Shown here piece by piece: positions 1 to 64,000 of a DNA stretch of 64,000 nucleotides. The stretch is from Syncephalis fuscata S228 (taxonomy: Eukaryota; Fungi; Zoopagomycota). The stretch is from positions 496,001 through 560,000 of the forward strand of contig JAHLTZ010000002.1 in assembly GCA_025786725.1 (NCBI GenBank), written 5' to 3'. Numbering within the stretch: position 1 is the stretch's first letter; every line of letters begins with the position of its first letter. The translations under genes and the position numbers were made by a program. The notes under the pieces are model-generated. The model made no database searches, was not told the DNA's origin, and saw only the letters and a program-made list of their open reading frames with translations.

Positions 1-2708
1 AAAGACGATCGTGGCATTACTACCGATGTTGTTGTTGGTACATGGCAAGGCAAGGCACGTTCTGTTGTTGATCTTACGGCCAAACAAGAAAATTGGTTCC
101 AATTGGCCAATGTGGCTACCGGACGTGTCCGTATTAGCGCCATATGGCTACCAATTACTGCCGATCTAGAAATGCACCATGAAGGCCAAGTTAAGCCACC
201 GATCGGTGTTATTCGTCTACACATGCAAGAAGCCAAACGTCTCAAGAATGTTGAAGGTGTTGGTGGTGGCAAATCCGACCCATACGTCCAAGTATTGCTG
301 GCCAATGTCCGTCGAGCCAGAACAAGTGTCATCGATGACGATCTTGACCCCATTTGGGATGAAGTACTTTATGTGCCAGTCCATCATGAGAGTGAAACAC
401 TTGTACTTGAAGTCATGGACTTTAATCACAATACAAAGGACAAATGCATTGGTACTTGTTTACTTAAGGTATCTGACTTGTCCAGTGCACCCGGCACCAC
501 AATTAGTCCCTGGGCCAATCTTTCCTTGGGCAAACAAACAGGACGTGGTGTTCTTAATTACGCGGCCACTTTCCACCCAATTATTGATATACATCCAAAG
601 AAGAGCGAAGAATCATCGCCTGTTGAAGGTGGTAAAGAAGCAAGCGACGCAGCTTCAATTAAAACAGCTACCGAGAGTGTTAAGACATCTGCTCCAGCCA
701 CACCTATTGACTACTCAATCTACACGTCTGGTGTATTGGGCATTAGTATTAACGAAGCTCGTGCTCTACCCAAGCCTAGTGATGCATTGGCCGAGGTCTA
801 CATGAATATGGATCCAGATCAGCTGGTCTATCAAACAAAGAAGAAGCGCAAAACAACTACACCAGCCTGGGAAGAGTCTTGCGACTGCTTCATTAAAGAA
901 CCGCTCATGGATATGCTTACGGTGGTTATTAAATCAAAGGAAGCCGAGTCAGAGGATGGACCAGTTCACAAGTTTGATATTAAAATGACTGAGATTATTC
1001 ATGTTCTAAGTAATTCGCCAGAACTTGCCTCTAAAGGTGATTGGTATGGCAGCCCACAAGGACCACAAATCAATCTGTCCTTTACCTATACACCAGTTGA
1101 ATATGAAATTGATCCAAGTGAAAGTGCACTCAGTAAGTATATTTTATTAATGTGTTATTCTATTAATTAATATGTTTTATTAGATGTTGGCATTCTATCG
1201 GTTGATGTCAAGAGTGCCGAAAATCTCCCTGCTGCCGATAAATCAGGTAAATGTATTTATTTAGTTGATACAAACGTCAATTAACACAACTGCTATGTCC
1301 ATTAGGACCAGTGATCCATATGCCGTATTCACATTAAACGGTGAAAAGGTCCACAAGACAAAGGTGATCAAGAAGAAGTTGAATCCAGTCTATGACGAAA
1401 AGTTCACCACGCCTGTTCACAAACTTAAGGGCGATTTACGAGTTGAAATATTTGATTGGAATCAAGTCAATCAGGATAAACGATTGGGCACAGGTGTAGT
1501 TGATCTTACTCAATTGGAGCCTGGTATGGGTTTACCGCAGCAAGTACAGCTTAATAATGGTACAGCCGGCATTGTAAATCTACAGCTATTATTCCGACCG
1601 ACTTTTATTTCAAAGATGACCCATCGTGCCTCAACAAGTTTGGGTCATATGGTTAATCCATTAACACAAGTCAAGACGGTGGGCAACATTGCTGGATCGG
1701 CTGCCCGTGGTGGTGTTCGTACTGTGAGCACTATTGGTGGTGCGGCAGGTGGTGCTGTCAAATCAGTATTCAGCTTTGGCAAACGTCAATCGGTGGGCCG
1801 AGTTTTAACGTCGAGTAAATCGACATCTCACTCGAGCTCTAACATGCCATCGGATGAACCACTTGAATTGCCGGAGAATGTTACACCTGAAGTGCCATTG
1901 CAACCGGTCACATCAGATAATCCATCACTGATGAGTACTGAAGGTAGTCACAACCCAATGATGCATAGTGGTTCGGTTGAAACATTACCGGTACCGGCTG
2001 CAACTGCTGCTGTAGCCGCCGGTAGTACCATGGATAAATCAGCCAGTAATCGCAGTTATCTGGCTGGTATGTCTGATACGGCAAGTGTTTATTCACTCGA
2101 TCCAAATGGTCCAAATTTACACTCGGTGAAGGAGATGCCTCTGGCATGCCTGGTACATTGGTTATTACTGTTATAGCCGCTGAAAATCTAAAGGCCGTCG
2201 ATAGTGGTGGTAGGTTTATTATGACAATTATAACAACAACAATAATAATAATAATAATAATGTTATTTATAGGTACTTCGGATCCATATGTCAAGATACA
2301 TGTTGGCAATAAGAATATTGGCAAGACAAAGGTCGTTAAAAAGAACATTAATCCTACTTGGTAAGTCTTTTCTGTCATAAATACAGCAATTTATTAATAA
2401 TGACTACGCGTAGGGATGAGAAATTTACGACGACACACATCACGGGTGAACCAATTATTATTAACTTTGATGTCAAGGATCATAATCGCATTGGTTCGTC
2501 GGTTGCATTGGGCAGCTATTCATTCAAGCTGTGGGATCACCTGCACGTTGAGAATCATCCTAACTTTACAACTTCCGAAGAGGCTTGGGCACCGCTGTAT
2601 AACGGAGAACAGGGAGCGATCCATTATAGGCTAGAGTTTACCTCGTCTAATACCGGGTCGGGAAGCGAGTCTCGTGGTCGATTCAGTCTTACGGGCAAGC
2701 GAAGGTAG
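1..2708 (+). CDS. Tricalbin / extended-synaptotagmin-like multi-C2 ER-plasma membrane tether, 5' part outside the window
   Basis: Successive C2 domains (GKSDPYV...LDPIWDE; ADKSGTSDPY...KKKLNPVYDE; DSGGTSDPYV...KKNINPTWDE). GT-AG introns at 1133-1183, 1247-1305, 2210-2272 and 2361-2413; one apparent 1-nt deletion near 2110-2130; stop at 2708. Confidence 0.88.
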
Positions 2709-3057
2709 ATGGGAAAAGTATTTGCGTTCATTTTAAGTTTGTGATAGTTGTTACAGCCTTTTTTCAATAATAAAGTTGCTTTAATTTCTACAAGATGTAG
2801 TAGCTGATGTGTTGAGTGATATTTACTTTAGTCCCCCAGGATAGTAAATCTTTTTACGCAATCAATTGTAACGATTTAAATAGTTAACGAGTTGATTGGA
2901 TTAATTTGTGCTTAAATGATAATGGATCAATACTTAATTATATATACAAGGCGTAGTTTAGAATAGATGTGTTTACAAGTATTATTTAACATTTAATAAA
3001 TACTGTTACTTATATACTGAATCTAGTGCTTAGAATTTTAGCTGTCAATTATAATAT

Positions 3058-3470
3058 CATGCTTTATGATAATGGATTTGTTCTATTGAACATGATGATG
3101 GTGGTGAGTAACATTAATCATTAAATACTCATCATTATAGATTTATTATCCAGTATGCGTATATTCAGTACACATATATACTTTATTCACCTATATCATT
3201 CTATGATATACTAGACACATTCTATTGTTTATATACATCAACACAATTTACTCATTCCACTCATTGCACTATACACACTGTAACTTCAACATCGTTTTAT
3301 ATGCTTTCTTACTGTACATTTATCATTCTATGTATCATTCTATACTCACATAGTCTTTCTGTATCAAAACTACTTTTATGTTTGTTCTAGCTTTATTATT
3401 AAAAAAGTTCAACTAATGTTGGTCATCTTGTTCATGTATATATGCTCAATAACTTAAACATTGCTAGTCT
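3058..3470 (+). repeat. AT-rich dispersed repeat, family R1, long copy
   Basis: Colinear with the reverse complement of 10580-10977. Shared blocks include ctatgatatactagacacat, actcattccactcattgca and ctagctttattattaaaa. The head is also seen at 10270, 11161 and 11281. Confidence 0.8.
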
Positions 3471-3705
3471 CGTTCAATATTGCATATTCATCATAATGTT
3501 TATCATTTTGCTATATGTTGGTTATGCGCTGTCTATAGCCGTTGTCGTTATGGTTCCAACATAATTAACTAATTTAATTAGATTGTATAATAATGTTAAA
3601 TGGCACACAATATTTTATATGATGATGCAGTTTATTTAACTCAATTAACAAGTACTAAAATTTAAAAGCTAAAAATGAAATGCTACAGAGCATGTATATA
3701 TTAGC

Positions 3706-4124
3706 GCAACAGCAACAATTGCGAAATGATATGGAATCAAGCATATAACTTTTATTAATATTCAATTAATCTCCCTACACATGACCAACAATGATCGGTC
3801 TTGAATGTTCCAAAAAATCAAATGATATGTTACACTATTTATTTAAAAGATTATGGTTGCATTTTACTTTGCTCCCACATCTGCCCTCAAAGCACAATTT
3901 ATTCCAATCAGAGCCATGCCGTTATACACAACATAGTTATATTACTTTCTATTAAAATATTGCTAATAAGTTGATTTGAATAAATAATGTAACATACCAT
4001 TTGATTTCATTGAAACATTTGATGTTGATCATTGTTGTTGTTAGTCATGTGTAGAAAGATTGACCGAATATTAATAAAAGCCATTGATTGCGATTCCATG
4101 CCATTCTGCATTTGTCGTTATTGT
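3706..4124. mobile_element. Foldback/MITE-like imperfect palindrome (about 140-150 bp arms around a 127-bp spacer)
   Basis: 3815-3847 matches the reverse complement of 3975-4007 at 30/33 positions, and similarity continues outward to about 3706/4124. A second copy of the right arm, spacer and flank lies at 43210-43715. Confidence 0.7.
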
Positions 4125-4675
4125 ATATATGTACAACATGGATTCTTGCATATAAATGGTCTGTTCTATTTTCTAATACTCTACTATTGCATTATGGGCA
4201 TATTTGTGATGTAAGATCAAGATTAATATAATTCTTATAAAAGTCGTTTATTAAACAGCCACTTTCCTATAGCCAATCTGACTAAATAAATGACAATATA
4301 TATATATTAAAGCAATAATAAAGATAACTGATTAATTACATTATTGTACTGATCATTACACATGAATTAATTAATGTTGGATGCAATATTATACATGTTA
4401 TGGTGATGTATGGGTGTTTAATGGTATTCAAAAGTGTTGAGGAGTGAAATGGATAAATAAAAATGTGAGAGTCAAAGTGCAGTAGCTCCGATTATTTAAT
4501 ATTGATTCCAACGTACTAGTTAATGGCAACTAGTTTTAATAAATAATGTAATAATGCCACACACATTATTAGCCATCGGATGATTTATTTCACTTTTATA
4601 TTGTACTACGTCCTTTTCTATTGCACATTGTCTTCCTCCGACCGACTGAAAGAAGGCTTTTGGCGCGGTGCAATT

Positions 4676-5778
4676 ATGCAAGCTTTTCTTACGTCGTCTT
4701 CACGATTGCTACCACTTTGGCGGTCTTCCTTGTTCAGCCGACCGATAGTAGCTTACTGTCGAGGTATACACTCGCATGGTAGTTTATCACGCGGACAGCT
4801 GACATGCTTGCGATCGCTATCGCCATTACCACGTACTGCCTCGCTGCCTCGTCGTGTATCGTCTATAGCTTTGCAGCAACAAGAACGTACCTATGTATCA
4901 CTTCCAGTTGATACTTACCAGCTTGTAAAGCAGCTTGAAAGTCGTGGATTCACGCGGAAACAAGCTGAAGTTATAATGAAGGCCATGTGCGGCTTATTAA
5001 CTCATAGGTAGGAAAGAAGTAGATGCGGACAGTATTCGATATTGCTTTCGTGGAATCTTTTATTAATATTAATACTATTTAGTGAGAATGAAACGCATCG
5101 ACAATTGTTGGATAAAGATGATTTGGAGAATGTAGGCTAATATAACACGGTATTAATTGTATTAATTGTTAAACAATATAGGAAACGTATTTGTTCAGAG
5201 CGGCACTCGATGAACTTCGTATGGAAATCGAAGTTCTACGACGTACCGATCAAGCAACACTTAAAGCAGAATCGGATTTAATTGCTCGTGAAATCGATGT
5301 ACTTACACAACGATTACGCGAGACTATTGCTACACTTCGTCAAGAGAATCAAGCAATTATGAATGGACGGCGACTTGACCAACGTTCGGATGAAAAGGAA
5401 ATGGATATGCGTATTCATGAATTAAATGATCTTCTTATGGTTAAATTAGGTGAGGTGCGCACCGAAATTGAGACAATGAAAATGGCCGCTACACGTAATG
5501 CAATGGGTAAGCTATTATTAAATAAGAGTAGGCATATTTATTTATATGGCTAATATACAAAAGTCATGGTATTTTGGGCAGGATCAATATGCATGTTTAT
5601 TGGATATTTGTTAAAGAAGAAGCGGCAAACTATACAAGCAGCGGCCGATGCCGAGGTTAATAAGGGCACTTTATCAAGCATTGAAGGCATTAACAATAGC
5701 GATGAAATTGAACAAGGTGTATTAGCTCATCGGCCGCCATACGAACCAGTAACGCGAACTTCTCCATTTGCCCCTTAA
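4676..5778 (+). CDS. Mitochondrial DUF1640 / CCDC90 (MCUR1/Fmp32-like) coiled-coil protein
   Basis: Arg/Ser-rich presequence, then DTYQLVKQLESRGFTRKQAEVIM (DUF1640 head), DDLENETYLFRAALDELR, a coiled coil and a C-terminal TM segment (VMVFWAGSICMFIGYLL). Three GT-AG introns. Confidence 0.85.
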
Positions 5779-6044
5779 TTATCATATTTATCAATGCATT
5801 TGTAAATAGCATTAAGCATTATTAAAATTATTATATAAACCATTGAAACGATTTAATATAATATTTACTCAAGACCAGCAGTGCTGGTTTACTTGCTTTG
5901 GATTTAATTGAACTTTTATTATTATTAAAGCATAAAAAATAACATAAACAATAATATTATTATATTATCTTTAAATCTCTGCGCCAAAATAACCTTAAGA
6001 ACGATAACTAAGCAAATAGCAGATAGTTGGAGGCAAAAAGAGCA

Positions 6045-6400
6045 AAGTATTATGCCAAAGAAGCTACTGAAGCAAGCAAACAAAATAACGATTAACATAA
6101 AAGATCAAATTAAAAAGAAGCAATGCAAAAGAGCAATGTAAATAGTGTTTGTACCTAACTAGTAATCAGTCAACTACTGATACTATGTATGTAATATATA
6201 TAGAGTGTACAAGTATATGCTATGGATATATGCTATCAAGTGTGAAGAAAGAGAAAGGGAAACGTGATGACGTAGATTGTAACTGTGATCCCTGTCAGTC
6301 AATATTTATAAAGACGCGAGTTTAATTCATTAACAATAATGAGGTAATAAATTTAAATTTAAATGAATAAAGTCAATTAATCCAAGGTGCCGATATATTA
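6045..6400 (+). repeat. Partial copy of the right portion of the long-TIR element at 23-24.8 kb
   Basis: Direct repeat of 24305-24650. Shared blocks include tgtaaatagtgtttgtac, tcagtcaactactga, tcaagtgtgaagaaagagaaagggaaa and cctgtcagtcaatatttata. Confidence 0.85.
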
Positions 6401-6827
6401 TACATCATGTTATTATTAAAACAATAAGTATCTTGAAAATAAAAAGAGTATACCAAAGTAATAAAATATTAGCATAGATATATGAATCGATGCTCTACAA
6501 CTTTAATAACAAATAATTAAGTATCGTTAATGTACAGCAATAAATAAACTTAGTACGCCATGCTTAAGTACATATTTTTATATAGTTATTTAGATTTTAT
6601 GTAATAGATTGTAAATAAAATAAGACGAGGAAATGAATAGTAGTGAACTACTTACAGCTTACCACCTTCTATTCGCTTCAAATCGGGACGGAAATAAAAT
6701 TCTGTAATACAATCATTGAATTTTCTTTGTTTTTTTTAATTTGAGTTTTATGTTCAGCTTTTTACAGAATTATAATTAACGCGACATTAAGATAGCTTAT
6801 TCATTTACGCCCAGCCCACTTGTCAAA

Positions 6828-9800
6828 ATGTGGCGCAGAACACTAATTAAGACGCGGCATGCTGCCAATTACCAAACAAATATATTACAACGAACTGACA
6901 GTACTATTGGTGCTATTATACAGTCGCGTTCACTAAATACTGCCATGGCTATATCTATGGCTACTCCACGACAGTCTCAGCAACAACCAAAAGGACAGCC
7001 GCCAAAAGATGAAGAGCAAAAGGAACCCACAGTGGTAAATACATCAACTACAGTAGTAGACAAAGAGCTTAGTTCAGCTACTACAGCTGTAATTGAATCG
7101 AGTGATTCAGGTAAATTAATAATAGCTAATTGAATATTAACTAAATTTAATTGATAGCTGTAAAAATAACCGTTAATGAAAGTAAAAGCAAAGGAATACT
7201 AGGCAATACGAATAATAATGAAGAATGTATAGTGCAAAAGGAAAAGTCATCCAACGATGTATTATTTACTACTAAAGAGTTAACGACTAGTCAAAATAAC
7301 ATTGCAACTAGAACAAATACCAACAAAACCGATGATGTTAGACATACGGTAAATTCAACAAATAATGCAGCTTTAACTGAAGCACAATTAAAGGCAATAA
7401 GAAGAGAGGAGAAAAAAGAACGAAGACGAGCACGAAAGCAAGAAAAGATAAAAATGGTACTCCACGAACTAACTAGAAAACGAAAAGATACAACAAAAAC
7501 AGAAGCAGAAGCATCAAGATCTCTACCAGATACTACGAAAAAATCTGCACCTGGAACTACGCCACTAGCTTCTATTAAAATATTGCCAGACAATAATGCT
7601 AAATCTACTGCAACACAATTAGATTCTGCATCTTCTGTTAAATCAACTGTAGTGCAACTGGGCAAATCACAAATCAAACTACCACCATCATCATCAACAA
7701 CTGATGGTGTTACAAAAGAAAATGAAGCTGCTAAACCCGTTGGTCAAACAACATCATTAAAAACAAACTCATTAACAAAAACCATTACTAAGCTGGCCAA
7801 TCGTAGTCAAATTAACAGTGATGGCTCGGCGGTAAAAGAGGAAAAGAGCAAGACGGCTGAATTACCTAAACATTTTATGCAACTTGATCAAAGTCGAATG
7901 CCACCAAGAACGGCAGCTTTCTACAAAAGAATGGCTTTATGTAGCATATTTCCATCGCTTGAGGCTCTACCATTGACTTATGTTATTTCATCACCACATC
8001 TACTACAATCTGCTATGAAAGTTTGGCGACAATTTTATATAGATTTTGACGGAGGTCCACCGTCGGCAGTTGGATTCGACACGGAATCGACGACAACGAT
8101 TGCTGCTCTTCGAACGAGAATGGGTAGAAAGCGTGCGATAAAACAACTAGCTAGCCAAATAATAACCGATGATTACCGTAATCAACGGCTATGCTCACTT
8201 TTACAAATCTCTACACACGAATGCTGCCTATTAATTCAATTAGATCGTATTAAAGCAGGAATTAAGTCGAGCGAGAAGCCAGCCTTTGAAGATGTATGTA
8301 TGGCTGAGCTTGTTGACCTATTGCAAGATACGCAAATTCTTAAAGTAGGCGTAGGTGCAGTTGCTGACGGTGAGACGGTTAAACGAACTATTGGCGTCTC
8401 AGTTGCTGGCACTGTTGATCTTGACCGATTGGCGGCTGTCCGAGGCCACGCAGCTGCTTCGCTATCAGAGCTGGCACGCTTATTTGCTCATCCGACGGAG
8501 ATGCCATTACCGGATTGTCAGCACTTTACGGAGATGGACAACTATTTACAGCATCGACTTGCCCATGTTAAATCAGAAGCTGAATCATCAATGGCGATAA
8601 ACACAGAACTTGATGATTTGAACGAGTTATCATCCGCAAATATAAACGACATGGTTGTCATAGAGAAAAATCAATCGAAGAATGTTGCTACCGAACTTTT
8701 TTTAAATAATGAGTCCAAAAAAATAAATTTAACCAATACTGCAGAGGATATAGAAGAAAACGACGTTGAAGTGGAACAAGAAAGATCAACAGAAGCGGTA
8801 ACAACAGCTTTGACAAGCAGTTACTATCCTTTTGTTTATGATGAGCCACCAGATGGCCAGTATGCTGCATGGGACTGGAATAACATGCTAACTCCACCAA
8901 TGATTCGTTACGCAACATGGGATGCAATAGCCGGACTACGTATATTACAAGGCCTGCTTTGGAATCGTACTCGATCCGATTACCAGCCGTTGTTTAAACG
9001 AGATTCAATGCCTTTTTCAGAAATTGTTGCCTCTGTATGCCATGCCATTTACCAAAATATACAGAGTCAATTGACAATTGCTCCTGGTGCCACGGGCTCA
9101 AATGTAATAAAAGCTTCTACTGGAAGGAAGCTGATAATTGCGGCTATGACCGGCTATGGCTGGTGGGTCCGTGCCTATCCAAAGGAACGTCGTCGTGTTT
9201 GGTCCGAGCAGATACTACGTATGCTATTGGCCAACGGCACAATTGTAATGGCAGATCAACAGAAGCAGCCTCCTGGAAAGAGTAAGATAGTGAAAACAAC
9301 CACGGTAGTCACGACCGAGGAAGGTAAAACAACGACTACAACGACGACTGAAGAGACAAAAACAATATGGAGCAGCATGCCTTCTTCAGCGTCGGCTTTG
9401 GAATTAAGTCAACGGCCAACTGCGTGGTTGCTTAAAGCACGATTTGATTTAGCATCAAATACCGTTGATAGAATAGAGACCACGAAAAAAAGCAGCAAAC
9501 TATTAAACCCGACGACGTTAGCAACATTAGTTTTTATAAAAGATAATTTAGATAAAAAAACTGCCAATGTAGATACAAGTGATAGTAAAACAAGTAGTGC
9601 TGAAAGTAAGTGTTGATAGGATTATAAAAACAGTTTAATAACATATAATAGTGGAAAAAGAAGAACCAGCCATAGAATTAATTGCTAAATCAACGACATC
9701 GACAATAGACAAGGATGAAGCTACTGATGCCAGTCATATCGCTGACGCTAATGGCCACAACAACAACGCGTCAAACAACCTAGGTCAACAGAATAATAAA

Positions 9801-10073
9801 CATCCAGTTGAAGCAACACTAAAAACGCCAACTCCAATTATACCTGAAATAAAGACACCATCGACTGATGTAGCATCTAATCACGAGGCAGTATCAGAAG
9901 ATAAAACAGTTACAGCAAATAAAGCGGATATGGTAGATACAAGCACGCAACAGCAACAGCAACAGCAAAAATCAACAATAACAAAAGATACCGATGATAA
10001 CATTTCAGCAGCAGCTACTGAAACTGTTACAGTAACATCAAAGTTTAAAAACATGTTTAAAAACTTTTTTTAA
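6828..10073 (+). CDS. DnaQ-like (DEDDy) 3'-5' exonuclease, WRN-exo/EXD2-like, with long low-complexity flanks and a probable mitochondrial presequence
   Basis: ExoI VGFDTE, SLLQIST, ExoII ILKVGVGAVAD and ExoIII IRYATWDA. Two short GT-AG introns (from about 7111 and 9607) join three ORFs. Confidence 0.78.
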
Positions 10074-10267
10074 TTGTTGTTAATTAGTATAATAAATGGC
10101 ATTTACACTTTAGTATATTAATACTAATAACCTATTTGGTTATCAGTCTTATTTATTTCTTTATTTTTATTAAACTATTGTTAAGCATTTTACTAATCAT
10201 TGCTTAGCTTGGTGGCCAAGTCTCTACATTTAATAATATTCGCGCAATTGAATTAATTAGTTGTTCC

Positions 10268-11410
10268 AGTGGACATGATAATGGGTGGTGAATGATATTA
10301 ACGTCTAAAATACTCACTATCATAGATTTATTATCCAATACGCATATACTCACTATCCACCTATATCATTCTATTGCATACTTATGCTATCATGTATTAT
10401 TTTATGATATATGAATACATTGTATTTACTACATACTTTAAACACATACAATTTGATGAATAAAATGGACAAAAATTGGTCTATTAACAAAAAAGCTAAC
10501 GTTAAACAAATAATCTTTCTAGATAATGTGTAGTTATTAGACAATATAAAGAATATACAATACAAAGAATATACAAATAGCCGTACTAAAGTTACTGAGC
10601 GTACATGCAAGATCAAATAACCGACATTAGTCAGACTTTTAATAATAAAGCTAGAGCAAAAATAAAGATGGTTTTGGATAGAGAAAGGCCAGGCGAGGAT
10701 GTAATGATATATAAAATAACAAATGTACGGTATGAAAGGATATCAAATGATGTTGAAGCTATAGTGTATATAATGCAATGAGTGGAATGAGTGAAGTATA
10801 TTGCCGCGTATAAACAATAAAATGTGTCTAGTATATCATAGGGTGATATATAGCAGTGTGGAATATAATTGGAATAGTGTAAGTAAATATAGAATATATA
10901 CATACTGGATAATGAATCTATAATAATGAGTATTTTGATGATTGATGTCATTCACCACCCATCATTATGTTCAATATATTGAATGTTATTAAAAATAGCC
11001 ATTTGATCATCAGGTTACATTAAATCATTAGTGAATGGTTATGGCCTTTAAACATGTACTTTAATTTTTTGTATATTAAATAAATAATTTTTATTAACTG
11101 TTAGTATGATTTGTGAAGCAAATAACAATAATTAATGACACTTGCATAATTGAACTAGCCATTTGTTCTATTGAACATGGGAATGGTAAGTTTTATTAAT
11201 AATAACATTATTCCATTTATTATAATTTGGGGGTCAAATGGTTGCATTTAATAATACTTTTTCTGTTAAGCTATACTTTTTTCTATTGAACATAGAACTG
11301 CATGATGGGTGGTATTAGTCATTAAAATGCTTATTATATAACTTCATTATCCAATACATGTATATCCTCTATTCACCTATATCAATTCCATTGTATACCC
11401 ATACTATTGA
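10268..11410. repeat. Cluster of R1 repeats in alternating orientation: 10268-10390 (+), 10580-10977 (-), 11161-11190 (+), 11281-11410 (+)
   Basis: Recurrent head of the form tattgaacat...gatgggtggtga...aaaatactca..at.atagatt.attatcca on both strands. Confidence 0.75.
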
Positions 11411-13768
11411 TATGGCTTACACCGTCTTTCGCATATTCATTCTACTATATATTATTTTACATCTATTAGGCATGCTTTATCAATAACAATCCTCTATCTA
11501 TCACTGATTACTCTGTGCGTATTATATTCAAGTCAAAACATATTAATAATAAAAATTTACTGAATTCAAAGCTAAGGCAATCAACCACACGATTGATAAT
11601 GTGTCCCGTGTTTCTTGTAATCATTTTTTGGAGTTATTTCGCCATATGGTATGATTTCGACCATAAGCCAACATATGACGAAATTTAAAACAGCATGCTA
11701 CAAGGAGCCTACTGCATAATAGACCTCTGCCTAACTGGATAAAACGCTAAGTGCATCGAATTTTTCCCATAGCCACTTGACCATTCCATACTCACACACA
11801 TACCTACACCGTGAAGCGGACTTTTAGATTCGCCGGAGTGTAAAATGGTAACTATTTACACAATTATGATTATGATTTCAATTGAGCGATTTACAACTGA
11901 CTAATAGCTGTAGGATGATTCAGCATTCTAGTCCTATCAACTAACTACTAGATGCATGGCACCATTGCCATTTTATTAGTTATTTGTAATAAAGGAGATA
12001 CTACAATAGTCGAGACACCATTACATCCATATGCAAAGTCGTCTATATGACATCACTATGATTATCGACTATATTGCCATGCCAGATCACCATCTCCCTT
12101 CTTTTTTTTAGTTCAACACCCATCTACCCACACTCGTTCACACACACACACACACAAAATACTTTCCTCCTCCTCCTCCTCCTCTTTACTACTTACCTTT
12201 TCAATAGTGTTTGGCTGGCATTATATTCCAACTTTTTCCATTCTATCTTTTTCGCTCCTTTCATTACAAACTATTTCTCTTGTCTTTGCTATTTTTGTTA
12301 TAGTTTGTGCTGGAGCAGTACGTTAATCGGTTGATTAATAATAACTCGCAACGTTTATTCAAAACTGTCCTCTCTGTCTATCTTTATTCTATTTGTCTAC
12401 CTAGTCATCTATTTTAAATAACCAAATACCTATTGTGCCGGCTATTAGTTCGTCGATAACGATACCTTTCCCGTCAACTACTGACGACACCGATACATAC
12501 GTAAGTATAACTGTATTAATAAGCAATGCGTCATTTTATACCAAAGACTTGGATACCGTTGGCTGTAGCCACTTTATGATGTATACAATACACAAAAAGC
12601 GAACGAACAAACTAAATAGCCAAATACCTGGTATTGGACTATTTGGACTATTCGTTTTATACGCAAATGTGAACGTATACGTGTCTAGGTGTGTGACCTC
12701 TTGCATGAGTATCCGTTTTTCTTCTTTTTGTGACCGTGACATACACAGCTTTATTCTATAGTTGTCGCTGTCATGGTTGTTGTCGTTGTTGCAATTGTAT
12801 TGGTGCATGTGGATGGAAATATGCGTGCGTGTGTGCGTGCGTACATTCGTACATAAATGTCTGTCTGTTTATGTCGATCTTTACTTTTATTTATGCAAAA
12901 GGATGAAGCGCATTAACAGTGGGCGTATCTACCCCATGCATTATTCCAAGCTTATTTGTTATGCTGGCTAATGGTGGAGAAGTGTATGAAATGACAACGA
13001 CCATAACCGGATGACGGTAATAGTGATAGCCGTCTATTAGTACCATTAATAGTGTGATGATGCGATATCAATAGAGAAATATGGACGCACTTTATGTTAA
13101 TTATTGTCTATTGACCCGGCAACAGCTCTGAATGTTGTTAAGCGATGTTAATAATTGTAAACACATGTGCGCATGCCATTCCCTCTGCATGGATTGACAC
13201 TGATAGCCATTGGCTCTCAGTATCACCACTACACATATGCAGACATGTTAACAACATAAATGAATGGGCTCCGTGCGTCTGCATGTCTTTCTGTACTTTC
13301 TCTCTTGCACCCATTATCTTAATCACTCGCTTTTTCTATTTCCTCTGGTTTTTGTGCGCATTCCTTTCTTTACTTTGGCGCTAGTTTGCCTATTACGCAA
13401 CAGTGTCCAAAAAGCGTGCCAGACCTTGTTACACATAAACCTGTTCCTTTTCTCGCTTTACTGCGCCCATACTCGCTTGTCTTTCTTAATATTAGCAATA
13501 ATCTTTTAGTTCTACTTGTCGATTCGCTATACTTTCTAACACATGCCTTACTATTTTGCCGTATTCCTTTGATTTTACTGCTCTTTCTCTCCTTTCCTTT
13601 CCTATCGTCAAAGCAATTGCTATTGTCAATATTCGTTTCATTTTCTCTTTTTTCGTCATCAGTATATATTTCTGACTTGCTATTGCTATTTTATTGGTTT
13701 CATCGTTGCTTAAAGCATTGTTATTTTCATCTTATTGACACTGTGCTAATACTAAAAATAGGCTTTGC

Positions 13769-16700
13769 ATGTATTTGGTACGTAATCTACTTGCTGGCTC
13801 CAGCGATGGACAGCTGCCTTCAGACACACCTCTGGCTTCAGACGCTTCTTCAGACGAAGACGAATACCTAAGTACAGATGAAGTATCCGACCTCGAGGCC
13901 ATGGAAGCTTCTTTAGGTGCCACTGCGTTTGCTACAGCAAGTGGTGGCCACTTACGTCATGGCTCGGATGGCGATCTACCTCTTTCACCCACTTCTGAGG
14001 GATTTACAGAACGTTCATACGAGCTGATTGATGCATTACAACAAAATTCACAAGTACCCATGTCAAGTGGATTTATATCTGGTATCTGTGATACATTAGA
14101 GTCACTCGATCACCGTGATCCAGCTACTTGCTTGGAAATGCTACACTCGTTACCATTGAGCGATAGTGAAGGAAAGGCACCAATGAGTACCTCATCGGCA
14201 TCAACAGCTGCTACTGGCAACAATACGCAAGCTTCACAGATTGAAAGTCGTCTACGTTTGGCTGTGCGTCGTTCGCTGCAACGACAAATGTATTTACAAG
14301 CAGAGCTCGATCGTTATAGAGCTGCATCCATGAATAGCACCACTAGCTGTTCTATCTCAACGGATGATAAAGCCTGTACACTTGTACCAGAATCTAACGA
14401 ACAAAGAGAAGAAGAAAATACCAGTAGTAAAGAAGAAGAAGAGGAAGAAGAAGAAGGCGACGATGATGTAGAAGATACTATTAAAACATCTACATCGGCT
14501 ACATCATCGATAGATAATTTATCATCATGCTGCATTCGTGAATGTACACGTGTTGCACAGGCCGTTATGTTGGGCGATCTTACACAACGTATTCACTGTG
14601 GATGCAACTCATCAACGATGACCGATTTAAAGACAGTAATGAATGGTATGGTGGGCCGACTTCATTCATTTACGGCCGATGTTGTTCGATTTGCACTGGA
14701 GAACAGTGTTCAAGGTCGTCTCGGCGTACAAATGGCTGGCGATCATCAAAAGGGCGACTGGCTAGATATTATCAAGCGCTTAATGCTATGTCATTTAATC
14801 ATTCAGAACAGGTAAGCATTAATGATTAGATTATGGCTTATTAATTAAACTAACATTTTGTAAGGTGCGTGATATTGCTGAAGTGAGTACTGCTGTTGCC
14901 AAGGGTGATTTATCAAAGAAGATTACTGTTGACGTTAAAGGTGAAACATTGGTACTTAAAAATACAATTAATACCATGGTGGATCAACTTAATCGTTTTG
15001 CCCATGAAGTTACTCGTGTTGCTCATGAAGTGGTACAGAAGGCATGCTTGGTGTCCAGGCCAAGGTAGATGGTGTTGGCGGTACTTGGAAACTACTTACA
15101 GACAACGTCAACACTATGGCCAGCAATTTAACGGCTCAAGTGCGTGATATTGCCAATGTATCTAAAGCTGTGGCGCAAGGCGATTTGTCACGAAAAGTTA
15201 CTGTTGATGTTAAAGGCGAATTTCTTGAATTGAAGAATACGATCAATACGATGGTGGATCAGCTGCAGACTTTTGCAATGGAAGTTACTCGTGTGTCGTT
15301 GGAAGTCGGCACAGAAGGCAAACTTGGTGGTCAAGCTGTTGTAAAGGACGTGGGCGGTACCTGGAAAGATCTTACGGACAATGTCAATCTAATGGCCAGT
15401 AATCTAACAGGCCAAGTACGTGATATTGCCACTGTGTGTAAAGCTGTTGCATGTGGTGATTTATCGCGTAAGATTACTGTACGATCGCGTGGTGAAATTC
15501 TGGATCTAAAGGTGACCATCAATACTATGGTCGATCAATTGCGTACTTTTGCCGCAGAAGTGACGCGAGTATCACGTGAAGTCGGTACAGAAGGCAAACT
15601 TGGTGGCCAAGCTGAAGTGAAAGGCGTTGGCGGTACCTGGAAAGAACTGACTGACAATGTAAATTTAATGGCCAGCAATTTGACTGATCAAGTACGTGAT
15701 ATAGCCAATGTATCTAAAGCTGTGGCTAGAGGTGATTTATCGAAGAAGATTACAGTGAATGTTAAAGGCGAAATACTTGATTTGAAAAATACATCAATAC
15801 CATGGTGGACCAGCTGCAGACCTTTGCAACTGAAGTAACTCGTGTGTCGTTGGAAGTCGGTACAGAAGGCAAACTTGGTGGCCAGCTGTTGTGAAGGATG
15901 CAGCCGGTACTTGGAAGGATTTAACTGACAATGTCAATACAATGGCAGCCAATCTTACTTCACAAGTACGGTCTATTGCCACTGTTACTATGGCTGTAGC
16001 TAGAGGTGATTTATCCAAAAAGATTGTCGTCGACGTCAAAGGTGAAATTTTGGATTTAAAAACAACAGTCAATTCTATGGTCGATCAATTGCGTACATTT
16101 GCGGCCGAAGTAACACGAGTGTCACGTGAAGTCGGTACAGAAGGCAAACTTGGTGGCCAGGCTGTAGTGAAGGACGTCAATGGTACCTGGAAAGAACTGA
16201 CTGACAATGTAAATCAAATGGCCAGCAATTTAACGGCCCAAGTACGTGATATTGCCAATGTATCTAAAGCTGTGGCCAGAGGTGATTTGTCCAAGAAGAT
16301 TACCGTCGATTCAAAGGGTGAAATACTTGAATTGAAGAATACGATCAATACGATGGTGGACCAGCTGCAGACCTTTGCAATGGAAGTAACTCGTGTGTCG
16401 TTGGAAGTCGGCACAGAAGGCAAACTTGGTGGTCAAGCTGTGGTGAAGGATGTCAGCGGTACTTGGAAGGATTTAACTGACAATGTCAATACAATGGCGG
16501 CCAATCTTACTTCACAAGTGCGGTCTATTGCCACTGTTACTATGGCTGTAGCTAGAGGTGATTTATCCAAAAAGATCGTCGTCGACGTCAAAGGCGAAAT
16601 TTTGGATTTAAAAACAACAGTCAATTCTATGGTCGATCAATTGCGTACATTTGCGGCCGAAGTAACACGAGTGGCACGGGAAGTCGGCACAGAAGGCAAA

Positions 16701-19424
16701 CTTGGTGGTCAAGCTGTTGTAAAAGATGTAGGCGGCACTTGGAAGGATTTAACTGACAATGTAAATCAAATGGCCAGCAATTTAACGGCCCAAGTACGTG
16801 ATATTGCCAATGTATCTAAAGCTGTGGCCAGAGGTGATTTATCCAAGCAGATTACCGTCGATTCAAAGGGTGAAATACTTGAATTGAAGAATACGATCAA
16901 TACGATGGTGGACCAGCTGCAGACCTTTGCAATGGAAGTAACTCGTGTGTCGTTGGAAGTCGGTACAGAAGGCAAACTTGGTGGCCAGGCTGTGTGAAGG
17001 ATGCAGCCGGTACTTGGAAGGATTTAACTGACAATGTCAATACAATGGCGGCCAATCTTACTTCACAAGTGCGATCCATTGCTAATGTTACCATGGCTGT
17101 AGCTAGAGGCGATTTATCCAAAAAGATTACTGTCAATGTTAAAGGTGAAATCTTGGATTTAAAAACAACAGTCAATTCTATGGTCGATCAATTGCGTACA
17201 TTTGGTGCAGAAGTAACGCGAGTGGCACGGGAAGTCGGCACAGAAGGCAAACTTGGTGGCCAGGCTGTCGTCAAGGACGTCAGTGGTACTTGGAAGGATC
17301 TTACAGACAATGTAAATCTAATGGCCAGTAATTTGACCAGCCAAGTACGTGATATGCTACTGTTTGTAAATCAGTAGCATGTGGCGATTTATCCAAGAAA
17401 ATTACTGTCGATTCAAAGGGCGAAATTCTAGACTTGAAGAATACAATTAATACGATGGTTGATCAACTTCGCACTTTTGCAATTGAAGTAACACGCGTGG
17501 CACGTGAAGTTGGTACTGAAGGTCGTCTAGGAGTGCAAGCTGAAGTACACGGTGTCGAAGGTACTTGGAAAGGTCTAACCGAAGCTGTCAATACAATGGC
17601 GGCCAACTTGACTTCGCAAGTAAGAGCATTTGCACAAATTTCGGCATCTGCTACCGATGGTGACTTTACACGATTCATTACCGTTGAAGCAAGTGGTGAA
17701 ATGGACTCGCTCAAAACGAAGATTAATCAGATGGTGTATAATTTACGTGAAAGTATTCAGAAAAACACTGCAGCTCGTGAAGCGGCTGAATGGCCAATCG
17801 TGCCAAGAGTGAATTCCTTGCCAATACGTCGCATGAGGTAAGTGTATTTATCAATGTATTAATTAATGAGTTATACATTTTATTAACTTTATGTTTACTA
17901 CTTTAGATTCGTACGCCGATGAACGGAATTATTGGCATGACTGCATTGACGCTAGAGACTGAATTAACTCGCCAACAACGTGAAAATCTAATGATTGTCA
18001 GTTCACTGGCCAACACGCTGCTTACCATTATCGATGATATTCTCGATATTTCCAAGATTGAGGCGAATAAATTGGTTATCGAGCAGACACCATTCTCGTT
18101 ACGTATGGCCGTCTTTGGTGTACTCAAGTCACTGACCGTTAAAGCAAATCAAAAGAAGCTTGATTTAATTTACGATGTGGATAAGGATATTCCAGATCAG
18201 CTTATCGGTGATCCATTGCGTGTTCGACAAGTTATTACCAATTTAATTGGTAATGCTATTAAATTCACCAACGAAGGACGTGTTGTGTTGCAAGCACGAG
18301 CCAGAGAGATTTCGCACGACAAGGTAGTGCTAGTATTCTGCGTCCACGACACCGGCATTGGCATTGAAAGCAGCAAGGTCAATTTAATCTTTGATACTTT
18401 CTGCCAAGCAGATGGGTCTACTACTCGTAAATTTGGCGGTACTGGCCTTGGTTTGTCGATTTCAAAACGACTAGTATCACTAATGGGTGGACAGCTATGG
18501 GTACGCAGTACATTTGGTGAAGGCAGTCAATTCTACTTTACAGTAGAGTTCCAGCCTGGTGAAATGACTTATGATCAGGTGCTGAAACGCATCTCTCCCT
18601 ACAAGAGCCGTAGTATTCTTCTATTAAGCACAATCAGTGTACCTGTTTGGGATCGCCTTGTAGAGATGCTAGAGGCACTTAGTCTGCGTCCTGTGCCTGC
18701 TGTAACTGTTGAAGAAGCAGCAGCTCTTACAACACCACCCAAACGCAAGACAGGTCCTATGTTTGATGCAGTAATTGTCGATGACCTTGGTGTTGTAGAG
18801 AAGCTACGTGAAGTTGCATCGCTTCGTTATGTACCTATTGTTTTATTGGTACTAGGTGAGCCTAGAATGAAGATGAAGACATGTATAGATCTGGGTATTG
18901 CTTCATACGTTCATGCGCCATTGCGCTATCCTGACGTTATGAACGCGCTATTACCGGCTATGGAATCGCACGTTGTCTTGCCAGACTCGTCTGGCCAGCC
19001 ACGTACTCGTTTGCACATATTACTTGCCGAAGACAATATTGTCAATCAAAAGCTGGCTGTGCGCATTCTCGAAAAGTTCGGCCATCGCGTCTCTATTGTA
19101 TCGAATGGACAAATGGCCGTGGAAGCTGTACAAAAAGATTCATACGATCTTATTCTTATGGATGTGCAAATGCCTATCATGGGCGGATTTGAGGCAACAC
19201 AGCGTATTCGCGAATGGGAACGCTGCACCGAAGTTATACATCCTATTCCGATTATTGCACTAACTGCTCATGCTATGATTGGTGATCGCGAGAAATGTAT
19301 GGCAGCAGGCATGGACGAGTACATTACGAAGCCATTGCGATTCAACGAACTAATTGCTACAATTAACAAGTTTGTAGTGAAGATTGAGAATGGCATGTCG
19401 GCCGAACATCATGGCGTTGTTTAA
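13769..19424 (+). CDS. NIK1: Group III (Nik1/Os-1-type) hybrid histidine kinase: poly-HAMP, HisKA, HATPase, degenerate receiver and receiver
   Basis: Tandem 92-aa VRDIA...[10 protein letters not shown]...[11 protein letters not shown] units; H-box [11 protein letters not shown]|IRTPMNG split by intron 17838-17906; N box [10 protein letters not shown]; G boxes DTGIGI and GGTGLGL; receiver LAEDN...LMDVQMP...YITKP. Another intron at about 14812-14864. About seven 1-nt deletions fragment the ORF. Confidence 0.95.
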
Positions 19425-19906
19425 TTTTTGTTTGTGCTTAGTTTCCTTTTTTTCCATTCCTACCACATGTATGTCCTTCGTGTACTATGCCTAAGTAGTG
19501 TCACGGACTGCGGTATCTTTCAACATAACTATTGTTTCCTAGTTCTGTATCATGTTGATGCTTATTTCAATACATTGGGACACGCCATTTCTATTATATT
19601 AAAATATTGTTTTAAAAAATGGTTTATTAGTAATAGTGTAATGTTATATTTTTATACGATCAAAACATTTCTATTATTTTACAATAAGATAGTAGTCAAC
19701 TAGAATATATTAAATACAATTTTGTTTATCGTAATAAGACATCTTTTATTATTTTACAATAGCTTAATAAATTAGAATATATAAACAAAATTGTATGTGA
19801 TATATTCATGACACTCGGACTATTTTAAAACACCAATAAATTATAATATGCCAAATGCAAGTTTGCTTTATTTTACACGATTATATACTCAAATCTAATA
19901 ATAGTA

Positions 19907-20960
19907 CTATTGCGTATAATTTGGTAGTCTATCAAGACTGCCAGGAATACTCATTTTTGCTTCTATTTCCTTGTTATTAGGCGGGTCTACAGAAAGATCT
20001 GGGTGATTCTTCATGGCACGCAGTGTTGCAGTATTCCTATCTTCGCCATAAATATACGAATAAAACTTGCTCAAAAAATTCCATCCTTTTTTTTGTACTT
20101 CATTGGCCTTAAAAAGTCTTGAATTTTGAGCAAACTCAAGAAAATCTGCACGATGTATATTATCAAAATTTCCATATAAAATGTGTTTGGAAGAAATGCA
20201 TGCTTTAATGCCGTAGTTAGTATTTAAACGACAAAAACAGTTGACTAAACATACCATTTTCAAACATTGCATTAAAAAGCCATCCTTTCGATTTCATATA
20301 ACTGGCCACTAAAATCTAATTAGTACGAATAAATTATGCTATGTGTGGCACTTACCGGCTGTAAGCTGGTTCATAATTTCTTGTTTTTGTGGAAGCGAGT
20401 GAGACTTTGAATCAACATAGTCTAATAATCCTTTATCACAGCCGGGTGTATGATGAACATAACAACGCTTTCCGCCCACTTCCCTCGCTGCTAAAAGCTC
20501 GGGCAGGTAGTGACTAATCTTCATAAACTCTGGTTTTTTATTCAAAGAATCTTTAGCCCAGCTCTACCAAGAACAATTAAATTAATAATGCTTATAGCTT
20601 TGTAAATAAAACTTACATCGAAAAAGTCAAAAAGAACATTAAAAGATTTGTCATGGCCGCAAACAACTTTAACCCATTTCTTGGATAAAGGACCGGTGCT
20701 ATATTTGCCTATACCGATGTATAGTTCAGGGTAATTTCTTATAGGCTCGGTGAGAGTAAGGCCCTTGATGCCAAATGCATTGGAAATTTCTAAGTTTAAT
20801 AAATGTATTGATGTTAATAACTAAAATAGTGTAATGTAAACAATAGTGGTAGGCTATTGTCACGAGCCATACCTGGAGCCGCAATAACGTCACGAACAGT
20901 TGATAACGCCAACAGTGTGGCAGCTATAACGGTAAGTCGAGAGTTGAAGAAGAAACCCAT
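19907..20960 (-). CDS. Secreted protein of about 270 aa with a degenerate protein-kinase-like fold (pseudokinase), 5 exons
   Basis: Signal peptide MGFFFNSRLTVIAATLLALSTVRDVIAAP. Four GT-AG introns (about 20790-20872, 20564-20616, 20309-20355, 20203-20254) splice into one frame. The segment IMNQLTAVASYMKSKGWLFNAMFENACISSKHILYGNFD follows the kinase VIa-VII pattern. Confidence 0.7.
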
Positions 20961-21700
20961 AATGACGCGTTAGCTTTGATTCAAAAAATAAAGTTTGCTT
21001 TTAAAGGAACTTTGCCAAGGTTTGAATATCTATGCGAGTGAAGTGTGAAATAAAGGATAGTAAATCTTAGGAAAAAAATTAAGATTTTATAGCAAAAGTA
21101 TGTGCTACTGGTATTTTACTTATTTTTTATTTATTAAACTAAAATGGTAATACGCATGGCGGAGTGTAATGTGAGGATGAAACGATTGAAAAGGCTGCTG
21201 TTTTAAATGATTTATTAAAGCGCAAAAAAAAACTAAAGCATGGAATGATTTGATACACACATTATGCTATATTTGTCTAATAGGAGTCGAAATGTATGAT
21301 TTTAGAAATTAAAAAGAAGCATCTATCAATGTATGATGCTCTATTCGTTCAACAAACAGTTCTAATAAAGGCAAAGCTTTGTTTTACTTATCTATATGTA
21401 GATTGGAGTCGTCAACGCTTTTTAAATTCCAAGTAATAAAACCACATGATGCATCATGTGCTGTCGGATTTACTATTAAGCATAGTGAATGGACTAATAA
21501 TAGTGTTGCCAGGTATTTGTATGAATTGACAAGTTTGATATTAAATTCTATTTGTATACGAGATAATGTACACAATTACCTGTATGAAATAAAGCTAATG
21601 ATCGGCCGATGCAATTGTGACTGTATGTACAAATATAAAATATTTATTTAAAACGAAAATAACGTGCTTTTCTAACAATATCCCGTTATCAATTGTTAGA

Positions 21701-22591
21701 TTAAACTACTTTTGGAATACCATCGCGTGGGAATATAAACAAGGCATTTGCTTCAACGAGCACTTGTCCATTTTTGGCATTCTCCTCAGTAGCAGGTTCA
21801 TGAGATGTCTTTGCAATGGCTATTGCGGAGTTGGGCTCGGCCGCTTCAACTGCTTCTAACAGTGCGCGTACCCATATTTTGCGGCCATCCTTTTTGATAG
21901 CCCAGGTGCGAGCACGAATGACCTGGTTTGCCATTACTGGACGGCGATAGTCGACCGACAAATTAGCCGTAAGTGCAGCACCACCTTCAGTCCAAACGTG
22001 CATTCCAAATATCTCGTCAACCAGCGTAGCTAGCAAACCTCCGTGAATTATGTTTTTGTGTCCACACAGCGCGGCGCCCAGATGGAAATAAACAATATGT
22101 GTATTGTAATAGGGGGCGCCATTGATCGCGGTACTAACAATACCCGGGTCAACTTCGCTCGGTGTTCCAGCCATACGAACACAGAATACTGGCCAATCTG
22201 TCAATAGATTTGGACCATATAGTGTTGATATTGCTAAATGATTTGCTCCTTGCTCGGACGACATAGATGCTAGTTGTATTTTACGTGGATAAAATTCCTG
22301 ATAATTTGGCTGTTCTTGGCCTTTGGCCTTATTACATTGATTTCTTAAATAACGTACAGAGGAAAGTGCATCTGTACGCTTGCGGGCATTTGCATGATAA
22401 TCTGCAGGCGATGATTTAGAAATAAAGTGTGATGCAGTCTTTGTTGTTGCTAGTTTGCTACTCGCATGGCTAGTTTGTCGGAACATTATAGCTCCCATCG
22501 CCAGTACGGCCATAGTTCCAAGCAAACCTATTGTAGAAGTGCCTGCGAACCAAGACGCGCCCAAGTTAGAGTCTAGACTAAGTGGAAACAT
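21701..22591 (-). CDS. HotDog-fold acyl-CoA thioesterase (PaaI/THEM4/Fmp10-like)
   Basis: HLGAALCGHKNIIHGGLLATLVDE, TANLSVDYRRP and DGRKIWV motifs; N-terminal hydrophobic segment; intronless. Confidence 0.9.
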   Translation of the reverse strand: MFPLSLDSNLGASWFAGTSTIGLLGTMAVLAMGAIMFRQTSHASSKLATTKTASHFISKSSPADYHANARKRTDALSSVRYLRNQCNKAKGQEQPNYQEFYPRKIQLASMSSEQGANHLAISTLYGPNLLTDWPVFCVRMAGTPSEVDPGIVSTAINGAPYYNTHIVYFHLGAALCGHKNIIHGGLLATLVDEIFGMHVWTEGGAALTANLSVDYRRPVMANQVIRARTWAIKKDGRKIWVRALLEAVEAAEPNSAIAIAKTSHEPATEENAKNGQVLVEANALFIFPRDGIPKVV

Positions 22592-23049
22592 ATTGGTAAT
22601 AAAGAAATGTACTTAAGCACATGGCGTAGTTAGTAAATAAACACCTGGTATTTATAGTTTTTAGAAGGCTATATGATTATTGGCCAGCTAAAATAAAACT
22701 CAATGTCTCGGAATCTACGGCAACTCAACTGCCGTTGACGCCAAATTTTTTCCAGTGATTGGTAAATTACATTTCAACGGAGTTCGGGATCTAGAAATGC
22801 CGATGGAGCAATGTAATCTTCGCATTTTTATCTTTTATTAATAAATTACGGCTATAAACTACTGATCAAACTAATAACGAAACTTGATTACTATTATTAA
22901 TTAGAGTCCTGACCCAAATGTAACCGATCATTAATCTAATTTGCTGAATGCAAACTAATACGAATGTTTGCCACAATCCTGATATTATTCCCATATTGTT
23001 ATGACACTATGACTAAGAAACAATATTTAGTGCTAAATAATATATGTAT

Positions 23050-24770
23050 ATTAATAAGTTTATTGTTATACTAGACTGAACTGCTGAGCATGTTTTATGA
23101 TAATGACTATTTGTGCTAAATGACTTTTATTTTTAATGCATTTATTCATTTACTATTAATCTGTTCTATGATGTACCGACATGTTGGGTAGATTGACTTT
23201 TATTATTTACACTCCATCTATTAATAAATTAAACGAATCTTATCAATTGCTTTCATTCGAATACAACATAATATTAAATGGGTAATAAAAAAATAAATAT
23301 TTGCAAAAGGACCATTTTTATTTAATTAATAAATGAAATAGTTTGTAATAACAAACAATGCAATGATATCGTGGTGTATAATAGCTAATAAACCAACCTC
23401 ATTTCTTAACTTTAAACTATGCTTTTATATATTTTTATTTGAATCAAAGTATAGTAGCATGGATAAAAACAGCAGTACTAATAGCTTATCTTTATATGGC
23501 ATAGTAGTCACAAGAATAGTTAGTAGCTGAACAATGAATTGATAGACCAAGACAAAAAGATAAAGATTTATTATTTAATAGTTATAATTATTTAAACAAT
23601 AGTTTGGCACAAGTCGTTGGTGCTATTACCAAGCAATTGAATAAATAATGACGGTGCATAAAAAACTTTTGGAATGTAGGTTAGAAATACGCGGTAATTT
23701 GTATAATTGTATCTGGTTTGTTGACAGCATGATTTATTGAAATAAAATATAGTAATAATTTGCTTAATAATTAAAAATAGCGTGTTTTACCTACAGAACT
23801 AGTAAGGTATACAGCAAACAAATGTACTGCAACAATTCATCATAAACGCTGATGTTAGTTATAATATTGAACTAGGAACAACAATGCAAAGACAAAAATA
23901 CTAATATAGTACCGTAAAAGCGCCAGCACTTAGACCGAGTACTAACGAGTGAGATTGTTCAAGTAGTGAAAGAGAGCAAAGAAGAAGGTAATGTGCTGAG
24001 GTAATAGTGTATATAACCAGCACAGTTGTTATGCTGGCAATTGCGTACATAAAGCTGCTGTGCACGATAACTGTGACGAATATATGCCGTTAAAGTCGCT
24101 TCATGTTTTAATTTGCCGTAGATCGTCACTACAGCCTGTACTGATAACAGCTTGTATCGTCTTTACAATAGCAGATCTCACTGTCATTGTTGAGATTGCA
24201 CATACTAATGCCAGAGAATCTGTAATGACGATCCATAGTAAATAAAGCATAAAACAAGATTTCACAGCATATGCTCAATATAGCATAAAAACAAGTCAGA
24301 AATATACTTATTGTGTCAAAGAAGCTGTCAATACCAATGATTAAAGCAATGAAGATGATTTGTAAAAAGGGTCAGATTACAAAAGAGCAATGCAAGTACA
24401 TAGTGTAAATAGTGTTTGTACTTGACTAGTAGTCAGTCAACTACTGAAATTATTTAGATGGTATATATGGAGTGTACAAATATATGCTATGGATATATGC
24501 TGTCAAGTGTGAAGAAAGAGAAAGGGAAATGTGATGACGTAGATTGTGAGATGTGAGCCTGTCAGTCAATATTTATATGCAGCCGAGTTTAATTGATTAA
24601 TAAATGGAGTGTAAATAATAAAAGTCAATTTACCCAACATGTCGGTACATCATAGAACAACAAGTGAAGCAATAGTGCATTAAGAATAAAAGTCATTTTA
24701 CCACCAAACTACTCATTATCATAGAACATATACTCAGTATAATAGCGAGTGTATTAAAAGATCAATTAAA
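23050..24770. mobile_element. Putative non-autonomous DNA transposon with long terminal inverted repeats
   Basis: 23162-23234 equals the reverse complement of 24587-24659 at 70/73 positions, with weaker similarity out to about 23050/24770. No transposase ORF inside; boundaries and target-site duplication not resolved. Confidence 0.72.
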
Positions 24771-24850
24771 AGCATAAAAGTCATTTACACCCAAAAAACA
24801 CTTATTATCATAGAATATATATTTAATATAATAACGAATGTATTAAAAAA
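24685..24850 (+). repeat. Two tandem units of about 88 bp at the end of the right TIR
   Basis: The pattern ataaaagtcattt...act.attatcatagaa.atata...tataata.cga.tgtattaaaa occurs at about 24685 and 24774. Confidence 0.65.
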
Positions 24851-25524
24851 GCCATATTATCTCATTGTAGCAAAGCATCACAAAACATTGATCATAATAT
24901 AATTTAAAGCTATTAATTTTAAACTAATACAGTTGTGTTTATTATTAGTGATTAGGTGAAAAAGAAATGCTCACTCTATAGAGTGAGCAAAACACAAACA
25001 TTGAACACGAATGTTTATCGGAAAACAATTAGATTCCGATGTAGAGCAGTCCGGCTGCATATGAAGAGTTGCAAGTAATGCATCATTATGCATTTCTATG
25101 TCAAAGTTTCGCGATGCGAAGAATGATAGAGGAATAGGTGGGGATAGAGATGCGTTCAAAAAACTGTTCAACAATCAAGATAATTGGATAGACACATAGT
25201 GCCATGTCTTAAATATTGAAACGCTATGTAGATGCTACCCAATGCATATGTATAAAAGAGTGAAAGAACCAATATTATATAATAAGCGTAAACACTAGAT
25301 AGAAAGATACTAGAGATGAGAGTTGAATAGGTGTAAATAACAAGATGTTTGCACAGACAAGAATAAAATGAAACCAAAAAGGGCTTATGACTACAGGCTG
25401 ATTGAACAGAACCTGATGAGTTGGTTAAGGTTATGACGGCGACAATTGTATAAAATACTATTGTTGGATAAGTGAGTTACTGATGTATCGATATTACTAA
25501 TAAACCGTGTAGATCGGCAAGCTC

Positions 25525-27003
25525 TTAATACTTCTTGCAACGACGGCCCTTAGATCCGGAGATCTCAAGCATATTGAGCTGGTTAAGGAGCTCACCAGCA
25601 TCCATACGCTCATTTGGGTCGATGCGCAACAAAGCATCAATGGCCATCTTCTGCCATGGCTCAGTGTAGCCTTCGACAAAGTTCTTACGATACTTGGCAA
25701 ACCAGGCATAGCCGGCATCGGCAGCATCCGCACGCCACCAGACAAAGCTTTTGTGGGTCATGGCCACGAGCAGAATGCCCAATGCCCATAGATCCGCCTT
25801 GAATGGATTGTAGCCAGCGTCGGTATAGGCGGCCTCAGGAGCAGTGCCGCTCATATCGGTCGATGGATCAGCAGTGCACAATGGATTACCGCCCTTGACC
25901 ATCGTCATCCACCATTGTAGAGAGCGCCAGGCCTCTGGAGGCACGTATGGGTCGCTGCCATAGACGCCGAAGCAAAGAGACTTTTCAACGGCATCGGCAT
26001 TTGGCGCTACACGAATGGCGTTACCAAGATCAATAATCTTGATTTGGTCGTCGCGATCAATGCAGATGTTCTCCAGCTTGAGATCACGATGGGCAATACC
26101 ACGTGAGTGCATGTAAGCAACTGCTCTAAGTAATTGGCAGAAGAGCTCACGGGTCTCGTTGCTCGACATGTTACGCTCAACGGCGGAGAACAGGTCGCCC
26201 GAGTAGCACTCGGTAATCAGAAGCTTAACCGTGTAGTCATTGGTGTTCTTTTTAGAAAAGGTAAGCGTATCGCGCGAGTTGACTGGAGCATGCTCCGAGT
26301 CAATCTTCTCTGGAAGCTCAACAACATCGAGAACATTCATAATGTTAGGATGATTAAGCATGCAAAGTAGTTGAATTTCGGCATCAACCTTGTTAGCACG
26401 ATGCTTGAGCGATTCGCCAATACGAGCTGGGGCAAATCGCTTAACGGCTACAGGAATGCCGTCGCTTTTGCGGCGATAAAGTGTCACGGCACCACCGCTG
26501 CCACTGCCGAGTGGGCGACCAGCCGGCAAGTATACATGGCCAGTGGGAAGTGGCATATCAATTTTGGCCAATGATTTGTAAGCCAAGGGAGCCGTTTGAG
26601 CAACATAGCGGGTCGCTGTACGACGAATTACTTTGTCAACAGCTGGAAATTCATGCTTGATTATAGCAGCATTACGATGAGTGATGGATTTTCTACGTGG
26701 TCGGTAGATAAATTCAACTTCAATCGATGTATCTAGCATGTCGCTATCCTCATCTTCTTCATAGAACGACGAATCCTCTGATTCGCTCAATGGATATGCG
26801 TCAATGTGAGTTAGACAGCTCATAACCGTGTTCGATCGAGAATCCAACTCCATTTGGTTCATTTGTGTGTGACTGTGCATAAGTGGTGTTTTTTGCTCTT
26901 GTTCAAACATGGGGCATGCCTGACTTTTACGTGGAGAAGGGGAGTACACACCCATGGTGGGCGTGTTAATGTATGAGGCGTAGGTAATATCGGATGTAGA
27001 CAT
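25525..27003 (-). CDS. Ser/Thr protein kinase, fungal HAL/NPR (Hrk1/Ptk/Npr1-like) family
   Basis: LGSGSGGAVTL, VAVKRF, AHRDLKLEN, IIDLG, YGSDPYVPPE, ADLWALG and FVWWRA motifs; intronless. Confidence 0.88.
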   Translation of the reverse strand: MSTSDITYASYINTPTMGVYSPSPRKSQACPMFEQEQKTPLMHSHTQMNQMELDSRSNTVMSCLTHIDAYPLSESEDSSFYEEDEDSDMLDTSIEVEFIYRPRRKSITHRNAAIIKHEFPAVDKVIRRTATRYVAQTAPLAYKSLAKIDMPLPTGHVYLPAGRPLGSGSGGAVTLYRRKSDGIPVAVKRFAPARIGESLKHRANKVDAEIQLLCMLNHPNIMNVLDVVELPEKIDSEHAPVNSRDTLTFSKKNTNDYTVKLLITECYSGDLFSAVERNMSSNETRELFCQLLRAVAYMHSRGIAHRDLKLENICIDRDDQIKIIDLGNAIRVAPNADAVEKSLCFGVYGSDPYVPPEAWRSLQWWMTMVKGGNPLCTADPSTDMSGTAPEAAYTDAGYNPFKADLWALGILLVAMTHKSFVWWRADAADAGYAWFAKYRKNFVEGYTEPWQKMAIDALLRIDPNERMDAGELLNQLNMLEISGSKGRRCKKY

Positions 27004-28234
27004 GTTTGAATGGAAAGTGTAATAAAGGCAAGTAGTAGTGTTAATATGTGTGCGTGTGCTAAAAACAGTGAATAAACTATTGGTCTTTCAGACTATCAAA
27101 GCCTTTGGTTTAATGGATGAGATTGGGGAAAAGTGCAAGTAAAAGCGTTCTTATAAAAGTAGTAGATGGCAAAAAAATGTGCGTAGCACCAGTGCTATAG
27201 CTAGATTACTTGATTGAAATGCAGGGTCAAGGATACGAATAGTGGTGAGGGTGATTTGTAAATGTGGACTGCTGGACTAAAACCAACTGCAATATAAGCA
27301 AATGTGACCACAGGCGAACCCAAGGATGAGGGAGGTGCTAAGGTTTTAGCATAACCATTTGAGAAACATCTCAATTTCTTTCTAGTAGTCAGGGAAGTTC
27401 GAATCGATGAACAAACCTGTATTGATTCAAAAGAACAGTATCGCGAACAAGGGCAAGGAGGGGTGCTGTCACAAAAAAATCCGGTCAGCACATGAGGAGT
27501 CACACGGTTGATTATATCGAATAACATACTTCTAACCAGTTGCCGCACTAATCAAGTCAAGCAAAGCAAAAAACAAGCAGAAGCAAACGGAACAATGTCA
27601 CAAACTAACCCGTGTATCATAGAACGCATTACTCAAAATAGTATCATTTTTGGATTGTTGTTAATGCACATTAGCAATGCAGTGTTTTAGTGTCATCGCT
27701 AAGACCATTTTTGACATACTCTATTGGTTCTACAGAAAATAGAATCTAAATATGATATTGCTGAAACAAGACTACTAATGTGAAGCAGTAACAAAATACG
27801 TCAACGAAACTAAAAATGCTAAACGATATATATCATGGGCCTTTACATGGTGATTGTCAGCCCTTAACGGATCGTTGATACGTATGCTTGTTTTTTAAAC
27901 ATGACAGTTTATTGCCTGAAAAACAAAGAACTCGGTTCAGCAACAACAATGAAGTGGTATCATTTGCTGCTTAGGCCTTTCAGACAATGAAAAGGTACGT
28001 CTATAATCAGTAACGTAGACTGTTAGCGTCTAATAAAATTACTATTGCTAAACTGGGTGGAAGTAGAAAATAGAAATTACCAACTAATTATAGACTCAGT
28101 CTAGATTGGATGCAACCAGTATCCAGCATGGTGAAACACAGCTTTGCTGCACATATCCCATTTGTTTCCAAACCAAATAGTATAGCATACAGCTCATTAG
28201 GACAGCGTTTCTCGGTAAACAAGTTGTAGATAAT

Positions 28235-30733
28235 ATGGTATGCCCTCCCCTTCTTTTTGTAGAGCGTCAGCTAGAACTCTTAGAAAAAGAACGTGAAGAG
28301 GAGTTGGCCCAAACAAGCTTGCTGCGTACGTGTCGTTCACCGCAAGACTTGCAACGACATGGCTTTGCACTTCTCGCCTTGCAAGTTGTTGGGTCACGTA
28401 CTGGACTTGGCGGCAAGTGGTTAGTGTTAATAGCTTTTCAGTTTATTGTTTTTTAATAAAGTATCCAAGTTTACTCGAACTAGCGCCAGCCATTACTGGC
28501 GGTAGCTTTCCGCCCCATCGGATGCGGACGGGAGATGTAGCTATGGTAGAACGGGGTGATGGCGCAGGAAATGCTTCAGATAGCGTTTCCGGCGTCATTT
28601 GGAGACTGTCAGATACCAAAATTACAGTAGCACTTGAAACAGAACTGCCCGATGGCTGGGGGGATCGTTGTCGTATGTAAGTTTGAATTATACCAATATA
28701 TTTTATTTGCAAATAGCTGAATATGATGAAATAGAATTCAAGGAGTCAATGACATAACTTACGAACGGTAGCTACTAGCGATCACATGACAAACTGGTTA
28801 CTAATCTACATATTAGTATGCGGCGTGGTCTGCAGCGTCTAAGGCGCCGCCTTGAAGAAAATGATCCATCGTCGCTATTAGACGTTTTGCTGCGTGGCCA
28901 AACGCCACGTTTTGATTATAGAGTGAAAGTAGACCGTTGGCTTGATAGTTCGCTTAACAAGTCGCAACGGGCTGCAGTGGAATTGGCCATTTCAGCTGAT
29001 AATCTAGCTTTAGTACATGGACCTCCTGGCACTGGCAAAACCTATACCCTTACGGAGATTATTCGACAGTTTGTGATGCGAAAGAAGCGTGTTTTAGTTT
29101 GTGGTCCATCAAATATATCTGTTGGTAAGTATTGCATGGTATTGGTTTGTTAGAGATCACTCTCCCATTTACTAAACAGAGTATCAATGTAGACAATTTA
29201 GCAGAGCGCTTAGCACCCCATGGTATACCCATGATTCGATTGGGACATCCAGCACGTGCATTGCCATCAATTGTTGAGCACACACTTGACGCTCAAACAC
29301 GTATATCGGATAGTGGTGCGGTATTACAAGATGTGCGCCGTGATATGGATGCAGCATTGGCTCGTTTGCCACGTTGTAAAAAAGGTAGTGAACGACGAAG
29401 TATCTACGGCGAATTAAGACAATTGCGCAAAGAATACCGTCGTCGTGAAGCAAAACTTGTGACGGAATTAATGAGCAATGCTTCTGTGGTTATTAGTACA
29501 TTAAGCGGGTAAATATAATTAATAGCGTGTTTATTAGTAGCTTAAAAATGTTTAGAGCCGATAGTCGCAGATTACAAGGTCAAGCATTTGATGTTGTAGT
29601 CATTGATGAAGCAGCACAAGCACTTGAAGGTAATAACATTTTAATAGTTTATTTTTATTAAATTTAATTTGTAACATTATTTTAGCGGTAAATTACATAA
29701 AGTGTAATTACATTGATTTAATAATTAAACTTATAGGAATGCTGGATTGCAATTAATCGAGCCAACTGTGTTATTTTAGTAAGTAATATTTATTTATTCT
29801 ACGCACGGCACAATTGACACAATTCAGGCTGGTGATCATCAACAATTACCGCCTACGGTGCTATCTAGCAAACGTATTAATAGTGATAATACAACAATAG
29901 CAGCAAGTAAAGATCCGAATGTATTCACGTTGGATATCACACTATTTGATCGAATGCTAGCTCGACATGGTGATGCTATCAAACGAACATTGCTGGTGCA
30001 ATATCGAATGCACACTGATATTATGACATTTCCTTCCCTTCATTTTTATGCTAACCAATTAACGGCAGATGACTCGGTTTCTAGTCGATTACTTTCAGAT
30101 CTTCCGGGTGTTGATGATACAGATGATACGACGATTCCACTTTTATGGATTGATACAGCTGATCGTGGCTGGATGGAGCAAGTAGAGGTAGATGCGCGTG
30201 GTGAACCCGGTGATAGTCGATTAAATCCAGGTGAAGCGGCCCAGGTTATACGTCATGTAAAGCAGCTTATAGAAGCGGGCATTTCATCGGATAACATAGC
30301 TGTCATTACGCCGTATAATGCACAAGTGGCTTATTTACGCGATAGATTACGTGAGTCCTATCCACTTTTAGAAATTGGATCAGGTGAGTAAACTTATTAA
30401 CACTATAATTATTGTTATTAATAATAATTAGTGGATGGATTTCAAGGTCGAGAAAAAGGCAAGTATTGTTATATTAAATTAAATCAATTACAACGGCGAC
30501 TAATTGTAATTGTAGAGGCTATTATCTTTTCACTTGTACGATCAAACGATACAGGTGAGATTGGATTTCTGGCAGACCGTCGCCGTACAAATGTAGCCAT
30601 TACTCGGCCACGTCGACATCTTTGTGTTATTGGCGATAGTGAAACAGTTGGCAAGTCAGATACTTTTTATCAAAAATGGTATGAATGGATGACCGATAAT
30701 GCGGAAATCCGTTATGCAGAAGATGAAGATTAA
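28235..30733 (+). CDS. HCS1: SF1B helicase SMUBP-2 / IGHMBP2 / Hcs1 (start codon approximate)
   Basis: [14 protein letters not shown]-terminus, Walker [61 protein letters not shown] and NVAITRPRR. Many short introns, including a GC-AG intron (30459-30515) and a 2-nt exon (29686-29687). Confidence 0.95.
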
Positions 30734-30918
30734 ACATATTTGTTGTATGTTTATAATTGCATGAATATAATAAAATAACGAATACTATTAATATTACATA
30801 CATTAAAATGAAGTTAATTCTACCTGCTTTTATTTAAAGGAATTAGAAAAATAAACCGTTTTTTAAATTTATTAAATTTATTTAATAAATAAAATTATTT
30901 TTTTATTTGCCCCACACT

Positions 30919-31719
30919 TCATTGTTTGTATTGTATTTTTTGAGTTGCATTTACCACGAGTATATCGTTGAAAGTATTTTAAGAAATAAAACACAATTGG
31001 CATTGCTGTTAATATTGCTAAAATTACCTAAACTACGTAAATAAGCGGTTTTAAATTAAAAATTGTTGCATTCATCGTAATTAACTTTTTCCCCATCTGG
31101 GATTTTTAGCTTTGTAGCTTTTATTATTCAATAATATTTATTATTAAATTGATATTAAAACATTTGACTAAGCTACTATTTCTATTTCTATTTCTTTTTC
31201 TCTTTTAATTACATGGTCAATGTTACATCATTCTATTACTGGTATTGTAACAATGTCATTTTTTTATTAAATCAAAAGCAAATCAAGCTTTGTAATAAAA
31301 AATAATAACATCCATTAAGCTATTACAGTTGTTAATGTACATTAAATAAGCATATATGTACTTAATACCTTTATTTGTACATATTTTGATTTTACACTTG
31401 AGAATGTAGCAACATCGTTTGTAATAGATTTAGTAACATATCTAATAGTATCATTACCAGAATTATATGAACAGCCATTAAAATGCTTAGTATTACATTA
31501 AGTAGTTTTTACTAAGCCAGTTTTCTGCTTTCTGGCAGTCAAAACAAACTGATACTTGTTGCTAGAACGGTCTTCATGAAGACAAACAAGCTGTAATCTT
31601 GTTGAATCGCTATTTTTCTTCTTAAAATTGCAACTGTTAACAAGCTTAAACTTGTCAACAGCAATTCTCAGTTTTGCAATACTGTTAAATATAGCTTCTT
31701 TAAATAGTTTGCTAGACAT
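30919..31719 (-). pseudogene. Decayed Mutator-like (MULE) transposase remnant
   Basis: FNSIAKLRIAV...FKKKNSDSTRLQLVC...YQFVLTARK...(stop)CNTKH resembles the MuDR/FAR1 N-terminal zinc-binding domain. Downstream PDG...DECNNF*FKTAY and FNDILVVNATQK (30937-30972) resemble the lead-in and first-Asp motif of the MULE DDE core. Multiple stops and frameshifts. Confidence 0.6.
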
Positions 31720-31840
31720 TTGGTAGATTTTTTAAAACGATGTATTTTTCTAAATTTCCCTTTTATTTAAACTGTATATTACATAACTAAAATCTTTTAA
31801 ATACAAAGCACAAATGATTAATTTAATTATCAGTATTAAT

Positions 31841-33630
31841 CTATTTATGATCTGTTCCTGGATTTTGACGATCCAAATATGTTTCGTATTTTTCTTGTTC
31901 CTTTTCTTCTGCCATATCCATCTCATATCTTTGGTCTTCCCAGTCACTAAATGGTGTATTTATGTCATCAATACTCATAAACAATTCTTCCTCTTCTTCA
32001 CCGTTGTTTTCATCATTATCTTCTTCGCTGTTACCATCATTACTTGTTACGGTTTCCGTATGATCATCCAGACTATTAGTTTGATTATCTAACAGTTCGA
32101 GGTCAACCCATCGCGGCTGTTTTTCTATTCTCAACCCCGCGTCTTCTACATCGAATGTTGCATCTTCTTCATTTGAATCAGAACTACTGATATTCTCTAT
32201 AGAATATTCGCTGCGCAGCTGCCTATCAAGTCGATTAAGAAGTTTCCGTCGATTCAATGGTTCGCCGCGTAATTCTAAAACCGTCTTGATTGTTTCGCAA
32301 TTAATCTAAATAAAATGTTAAATTTATTAAGCTATCTATCCAGTTTAGTTACCTTTAAAGTAGGTGGCGTATCCTCAGAGTAGTTATACTGTTTCTCACA
32401 CTCCATAGCAACAATATGAGCTATTAACTTAGTCAACCAACGACGCAAGTCTGTGTAAAGAGTGAGAAACGTGTCATATCCAATGGATACTTGCTGTTCC
32501 AAATGATCTCGGAAAAATACACTTTACAATAAACATCAGCCTATTGCCATTAAATCTAAAGTGTTTATTACTTACTTTTGGCTAAGCTCTAAAGCATGTC
32601 GTAAATGAAACAGCTCAATTGCCATCAATGCCTTTGTACGGGCCATTTGTCTTGTTATACCTTTTGTTTTATTGACAGTACTACTTGCTGATCCAGTTGG
32701 CGTGGATGTGCCATAAGATGATGAATCTGACGTGGCTAATTTAACATAATTATAAATCTATTAATTAAATACAACTATCGCACTCACTTGAATCTACTGG
32801 ATTATTAAAGTATTCATAAAATTGATCATATTCATTCATGGCTTGTTGGTAGCTTTTATCATCTTGCCATGCACTCAGCTCCGACTGTCTTTCTTCTTTA
32901 TGGATTTGCTGTACGGAAGAGCATCGTGCCGTGGGATGTTCATACAATACTATGGGCGGTAAATGTGTTTGATACGACTGTCTAAGATCTATTGACACGT
33001 TAGTTTATATCGATACGCAATAACAACCTACTATTGCGCAACTCGCTCATTGCTCTACGTATATTCGCCAAGTATCCAGCACATTCTACTGTACTCTTCC
33101 CTGATACACCATCTGATAAACGAGTTAAGTTATGAAGGCCATGTCGTGCTATAGAACGAAATAATTGTTCTTTTTGCTGTGCCGTCCATTCAGCGCCGTA
33201 ATGAACCGACGATTCTAACTGGCGTATAAATAGCTTTTTAAAAGGCCATACCGTCATTTCATCGTCATCATCGCATATATCATCAATATACATTTGTGGG
33301 TCATGTCTATTATGTATTCTCGGCAATGATCCATCCGATTTTAACGGCTGACCAATAATTTCTATTCATAGTATCAATTGGACGTTTTATTGATTAGTGC
33401 CGTTTGTATTTTTAGTCTTTAATAGTGGAATGCCAAAGCCTTTTGTCTGCTATGTAGCCTTTCACGTCATTTTGACACTTACTTTGACGATTCTCGACAT
33501 TTTGTAGTAAACTACTCGACCTGGCTTGTATAGCATTGCGTGTCCGCTTTGTTATTGGCTCGTATACCTCGGCATAAGCAGCTGCTGAGCGTCTTACTCG
33601 TTTCCTGCTTGTGTTGCATTCGTCCTCCAT
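31841..33630 (-). CDS. RRN5: RNA polymerase I upstream activation factor subunit Rrn5-like (SANT/Myb plus histone-fold-like region)
   Basis: WTAQQKEQLFRSIARHG...GKSTVECAGYL SANT motif; later LFHLRHALELS, TLYTDLRRWLTKLI and INCETIKTVL; acidic tail; five GT-AG introns. Confidence 0.72.
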
Positions 33631-34492
33631 TCAGATACAATTTATTGAAATAAAAACAAACAAAAAAACAACAACGACCGCAGACAATAAAGCCGACTTG
33701 ACAGTCGTTAAAAAAACAAAAAGAAATAAAAACAATAATTTAACTAAAAATGGTCTAATAAAATAGTGGCAAATTACAATCAATCTATTGTTTCCATGTC
33801 TATCGGCCAGTTGCAACGAACTTGACCATAGCCAGCTTTATTCAAAATAGTAACGATTGTCTACTTTCTGTAACGCCAAGTATTCTGAGTCACCATAATC
33901 AACACTTTGCTATTACAATCATGGTGTTGTCAATGCTGCTTGATAAAATCATATGTCGACCTTGAAGGCTCCCCTTATCCATAATCAATGTACTGATATA
34001 ATGTAATTACTCTACTATGAATGTATGGATATTTGTAGGTGTGTGCACATGTGTATGTGTGTGTGTGTGTGAGTTAAGTGAATAGATGTGTGAAGTACAA
34101 GTGTGACCTTTTACTTTCTCTCCTTCCTTCAATTACTACAACCGACTTTTACCACCACCACCACCACCAATCCCTATCACTTCACTATCACATTACCACT
34201 GTTCTTGCCATAAGACGTTACTCTTTGTTATTTGAATTTTTGTTGAAAGAATAACCACTAAAACAATAATACGATTTGTACGGCAACTGTATTCTTTATT
34301 GTTGATTCAAAGGCAGGTGCGATTGCTATTAAGACGTATTAAAAAGCGACAACCTTAATAGCAAAGCACCGTTGATGCTTACTAACCAAGCCAATTCATT
34401 GTCGTCATTATCAACTATTTGCCATCACCATAGGCGAGTTGACAACCTTGTTTACAGCTTGCTTGGCCTAGATTCTGGATTGTTATTTAATT

Positions 34493-37400
34493 ATGTTTAC
34501 TGGAGGCGCGAATTACTCGAATGTGCATCCCACTGATCCGACCATTGCTGGTGGAGGCACTAATAGTGTAGCGGTCAGTCATGTACTTAACGAGGCAGCA
34601 GTACAGAATGAAACAGTACGTCAAAATTGCCAGAATCATCCATATTTATCTTCAAACAACAGTAAAAGCACCGGCAGTATTAGTAACCAGCCTATATTAA
34701 CACCACCACCATCATCTAGTCCACATCCCCATCAACAACATCTACAGCAAGTAAAGCAGCAGCAGCAGCAGCAGCAACAACATACACAAACTATGAACCA
34801 TGGCTATCGAAGAGTAAAGACTAGTTATCCACAAGGACCATCGGCACATCAAATTGATTCACAGCGTCGTCCTTCGCAATCAGTAGCACCGGCACATATT
34901 CCTGTATATTGGCGATCAAACGCTGCTGCACCATTACCATCGCCACAGAGCACAAACAGTGTTAATATACCACAGTATAACCAGACAACACGTCAGAATT
35001 ATCCCATATTTTCTGGTGGTCCTAATGGACATTCACCGACTTCACAACAGCCGCCACCTGCAACTATAGCCGTGCCAGCATCACAGTTAGCATATAAGTC
35101 GAATCAGCTACCACAGCAGACGCCGTTTGGCGTAACTTCACCACCACAACACATGTACACTGGGCCGCGTAGTGCTAGTCGGGGACGTGCTCCATTGCCA
35201 CGTGGATTCCATGTTCCATCAACAGATAGTTTTGGTGCACATGCAGCTCAGCATGACAACGGCCCGACTTCAGCTGATGCATCGAATACATCCTATCACA
35301 CGCCAAGTCTACGACAGCGTAGTCTAAGTACTGATGCTACTGCATCACGTATGCCATATTTACGTCCATTGGATGGTAATCGTGGTCGACCCAATATATC
35401 AGATAGTTCATTGGCTCGTGAAAATAACGACCAGCACGCTAAACTAGCTCAAATGCCGACTCGCGATATCCAGCTCTTGTTGAACGTCATCCATTGCCGC
35501 CACTGCCACCTTCCACCTTTTCTCCATCGAATTTAAATATAACCACTGCTAATAATACTACAGCAGACGATGAATGGCCACCTGGTTCATTTGGCCACTA
35601 TCCAATGCCGACAAGTAGTGCTAGTCGACAGTCAGGACGTAAATCACAACAACAGCAACAACAGCAGCGGCCAGTTACTCGTATATCTGCTTCAGCGAAT
35701 CAGTCACCAACTTTTTACCGGCTAATGTATCTGTTACAACTGCATTTGCCAACTGGAGTCATGGATCACGGAATTCAACACCGTCACCTTCTGGATCGCC
35801 TTCTTCTTCAGTGGTAAACAGTCCAGTAGATGGCCGATCGAATACTAATCGAGTTAATACATCTTATTCTGGCTCAATGGGTGCTAGATCGCCTAATCAT
35901 AGCAATGTACCTCCACCACGCCATAGTGGTCCAATGGCTACATTTGGACGTATTATGTCACGTAATAAACAACAGCAACAGCACAGCAGCAGCAACAACA
36001 ACAACAACAACAACAACAACAGCAACAACACAACAACAGCAGTCTATATTAAAGCCACATTCTAAAAATGCAGATTATAAAAATAAATCAATGCTAAAGT
36101 CGGTGGAATATATATGCATAACGATATGACCTTTTTTGGACCATTGGCCGACTTTTCAAAGATCGTTGGACATAGAACACAGTCGCCTAGCAAACTAAAG
36201 GTTAATACACAGACTAATCAGTCGAATGAACATCCCAGAAGACACTCAGTAAGTAGTGTTAATTATTATAATTAAATTGTTTATTAATCTATTAATTAAT
36301 CTACTATCTATTTATTTAGGACGCAGGACTAGCCCATCGATCTCAATTGACGGCTGAAATAATACCGGCCACGGTTGCTGAGGAAGGCGAGCTTACTGTT
36401 TCGCCGTGTGCACCATCTGCACCAGTAGAACGTACAATGGATTGGTCAGATTATGCTCTAGCAAATCATACACCTAAGCCGGCTAAAATAAAAACTGCCA
36501 TACGACAACGTTCTATGGGCGACTTTAAAGCAGCTAAAGAACTGCCGAATGAAGTAGAGGTTCGTCTAGTACTTGATCGTATTAACCGCCCATCGACTTC
36601 AAATACGCAGCATATTGCATCTCATGGACGTGCTGCATCTCATGGACGTGTTGCATTACCAGTAACTAATCCACCAAAACTACGTGACGCACTTGTAGCT
36701 GGCGCATCACCGCAAATTGTACACCAAACACATTCTGGCCATCACATTACGTTAAGCAACAACAATGGTACATCTAGCTCGAATAATAGTCGTGCAGCAC
36801 TGCGACAGGGACTTGTGGCTCCTACTACAACAATATTCAATTCATCGCCACATACAGCGGGAGAACAGCAACCGTATAGAGAGATAGGGGGCGATGTATC
36901 TCCGCTTATGGGTGCATTACCAGCACCTGTACCTGGGGCCTGGACAACACGTACACCACAGCCATCTTCACCGTCAAGAGATGCATCTGTAGCAGCTGCA
37001 CAAGCTTCCTCCGTACTCAAACTACCTGCAGCTATTACTCGGCCAAGCAATGATGGCATAGACAAGCCACAGGTGCCTGGGACCATAACAGCAACTGCAT
37101 CAACAAAAGTATCTGACATACCGGCGATAGATGCACCACAACACAATAGCAAGTCTAAAGAAACTGTTTATTATGGCAAAAATATTGCTAAACAAGTTAA
37201 AATTCGCCATGTCAATGTTCAACTGCCCATGCTTAATATGCAGGTATTAGATAAGCCAGCAAAGCCATCCGAGTTTCAATTTCCTATTCGCGCTACCGAG
37301 GCTGGTCCGCAAGCATTCATGCGTCGTCAGCCTACACTTCGGTCGGTACGTAGCGACGAAAGCTTAGTATCAAGAATTACACCAACAAATTCAATGGATA

Positions 37401-39271
37401 ATGGGTCACGTGATAACATGCTTGGCTGGAGTGCACACCCAGACAGTTTAGGCGCACAAGGACCGCCTATGGCCACCTTGAATTCAGGCATGTTCTGCAC
37501 TCAAACCGTCCGTGTTCCATCGATTCGTCGCACACCTTCGACCAGTAAACCAAATTCTCTATGGGCAAAAAAACCAAAACATCTACAAGCTACCCGTGTG
37601 CTTAGCTCATCGCCTGAACCAATGCCGGGCCAGCAACGTCTATTGAGCCAGCAAATAGCTCAGGCAGAACACTAATGCCATCCATAGGCGACCGAAACTC
37701 AATTGCCGAATCAATGGTCAAGCTACGTCCTTGGAATGAACGGCCATCTACTGACGAAATTTCTCAAAATCTTGACCGCTACTTTCCCGACCACGACTTG
37801 GATCGGCCTATTCTAGATCAAGTTGAAGAGGATGATGAAGGCGTGTCCGACGAAGATATAAGCACAGACGTTACACAGTCTGACATCAGTATTGATCATA
37901 TATCACATTCTTGGCAAGCTTCTGAAACCGGCAATAATAACAACAACACCAATAATAATAATAATAATAACAGTAGCAACGACGACGCTGCATCCACTAG
38001 TCCTTTAGTTTCCGCCCAATTAATACCAGACCATTCCGACGCTTCTCCACTATTGCAACAGCAACAGCTAAATCTACATCAATCGGGTTCTGTCTCATTC
38101 TCTAATGACATAAGCAGTAACGAAATGAATGATAGAATTCTTGATATGCCAGATGGCCAGTCTACAGCCATTCGTAGAGCACATTATAAACTTCGTCGTG
38201 TTATGAATCGTAAAAGCATTCGAGTTGTTGTTCAAGAAGCGCAACAACGGTCGCAAGCTGCATGGGTATCGCCAATAACACCGGTATTTGTTCCAATGTC
38301 CATAACAGCAGCTACCCAAGAGTCAGCCGAATCCGATAATGATAGCCAGTCATCGGGTGATGATTTGCCCAATCCAACACGACGTGCTACTCCCATTAGA
38401 CGGCGTAGTACAATGTTATGGGGATCTAGAGTGGCTGAGTTGCCAAAGAATGGCTCCAATCGTATTCGTCGACGGGATCGTGTCCGTCCAAGTAAGTATC
38501 TCTAATGCACATGTTGCTAAATAGACCTTACTAAACTTTGAATGAAATAGGATTGCCTGTTGCTTTACCTGAGGAAATGGGCAAACAAAGTAAGTTGACT
38601 TGTTTGGCATTAATAATAATAATAATAGATCGACTAACGATTACTGTACTATGTTTATGAATAGCTTCAAAGATTGTATGGGCCCGTGGAAAGCTTATTG
38701 GCAAAGGCAGCTTTGGCCGTGTGTTCATGGCGGTCAACGGTATGTGCGGTGATGTGATGGCTGTGAAACAGGTTGAAGTGCCGCAGATTCAATCTAAACG
38801 CCAGATGGAGAAGCAAGAGCAAATGGTAATATCATTATCGTTTAAATAGTCTATATTAAAATAGTGTACTAATTAAAATGGCTAATATAGATTCTAAAAC
38901 TATACGAAGAAATCAAACTAATGAAAGATTTGGATCATATTAATATTGTGCAATACTTGGGTAAGTGAATAGTTATTTACTTATTTATTATTCAACACCC
39001 ACACTTTCTCTAACATGACTTATAATTATTGTAATAATGTAATTAGGCTTTGAGGTCGATGCTCGTTATATAAACATCTTCCTTGAGTATATTCCAGGTG
39101 GCAGTATTCTTAGCATGGTACGAAAGATGGGATGTGGATTTCCTATGCCGGTAACCAGATCATTTGCTCGTCAAATTCTGTGTGGACTTAAATATCTACA
39201 TGAAAGCGGTATTGTTCACCGAGTAAGTGTTTATTTACTATTGTTTTAATAACATTAATACTAATATTACC

Positions 39272-39321
<50 letters not shown>

Positions 39322-40279
39322 GGATATTAAAGGTGCCAATATTCTTGTAGACTTGCACGGTACGTGTAAAATATCCGATTTTGGTGTATCTCGGCGACGA
39401 GAATATGCCGAGGCATATGAGGAGCGTCAGCTTTCATACCAAGCTCAAGGATCAGTATTTTGGTAAGTGATTTGGATGTAATAGTGGCCATGTTAACTAA
39501 TAATAATAATAATAATAATAATGTAATTTAGGATGGCACCTGAAGTTGTCAAACAGCGTGATTACAGTGCCAAAGTTGATATTTGGTAAGTAATGACTTG
39601 AATTACCATAAATACAACTACTAACTTGTATGCCGTTTTATTATAGGGCGCTTGGCTGTGTAATGGTAGAAATGATTTCGGCAAACTTTCCATGGAGTGG
39701 AGAAAATGAATTCTCTGCCATTTTCAATGTAAGTAGTTATTATTAATATATAGCTATAACAATATTGATTTATTTATTCATTTATACAATTATATACTTA
39801 CAGATTGGTCGAGGAAGAATGCCACCACTTCCGGAGAATATTGATGAACAGGCAGATGCATTTATGAAACGATGCTTTATTGCGTAAGTATACACATTTA
39901 CATTATACATCAACGTATAAGTTTGTATTTGAATAGTTGTATTAACATTAATTATAGCGATTCTACTGAAAGGCCTACTGCAGAAGAGTTGCTAAGTGAT
40001 CCATTTTGCGAAAAGGATTTGACCTATCGATTTGAAGATTATATTGTACCGCCTGAGGTAAATACCATTATATAACTATTGTAATCTAGTATTAATTAGT
40101 TTTATCAATAGGATTGTAGCGATAATGACGATAATGACGACGATTACGATGATGACGACGATTATTACGGTGATACATCTTTTAATGATACGTCATTCAA
40201 TAATAGTCGTAATTACGGCGAAGATATGCTAAATGACGACGGAGATGACGATGAAAATGACAAAAGCTTGATTAACTAG
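34493..40279 (+). CDS. BCK1: Cell-wall-integrity MAPKKK, Bck1/Mkh1 type
   Basis: Pre-kinase motifs RPSTDEISQNLDRYFPDHDLDRPI and RRRSTMLWG. Multi-exon kinase domain: WARGKLIGKGSFGRV, MAVKQVE, FLEYIPGGS, HRDIKGANIL, KISDFG, GSVFWMAPE, YSAKVDIW. Acidic last exon. Several 1-nt deletions in the disordered N-terminal region. Confidence 0.9.
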
Positions 40280-41140
40280 CGTAATAGCGCTTAGACTGTA
40301 GTTATAGCTACAATTGTCGTTTTATATACACCACACACCCATTCACATATACATATACATAGATATCATATTTGACAATCATTATTGTTTACAACAACCG
40401 TATTAACTTGTCAATATGATTTTGATTGTAGTATTACAGAAGGATGAATAGATTTTCACCTGCCAAATTATTGTTTTGCTATTGCGTATTTCTATTATTT
40501 AAAGCCATTAGGCCCCCTTTCAATTACACAATATTTTCTATTAAAATAAATGATTATTATTATTATGGATTCGTATATCCTATACTCATAAATATCATTC
40601 TATCCATATATGCTTCGACGTGCTTTCTTATTTTACTTGATGCATTATATGCATTATAACTCTAATGCTACTTATTATACACTTTCTTGTACATTCGTCC
40701 TACTATATGCCGTTGTTATTTGCTTAGTTTTACTCTGTTTGCAATGTTTATCAGTTTTTTTTGGATTTATTAATGATAAACCCTGACGAGTCTCGCTTAT
40801 TTTGTTAATGCGTATAGGCACGCTAGCCTCGACATTATTAGCTATGCCTTGTCGTTGTGTACTCATTCTAGTGTATATATAATATATTTTATAATAGTTA
40901 CACGCTATTCATAACTGCTGATCATTTAACTCTGGTTCACTATTATCAAGCTTCAATTTGTATGAGCATACAATGGTAACAATAATAATAATAAATGGAT
41001 GGATGGTCTAGAGGATATATGCGTATTGGATAATAAATCTACAATGTCAAGTATTTTATACCCACTTCTTTTTTATTACCCTTCGCCATCATAGCCTATA
41101 TTTGTATATTGTTTTTGCAAACTATAAGTAATTCATCACA

Positions 41141-41728
41141 ATGAGCAATAGACATAGCAATTCCAATCGCTTGACGTACACTGCAGAGACGCCAAAGTTT
41201 CTTCGTGGTCTGGTCAACTCTTTACCTAATGCACGAAATACACTCCCATCTACGCTATTAGGTCACATATCCGATCCAAATGATAACACGGGGAATGACA
41301 ATAATAAGAAACTAAATAGGGTTGGCAATGAAGAAGAGCAAGAGACAGAAGAACCTACCGGGCTAGCAGGAGAATGGGACGGACCCGAGGAAGAACGACC
41401 GCAGATAGTAGTACTGCGTAAAGGAAAACATTTATCAGAAGAGGCGGTTGAGCGCGAACTTGGTATTACTAAAGAAGGTACAAATAAACGATCAAGAAAC
41501 AGTGCCACTGCCACCGAAGACGACAACAATAAAAGCGACGAAGATAATGACGATAAACGAGGTGAAGCCGTGGCCGAAGATGGCCGCTTATTATTTAGAC
41601 CGCCAAAGAAAACAAAATCAACCAGTGCTAACAAATTCAATGCGGAAGGTAATAAGAAAAGTAAAAAGCAACGCAAATCGCAAAAGACCTCTAGTAAATT
41701 ATTGTCATTTGATACAGAAGATGCATAA
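41141..41728 (+). CDS. DUF4604 (KIAA1143-like) small hydrophilic protein
   Basis: N-terminal LTY...PKFLR, central EEERPQIVVL...HLSEE and C-terminal KLLSFD; intronless. Confidence 0.8.
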   Translation: MSNRHSNSNRLTYTAETPKFLRGLVNSLPNARNTLPSTLLGHISDPNDNTGNDNNKKLNRVGNEEEQETEEPTGLAGEWDGPEEERPQIVVLRKGKHLSEEAVERELGITKEGTNKRSRNSATATEDDNNKSDEDNDDKRGEAVAEDGRLLFRPPKKTKSTSANKFNAEGNKKSKKQRKSQKTSSKLLSFDTEDA

Positions 41729-42063
41729 CAATAAATAAAAGCATTAAATATAATAAAGTATATAGCAAAGTTGAACAGCAACTATTATTATGCTAATAAA
41801 TGATTAGAGATGACATGTAATTAGATTTAATTATTCACTAGTAGAAATGATTTAATCAATATTGATTACAGATTACAATTTACCTAACGTGTCAAGTGTT
41901 GCTACAAATACAATGTTCAGTATGTGTTGAGTGAATACAGTATACGATTATTCTTAATAAAACACAAATAAATAGTTGCTAAAATCTGTGTGCTTTCTAA
42001 ATATTGTCGCAAAAAAAAACTAAATATTGTTTTTACTGTATTTTGTTCACGTAGTTAGTTACA

Positions 42064-42884
42064 ATGGCAACACCCACCGAATCACGCCAGCTCTCTTCTT
42101 CGCTGATGGGTATGAAGGTAAATTGACCGATAAATTTATAGAAATAGCTGTCATGACCAATGTACAAATAATCTATAGTTTATGCAACGTCAACGTGAAA
42201 AAGAAGAACAGCAACGATTAGAAAAGGAGGAGCAGCGGGCCATCACCGAATCACACTGGAGAATTCAATATAAAGAAAAAGAAGAAGAAAACTCTGATGC
42301 ACCGCGAGTAGCCACCTCTTTTGCGTAAGTAATTCTTGAAAGAAACTAGTAGAAATGATTGAATAAACATACACACACATATATATATATATATAGACGA
42401 ACAAAATCAATACCTAGTCTATTGGCGTTTGAATCGGCGGGATTCCATGGTCGGCAGTCATTTAGACAATTTAACAAAGAAATAGAGGTAGATAGCGATA
42501 CCGGTATAGTTGGTATTGACTAATGGTTCGCAACACTTGTAGAGTTTGGCTTATAGCACAGCGGAAAAGCAGCAGTCAGAACGAGAGGAAGAGCAAGAGA
42601 AACGTATGGGTGTTTCTGATGAACAAATGGCTGGATGGTATGCTAAGCGTGGAGAGCAACAGCCAAACGGCAATAGTAAAACAGCAAAAGATCGTAAAAA
42701 GCGCCAGAATAAACGTACACGGAGCGATGAAAAAGTGGCATTACCTCAGCAAGAGACGTTCAATGATTCCAAAAGACGCAACACTAAAGAAGTATCAGCA
42801 GCAGTGGCATCCGATCGTGAAATGCCTATAGATGCTCGCGGTGATGGATTCTTAAAACCGAGTCTATCCGCTAATGATGAATGA
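42064..42884 (+). CDS. MPP6: M-phase phosphoprotein 6 (nuclear exosome cofactor)
   Basis: Spliced product MATPTESRQLSSSLMGMKFMQR...ESHW...GRQSFRQFNKEIE...VSDEQMA...FLKP; three GT-AG introns. Confidence 0.85.
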
Positions 42885-43209
42885 ATGAATAACAGTAATG
42901 TTAATTATTAGTACAAATAATATTAACTAAAGTAAATTAAATATCATTTTATTACGTGAACAATGTAAATGTTAAAATAAATGATCAGTAAAGTATTCCT
43001 CCATACAGTTATGCATTGACCATAGAGTTTACAATTCAATAGTTGTAAAATTATTTCTAACTACTCAGTTTTGCAGTTTATTACACTTTTTACATGCCAA
43101 ATCCGTCTAATTTCACTTTTAGCAGCAGACCATTAGTATGATAATTAGTTATTTTTCCATTGACTCATTTTGATGGTCGGTACAAGCTATTGTCACGATT
43201 AGTAGATAT

Positions 43210-43715
43210 GGCGCTATTGTACTTTGACTTCCACATTTTTATTTATCCATTTCACCTTTCAACACTTTTAGATACAATTAAACATTCATTCATTACTATA
43301 ACATGTATAACATTGCATCCAACATTAATTAATTTATGTGTAATTATCCACACAATAATGTAATTAAATATGCACTAAATGCAACAGTAGAAAATTGGAA
43401 AATAAAACAGACCATTCAAACGCAACAATCCATGCTGTACGTAGATGTAACAACAGCAAATGCGGAATGACATGGAATTGCAGCCATAAGGCTTCTATTG
43501 ATATTTGATCAATCTTTCTACACATGGCCAACTACAACAATGATCGGCTTTAAATGTTCCAAAGAAATCAAATAGTACATTCATTGTTTATTTAAATGTT
43601 AATATTATTAGCAATAGGAAGTAATATAGCTATGTTGTGTATAACGGCATGACTTCAATTAGAACGAATTTTGCTTTGGGGACTCAGAAGTGGGACTTGG
43701 AGTAAATATCAACCA
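43210..43715 (-). repeat. Second copy of the 3854-4489 repeat (foldback arm, spacer and flank) in reverse orientation
   Basis: Colinear with the reverse complement of 3854-4489 except for a block of about 125 bp (4207-4330) that is absent here. Shared blocks include cacatttttatttatccatttcac and ctatgttgtgtataacggcatg. Confidence 0.85.
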
Positions 43716-44420
43716 GTAGATATAATCGCACATTTATTTTTAAACAGCAAGAAGGCCTGCAGCTATGGATGAATGATTACCATTTGTGTACCCATACTAT
43801 TGCAAAATCATCCTAAAACGGAACGATCCTTGAGGGGTCCGTTTTAATGATTTTATTCGACCATTAAATAAAACAGACACTATAACCACGATTGTACAAA
43901 ACAAACAGTTGAAATGTATAATTGCTTTAATTTACTTATTTCCATTTGAAATCGCACTAATGGCTTATGCTGTCCGTTCAAACATTGCTGACGCAACAAT
44001 ACTTAGCAAAGGTTTGCTATTATCAACATTGGTGACTGACACTCGAGCGAAACAGATACCTGTTCGATAATTACTCTTTTGGGAAAGCTATATGACCTTT
44101 GTGATCGCACGTCCATTCTCCGGTGCTTGCTGCAAATACTAAAGGGTGGTACACGGCCCAAAATGAACCGCCATGTGGAATGAGGTGCAGCTATGGAATT
44201 ATCTATATCTAAAAGACGACTTGTATAGAATTATGCAAGCTTGCCACATATAAAACAACGGGATAGACTCCATATGGGCGCGGTCAACATACGGCAGTGT
44301 TTGTTTTCCTATTTCTTTTACTTTACATTTATTTAAAATCAGTATACTTTTTGTGACTTAGTTTATTTGTTATTCCATTTTGTTTAATACCCGTCGACAA
44401 ATCGCGGATGCGCTACCATC

Positions 44421-45910
44421 ATGCGATTTGATACAGCCCCGCCTTTCGCGCCCTATTGCGACTATTCTGTCAATTTCCGCGATTGTGAGGGTGAGCAGAC
44501 ACATTTTATTATATTTATTGTTGGTGCAGTACTTCACGTTATGTTCATCATTATCGGCTGCTATACCGCATTTTATGCCCGTTTGTCGCTTGGCGTGATG
44601 GGCACACAAGATAGCAGCAGAGAAAGTCGGTGTAATGGCGATGGTGGTGGCAACAGCGATGCTTCCATGGGGGATGATAGGTCTCGGATGATACGGCAAC
44701 CAATGAAACTATCCAACATCATGTGGGTCGTATTTCTGATTGTTCGGCTTGTACATATTACACTATGCATGCTGGAAATTGTTCCGCTATTATCAGTGCG
44801 AATGACCTTTATGTCACTCTCGCTGGCCTTTGGCTACTATGCTATTTTTATTTTTGCCGCGGGAGTTATTGAAACGGTGCATTTGACCGTTGGACGGACG
44901 CTTTATCAGCAGAAATCGTATTTTTACCAACCAATACGGCTACGTGTGTTTTCTTCTCGGATAGTCATTTGGTTTCTTGCCACGCTAGTAGCTGCAACAA
45001 CCCTGGGTCATCTTGCATTCATGTATGTAGCAGGAAAGCGTGGGCAGGAGGGCGATTGGGATAGTTACACACATCATGTGCAATACGGCTGGGCCGTATG
45101 GTCTGTTAGCTATGTGATTGTTGGCGTTTTATACGCTTACTACGCCATTATACTTACCATGACACTGCAACAACTTATTCCTCAGAAACTCGACTATAAA
45201 ACTAAAGCAGCTCATTATGAGCAAAGTTCACACAGCCATCAGCCAAGCAGTTTATCTAAATTAACTGCTATTACAAATAAAGTCCGCGCTTTTTTCCGTG
45301 GCAATAAAACCAACAAAATGAGTTCTACTCACTCAAAAAAGCATGGCGGTGGATTTACTAACGACGACAGCGATTGGTATCCAGATGCTATGTACATGCA
45401 TAACAATATATCCAATCAAATATCGTTGAAGGAGCCAAATACTGTCGAGGTTACCGTAGCTCAGATAGAGCTGAATGAACGTATCAAGTCCATTAAAAGA
45501 CTAAGAAGTATTTTGTATTATCTTTTATTTGTTTACATAGCCGGTATTATCTCGGTATTTTTATGGGGATTTGGTATAAAAGCATTACTGACCATGCCGA
45601 TCTTTAATCGGATCATGGAGATACTTTACGTTGCCGTGCTTTTCCCGGGATTATCCTTTGGCATATTCTACGCCATTGGCAGATTGAACGGGCACGGAGG
45701 CACAAAGAACAGCTTTCATCGATGGGACGCCAAAAAAAATTATGGGTACTAAGCCAAAGGCCAAAAAGCGACATGCTAACAAACAACGAATCTTTTTTCT
45801 ATAACGATTACGATGACTACGATGATGATAACAAAAATTTTAATCGACGATTATCAGATCCCAATGATATTCACTCTCCAGTATCTCCATCGCTTCCACT
45901 ATCATTTTAA
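44421..45910 (+). CDS. Orphan seven-transmembrane (GPCR-like) protein
   Basis: Seven hydrophobic segments, a long hydrophilic loop between TM5 and TM6, and a short N-terminus with CDYSVNFRDC. The ORF stops at 45752, but one extra A in the A8 run (45732-45739) extends it to 45910. Confidence 0.7.
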
Positions 45911-46509
45911 GTAAAGCTCTCGTGTTAAATTGCTGATGCTATATTGTAATAAAATCATATTGTTGTTTTTTAATTTATATAAAATATTTTTTATACAAAA
46001 TCTGTCTAGTAAATGAGCAATAAACTCAACTTCAAGTGAATCTATAATAAAACGTATAAATCTATTATTACCATATTTGGCAATTATAAATTAGCTTTTT
46101 TCTCACATTAAAGAATTGTAATTGCATCCTTTTTACCATCTCCAGGTGTCATTTTCCACTTACGTGAAATACCCATGTATAATTAATTAGCCTTTTTTAT
46201 AATAAATACCAACTAAAATTCTTTAAATTGTACTGTTCACACATTTTTATATCAGTAATATAATATATAGTTAGTTTTGTAGTAATCAGCCATTTGTTAA
46301 TCATTTAAATCTTTATAATTTTATATTCTATTTATAAATAAAACAATGGCAATATCACTTTTTAATAAATATACGCAATCGTGTAACTATAATTGCATGA
46401 ATAGGCCAAAATAACCATGATCATGCAACGGCCCTTTCTTTCCGCTTATGTCTCTATTGCTCTTTTGTCTATTACATATTAATTTTAGTGCAACTATTTC
46501 TAGTCAACT

Positions 46510-48537
46510 ATGTCTTTGAGTGTTAATAATCATAAAATATGGCAAAATCATGACATTTTATTGTATTTGTGCCACTTTATGAATGGTAAAGAACTGGTGC
46601 TCTTTGCTACCAGTTGTCGGCTTTTTCATAAAACAATAGTTGATCGTCCTGATCATTGGGAACAGCAATATAGACGAACATTTTGTCTAGATGATCAGCA
46701 CGAACAAGAATGGTTTACATGGCATAATTGGAGCATCAATACTACAGCAGAAAAAAAAGAATTTACATTTGGTATAAATCAAACAAAACAAGAACATTCA
46801 TTATCATCCACTATTACAACTGTTGATGATACTGATAAGAAATCTATACTATCTTTTGACTATTTACCATCCATTCCCAATTTCGGTACTACTCAATGGT
46901 TCTATGCTTATCACCGGCGCCAACAAATTAATTGCAACTTTATGGCAGGCCGGTTCAAAAAGCAAATGTGCCAGTTACCAGTTGAAAAAAACGCTGAACT
47001 GAAAGTAGTTGAAGTAAATCCTTGGAATGGACTGGTGTGGGATAGGAAAAACTCGAAAATATGGTCAATTTATCACAACTTACTTAGCAAGAGAAATGGA
47101 CATGACAATAAAGAATTAGCATGGAAAGAATTGACAATTCCTTTGTTGCCTCCCCGATTTAATCGAACTGTGAGAATCAACTCTGTCAATGGAACACATC
47201 AGTTTGTTGTGGCTAATGTTACTATAATTACAGAAGAGGAAGTAGAAGACGTGGATACTGATGATTCAATAGGTAAGCAATAGTTATCAATGCTAATAGC
47301 AAATAAACGAATGGAATTATAGTGCGATAGGGAGAAAGATGCTAACTTTTTAATGCTTTAGATAAATATTCTATTATGTACCCGACTACTACATCTTTTA
47401 TAAAACTAAAAAGTTACAAGCGAGACACCATGATAGTATGGCGTCATGCTTGCAACCCACCTGCCAAGATTATTGATATTTCAAATACAATTAAATCTGA
47501 AGAAAGAGAGGTATCTCACGTGGTTGGCATTTATAACAAGTGGATGCTTTTAAGCACTAAACATAAACAAGATTTATGCCACGTATTCGATTTACTTGAT
47601 TTAGAAAGAAATCAATGGGTACACTGCTCATCATTGCCCGTGCATAAATCGTTTATTTCTATTCAATCTGCTTCTCGCAAACAGTGTCAATTTTTAACAT
47701 GGGAAATAATAAGCGAATCTGTAAGCATTGAAGCTGATTCTACTTCTACAACTACTCAAAGTTTCCATACTTTTGACAATGACATCCAATCAACACGCAT
47801 CCAATGGAAGCTATTTAACATTCAAGAAGGACAACATCGGTGCCAAAAGATTTTATCAAATCAAATCATCATTCCATATCATTCAATTATCATAGCTGGA
47901 ACTGAGTCATACACAGAAGACATGTGTCTAATTACTTTATGGACTACGTACTATGATCAAGAGAGCGGTATAGGTAAACTAAAACCTTTATTAGTAGTAT
48001 TTGAGCTGGGTAAGTTTTTTGTCAAACAATCCGCCATAATGTTTAGTTAACATCATAGCTTACGTTGAACTGCCGTTATTAGATAGTGCTGATCAAGGAC
48101 GTGTATTATGGAGTCGTATTATGGACGGCATAACGATTACAAAAATATACAGTAAGAAGCTAATTGTCATTAAAAATTATGATGCACTCAATGTGCTTGA
48201 TGTCCGAGATGGAAATCTACTACGTTCACTTGACTGTCTAGGCCATCTTGAACCCACACCTTTTCTTGGAACTTTATGCAGTCTTTTTAATTGGAACTAT
48301 AATGAAGTTTGGTTTGCTGACATGCAAACTGGGTGTATTTACAAACCACCATCTAGTCTTACTAACCAACAAACTGAAGAAGACAATGAAAATATATCTT
48401 TGGATTCCATTGAAATAACAGCTTTAGCACTTTCTTTGGAACATATAAATCTCAAACACTGTAAATATAGCGCATCATGTGCCATTATTAGTCGAATTAA
48501 TACGAAAAGCGGCCTATATACTGCATTCATGTTGTAA
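46510..48537 (+). CDS. F-box protein with a divergent beta-rich (propeller-like) C-terminus
   Basis: N-terminal HDILLYLCHFMNGKELVLFATSCRLFH...W...Y F-box pattern; two GT-AG introns join three ORFs. Confidence 0.72.
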
Positions 48538-49072
48538 ACAGTTTTATTTTTAAAATTGCTACAAATAATAAAGTTATCGATGATGCAAATCTCGTTCCAT
48601 CAATAAACACATAAAAGGGGCTCACCAGCTCACTAAAAATAAACACAAATCTTTTTATAGTGTTTTGTAGTTTCAATATTGGTTAACGACTGCTCACGGT
48701 ACAAAGCAGCGATTCTTGTACACATTACTTGCTAGTCATTGTAACACCAAGTACGTTAAATAGCATTTTTATTAGTTACAATTTTGCTAAATGTTTTTTC
48801 TCCTTTTCCAATGTTTCATCATCAAGACTATATATGAGTAATTGTTCATAATACGTATATTCCATTTACAATAAAAATAACCATCAAATGACCTTCGTTG
48901 CACGTGCAAATGACGTGGTTGGTGTGAATGTGCGTGAATGGTGTGCCAATGTCTTGCATCCCCCCAACCTGCCAAAAACCATGCATAGATTTGTGACACA
49001 CCATTGAGTAAGCTAGAGATTCGTCCTTTTGACTTCTTTTCACCTCCTGAACTTTTAAGATTGATTGTAATT

Positions 49073-50961
49073 ATGGTTGTAGCCTACGAAATAGCTCGAG
49101 TTGTTGTTAATCTGTCGCTTTCTGGCTGGTTTCGAGAACGATGTGTTATTGGTCATGAGAATGTTCCCTATCGAAAGTCAGTAATTCTGTAAGTTATAGT
49201 CAATGACGGATGTAAGCCATAGAACGCTAACCTTAACTGTACACAATATATATTGTGATTACAGTGCAGCGTAAGTAGCCTTCAAGATTTCAGTCCAAGT
49301 AGTCACATTTATTCATAATGTCGCTTAGAACACACGCCAATATGATAATAGACCCTTAGTTCTTGGTCTATCCATGCCTTATAAGCGACGACTTCATTTC
49401 TGGGCCAAAAGCAGTATGTTTAAAAACAAACTGGCCAGTTCTTTATTGTATGAACTTGGCGCTGTTCCAGTTGATCGTAAATCAAAGAATAATGCTAGTC
49501 TATTTGCTGGCACATTGAAGACGCTACGTGAAAACGGCGTCATGGCTATTTTCCCGGAAGGTAGGCTATTTGGCGTATTGCACTTGTTTTTCTGAGTAAA
49601 CAAACAAATCAACATGATCTAGGCACTTCCTATACACTGCCACATATTATGGAACTACGTGATGGTTTGTCATGGGTGAGTTTTATTCAATATATTATAA
49701 TTCAAAGTCTTACTGTTCAATAGGCGGCATTGGAACATGCATCGGAGATGGATGAGGCGGGACAAGGCAAGTATACGGCTCCAATTGTTCCTTCGGGCAT
49801 CACCTATGTCCGCAAACAAAAGTGGAGAAGTATGGTGATTATCCAGTAGGTAGCTACAGCGTATTGGTGCTATATCTAACCGTAATGGCCTCTCTAGTTT
49901 CGGTCGTCCTATAGATCTTGCCGTGTATTTAGAGCAGTTTAAGCAAGATAAACGAGCAGCAGTAAAGGAGCTGACCAAGGAGATAGATAAGGAGTTGCGT
50001 AAAGTGACTATCAACGCACCAGACTGGTAAGCAAAGCCAAAGCTTGAATTGTCAGTTATTTAATTTAATTTATTGTAGGGATACTATGCATGCCAGTGAA
50101 ATGGCCTATACGCTGATTGTTCCTGACGATGTACTCATTCCTGAAAACTACGTCAAATTAATGCAATAGTACGTAAATATAAAACTGTACAAGTTTAATG
50201 ATTAACTGGTATTGTCTAGTATTGTGGCCATGTTTACCGACCACCAAGATAGACCAGAGGTGCAGAAATTGAAACAAGATCTGCTTCAATACCGCGAGAT
50301 TCTAACAACGCTTCGTCTATCGGATGTTGATATATCCGCATTTGTTCGAGACCATATTGGCACGGTTAGCGTCACAGTTAGTTTAGTGGCACGTGCTGTA
50401 AGACTATTGTTTGATTTGCCCCTTTTCCTACCTGGCTTTATCTTCCACTTTCCAATATTTCTAATAGCTCGAGCCATCGATCGATGGGAGCCTTATGAAG
50501 AGTGCAAAGCTCAGGATAAAGTAGTTGCCACGGTTGCCGTGCTGCCAATTCTTTATGGTTTGCTATTCCGCTATGTTTGGTCACTTTCAGGATATTCGTT
50601 AGTGGGCTTTCTGGTGACCACTGCTTTGACAATTACGTTTATTGTTTATCACTCATCGTTGATGGATGACCGCTACGATCTTTTCCAGTCACTGTTGGCG
50701 TCTTGGCGCATGTTTAAAGCAGTTACTACTCGTCGTGGTGAAGAAGGGCAAAAGGTGATTGCTGCGGCCGAACTACGACAAGAAAGCATGGCCGATTTGT
50801 ATCAGTTGGTGGAGCGACTAAGCGATACACACGAAGGGGCCGGCCAGTTACACGCATTTAGAGAACATAGATCTGTAATGCCTACGAATGCGGTGAAAGG
50901 TGGCGGTCATGGCAAGAAGGCAAGCAAAAGCCATAGTCGTACTGTTACTCCATTATTTTAA
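49073..50961 (+). CDS. Glycerol-3-phosphate / DHAP O-acyltransferase (PlsC superfamily, Sct1/Gpt2-like)
   Basis: WFRE...GHENVP, motif I THANMIIDP (HxxxxD), FWAKSSMF, GAVPVDR, motif III IFPEGTS, IVPSGITY, TINAPDW and C-terminal TM segments. Contains a 6-nt exon (49265-49270) and a 1-nt deletion near 49353. Confidence 0.88.
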
Positions 50962-53267
50962 ATTGATGGAATTATTATTTTATAGTCTTAATACTATTTG
51001 ATATCCACATTGTTTATCCTTAAATAAATATAGTTATTATCGTTAAATAAGATGTAATTAAGCGATTACATCTGCAAAGACAAATCCATTGTATACATGT
51101 TTACTCTAATGTTCTACACATACAACATAATCTATACTAATCATATATCATTGATATTGATGTTAGTACACTTATCATTTTACTGATACATAATCAACAA
51201 ATGATATTTAATGCAAAAAGGCTTTTATTCATTATCATTATCTCATTACTTTGCTATTAATAACTTTATTTTACGTCTTTATCAATACAATTTGCAAATT
51301 CTCTTTAAACTTTTTTTAGTCAGTATTCTATATGTTTGGAAAATCAAGTTTAACATACATTAATAATGCAACTAATACACCTATAATTTGATTATCATAT
51401 TTATCCACTTATATTTGCTTATTAATGGCACTTTAGATTATTTTATGCACCATTAAATACACAGACATTAATAAGCAAAAGAGCTGTATTTATTGGTTAT
51501 CTGATGCACCTTGGAATACATCGGATAAATTAATTACCGTTTATTGCATTCTGATATACTTGTTACCGTTATTCCACTGGTGTATATATAGAATAACAGG
51601 AATAATCTTGTTTATGAATTCCATTGTCTCTTGAATGCCAAGCAGCAGCATTTGAATTTATTATAATATTTGAAACTACGCTATTGTATTTCATTAGTTT
51701 GATTGGAAGAATATGACTGAAATGATATAGTTACTAAAATCCAACTCTACAGTTTATCCCAATAAACTATGACCATTATATTCAAATTGTTTAAACAATA
51801 TCAAAAAACTAAAACTGTACTACTACACTATCCAACAAAGCATCTATATAACTTTTATTAAGCATATTGTGCTATATTTGAACTGTATCACTTTAACTAC
51901 GTAAATAATGTATAGCTCGTTTGTTTATTTTAATTTCTCAAATTAAGCAACTGCCATTTGCAATCTCAACTAATTAGTTCCACTTTTTAATGAATCATTA
52001 TACTGATATAGTATAGCCATTACTACAATGTGACATCTACGCCACAGCTTATCCCACCATACTGGTTTAACAGTCCTAGGCGGTGCCAGGTTGATAGTTA
52101 ATCGATATTACCGTTATAGTGGCACAAATCAACCAAATGGGTCTGTATTTTCACATGTATCTATAACTGTGCCTTAACTGGTTGTATATCTTAGTTTCAT
52201 CTGTGTAATACTAATCAGAATTGAAATTCATTTCTCATCTTGTTTGGAACACAATGCTTTCACCCAGTTTCATTTAATAGCATCTTTATTTCTTTCACTC
52301 TCCCCTTCACACTTTTCTTCCTCTCTTTCACACTTTGACACACACACACACACTCTCTCTCACTTGTTCTCTCATTCTCTTTCACACACACACACACACA
52401 CACATTTCTCAGGTGTGTTCTCTTTTACGCTCAATTACTTTTCTACCATCCTTTATCATTTACAACACCATCCGTCAAACGCAGTATTTGTTGATCCTTG
52501 CATTTTTGTTATTGCGGAATAAACGCATCTCCAGTATATACGTGTGCACACGGGTTTACTACAGCCGACGAACCCAACAACGCACACAAAGACACTCACA
52601 CACTCACGCTTTATTGCTATTTGATCGGTTTACTACTGTTAAGCGCTAGCTTGTCATCTTGACAACCTATCTGCCTTGGAAGCACCGAGTAAGTTGCGGA
52701 CTTGTCAACTTGTCCTGGTTGCTTTGCCACCTTTACCTTATAAATCAAAAGATTATTAGGATTATTGGTGTAGTGGTGGCGGTATTTCTGCTCCTACTAC
52801 TACTACTACGTAATAACAATCATTTTCACTAAAATACGCTGGTGGATTATTTTATTTTAAGAAGTAGACGAATATTCCACACCCAAACAAGCGCATATTC
52901 CTTTAGCCCATTCATCCATCGTTTTGTTTGTTTGGTGGTTGGTTGAAAGTTTATTTGAAGAGTAGTACAATTGAAAGCATCGATATAAGATTTAAATCAT
53001 ATTAGTATCATCTTTGAAATATTTAAAAGAAAACAAGATTGGACAAAAAGTTACGTGCAGTCTATTCTTTGTCTTTAACAATATCACATCGGCCACAGAG
53101 TCATTCCATTGACCATACACTAGGAGCAATAGCATTGATTATTCATTGGTAGTATTTTAATTTATTGGTTTGATTATTACTATTATCAGTTGCAGTGATC
53201 GCTATTGATTGTAATAAATTTAACACTGGTGACAATAGTGGATTCAGCCTTAATAAATAAGCTAATA

Positions 53268-56150
53268 ATGAATCCAAGTCATCTGGAGCTGGATCGTATC
53301 CGGCATGAATATGGCCACAAGCTACGAATGCTTTCCGCCAATGTCAAAGACCAGATTTCTGAGCTGACCCAGCTAGCACAGGAAAATATATTTGCCGCCC
53401 CTATTATTGTCAAATTGATTGAAGACCGTATTCACGAGGTAAGATATTCTTAACTTGCTGGTAACCAGCCTTGGTTGTATTGCGCTATGATTTACATGTA
53501 ATAAATTGCTCATTCTTTATTTGAAACAACAGGCACCACCTAACCAGAAGCTACCTGCTTTCTACGTGCTTGATTCGATCTGCAAGATAGTCCGTCGCGA
53601 CTATTTATCGTTGTTTGAAAGGAATATTGCTAGAACATTTTTAGAGACGTATCGAGCAGTGGATCCAGATACAAAGCACCGCATGGAACGCATGCTGGCT
53701 ACATGGCGTACCAATGTTACGGGCTCGGTGTTCTCTAACAATACAATCAATAATATAGAGACGTATCTACCGAGACGAGGACCAGGAGCCGTGCACATGC
53801 ATGGTAATTCACATATGCACCAAATGCCTCGCCAGCATCCTTACCAGCGTCCGGTTAATTATGGTGGTAGTAATGGTTATCCACAAACAAAGGGTAGGTA
53901 TTGGGAATATACGAGAAATAGAAGATGCAACAGTAGTCGCGCTACCGCAACAGTAATTGCAACTACTACTACTTTTTGCAGCCGACAAGCCAGTCTACAT
54001 GATCTAACAATGGACTATTTATCCACAGATGACTATGGAACCAGTATGCCGCCGGCAACAGCTCCACGTCCCGACCCACCCATTCAATTGCCGCAGGTAA
54101 GTCAGTGCTTTGTTTTAAATATGAATTGTATAGATCGAATAAAATTGTTGATATGCATGGAAGTGTATGGCTACATGCAGAATGACTGGGATATCAATGC
54201 AATAGCATTGGTTGAACTGTTTATTTATTCGTAAGAGATCTGGTAACAACAAAGTTACACCAGTGTTTCTGTCGATACTTGGTGTGCTGTTAAAGTCTAC
54301 TCGACTCTATAGCTTTCCACGGAACTGTACTGGCATTAAATGCCATTTTATAGTTATATTTTAATAATGCCAATATTTGATATAAATGAATTGTGCGTTT
54401 ATTATGCTTGTTTATTGCTTTTGCTCTTTTGTTTTTATGATGTCATTATTGAACCTTTGTTCAGTAATAATAACTGCTGTTGACTATTATTATTGTTACT
54501 TAATAATAATAATAATAATAATAATAATTACGCATCGATGACTGTTTATTGCCTATTTCCTATTTGATATTAACCAATCTTTTATTTAATTGTGTATTTA
54601 CATGTGTTATCATGTAGAATCTGACCGCTTTGCTTGGGGGAATTACTCCGGAGCATATCCAATTGATGCAAGAAATACAAGGCACACTGACTATGAAGCA
54701 GCAACAATTAGCGCAACAGCCAAGTAACACGATGCTGCCCAATGTCATTAATGTACTTAAACAGGTAGGTATAGTCAATGATGAATTCTATATTTTATTT
54801 AGTAAACTTTTCTTTTTTTTTGACATGTATTTGTAATATTGAATCACCAGCTACTTGGTATGGTGCCAACACTTCAACTTAATCCAACCGTTGTTGCTGG
54901 TATTCGGCAAACATTGGCAATGCAAAGATCACCAACAATTGCCGCCACCATCGGAACTATGGCGACATCTATTCCATCCATAACTGGAACAACAAATGGT
55001 CTAGCTGGATTGGCTGCACTGGTTAGTAAGATAGCACCTACACCGGTGGCTATACCAACACCGGCACCGGCACCAGTACCAGTGCCAGCATCCATACCAG
55101 CTACTAACGGAGTAGCGACAAGTAAATTAGATCCAGCAATGATTGCATCACTTATTGGTCAATTGTCTTCAGTGCCCGGTTTATCAAAGACTGCTGTAAA
55201 ACCTAATGCTACACCATCGCTTACCCAAGAAGGCATTCAAAGGTACGTAATCATAAATCATTGGTTAATAATAAATACTTGTATTTACACTTATCGTCAA
55301 TTAGATCATGCTCGGGACTATTCGAGACACTTTACAGCGGCCTGGCACTACGTTGCAGACAGTGTGGACTGCGATTCCGAGATGACGAGCGTGGTCAAGA
55401 GCGAATGAGTGCTCATCTTGATCGGCATTTCAAACAGAATCGCCGTTTAAAAGAGCGAACTCGTAAAGTAATTTCTCGTAGTTGGTTTGTTCGTGATCAG
55501 GTAAGTAAATATTGGCCAATCAATGAATATACAGCCTATTTACTTGCTATTTATTAATTTATTTAGGATTGGATTCATTCGCGCTTAGTGGCCAATGAAG
55601 ATGAAAATGGTAAGATAATAGAGCACTACTAATGATATGGATAGCTAATAAGCTGTTATAGTATTCGCTAAAGGTACCACCAAAGAGGTACAAGTAGATC
55701 CAGAGGCCGTATTACGTGCTCGAACCGTTATTTCTCCACCAGAAGGCGAGAAAGCACCATGTCCTATCTGCCAAGAAAAGTTTGAAGAGTTTTGGTGCGA
55801 TGAAGAAGAAGAATGGATGCTACGTAATGCCGTCACCGCTAATGGCAAGATCTACCACGCTACATGTCATACAGATACTTCAATGGTTGAGGTAAGTATT
55901 GATATTGGCATTAGCATATAACTAACTAATGTATATTTAATATATATATTTTATTTATTCATAGGAAACTACAAGTTCTAATAGTTCTTCGGGTGCCAAT
56001 AGTCCTGCCGCATCTAATGTGCTAGGCAAGCGTAAACTTGATAGACGTTCAGAGGATCCAATGGCCACTAGTACACCGGCCACAGCAGGAAGCACCGCAT
56101 TCCAAAATGATGCTAAGAAAATGGCCGTTACCATTCAAATGGTGCGATAA
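53268..56150 (+). CDS. PCF11: mRNA 3'-end processing / termination factor Pcf11
   Basis: CID domain (KLPAFYVLDSICK), zinc finger CRQCGLRF...HLDRHF, Clp1-binding SRSWF, and second zinc finger CPICQEKF...EEEEW...IYHATC. Multiple introns, one of 521 nt. Confidence 0.95.
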
Positions 56151-56449
56151 TCTATATTATTTGTTATTTCTGCTTCATTGTAATATCCTACCGACCGTCA
56201 ATCAATCAATCAATTGATCAATCAACTAATCAATTTTTTATTTCATTTTTATTCATTTGCGCTATTCTTGCTGTTGTTAAACAAACACACAATACACAAT
56301 ACATTCTATATAAATTATATACTATACATTGACACATGTTAAATGGCAAAGACACGATTTAATAATAATAATAGATAGATATGTGCACATACACCAAAGT
56401 CTATGGACATAGGTGATATGGGTAGCCATGCTATAAAATAGATTGAAGT

Positions 56450-56947
56450 TTAAAACTGCCAGATAGCTGCACCAGCTGCTACTAACATACCGGCACCCAT
56501 GGTCATTACAGCCATTTGCTGTCTCTCGGCCGCATCAACTTCAACATGTCCCCATGGTGGTGAAGTAGCGGGAGCCCGGTCAGTATTGGCCGAACTATCG
56601 ATAATCGATTGTGGAGGAGTGTCATTTGACTTAGAACTGTTGCCGCCACTGCTCTTATCACTGTTACTATTGCTGTTGCTGTTACTATTGCTGTTACTGT
56701 TGCTATTGCTGTTATTGTTACTATTACTATTACTGTTACTGTTACTGTTACTGTTATTGTTATTATTGTTGCTATTGTTGTTACTGTTGTTACTGTTATT
56801 GTTATTGTTATTGTTATTATTATTATTATTATTATTGTTGTTGTTGTTGTTATTATTGTTATTGTTTTGCTGAGCAGCAACTAAATCGCTGTTAGCCAAC
56901 AATGCAATGGCTACAATTGCAAACGAGAGAATAACGGTTACGCGCAT
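56450..56947 (-). CDS. Small secreted Asn/Ser-rich, probably GPI-anchored surface protein
   Basis: Signal peptide MRVTVILSFAIVAIALLANSDLVAA, poly-N then (NS)n tract, DAA omega-like site and a hydrophobic C-terminus. Confidence 0.75.
   Translation of the reverse strand: MRVTVILSFAIVAIALLANSDLVAAQQNNNNNNNNNNNNNNNNNNNNNNNNSNNSNNNSNNNNNNSNSNSNSNSNSNNNSNSNSNSNSNSNSNSNSDKSSGGNSSKSNDTPPQSIIDSSANTDRAPATSPPWGHVEVDAAERQQMAVMTMGAGMLVAAGAAIWQF
56657..56868. repeat. Coding trinucleotide/hexanucleotide microsatellite (AAY)n / (AAYAGY)n on the minus strand
   Basis: Continuous run of ttg/tta/ctg triplets on the plus strand. Confidence 0.9.
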
Positions 56948-57397
56948 GATGCTACAGATGGATCTAAAGATAGTTAGAACTAGACGCAAACAAAGCTAAT
57001 CAAAGTGCTAGACAGTAGTAGTAGTAGTACTGGTAAAAGACAAGATGCTCAATTCCAAAATGATGAAAAGCAAAAGTTAAAGGCGGAGTCAAAAAGGATC
57101 GGTATTTGTATGAGGTGCCTTCTATTAGTGCATGACAATCCTTTGCATCAATAATATTGAGTGTGTGTGTGTCATATCTTTATCAAATATATTAATAAAC
57201 ACAGTTATAAAAATAAATATTATTAGTATTATTGTTAGATCATAGTCTTATTGGATTAGTAACAGCTGTTACAATTGCGTTACATGTATCATAGTATTAT
57301 TTAATAAAAACATGTAGAATTAGGAAATAATAACAAACGAAATACTAGGCACCAAATAAAAGAAAAAGCAGATATAAAATAGAAAACAGTAGAGATG

Positions 57398-60300
57398 TTA
57401 TGTTGTTGCATCATCGGGTGTGTTATCTATATGTCGTAGAGCACGGGTAGAGCGGGCAGACGAGCGATTCGATGACGCTCTTGCTACTAGCTTGTTATTG
57501 TTATTACCGCTATTACCAATGGCAGTTGAAACTTGACGACGAGCTGGGCGGGGTAGGCGGCGTGTTGCTTTAATGGCATGTTCTACCGATGGCAGTTCGC
57601 TGTAATTCTCCTTTATCGTTTCTGGACCACTACTACCTTGTGAGCTAGGTGGATCGAGTGGTGATGAGCCACTACTGTCCCCTTGTCTATTACTGATGCG
57701 AGGAGGTGAAATATCCATTGTATCAACGTGGTGGTGGTGGCGGTGTTGTTGATGACCACCAATTGTCGATTCAACAGGTGGCAAGCGGGTTGTATTGGGT
57801 GAAGGTCGGCGTCGGCGTTTATTTGGACGTTCCGATGGACTTGGCGACCAAGCATCATCTTCATCAGCATTGTGGCTAGTACGTGCGGCAATAGGACTAC
57901 TAGAAATGGTTGGTTCTTCCGAATTAAAATTCACTTCTGGCAGCATAGGTAGATGATGGTGTCCTTTGGCCGCAATTGGCTCGTCGTGTTCAATTGATCG
58001 TTGTATATTGCCGGTTTCTCTGAATTTCCGTAGAATAATATCATGTGGCCGCGTGGCTGGCCATTGACGAGGAAATTGATATTCTCGTCGTAATGGCGTA
58101 GCACCTGTAGGCTGATCAGGCTATTATTGTAATAATAATTATTATTGTAATTATTAGTAGTAATGTATTATGCTAACCTGAATGCCTGTAATAATCATGG
58201 TGTCAAATTCATTGCATGTTTGTTCTAATGTAGCGCACATAGTTTGTGATTGCTGTTCAACTACTTCTCTTATTTGATCCATCTAATAATACAGTCAAAT
58301 GTATGTATATATGTAAATATTTGATAGTAATTAAACATTAGCTTATTTACCTTCTGTTTCGTATCATGAGACATTGTCTTGCCAATATCTTCTAATCTAC
58401 CTGTACTCTGTTGCCATGTTTGATAGCCATCGAGACAATCTTGCGTAAACCCATTAATATGTGCTCGATATGGTTCCTTGAACAGATCTAATTGCGTATT
58501 GGCTATTGAAATGGATGAGTTAATAGGCTATATGTTTGTATTTTATTTTTTACCTTTACTGCTAATCTCATTGAGTGCATTGGCCGTATTATCAGTTGTT
58601 TCTAATTGTTGCTGTAGTGTATCTGCGACTACTGTTTCAACATCATTGCTTGCTTGTTGAATCTGTTCAACAGATGTGGCACCCTGTTGTTCTGTCACGT
58701 TTAATTGTCGAGTTGCAGTTTGCACCGTAGTTTGCAGTTCCGTTCTACAAGTCTCAATATTATCATTGGCCTTTGTAACGATTTCCACTTGTTCTTGAAC
58801 AAATGTGCGGCGCTGTATACAAAAGTTAATGAAATAACCAAACAAATAAATAAATAGTTAATGTTCATATAGAAAAGGATATCATTTAGAGATTGTGTAT
58901 TGGCACTTTGTGCTGCAGTTAACATGTTCTGTATGCCACGCTCTTGGCTATTAGTAAGATCCGTTAGAAGTTGCATCATACTCGAAACGACCGTTTGTTG
59001 AGCTTGTTTCGCTGCTTCTTGTTCCTTCTTTGCTACACAGTTCAGCTGTTCTAAATACAGACTAGAACGACGTTGCTATAGAGAAGAATAGTTGTAACTA
59101 TATATGCCACTAGACTAGCTAATAAACTACTTACTTCGTTTGCCACCTCTTGGGTCAATGCATTAATAATTGACATGAATGCATCATTCTGTGCCTTCAG
59201 TTGTTGTGTCATCGACTCGTATAATGACGTGATATTGCCATGTAATGTAGCATTGTGCGCTTTTGACTAGACTTTAATGTCAGTCAACGCATTAAATTAG
59301 ACTCACTATCTTACCTGATGTTCTAGCTGAGAAACTTCCTGCTTTAGTTGGTTGAACAGTGCGTTAAATGCTTCACGCGATACCTCTGCTTTTTGAAGAG
59401 CATTTTGCTGAAGATCATTGCAAATAAGCTGAGTTTTTTCGATAAACGTAGACATTGAGTCTATGTGCTGATCAAATTCCGACTTCATTAGATTGCCATG
59501 TGTATTAATCTCGGCCATCTTTAGTTCCACAGTAGTTGATGAGTTTTGTGCCAACTATAAAGAGTAATTAGAAGGCTAATTTGTAGGCTAGTCTGTATTA
59601 AATAATACACTTACATCTTCACACTGTTTAGAAAATGAATCGGTCATGACTGTATGCTCATCAATTAGATTCATCTGTACTTGTTGATTGTCGGTGATAT
59701 TCGCTTTTAATTCATGAGTACGTGTTTGAATAAATGACTGCATATGTGAGGCAGCCACCATATGTTGTGCTTCCACTTCTTTTTTACGATCAATCTTGGC
59801 ATGGAGTTGATCTACATCGACGGTTACTGATTGTAGCGTGCTTTCTAGAATAGTAGCCACCGCATTCAAACGCTCTTCTGTTGCAGTATGCGCGACTGTT
59901 AGCACTTCTTGTTCGGTTAAGTTTTGCTTTGTATTGCGAAGATCGATTTCGGTGCGTTCGAGTACTTCTCTGCTTTCTCTTAAATCACGCTCGGTTGTTT
60001 CGAGTATCTTCTTTGTTTCGGTGAATAGTTTCATTTGTTGTAAGAATTGCTCTTCTGCTTGGCGTAACTGCGCTTCAATAGTTTCTATCGCTTTGCGTTG
60101 TTCGGTCACCTTTTCCTTATTTGACGTATTTTCGAACATAAGCTGGTTGTACTCTTGTTTTGCCATATAAATGCCATTCTTCTCTTGAGTAGCCAGTAAT
60201 GCTGATTTCAAACGGTCAATTTCCGTGATATATTCCTTGATGAGCATTTGTTTGGTCATACGCTGATTGACCTCAGGCTTGTTGCGAATATTCTTGGCAC

Positions 60301-61565
60301 GGCGAGCATAATCAAGCGTACTTAGCGTCTCTTCACGTGCATTTTTTGCAGGCGATATAGTGGCAATAATGCATGTTTTGGTACGGCCACCCAATGAATC
60401 TTGTAGTAATCTTGTTAAATTAGAATCGCTATTGTATGCCATCGTTATTGTTTATTGATATTTAATCAGTGTGAATGTCTATGTATGTACACTTACCGAT
60501 ATGGTATATGACCAGCCTTGTCTACCAAAGCATTAATGACGCGACCCAGTGTTAGTAGACTTTTGTTGATGTTACCGGCCTCACGAGCCCGTTTGTTTTC
60601 CGCACCAGAACGGCCAACACTCTCAGAACCGGCCAAATCAACCAAGTTTAGCTTGCCGACCTTTAGTAGCTCCTCTCCATCTTCTGTGACCTCTTTAGTA
60701 TGCACAGTAATGGCGAATATGGCATGCGATCGCGATGAATTTTCATTGCATTTAGTCGCTGCTACTTGGCGCTTTCTAGATCCTTTCTTTAGCCACGCAA
60801 TGCCATCTCGTGCCGAGTTAACTGATACTTCTTCCAGCCCTTGAATAACCACTCGTCGCAGTCCTGATGGCTCTTTGTATATGGTCAACTTGCGATCGTC
60901 ATTAAAAGGCGACAAAAGATCGCGTAACTCTTCATTATACAATTCACTGTATGATAGTTTTACTGAAAATTCAGGCACGTTAGGATCCAGTATTTGAAAT
61001 AACCGATCCAAAGTACGAGGAATAATACCAGCATGGTAACCTTCTACATCTTCCAAATCGCCCTCCATTGTATAGCTAAACAAATAAACATTAGAGCAAA
61101 ATCTAATTAATTTGGTGTAAAACATACGTTTTTCCAGTGCCTGTTTGTCCATAGGCAAATATAGTGCAGTTATAGCCGTCAAGCACTTCTTTTAGTATAG
61201 GTGCAACAATATCATCATACACTGTTTCTTGCGTTGCATCTGGTCCAAATACACGGTCAAATGTGTATTTGCGGGATACTTCCGAGTTTACTTTGACCTC
61301 ACGGCCCGTAACACATGGCGTATCCACAACGGTAGACTGATTTTCACGCTGTTCACGTTCATTACGTCCGCTGTAGATTTGTATCGGCGCAGTTGGTTAG
61401 CGATGCACGCTATAGTCGGAATCTCAAAAACACTTACCGACAACGCACGACAACTTGGATATTCGCTTCTTTAACGTTGGCATGTTGTTTATGGAATGTA
61501 GGTTGGCGAAAATGTTCGCTGGGTGTAGTGCGCCCACTTGCAATCGAGTGCGTCGGGCTTGCCAT
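57398..61565 (-). CDS. bimC: Kinesin-5 (BimC/Cut7/Cin8/Eg5) mitotic motor
   Basis: [41 protein letters not shown], neck [11 protein letters not shown], coiled coil and BimC box [13 protein letters not shown]. About nine introns, one of them AT-AC. Confidence 0.96.
58815..58882 (-). other. U12-type (minor spliceosome) AT-AC intron, 68 nt
   Basis: Minus strand reads G|ATATCCTTTT...TTTCATTAAC ttttgtatAC|AG. Removal gives the in-frame join QSLN-E-RRTFVQ, and no usable GT donor exists nearby. Confidence 0.85.
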
Positions 61566-61863
61566 GATAGCGAGAATAATAACAACGATTACGGTCAAAT
61601 ACGCGATAGTATTCTTTCAAATACAAGTAGTTGATGACAAAACACAATCGAGCTATCGTAGAAAATACTAAACACGTCCAGGCAACTAAGAGAACAAAAA
61701 TAATCAATTGAAGAAAACGAACTTAATCTGAAGTGAATAGTCAAAGGTCAAAACGAATTGTCGCGTTGTATCAAATGGTGTTGTTATTTCAAAATAAACA
61801 TTTATTTAATGATTGGTGGAAGAGTATAAATCACGTGATGAGCAGCATATAACAGATGGTTTA

Positions 61864-63192
61864 TTATTGATTGATCTGTAAATCATAGTATTCTTCTAAA
61901 TGGTCTAATATTGCCGGAATACTGGCTAGTGTATTAAATGATCTGCGCTCTAATAAATTAATACGTAATACGTAATACGTAATAATAAGTTATTTATCAT
62001 ATGAAAAAATAGTATTATTTACCAGCGGCACTCATCTGTCCCTCTAACATATACATTAAATGATGATGAAAAATAAATACACTTGTTCCATATTCCAATG
62101 CTAGACGAATATAATCCTATTAATTATATTAGTATTTAGTCTAACATTTATAATCTATAATGTATAATCAACTTAAAGTTTAAATTAATTACCTCGACAC
62201 ATTGCCATGGTGTATGTTTGTGGCCAGCAAATAATGCAGGATTTTCCAATAATCCACGGGCTGCCATAATACCTAATAAAATAGAGAGTTAATGCGTTTA
62301 CTTTGTTTAATGAGTAACATGTCTACCATCGACTTTGGTTGCTGCATATACGTTATCAGCATCTTCCGCTGTAAATATATCTCCATTAGCTACTACAGGA
62401 ATGTTCGATTGTTCTTTAACCATTCGGATGGATTCGATATTGACTGGGACACTCGATCGTTGGTGTCGCGTGCGTCCATGAACGGTCAGCCAATCTGCAC
62501 CGGCCATTTCCATCTGACGAGCAAACTCCATAGTTTCACTAGTTATATTGGCGTTTATTATGATGATCAGTGCATTAATATTAATCAAACTTACCGTAAA
62601 TCCTGATGAATACGAATTTTAACTGAACAAGGAATATCGACTTGCGCTTTAACCTGGCGTACCATATCTCGTACCGTTTCCGGTTCTTCCATTAAACGTG
62701 AGCCGATACCTTCTTGGTAAGCCCATCGCTGAGGACAGCCACAATTGATATCCACAGCAGCAGCATGTCCTACAACTAGCTGGGCCGATCGTGTTAGATC
62801 AACGGGATCACGGGCGGCAAATTGGACTACCACTGGCGTATCGTCATCGTTGGTAGAGAAATCCGAGTCGCGTGCAAACGGTGACTTGTGAAATACATCA
62901 GCCAATGTCATAGGAGTATAGGCAATATCAACGCCATATCTAATGTAAAAAGCACGTATTATTATTATTATTATTAGCTTTCTAATTTTATACTTGCCCA
63001 CGGACTAATTCACGAAACGGCAGCTGGTTTAGACAATTATTTAGTACCAACTAGTAAAAAGTAGGTTCTATCTTGACAATCTACCTTTGAGTACCGCACC
63101 ATAGGTGCACATATGCTAACATATGGCCTATTCGCGCCAGCAGTAAATAGCTCCTCGACTGAGTAGCGTTTTCGTCTTTCTAATGTTGTCAT
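61864..63192 (-). CDS. DUS4: tRNA-dihydrouridine(20a/20b) synthase
   Basis: CAPMVRYSKLPFRELV...AYTPM, VVQFAA, DINCGCPQRWA, SVKIRI, TVHGRT, ANGDIF and MAARGLLENPALF motifs; includes a GC-AG intron at 62940-62997. Confidence 0.93.
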
Positions 63193-63641
63193 GCTGAGCA
63201 ATTTATTTAAAAAGAGGGAAATATGTTATTTAGTAGCTATTAATTAAATTGTAATGATTTGTGAGGTGAAAAAATACAATTAATTGCCACAGTTAGCTGT
63301 GGGTGTTGAAAAGAAAAAGAAAAAAGCTTATGTCCATATTTGGTAATATGAATTATCCAATTCTTTCAAAATTTTCTTATAACTAAAGAACTGGCTGACT
63401 ATATTCAGTATTATATTCAAATGATAGAAATATTTATATAACTAATGGATTTTCTTGAAAAATAAAACACATTCTTTTAACATTTCTTTTTTACGTTACA
63501 TGTTTATAAGTGCTACGTTTATTTGCTTGAACAGTATAACTCATACAAGTTGGTAATTCAAAAATATAAACTTTTACAGCCACAGCTAAAGTGCTATATT
63601 AACGAATAATAGTTTGTTTATAATTATCAAATAGTGCTAGT

Positions 63642-64000
63642 ATGGATGTTAGCAGAAACAACATTGATAAACGCGTGGTTTCAGCAGAGGAGGAGGGCCT
63701 GCGCTTGCATCAATTCTTACGGCGCAACTATCCAGAACACTTCTCGTCTAGACGGCGTTGTATTGTAGCCATTCGTGCAGGCGAAATACATGTTAATGGA
63801 GCAATAGCTGAAGAGACGCGTATAGTGCATTTTGAAGATAACGTTGAGGTGTATGAAGATGTGCACTTGTCTGCTATACGAGAACTAGAACGGCTTTGTG
63901 TTACTGTTCATCATACTACAACGCCCGAGACAGTTTGCGACGCATCAAATAAAGCTACCCAAGCAAATTCATGGTCATTTTCTGTGGTATGGAAGCCGGC
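63642..64000 (+). CDS. RluA-family pseudouridine synthase with an N-terminal S4 domain (runs off the window end)
   Basis: Open frame MDVSRNNIDKRVVSAEEEGLRLHQFL...AIRAGEIHVNG...DNVEV (S4), ending in VVWKPA, which matches motif I of RluA/C/D (VVNKPAG). Confidence 0.75.
   Translation, partial: MDVSRNNIDKRVVSAEEEGLRLHQFLRRNYPEHFSSRRRCIVAIRAGEIHVNGAIAEETRIVHFEDNVEVYEDVHLSAIRELERLCVTVHHTTTPETVCDASNKATQANSWSFSVVWKP

Follow-up and report, generated by a model that had tools for sequence, protein, structure and literature searches.

A probable U12-type AT-AC intron in the kinesin-5 gene of the early-diverging fungus Syncephalis fuscata

The kinesin-5 gene and its transcripts

The window analysed here, a stretch of 64,000 nucleotides from one contig of Syncephalis fuscata S228, contains on its minus strand a coding region (57398-61565) which, judged from transcript contigs, a gene model and matches in Pfam and the PDB, is that of a kinesin-5 (BimC/Eg5/Cut7 family). 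The region comprises 11 coding exons and 10 introns, nine of them GT-AG and one AT-AC, and its spliced frame, read with a local script, runs from 61565 to a stop codon at 57400-57398 and encodes 1189 amino acids. Single exons were used in all the database searches, the joined protein only in local scripts (frame check and alignment to relatives). In the exon-by-exon search the Pfam Kinesin motor domain was found on three exons, and the kinesin-associated, BimC-box tail family Microtub_bind (PF13931) at the start of the last exon (34.4 bits, cut-off 25); the motif TGATPLRR is present in the C-terminal tail. The best PDB matches of the motor exon were human KIF11/Eg5 (about 5e-62), the kinesin-5 chain 5mm4 and S. 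pombe Cut7, compared with 1.7e-37 for kinesin-1. Motors of this family are further characterised as bipolar homotetramers able to slide antiparallel microtubules. On the same minus strand, at 56450-56989, lies an open reading frame of 179 amino acids, hydrophobic at its N-terminus and containing a long run of poly-Asn / (Asn-Ser)n.

The transcript data are assembled contigs of one public run, not raw reads, a form in which rare retained introns can be hidden; the record only guesses that the material is RNA, and the run was taken as a transcriptome because its contigs skip introns. These contigs are 100% identical to the window and, between 57400 and 62000, differ from it only by 10 skipped segments, nine of which have CT..AC ends on the plus strand and hence GT..AG ends on the gene strand. 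At the tenth joint, 68 nt are skipped between 58813 and 58882 with an ambiguity of 1 nt, so that the missing segment is either 58815-58882 (AT..AC) or 58814-58881 (TA..CA). The contig bridging this joint extends for 118 nt on its shorter side, and the summed contig depth of the intron bin, 119.4, equals 213.8 x 86/154, which leaves zero depth in the intron itself. The U12-type AT-AC intron proposed in the initial annotation is thus seen in the contig as the loss of exactly the 68 nt predicted. The evidence comes from assembled contigs rather than reads, and the joint might for this reason be ascribed to an artefact of reverse transcription or assembly, such as template switching between short repeats; it is an extremely improbable reading, as only 1 nt is common to the two sides of the joint, which leaves no repeat for template switching, and the deletion matches canonical U12 signals to the base and restores the reading frame.

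The 68-nt interval, its frame and its splicing signals

The interval (58815-58882, minus strand) lies in the stalk/tail part of the protein, after residue 776 of the spliced model and in phase 1, between an upstream coding exon of 193 nt (58883-59075) and a downstream coding exon of 261 nt (58554-58814), both placed on the minus strand by the contig joints and the gene model. The upstream exon ends with the residues QSLN and a single further base G, and the downstream exon is in a different frame, the junction codon G+AG (Glu) being formed only if exactly 68 nt are excised. As had been claimed from the sequence, this excision restores the frame, producing in a local script a single open frame of 1189 codons; AT-AC ends, which along with GT-AG ends are characteristic of U12-type introns, and actual removal from RNA are given by the contig joint, within its ambiguity of 1 nt, and by the restored frame. 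The upstream frame remains open through the 68 nt (ORF 58701-58979), and several GT-AG or GC-AG pairs that would keep the frame can be listed, so it might be argued that there is no intron at all, the interval being coding and the frame change an assembly indel, or that conventional boundaries lie nearby. The donors of these pairs are very poor (GTGGCA, GTGCCA, GTTTGG and GCAGCA), and the GT ones additionally require acceptors within coding sequence, whereas the donors of the nine other introns of the gene are GTAAGT, GTAAGA, GTAAAT, GTAAAA, GTATGT or GTTAGC; the earlier statement that no suitable GT donor is available therefore stands. Such a reading is already refuted by the transcript contig joint, where exactly 68 nt are absent from a contig otherwise identical to the window, and has almost no probability left.

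U12-type introns are recognised through the 5' splice site RTATCCTTT and the branch site TTCCTTRAY, which lies some 10-15 nt upstream of the 3' splice site. The interval, read on the minus strand, starts with ATATCCTTTT (58873-58882), which conforms to the 5' consensus from the first letter of the intron, and its last letters are TATAC. The branch-site motif TTTCATTAAC (58825-58834, minus strand) contains the candidate branch adenosines 58827 and 58826, which are 11-12 nt from the 3' junction, that is, within the distance typical of U12-type introns. The motif is imperfect, since it differs from TTCCTTAAC by one mismatch, an A replacing the second C of the consensus (TCATTAAC instead of TCCTTAAC). 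This mismatch weakens the duplex between TTTCATTAAC and the GAGUAAGGA of the U12 candidate described below to -3.3 kcal/mol, compared with -8.9 kcal/mol for the consensus, a value no better than that of chance matches inside the U2 introns of the gene; as duplex energies do not separate the intron from these U2 introns, they were not used as support. Two bases past the AC of the 3' splice site there is an AG (TATAC/AG, window 58813-58816, minus strand); splicing to it would take out 70 nt and so change the frame. In the contig it is the AC that is used, and rare use of the AG is something that contigs cannot judge.

The 5' motif taken by itself is not informative at the scale of the window, in which the 8-mer RTATCCTT was seen 4 times against 4.56 expected, not above chance, and the case rests on context and cDNA, not on a motif count. 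The three other copies in the window were rejected as introns, as they are without a branch site or lie inside coding sequence. In the whole genome, by contrast with a reversed control giving 0 matches, a strict U12 intron pattern (RTATCCTT, 20-50 nt, TCMTTRAC, 6-12 nt, YAS) gave 11 matches at 10 distinct sites, so that the genome has a class of such U12-type introns; most of the sites are short AT-AC units with TCCTTAAC that resemble the kinesin-5 intron. Identical 54-nt matches of the form GTATCCTT…TCATTGAC…TAG occur on two contigs (C33:8619-8672 and C343:15162-15215), and by their sequence may represent a duplicated gene or a repeat with a possible GT-AG U12-type intron.

Minor-spliceosome components and assignment of the intron

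The initial annotation had also held that this genome keeps a minor spliceosome, and the genome (29.4 Mb in 371 contigs) was searched for the machinery. A U11 gene scoring 47.5 bits (Rfam gathering score 39) lies about 281 kb upstream of the window on the same contig; it has an Sm site and, as its 5' end, AAAAAGGGG. A U6atac gene scoring 37.8 bits (gathering score 33) carries AAAAGGAGAGA; the 5' splice site ATATCCTTTT is complementary to both of these snRNA sequences. The U12 candidate matches its model over the full length (positions 1-151 of 151) at 34.6 bits (E 4e-4; gathering score 53, not reached owing to large insertions) and has an intact branch-site-binding AUGAGUAAGGA and an Sm-like site. 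Two proteins specific to the minor spliceosome were found above their cut-offs, namely PDCD7/59K (PF16021; 29.2 bits, cut-off 27) and a domain of the Ubiquitin_4 family (PF18036; 38.1 bits, cut-off 22.8), which we take to be SNRNP25-type. With regard to U4atac, there was no match in the Rfam first look and none to a pattern built on the stems of the U6atac found here, while a looser pattern gave 1 match, as against 2 in the control, at a locus where cmscan found no U4atac. The genome likewise gave no match to zf-U11-48K, whose model of only 25 positions makes this result say little, or to CCDC84, for which the control genomes also gave 0, so that this result too says little. The claim of a retained minor spliceosome is in this way upheld for U11, U6atac, a full-length U12, PDCD7/59K and an SNRNP25-type domain, with U4atac the part that was not found.

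The minor snRNAs of this fungus are expanded (C112:215199-215380, C315:4451-4610 and C157:67826-67997; in the extracted loci L002:1501-1682, L003:1501-1660 and L001:1501-1672, respectively). In U11 the first stem-loop is enlarged by an insertion of about 55 nt, one loop of U6atac counts 39 nt against 12 in the model, and U12 contains two inserts, each of about 20 nt. These insertions lower the Rfam scores of the minor snRNAs, and expansion of this kind may be the reason why U4atac escaped detection.

A small class of AT-AC introns is excised by the major (U2-type) spliceosome, and introns of this class have ATAAGT-like 5' sites. That the kinesin-5 intron belongs with them would fit its branch site, which at one core position does not follow the U12 consensus and forms a weak duplex with the U12 candidate, and the absence of U4atac from the Rfam first look and from the results of the two patterns. 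It is nevertheless highly unlikely, in that the 5' site is a perfect ATATCCTTT and not ATAAGT-like, the branch motif is at the U12-typical distance, the gene's nine U2 introns all have GT at their 5' end (GTAAGT-like, GTATGT or GTTAGC), and U11, U12 and U6atac are present in the genome. Three features carry the classification, namely a 5' site that matches the consensus perfectly, the place of the branch motif and, in RNA, AT-AC ends. The 68 nt at 58882-58815 are very probably a U12-dependent AT-AC intron, which would be removed by the minor rather than by the major spliceosome, and there is good support both for assigning it to the U12 type and for a minor spliceosome in this genome.

The steps proposed for its removal follow the established U12 pathway. 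The U11/U12 di-snRNP would bind the 5' splice site ATATCCTTTT through the U11 5' end AAAAAGGGG and the branch site TTTCATTAAC through the GAGUAAGGA of U12, after which U6atac, with its AAGGAGAGA, would take the place of U11 at the 5' splice site. As the branch adenosine lies at a short and fixed distance (11-12 nt), the AC at 58815 would then be chosen, and not the AG two bases further on.

Position of the intron in relatives and comparison with known systems

For comparison with relatives, a set of protein representatives was searched with the exon of 271 amino acids, which returned 150 sequences; 12 loci were fetched, from assemblies including those of Neolecta irregularis (PMC7940399) and Basidiobolus ranarum (bioRxiv 10.1101/2025.03.31.646025), and the exons of most of them were mapped. 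The best relatives are about 40% identical over about 980 residues. A BLAST search with the tail alone (residues 700-870) against the 150 relatives gave nothing at E < 1e-3, and for this reason the tail was compared only as part of alignments of the whole protein, with the shared intron positions as anchors. Seven of the nine U2-type introns, at residues 42, 123, 316, 588, 668, 863 and 914, have position and phase in common with at least one distant fungus, the sharers including Neolecta irregularis and a Mortierellaceae-type assembly (loci L005, L008, L009, L011, L014 and L015 were compared for the shared set), and by this alignment the set is strongly conserved and ancient; an eighth, at 712, is possibly shared as well, with its counterpart at 708 in one relative.

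An intron at the U12 position (776, phase 1) was found in none of the 10 readable relatives, and the same holds for position 949. The locus of Basidiobolus ranarum (L007), whose exons could not be mapped, gave no U12-like 5' site with branch site in a motif scan. Neither of the two most similar motor matches (P0134 and P0005) has an intron at the site; one is a kinesin that is truncated and the other a metagenome contig. In the metagenome contig (ENA ERZ27247753, L017:5001-8295) the kinesin-5 is intron-less and is read as two overlapping ORFs of 798 and 308 amino acids, a split which is probably due to a one-base frameshift and not to an intron. Several of the relatives have lost the majority of their introns, or come from groups that lack a minor spliceosome, and the comparison therefore does not distinguish ancient retention from gain. 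Gain of U12-type introns is thought to be very rare. It seems unlikely that the kinesin-5 intron is a lineage-specific gain or a uniquely retained ancient intron; its off-consensus branch site fits what might be a young or decaying minor intron.

Minor introns together with minor snRNAs have been documented in Rhizopus and Phycomyces (PMC2846911) and in Rhizophagus irregularis and Basidiobolus meristosporus, with 205 and 249 minor introns, respectively, whilst Ascomycota and Basidiomycota yielded none (PMC10639083), in agreement with the view, put forward in the initial annotation, that the minor spliceosome was lost in Dikarya and kept in some early-diverging fungi. The phase 1 of the kinesin-5 intron fits the bias 1 > 2 > 0 of minor introns (PMC10639083). 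The suggestion, made at the same time, that a mitotic motor may be "gated" by a minor intron is speculative and finds no support, as no transcript contig of the public run retains the intron, and in Rhizophagus no link was found between minor splicing and proliferation (PMC10639083); most simply, the intron is one of the genome's minor introns, with no sign of a special regulatory role. A literature search returned nothing that describes KIF11 as carrying a minor intron (the one paper in which KIF11, "minor intron" and U12 occur together deals with other genes), and Syncephalis was not found together with "minor spliceosome".

The phenomenon is already known, and the kinesin-5 intron is a solid but ordinary further example: minor introns and their machinery are documented in several early-diverging fungi, so that no new question is opened. 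The early-diverging fungal catalogue gains one minor intron, well supported and located in the gene of an essential mitotic motor, along with independent evidence of a working minor spliceosome in this genome, and models of this kinesin-5 that allow only GT-AG introns are likely to be wrong at the 68-nt intron. Specialist interest lies in the age of the intron, that is, gain or retention, and in the heavily expanded U11, U12 and U6atac, with U4atac still missing.

Compared with U2-type AT-AC introns, the kinesin-5 intron has in common the AT-AC terminal dinucleotides, whereas the former have an ATAAGT-like 5' site, a distant branch point and a pyrimidine tract, in place of the ATATCCTTT and the branch motif 11-12 nt from the end that are seen here. 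With the U12-type introns of animals and plants, the motifs and the snRNA sequences recognising them are essentially identical; unlike those introns, the present one, at 68 nt, is very short and comparable to its U2 neighbours (48-68 nt), and the snRNAs differ by their large insertions (about 55 nt in U11, a loop of 39 instead of 12 nt in U6atac and the extra segments of U12). From the U12 introns of other early-diverging fungi it is set apart by its host gene, kinesin-5, by a position not shared with the 10 relatives and by the C-to-A change in the branch site, but it has the same 5' consensus, the same kind of branch motif, the same short and fixed distance, AT-AC ends and a non-zero phase and, as in those fungi, the genome carries cognate U11 and U6atac genes and a U12 candidate.
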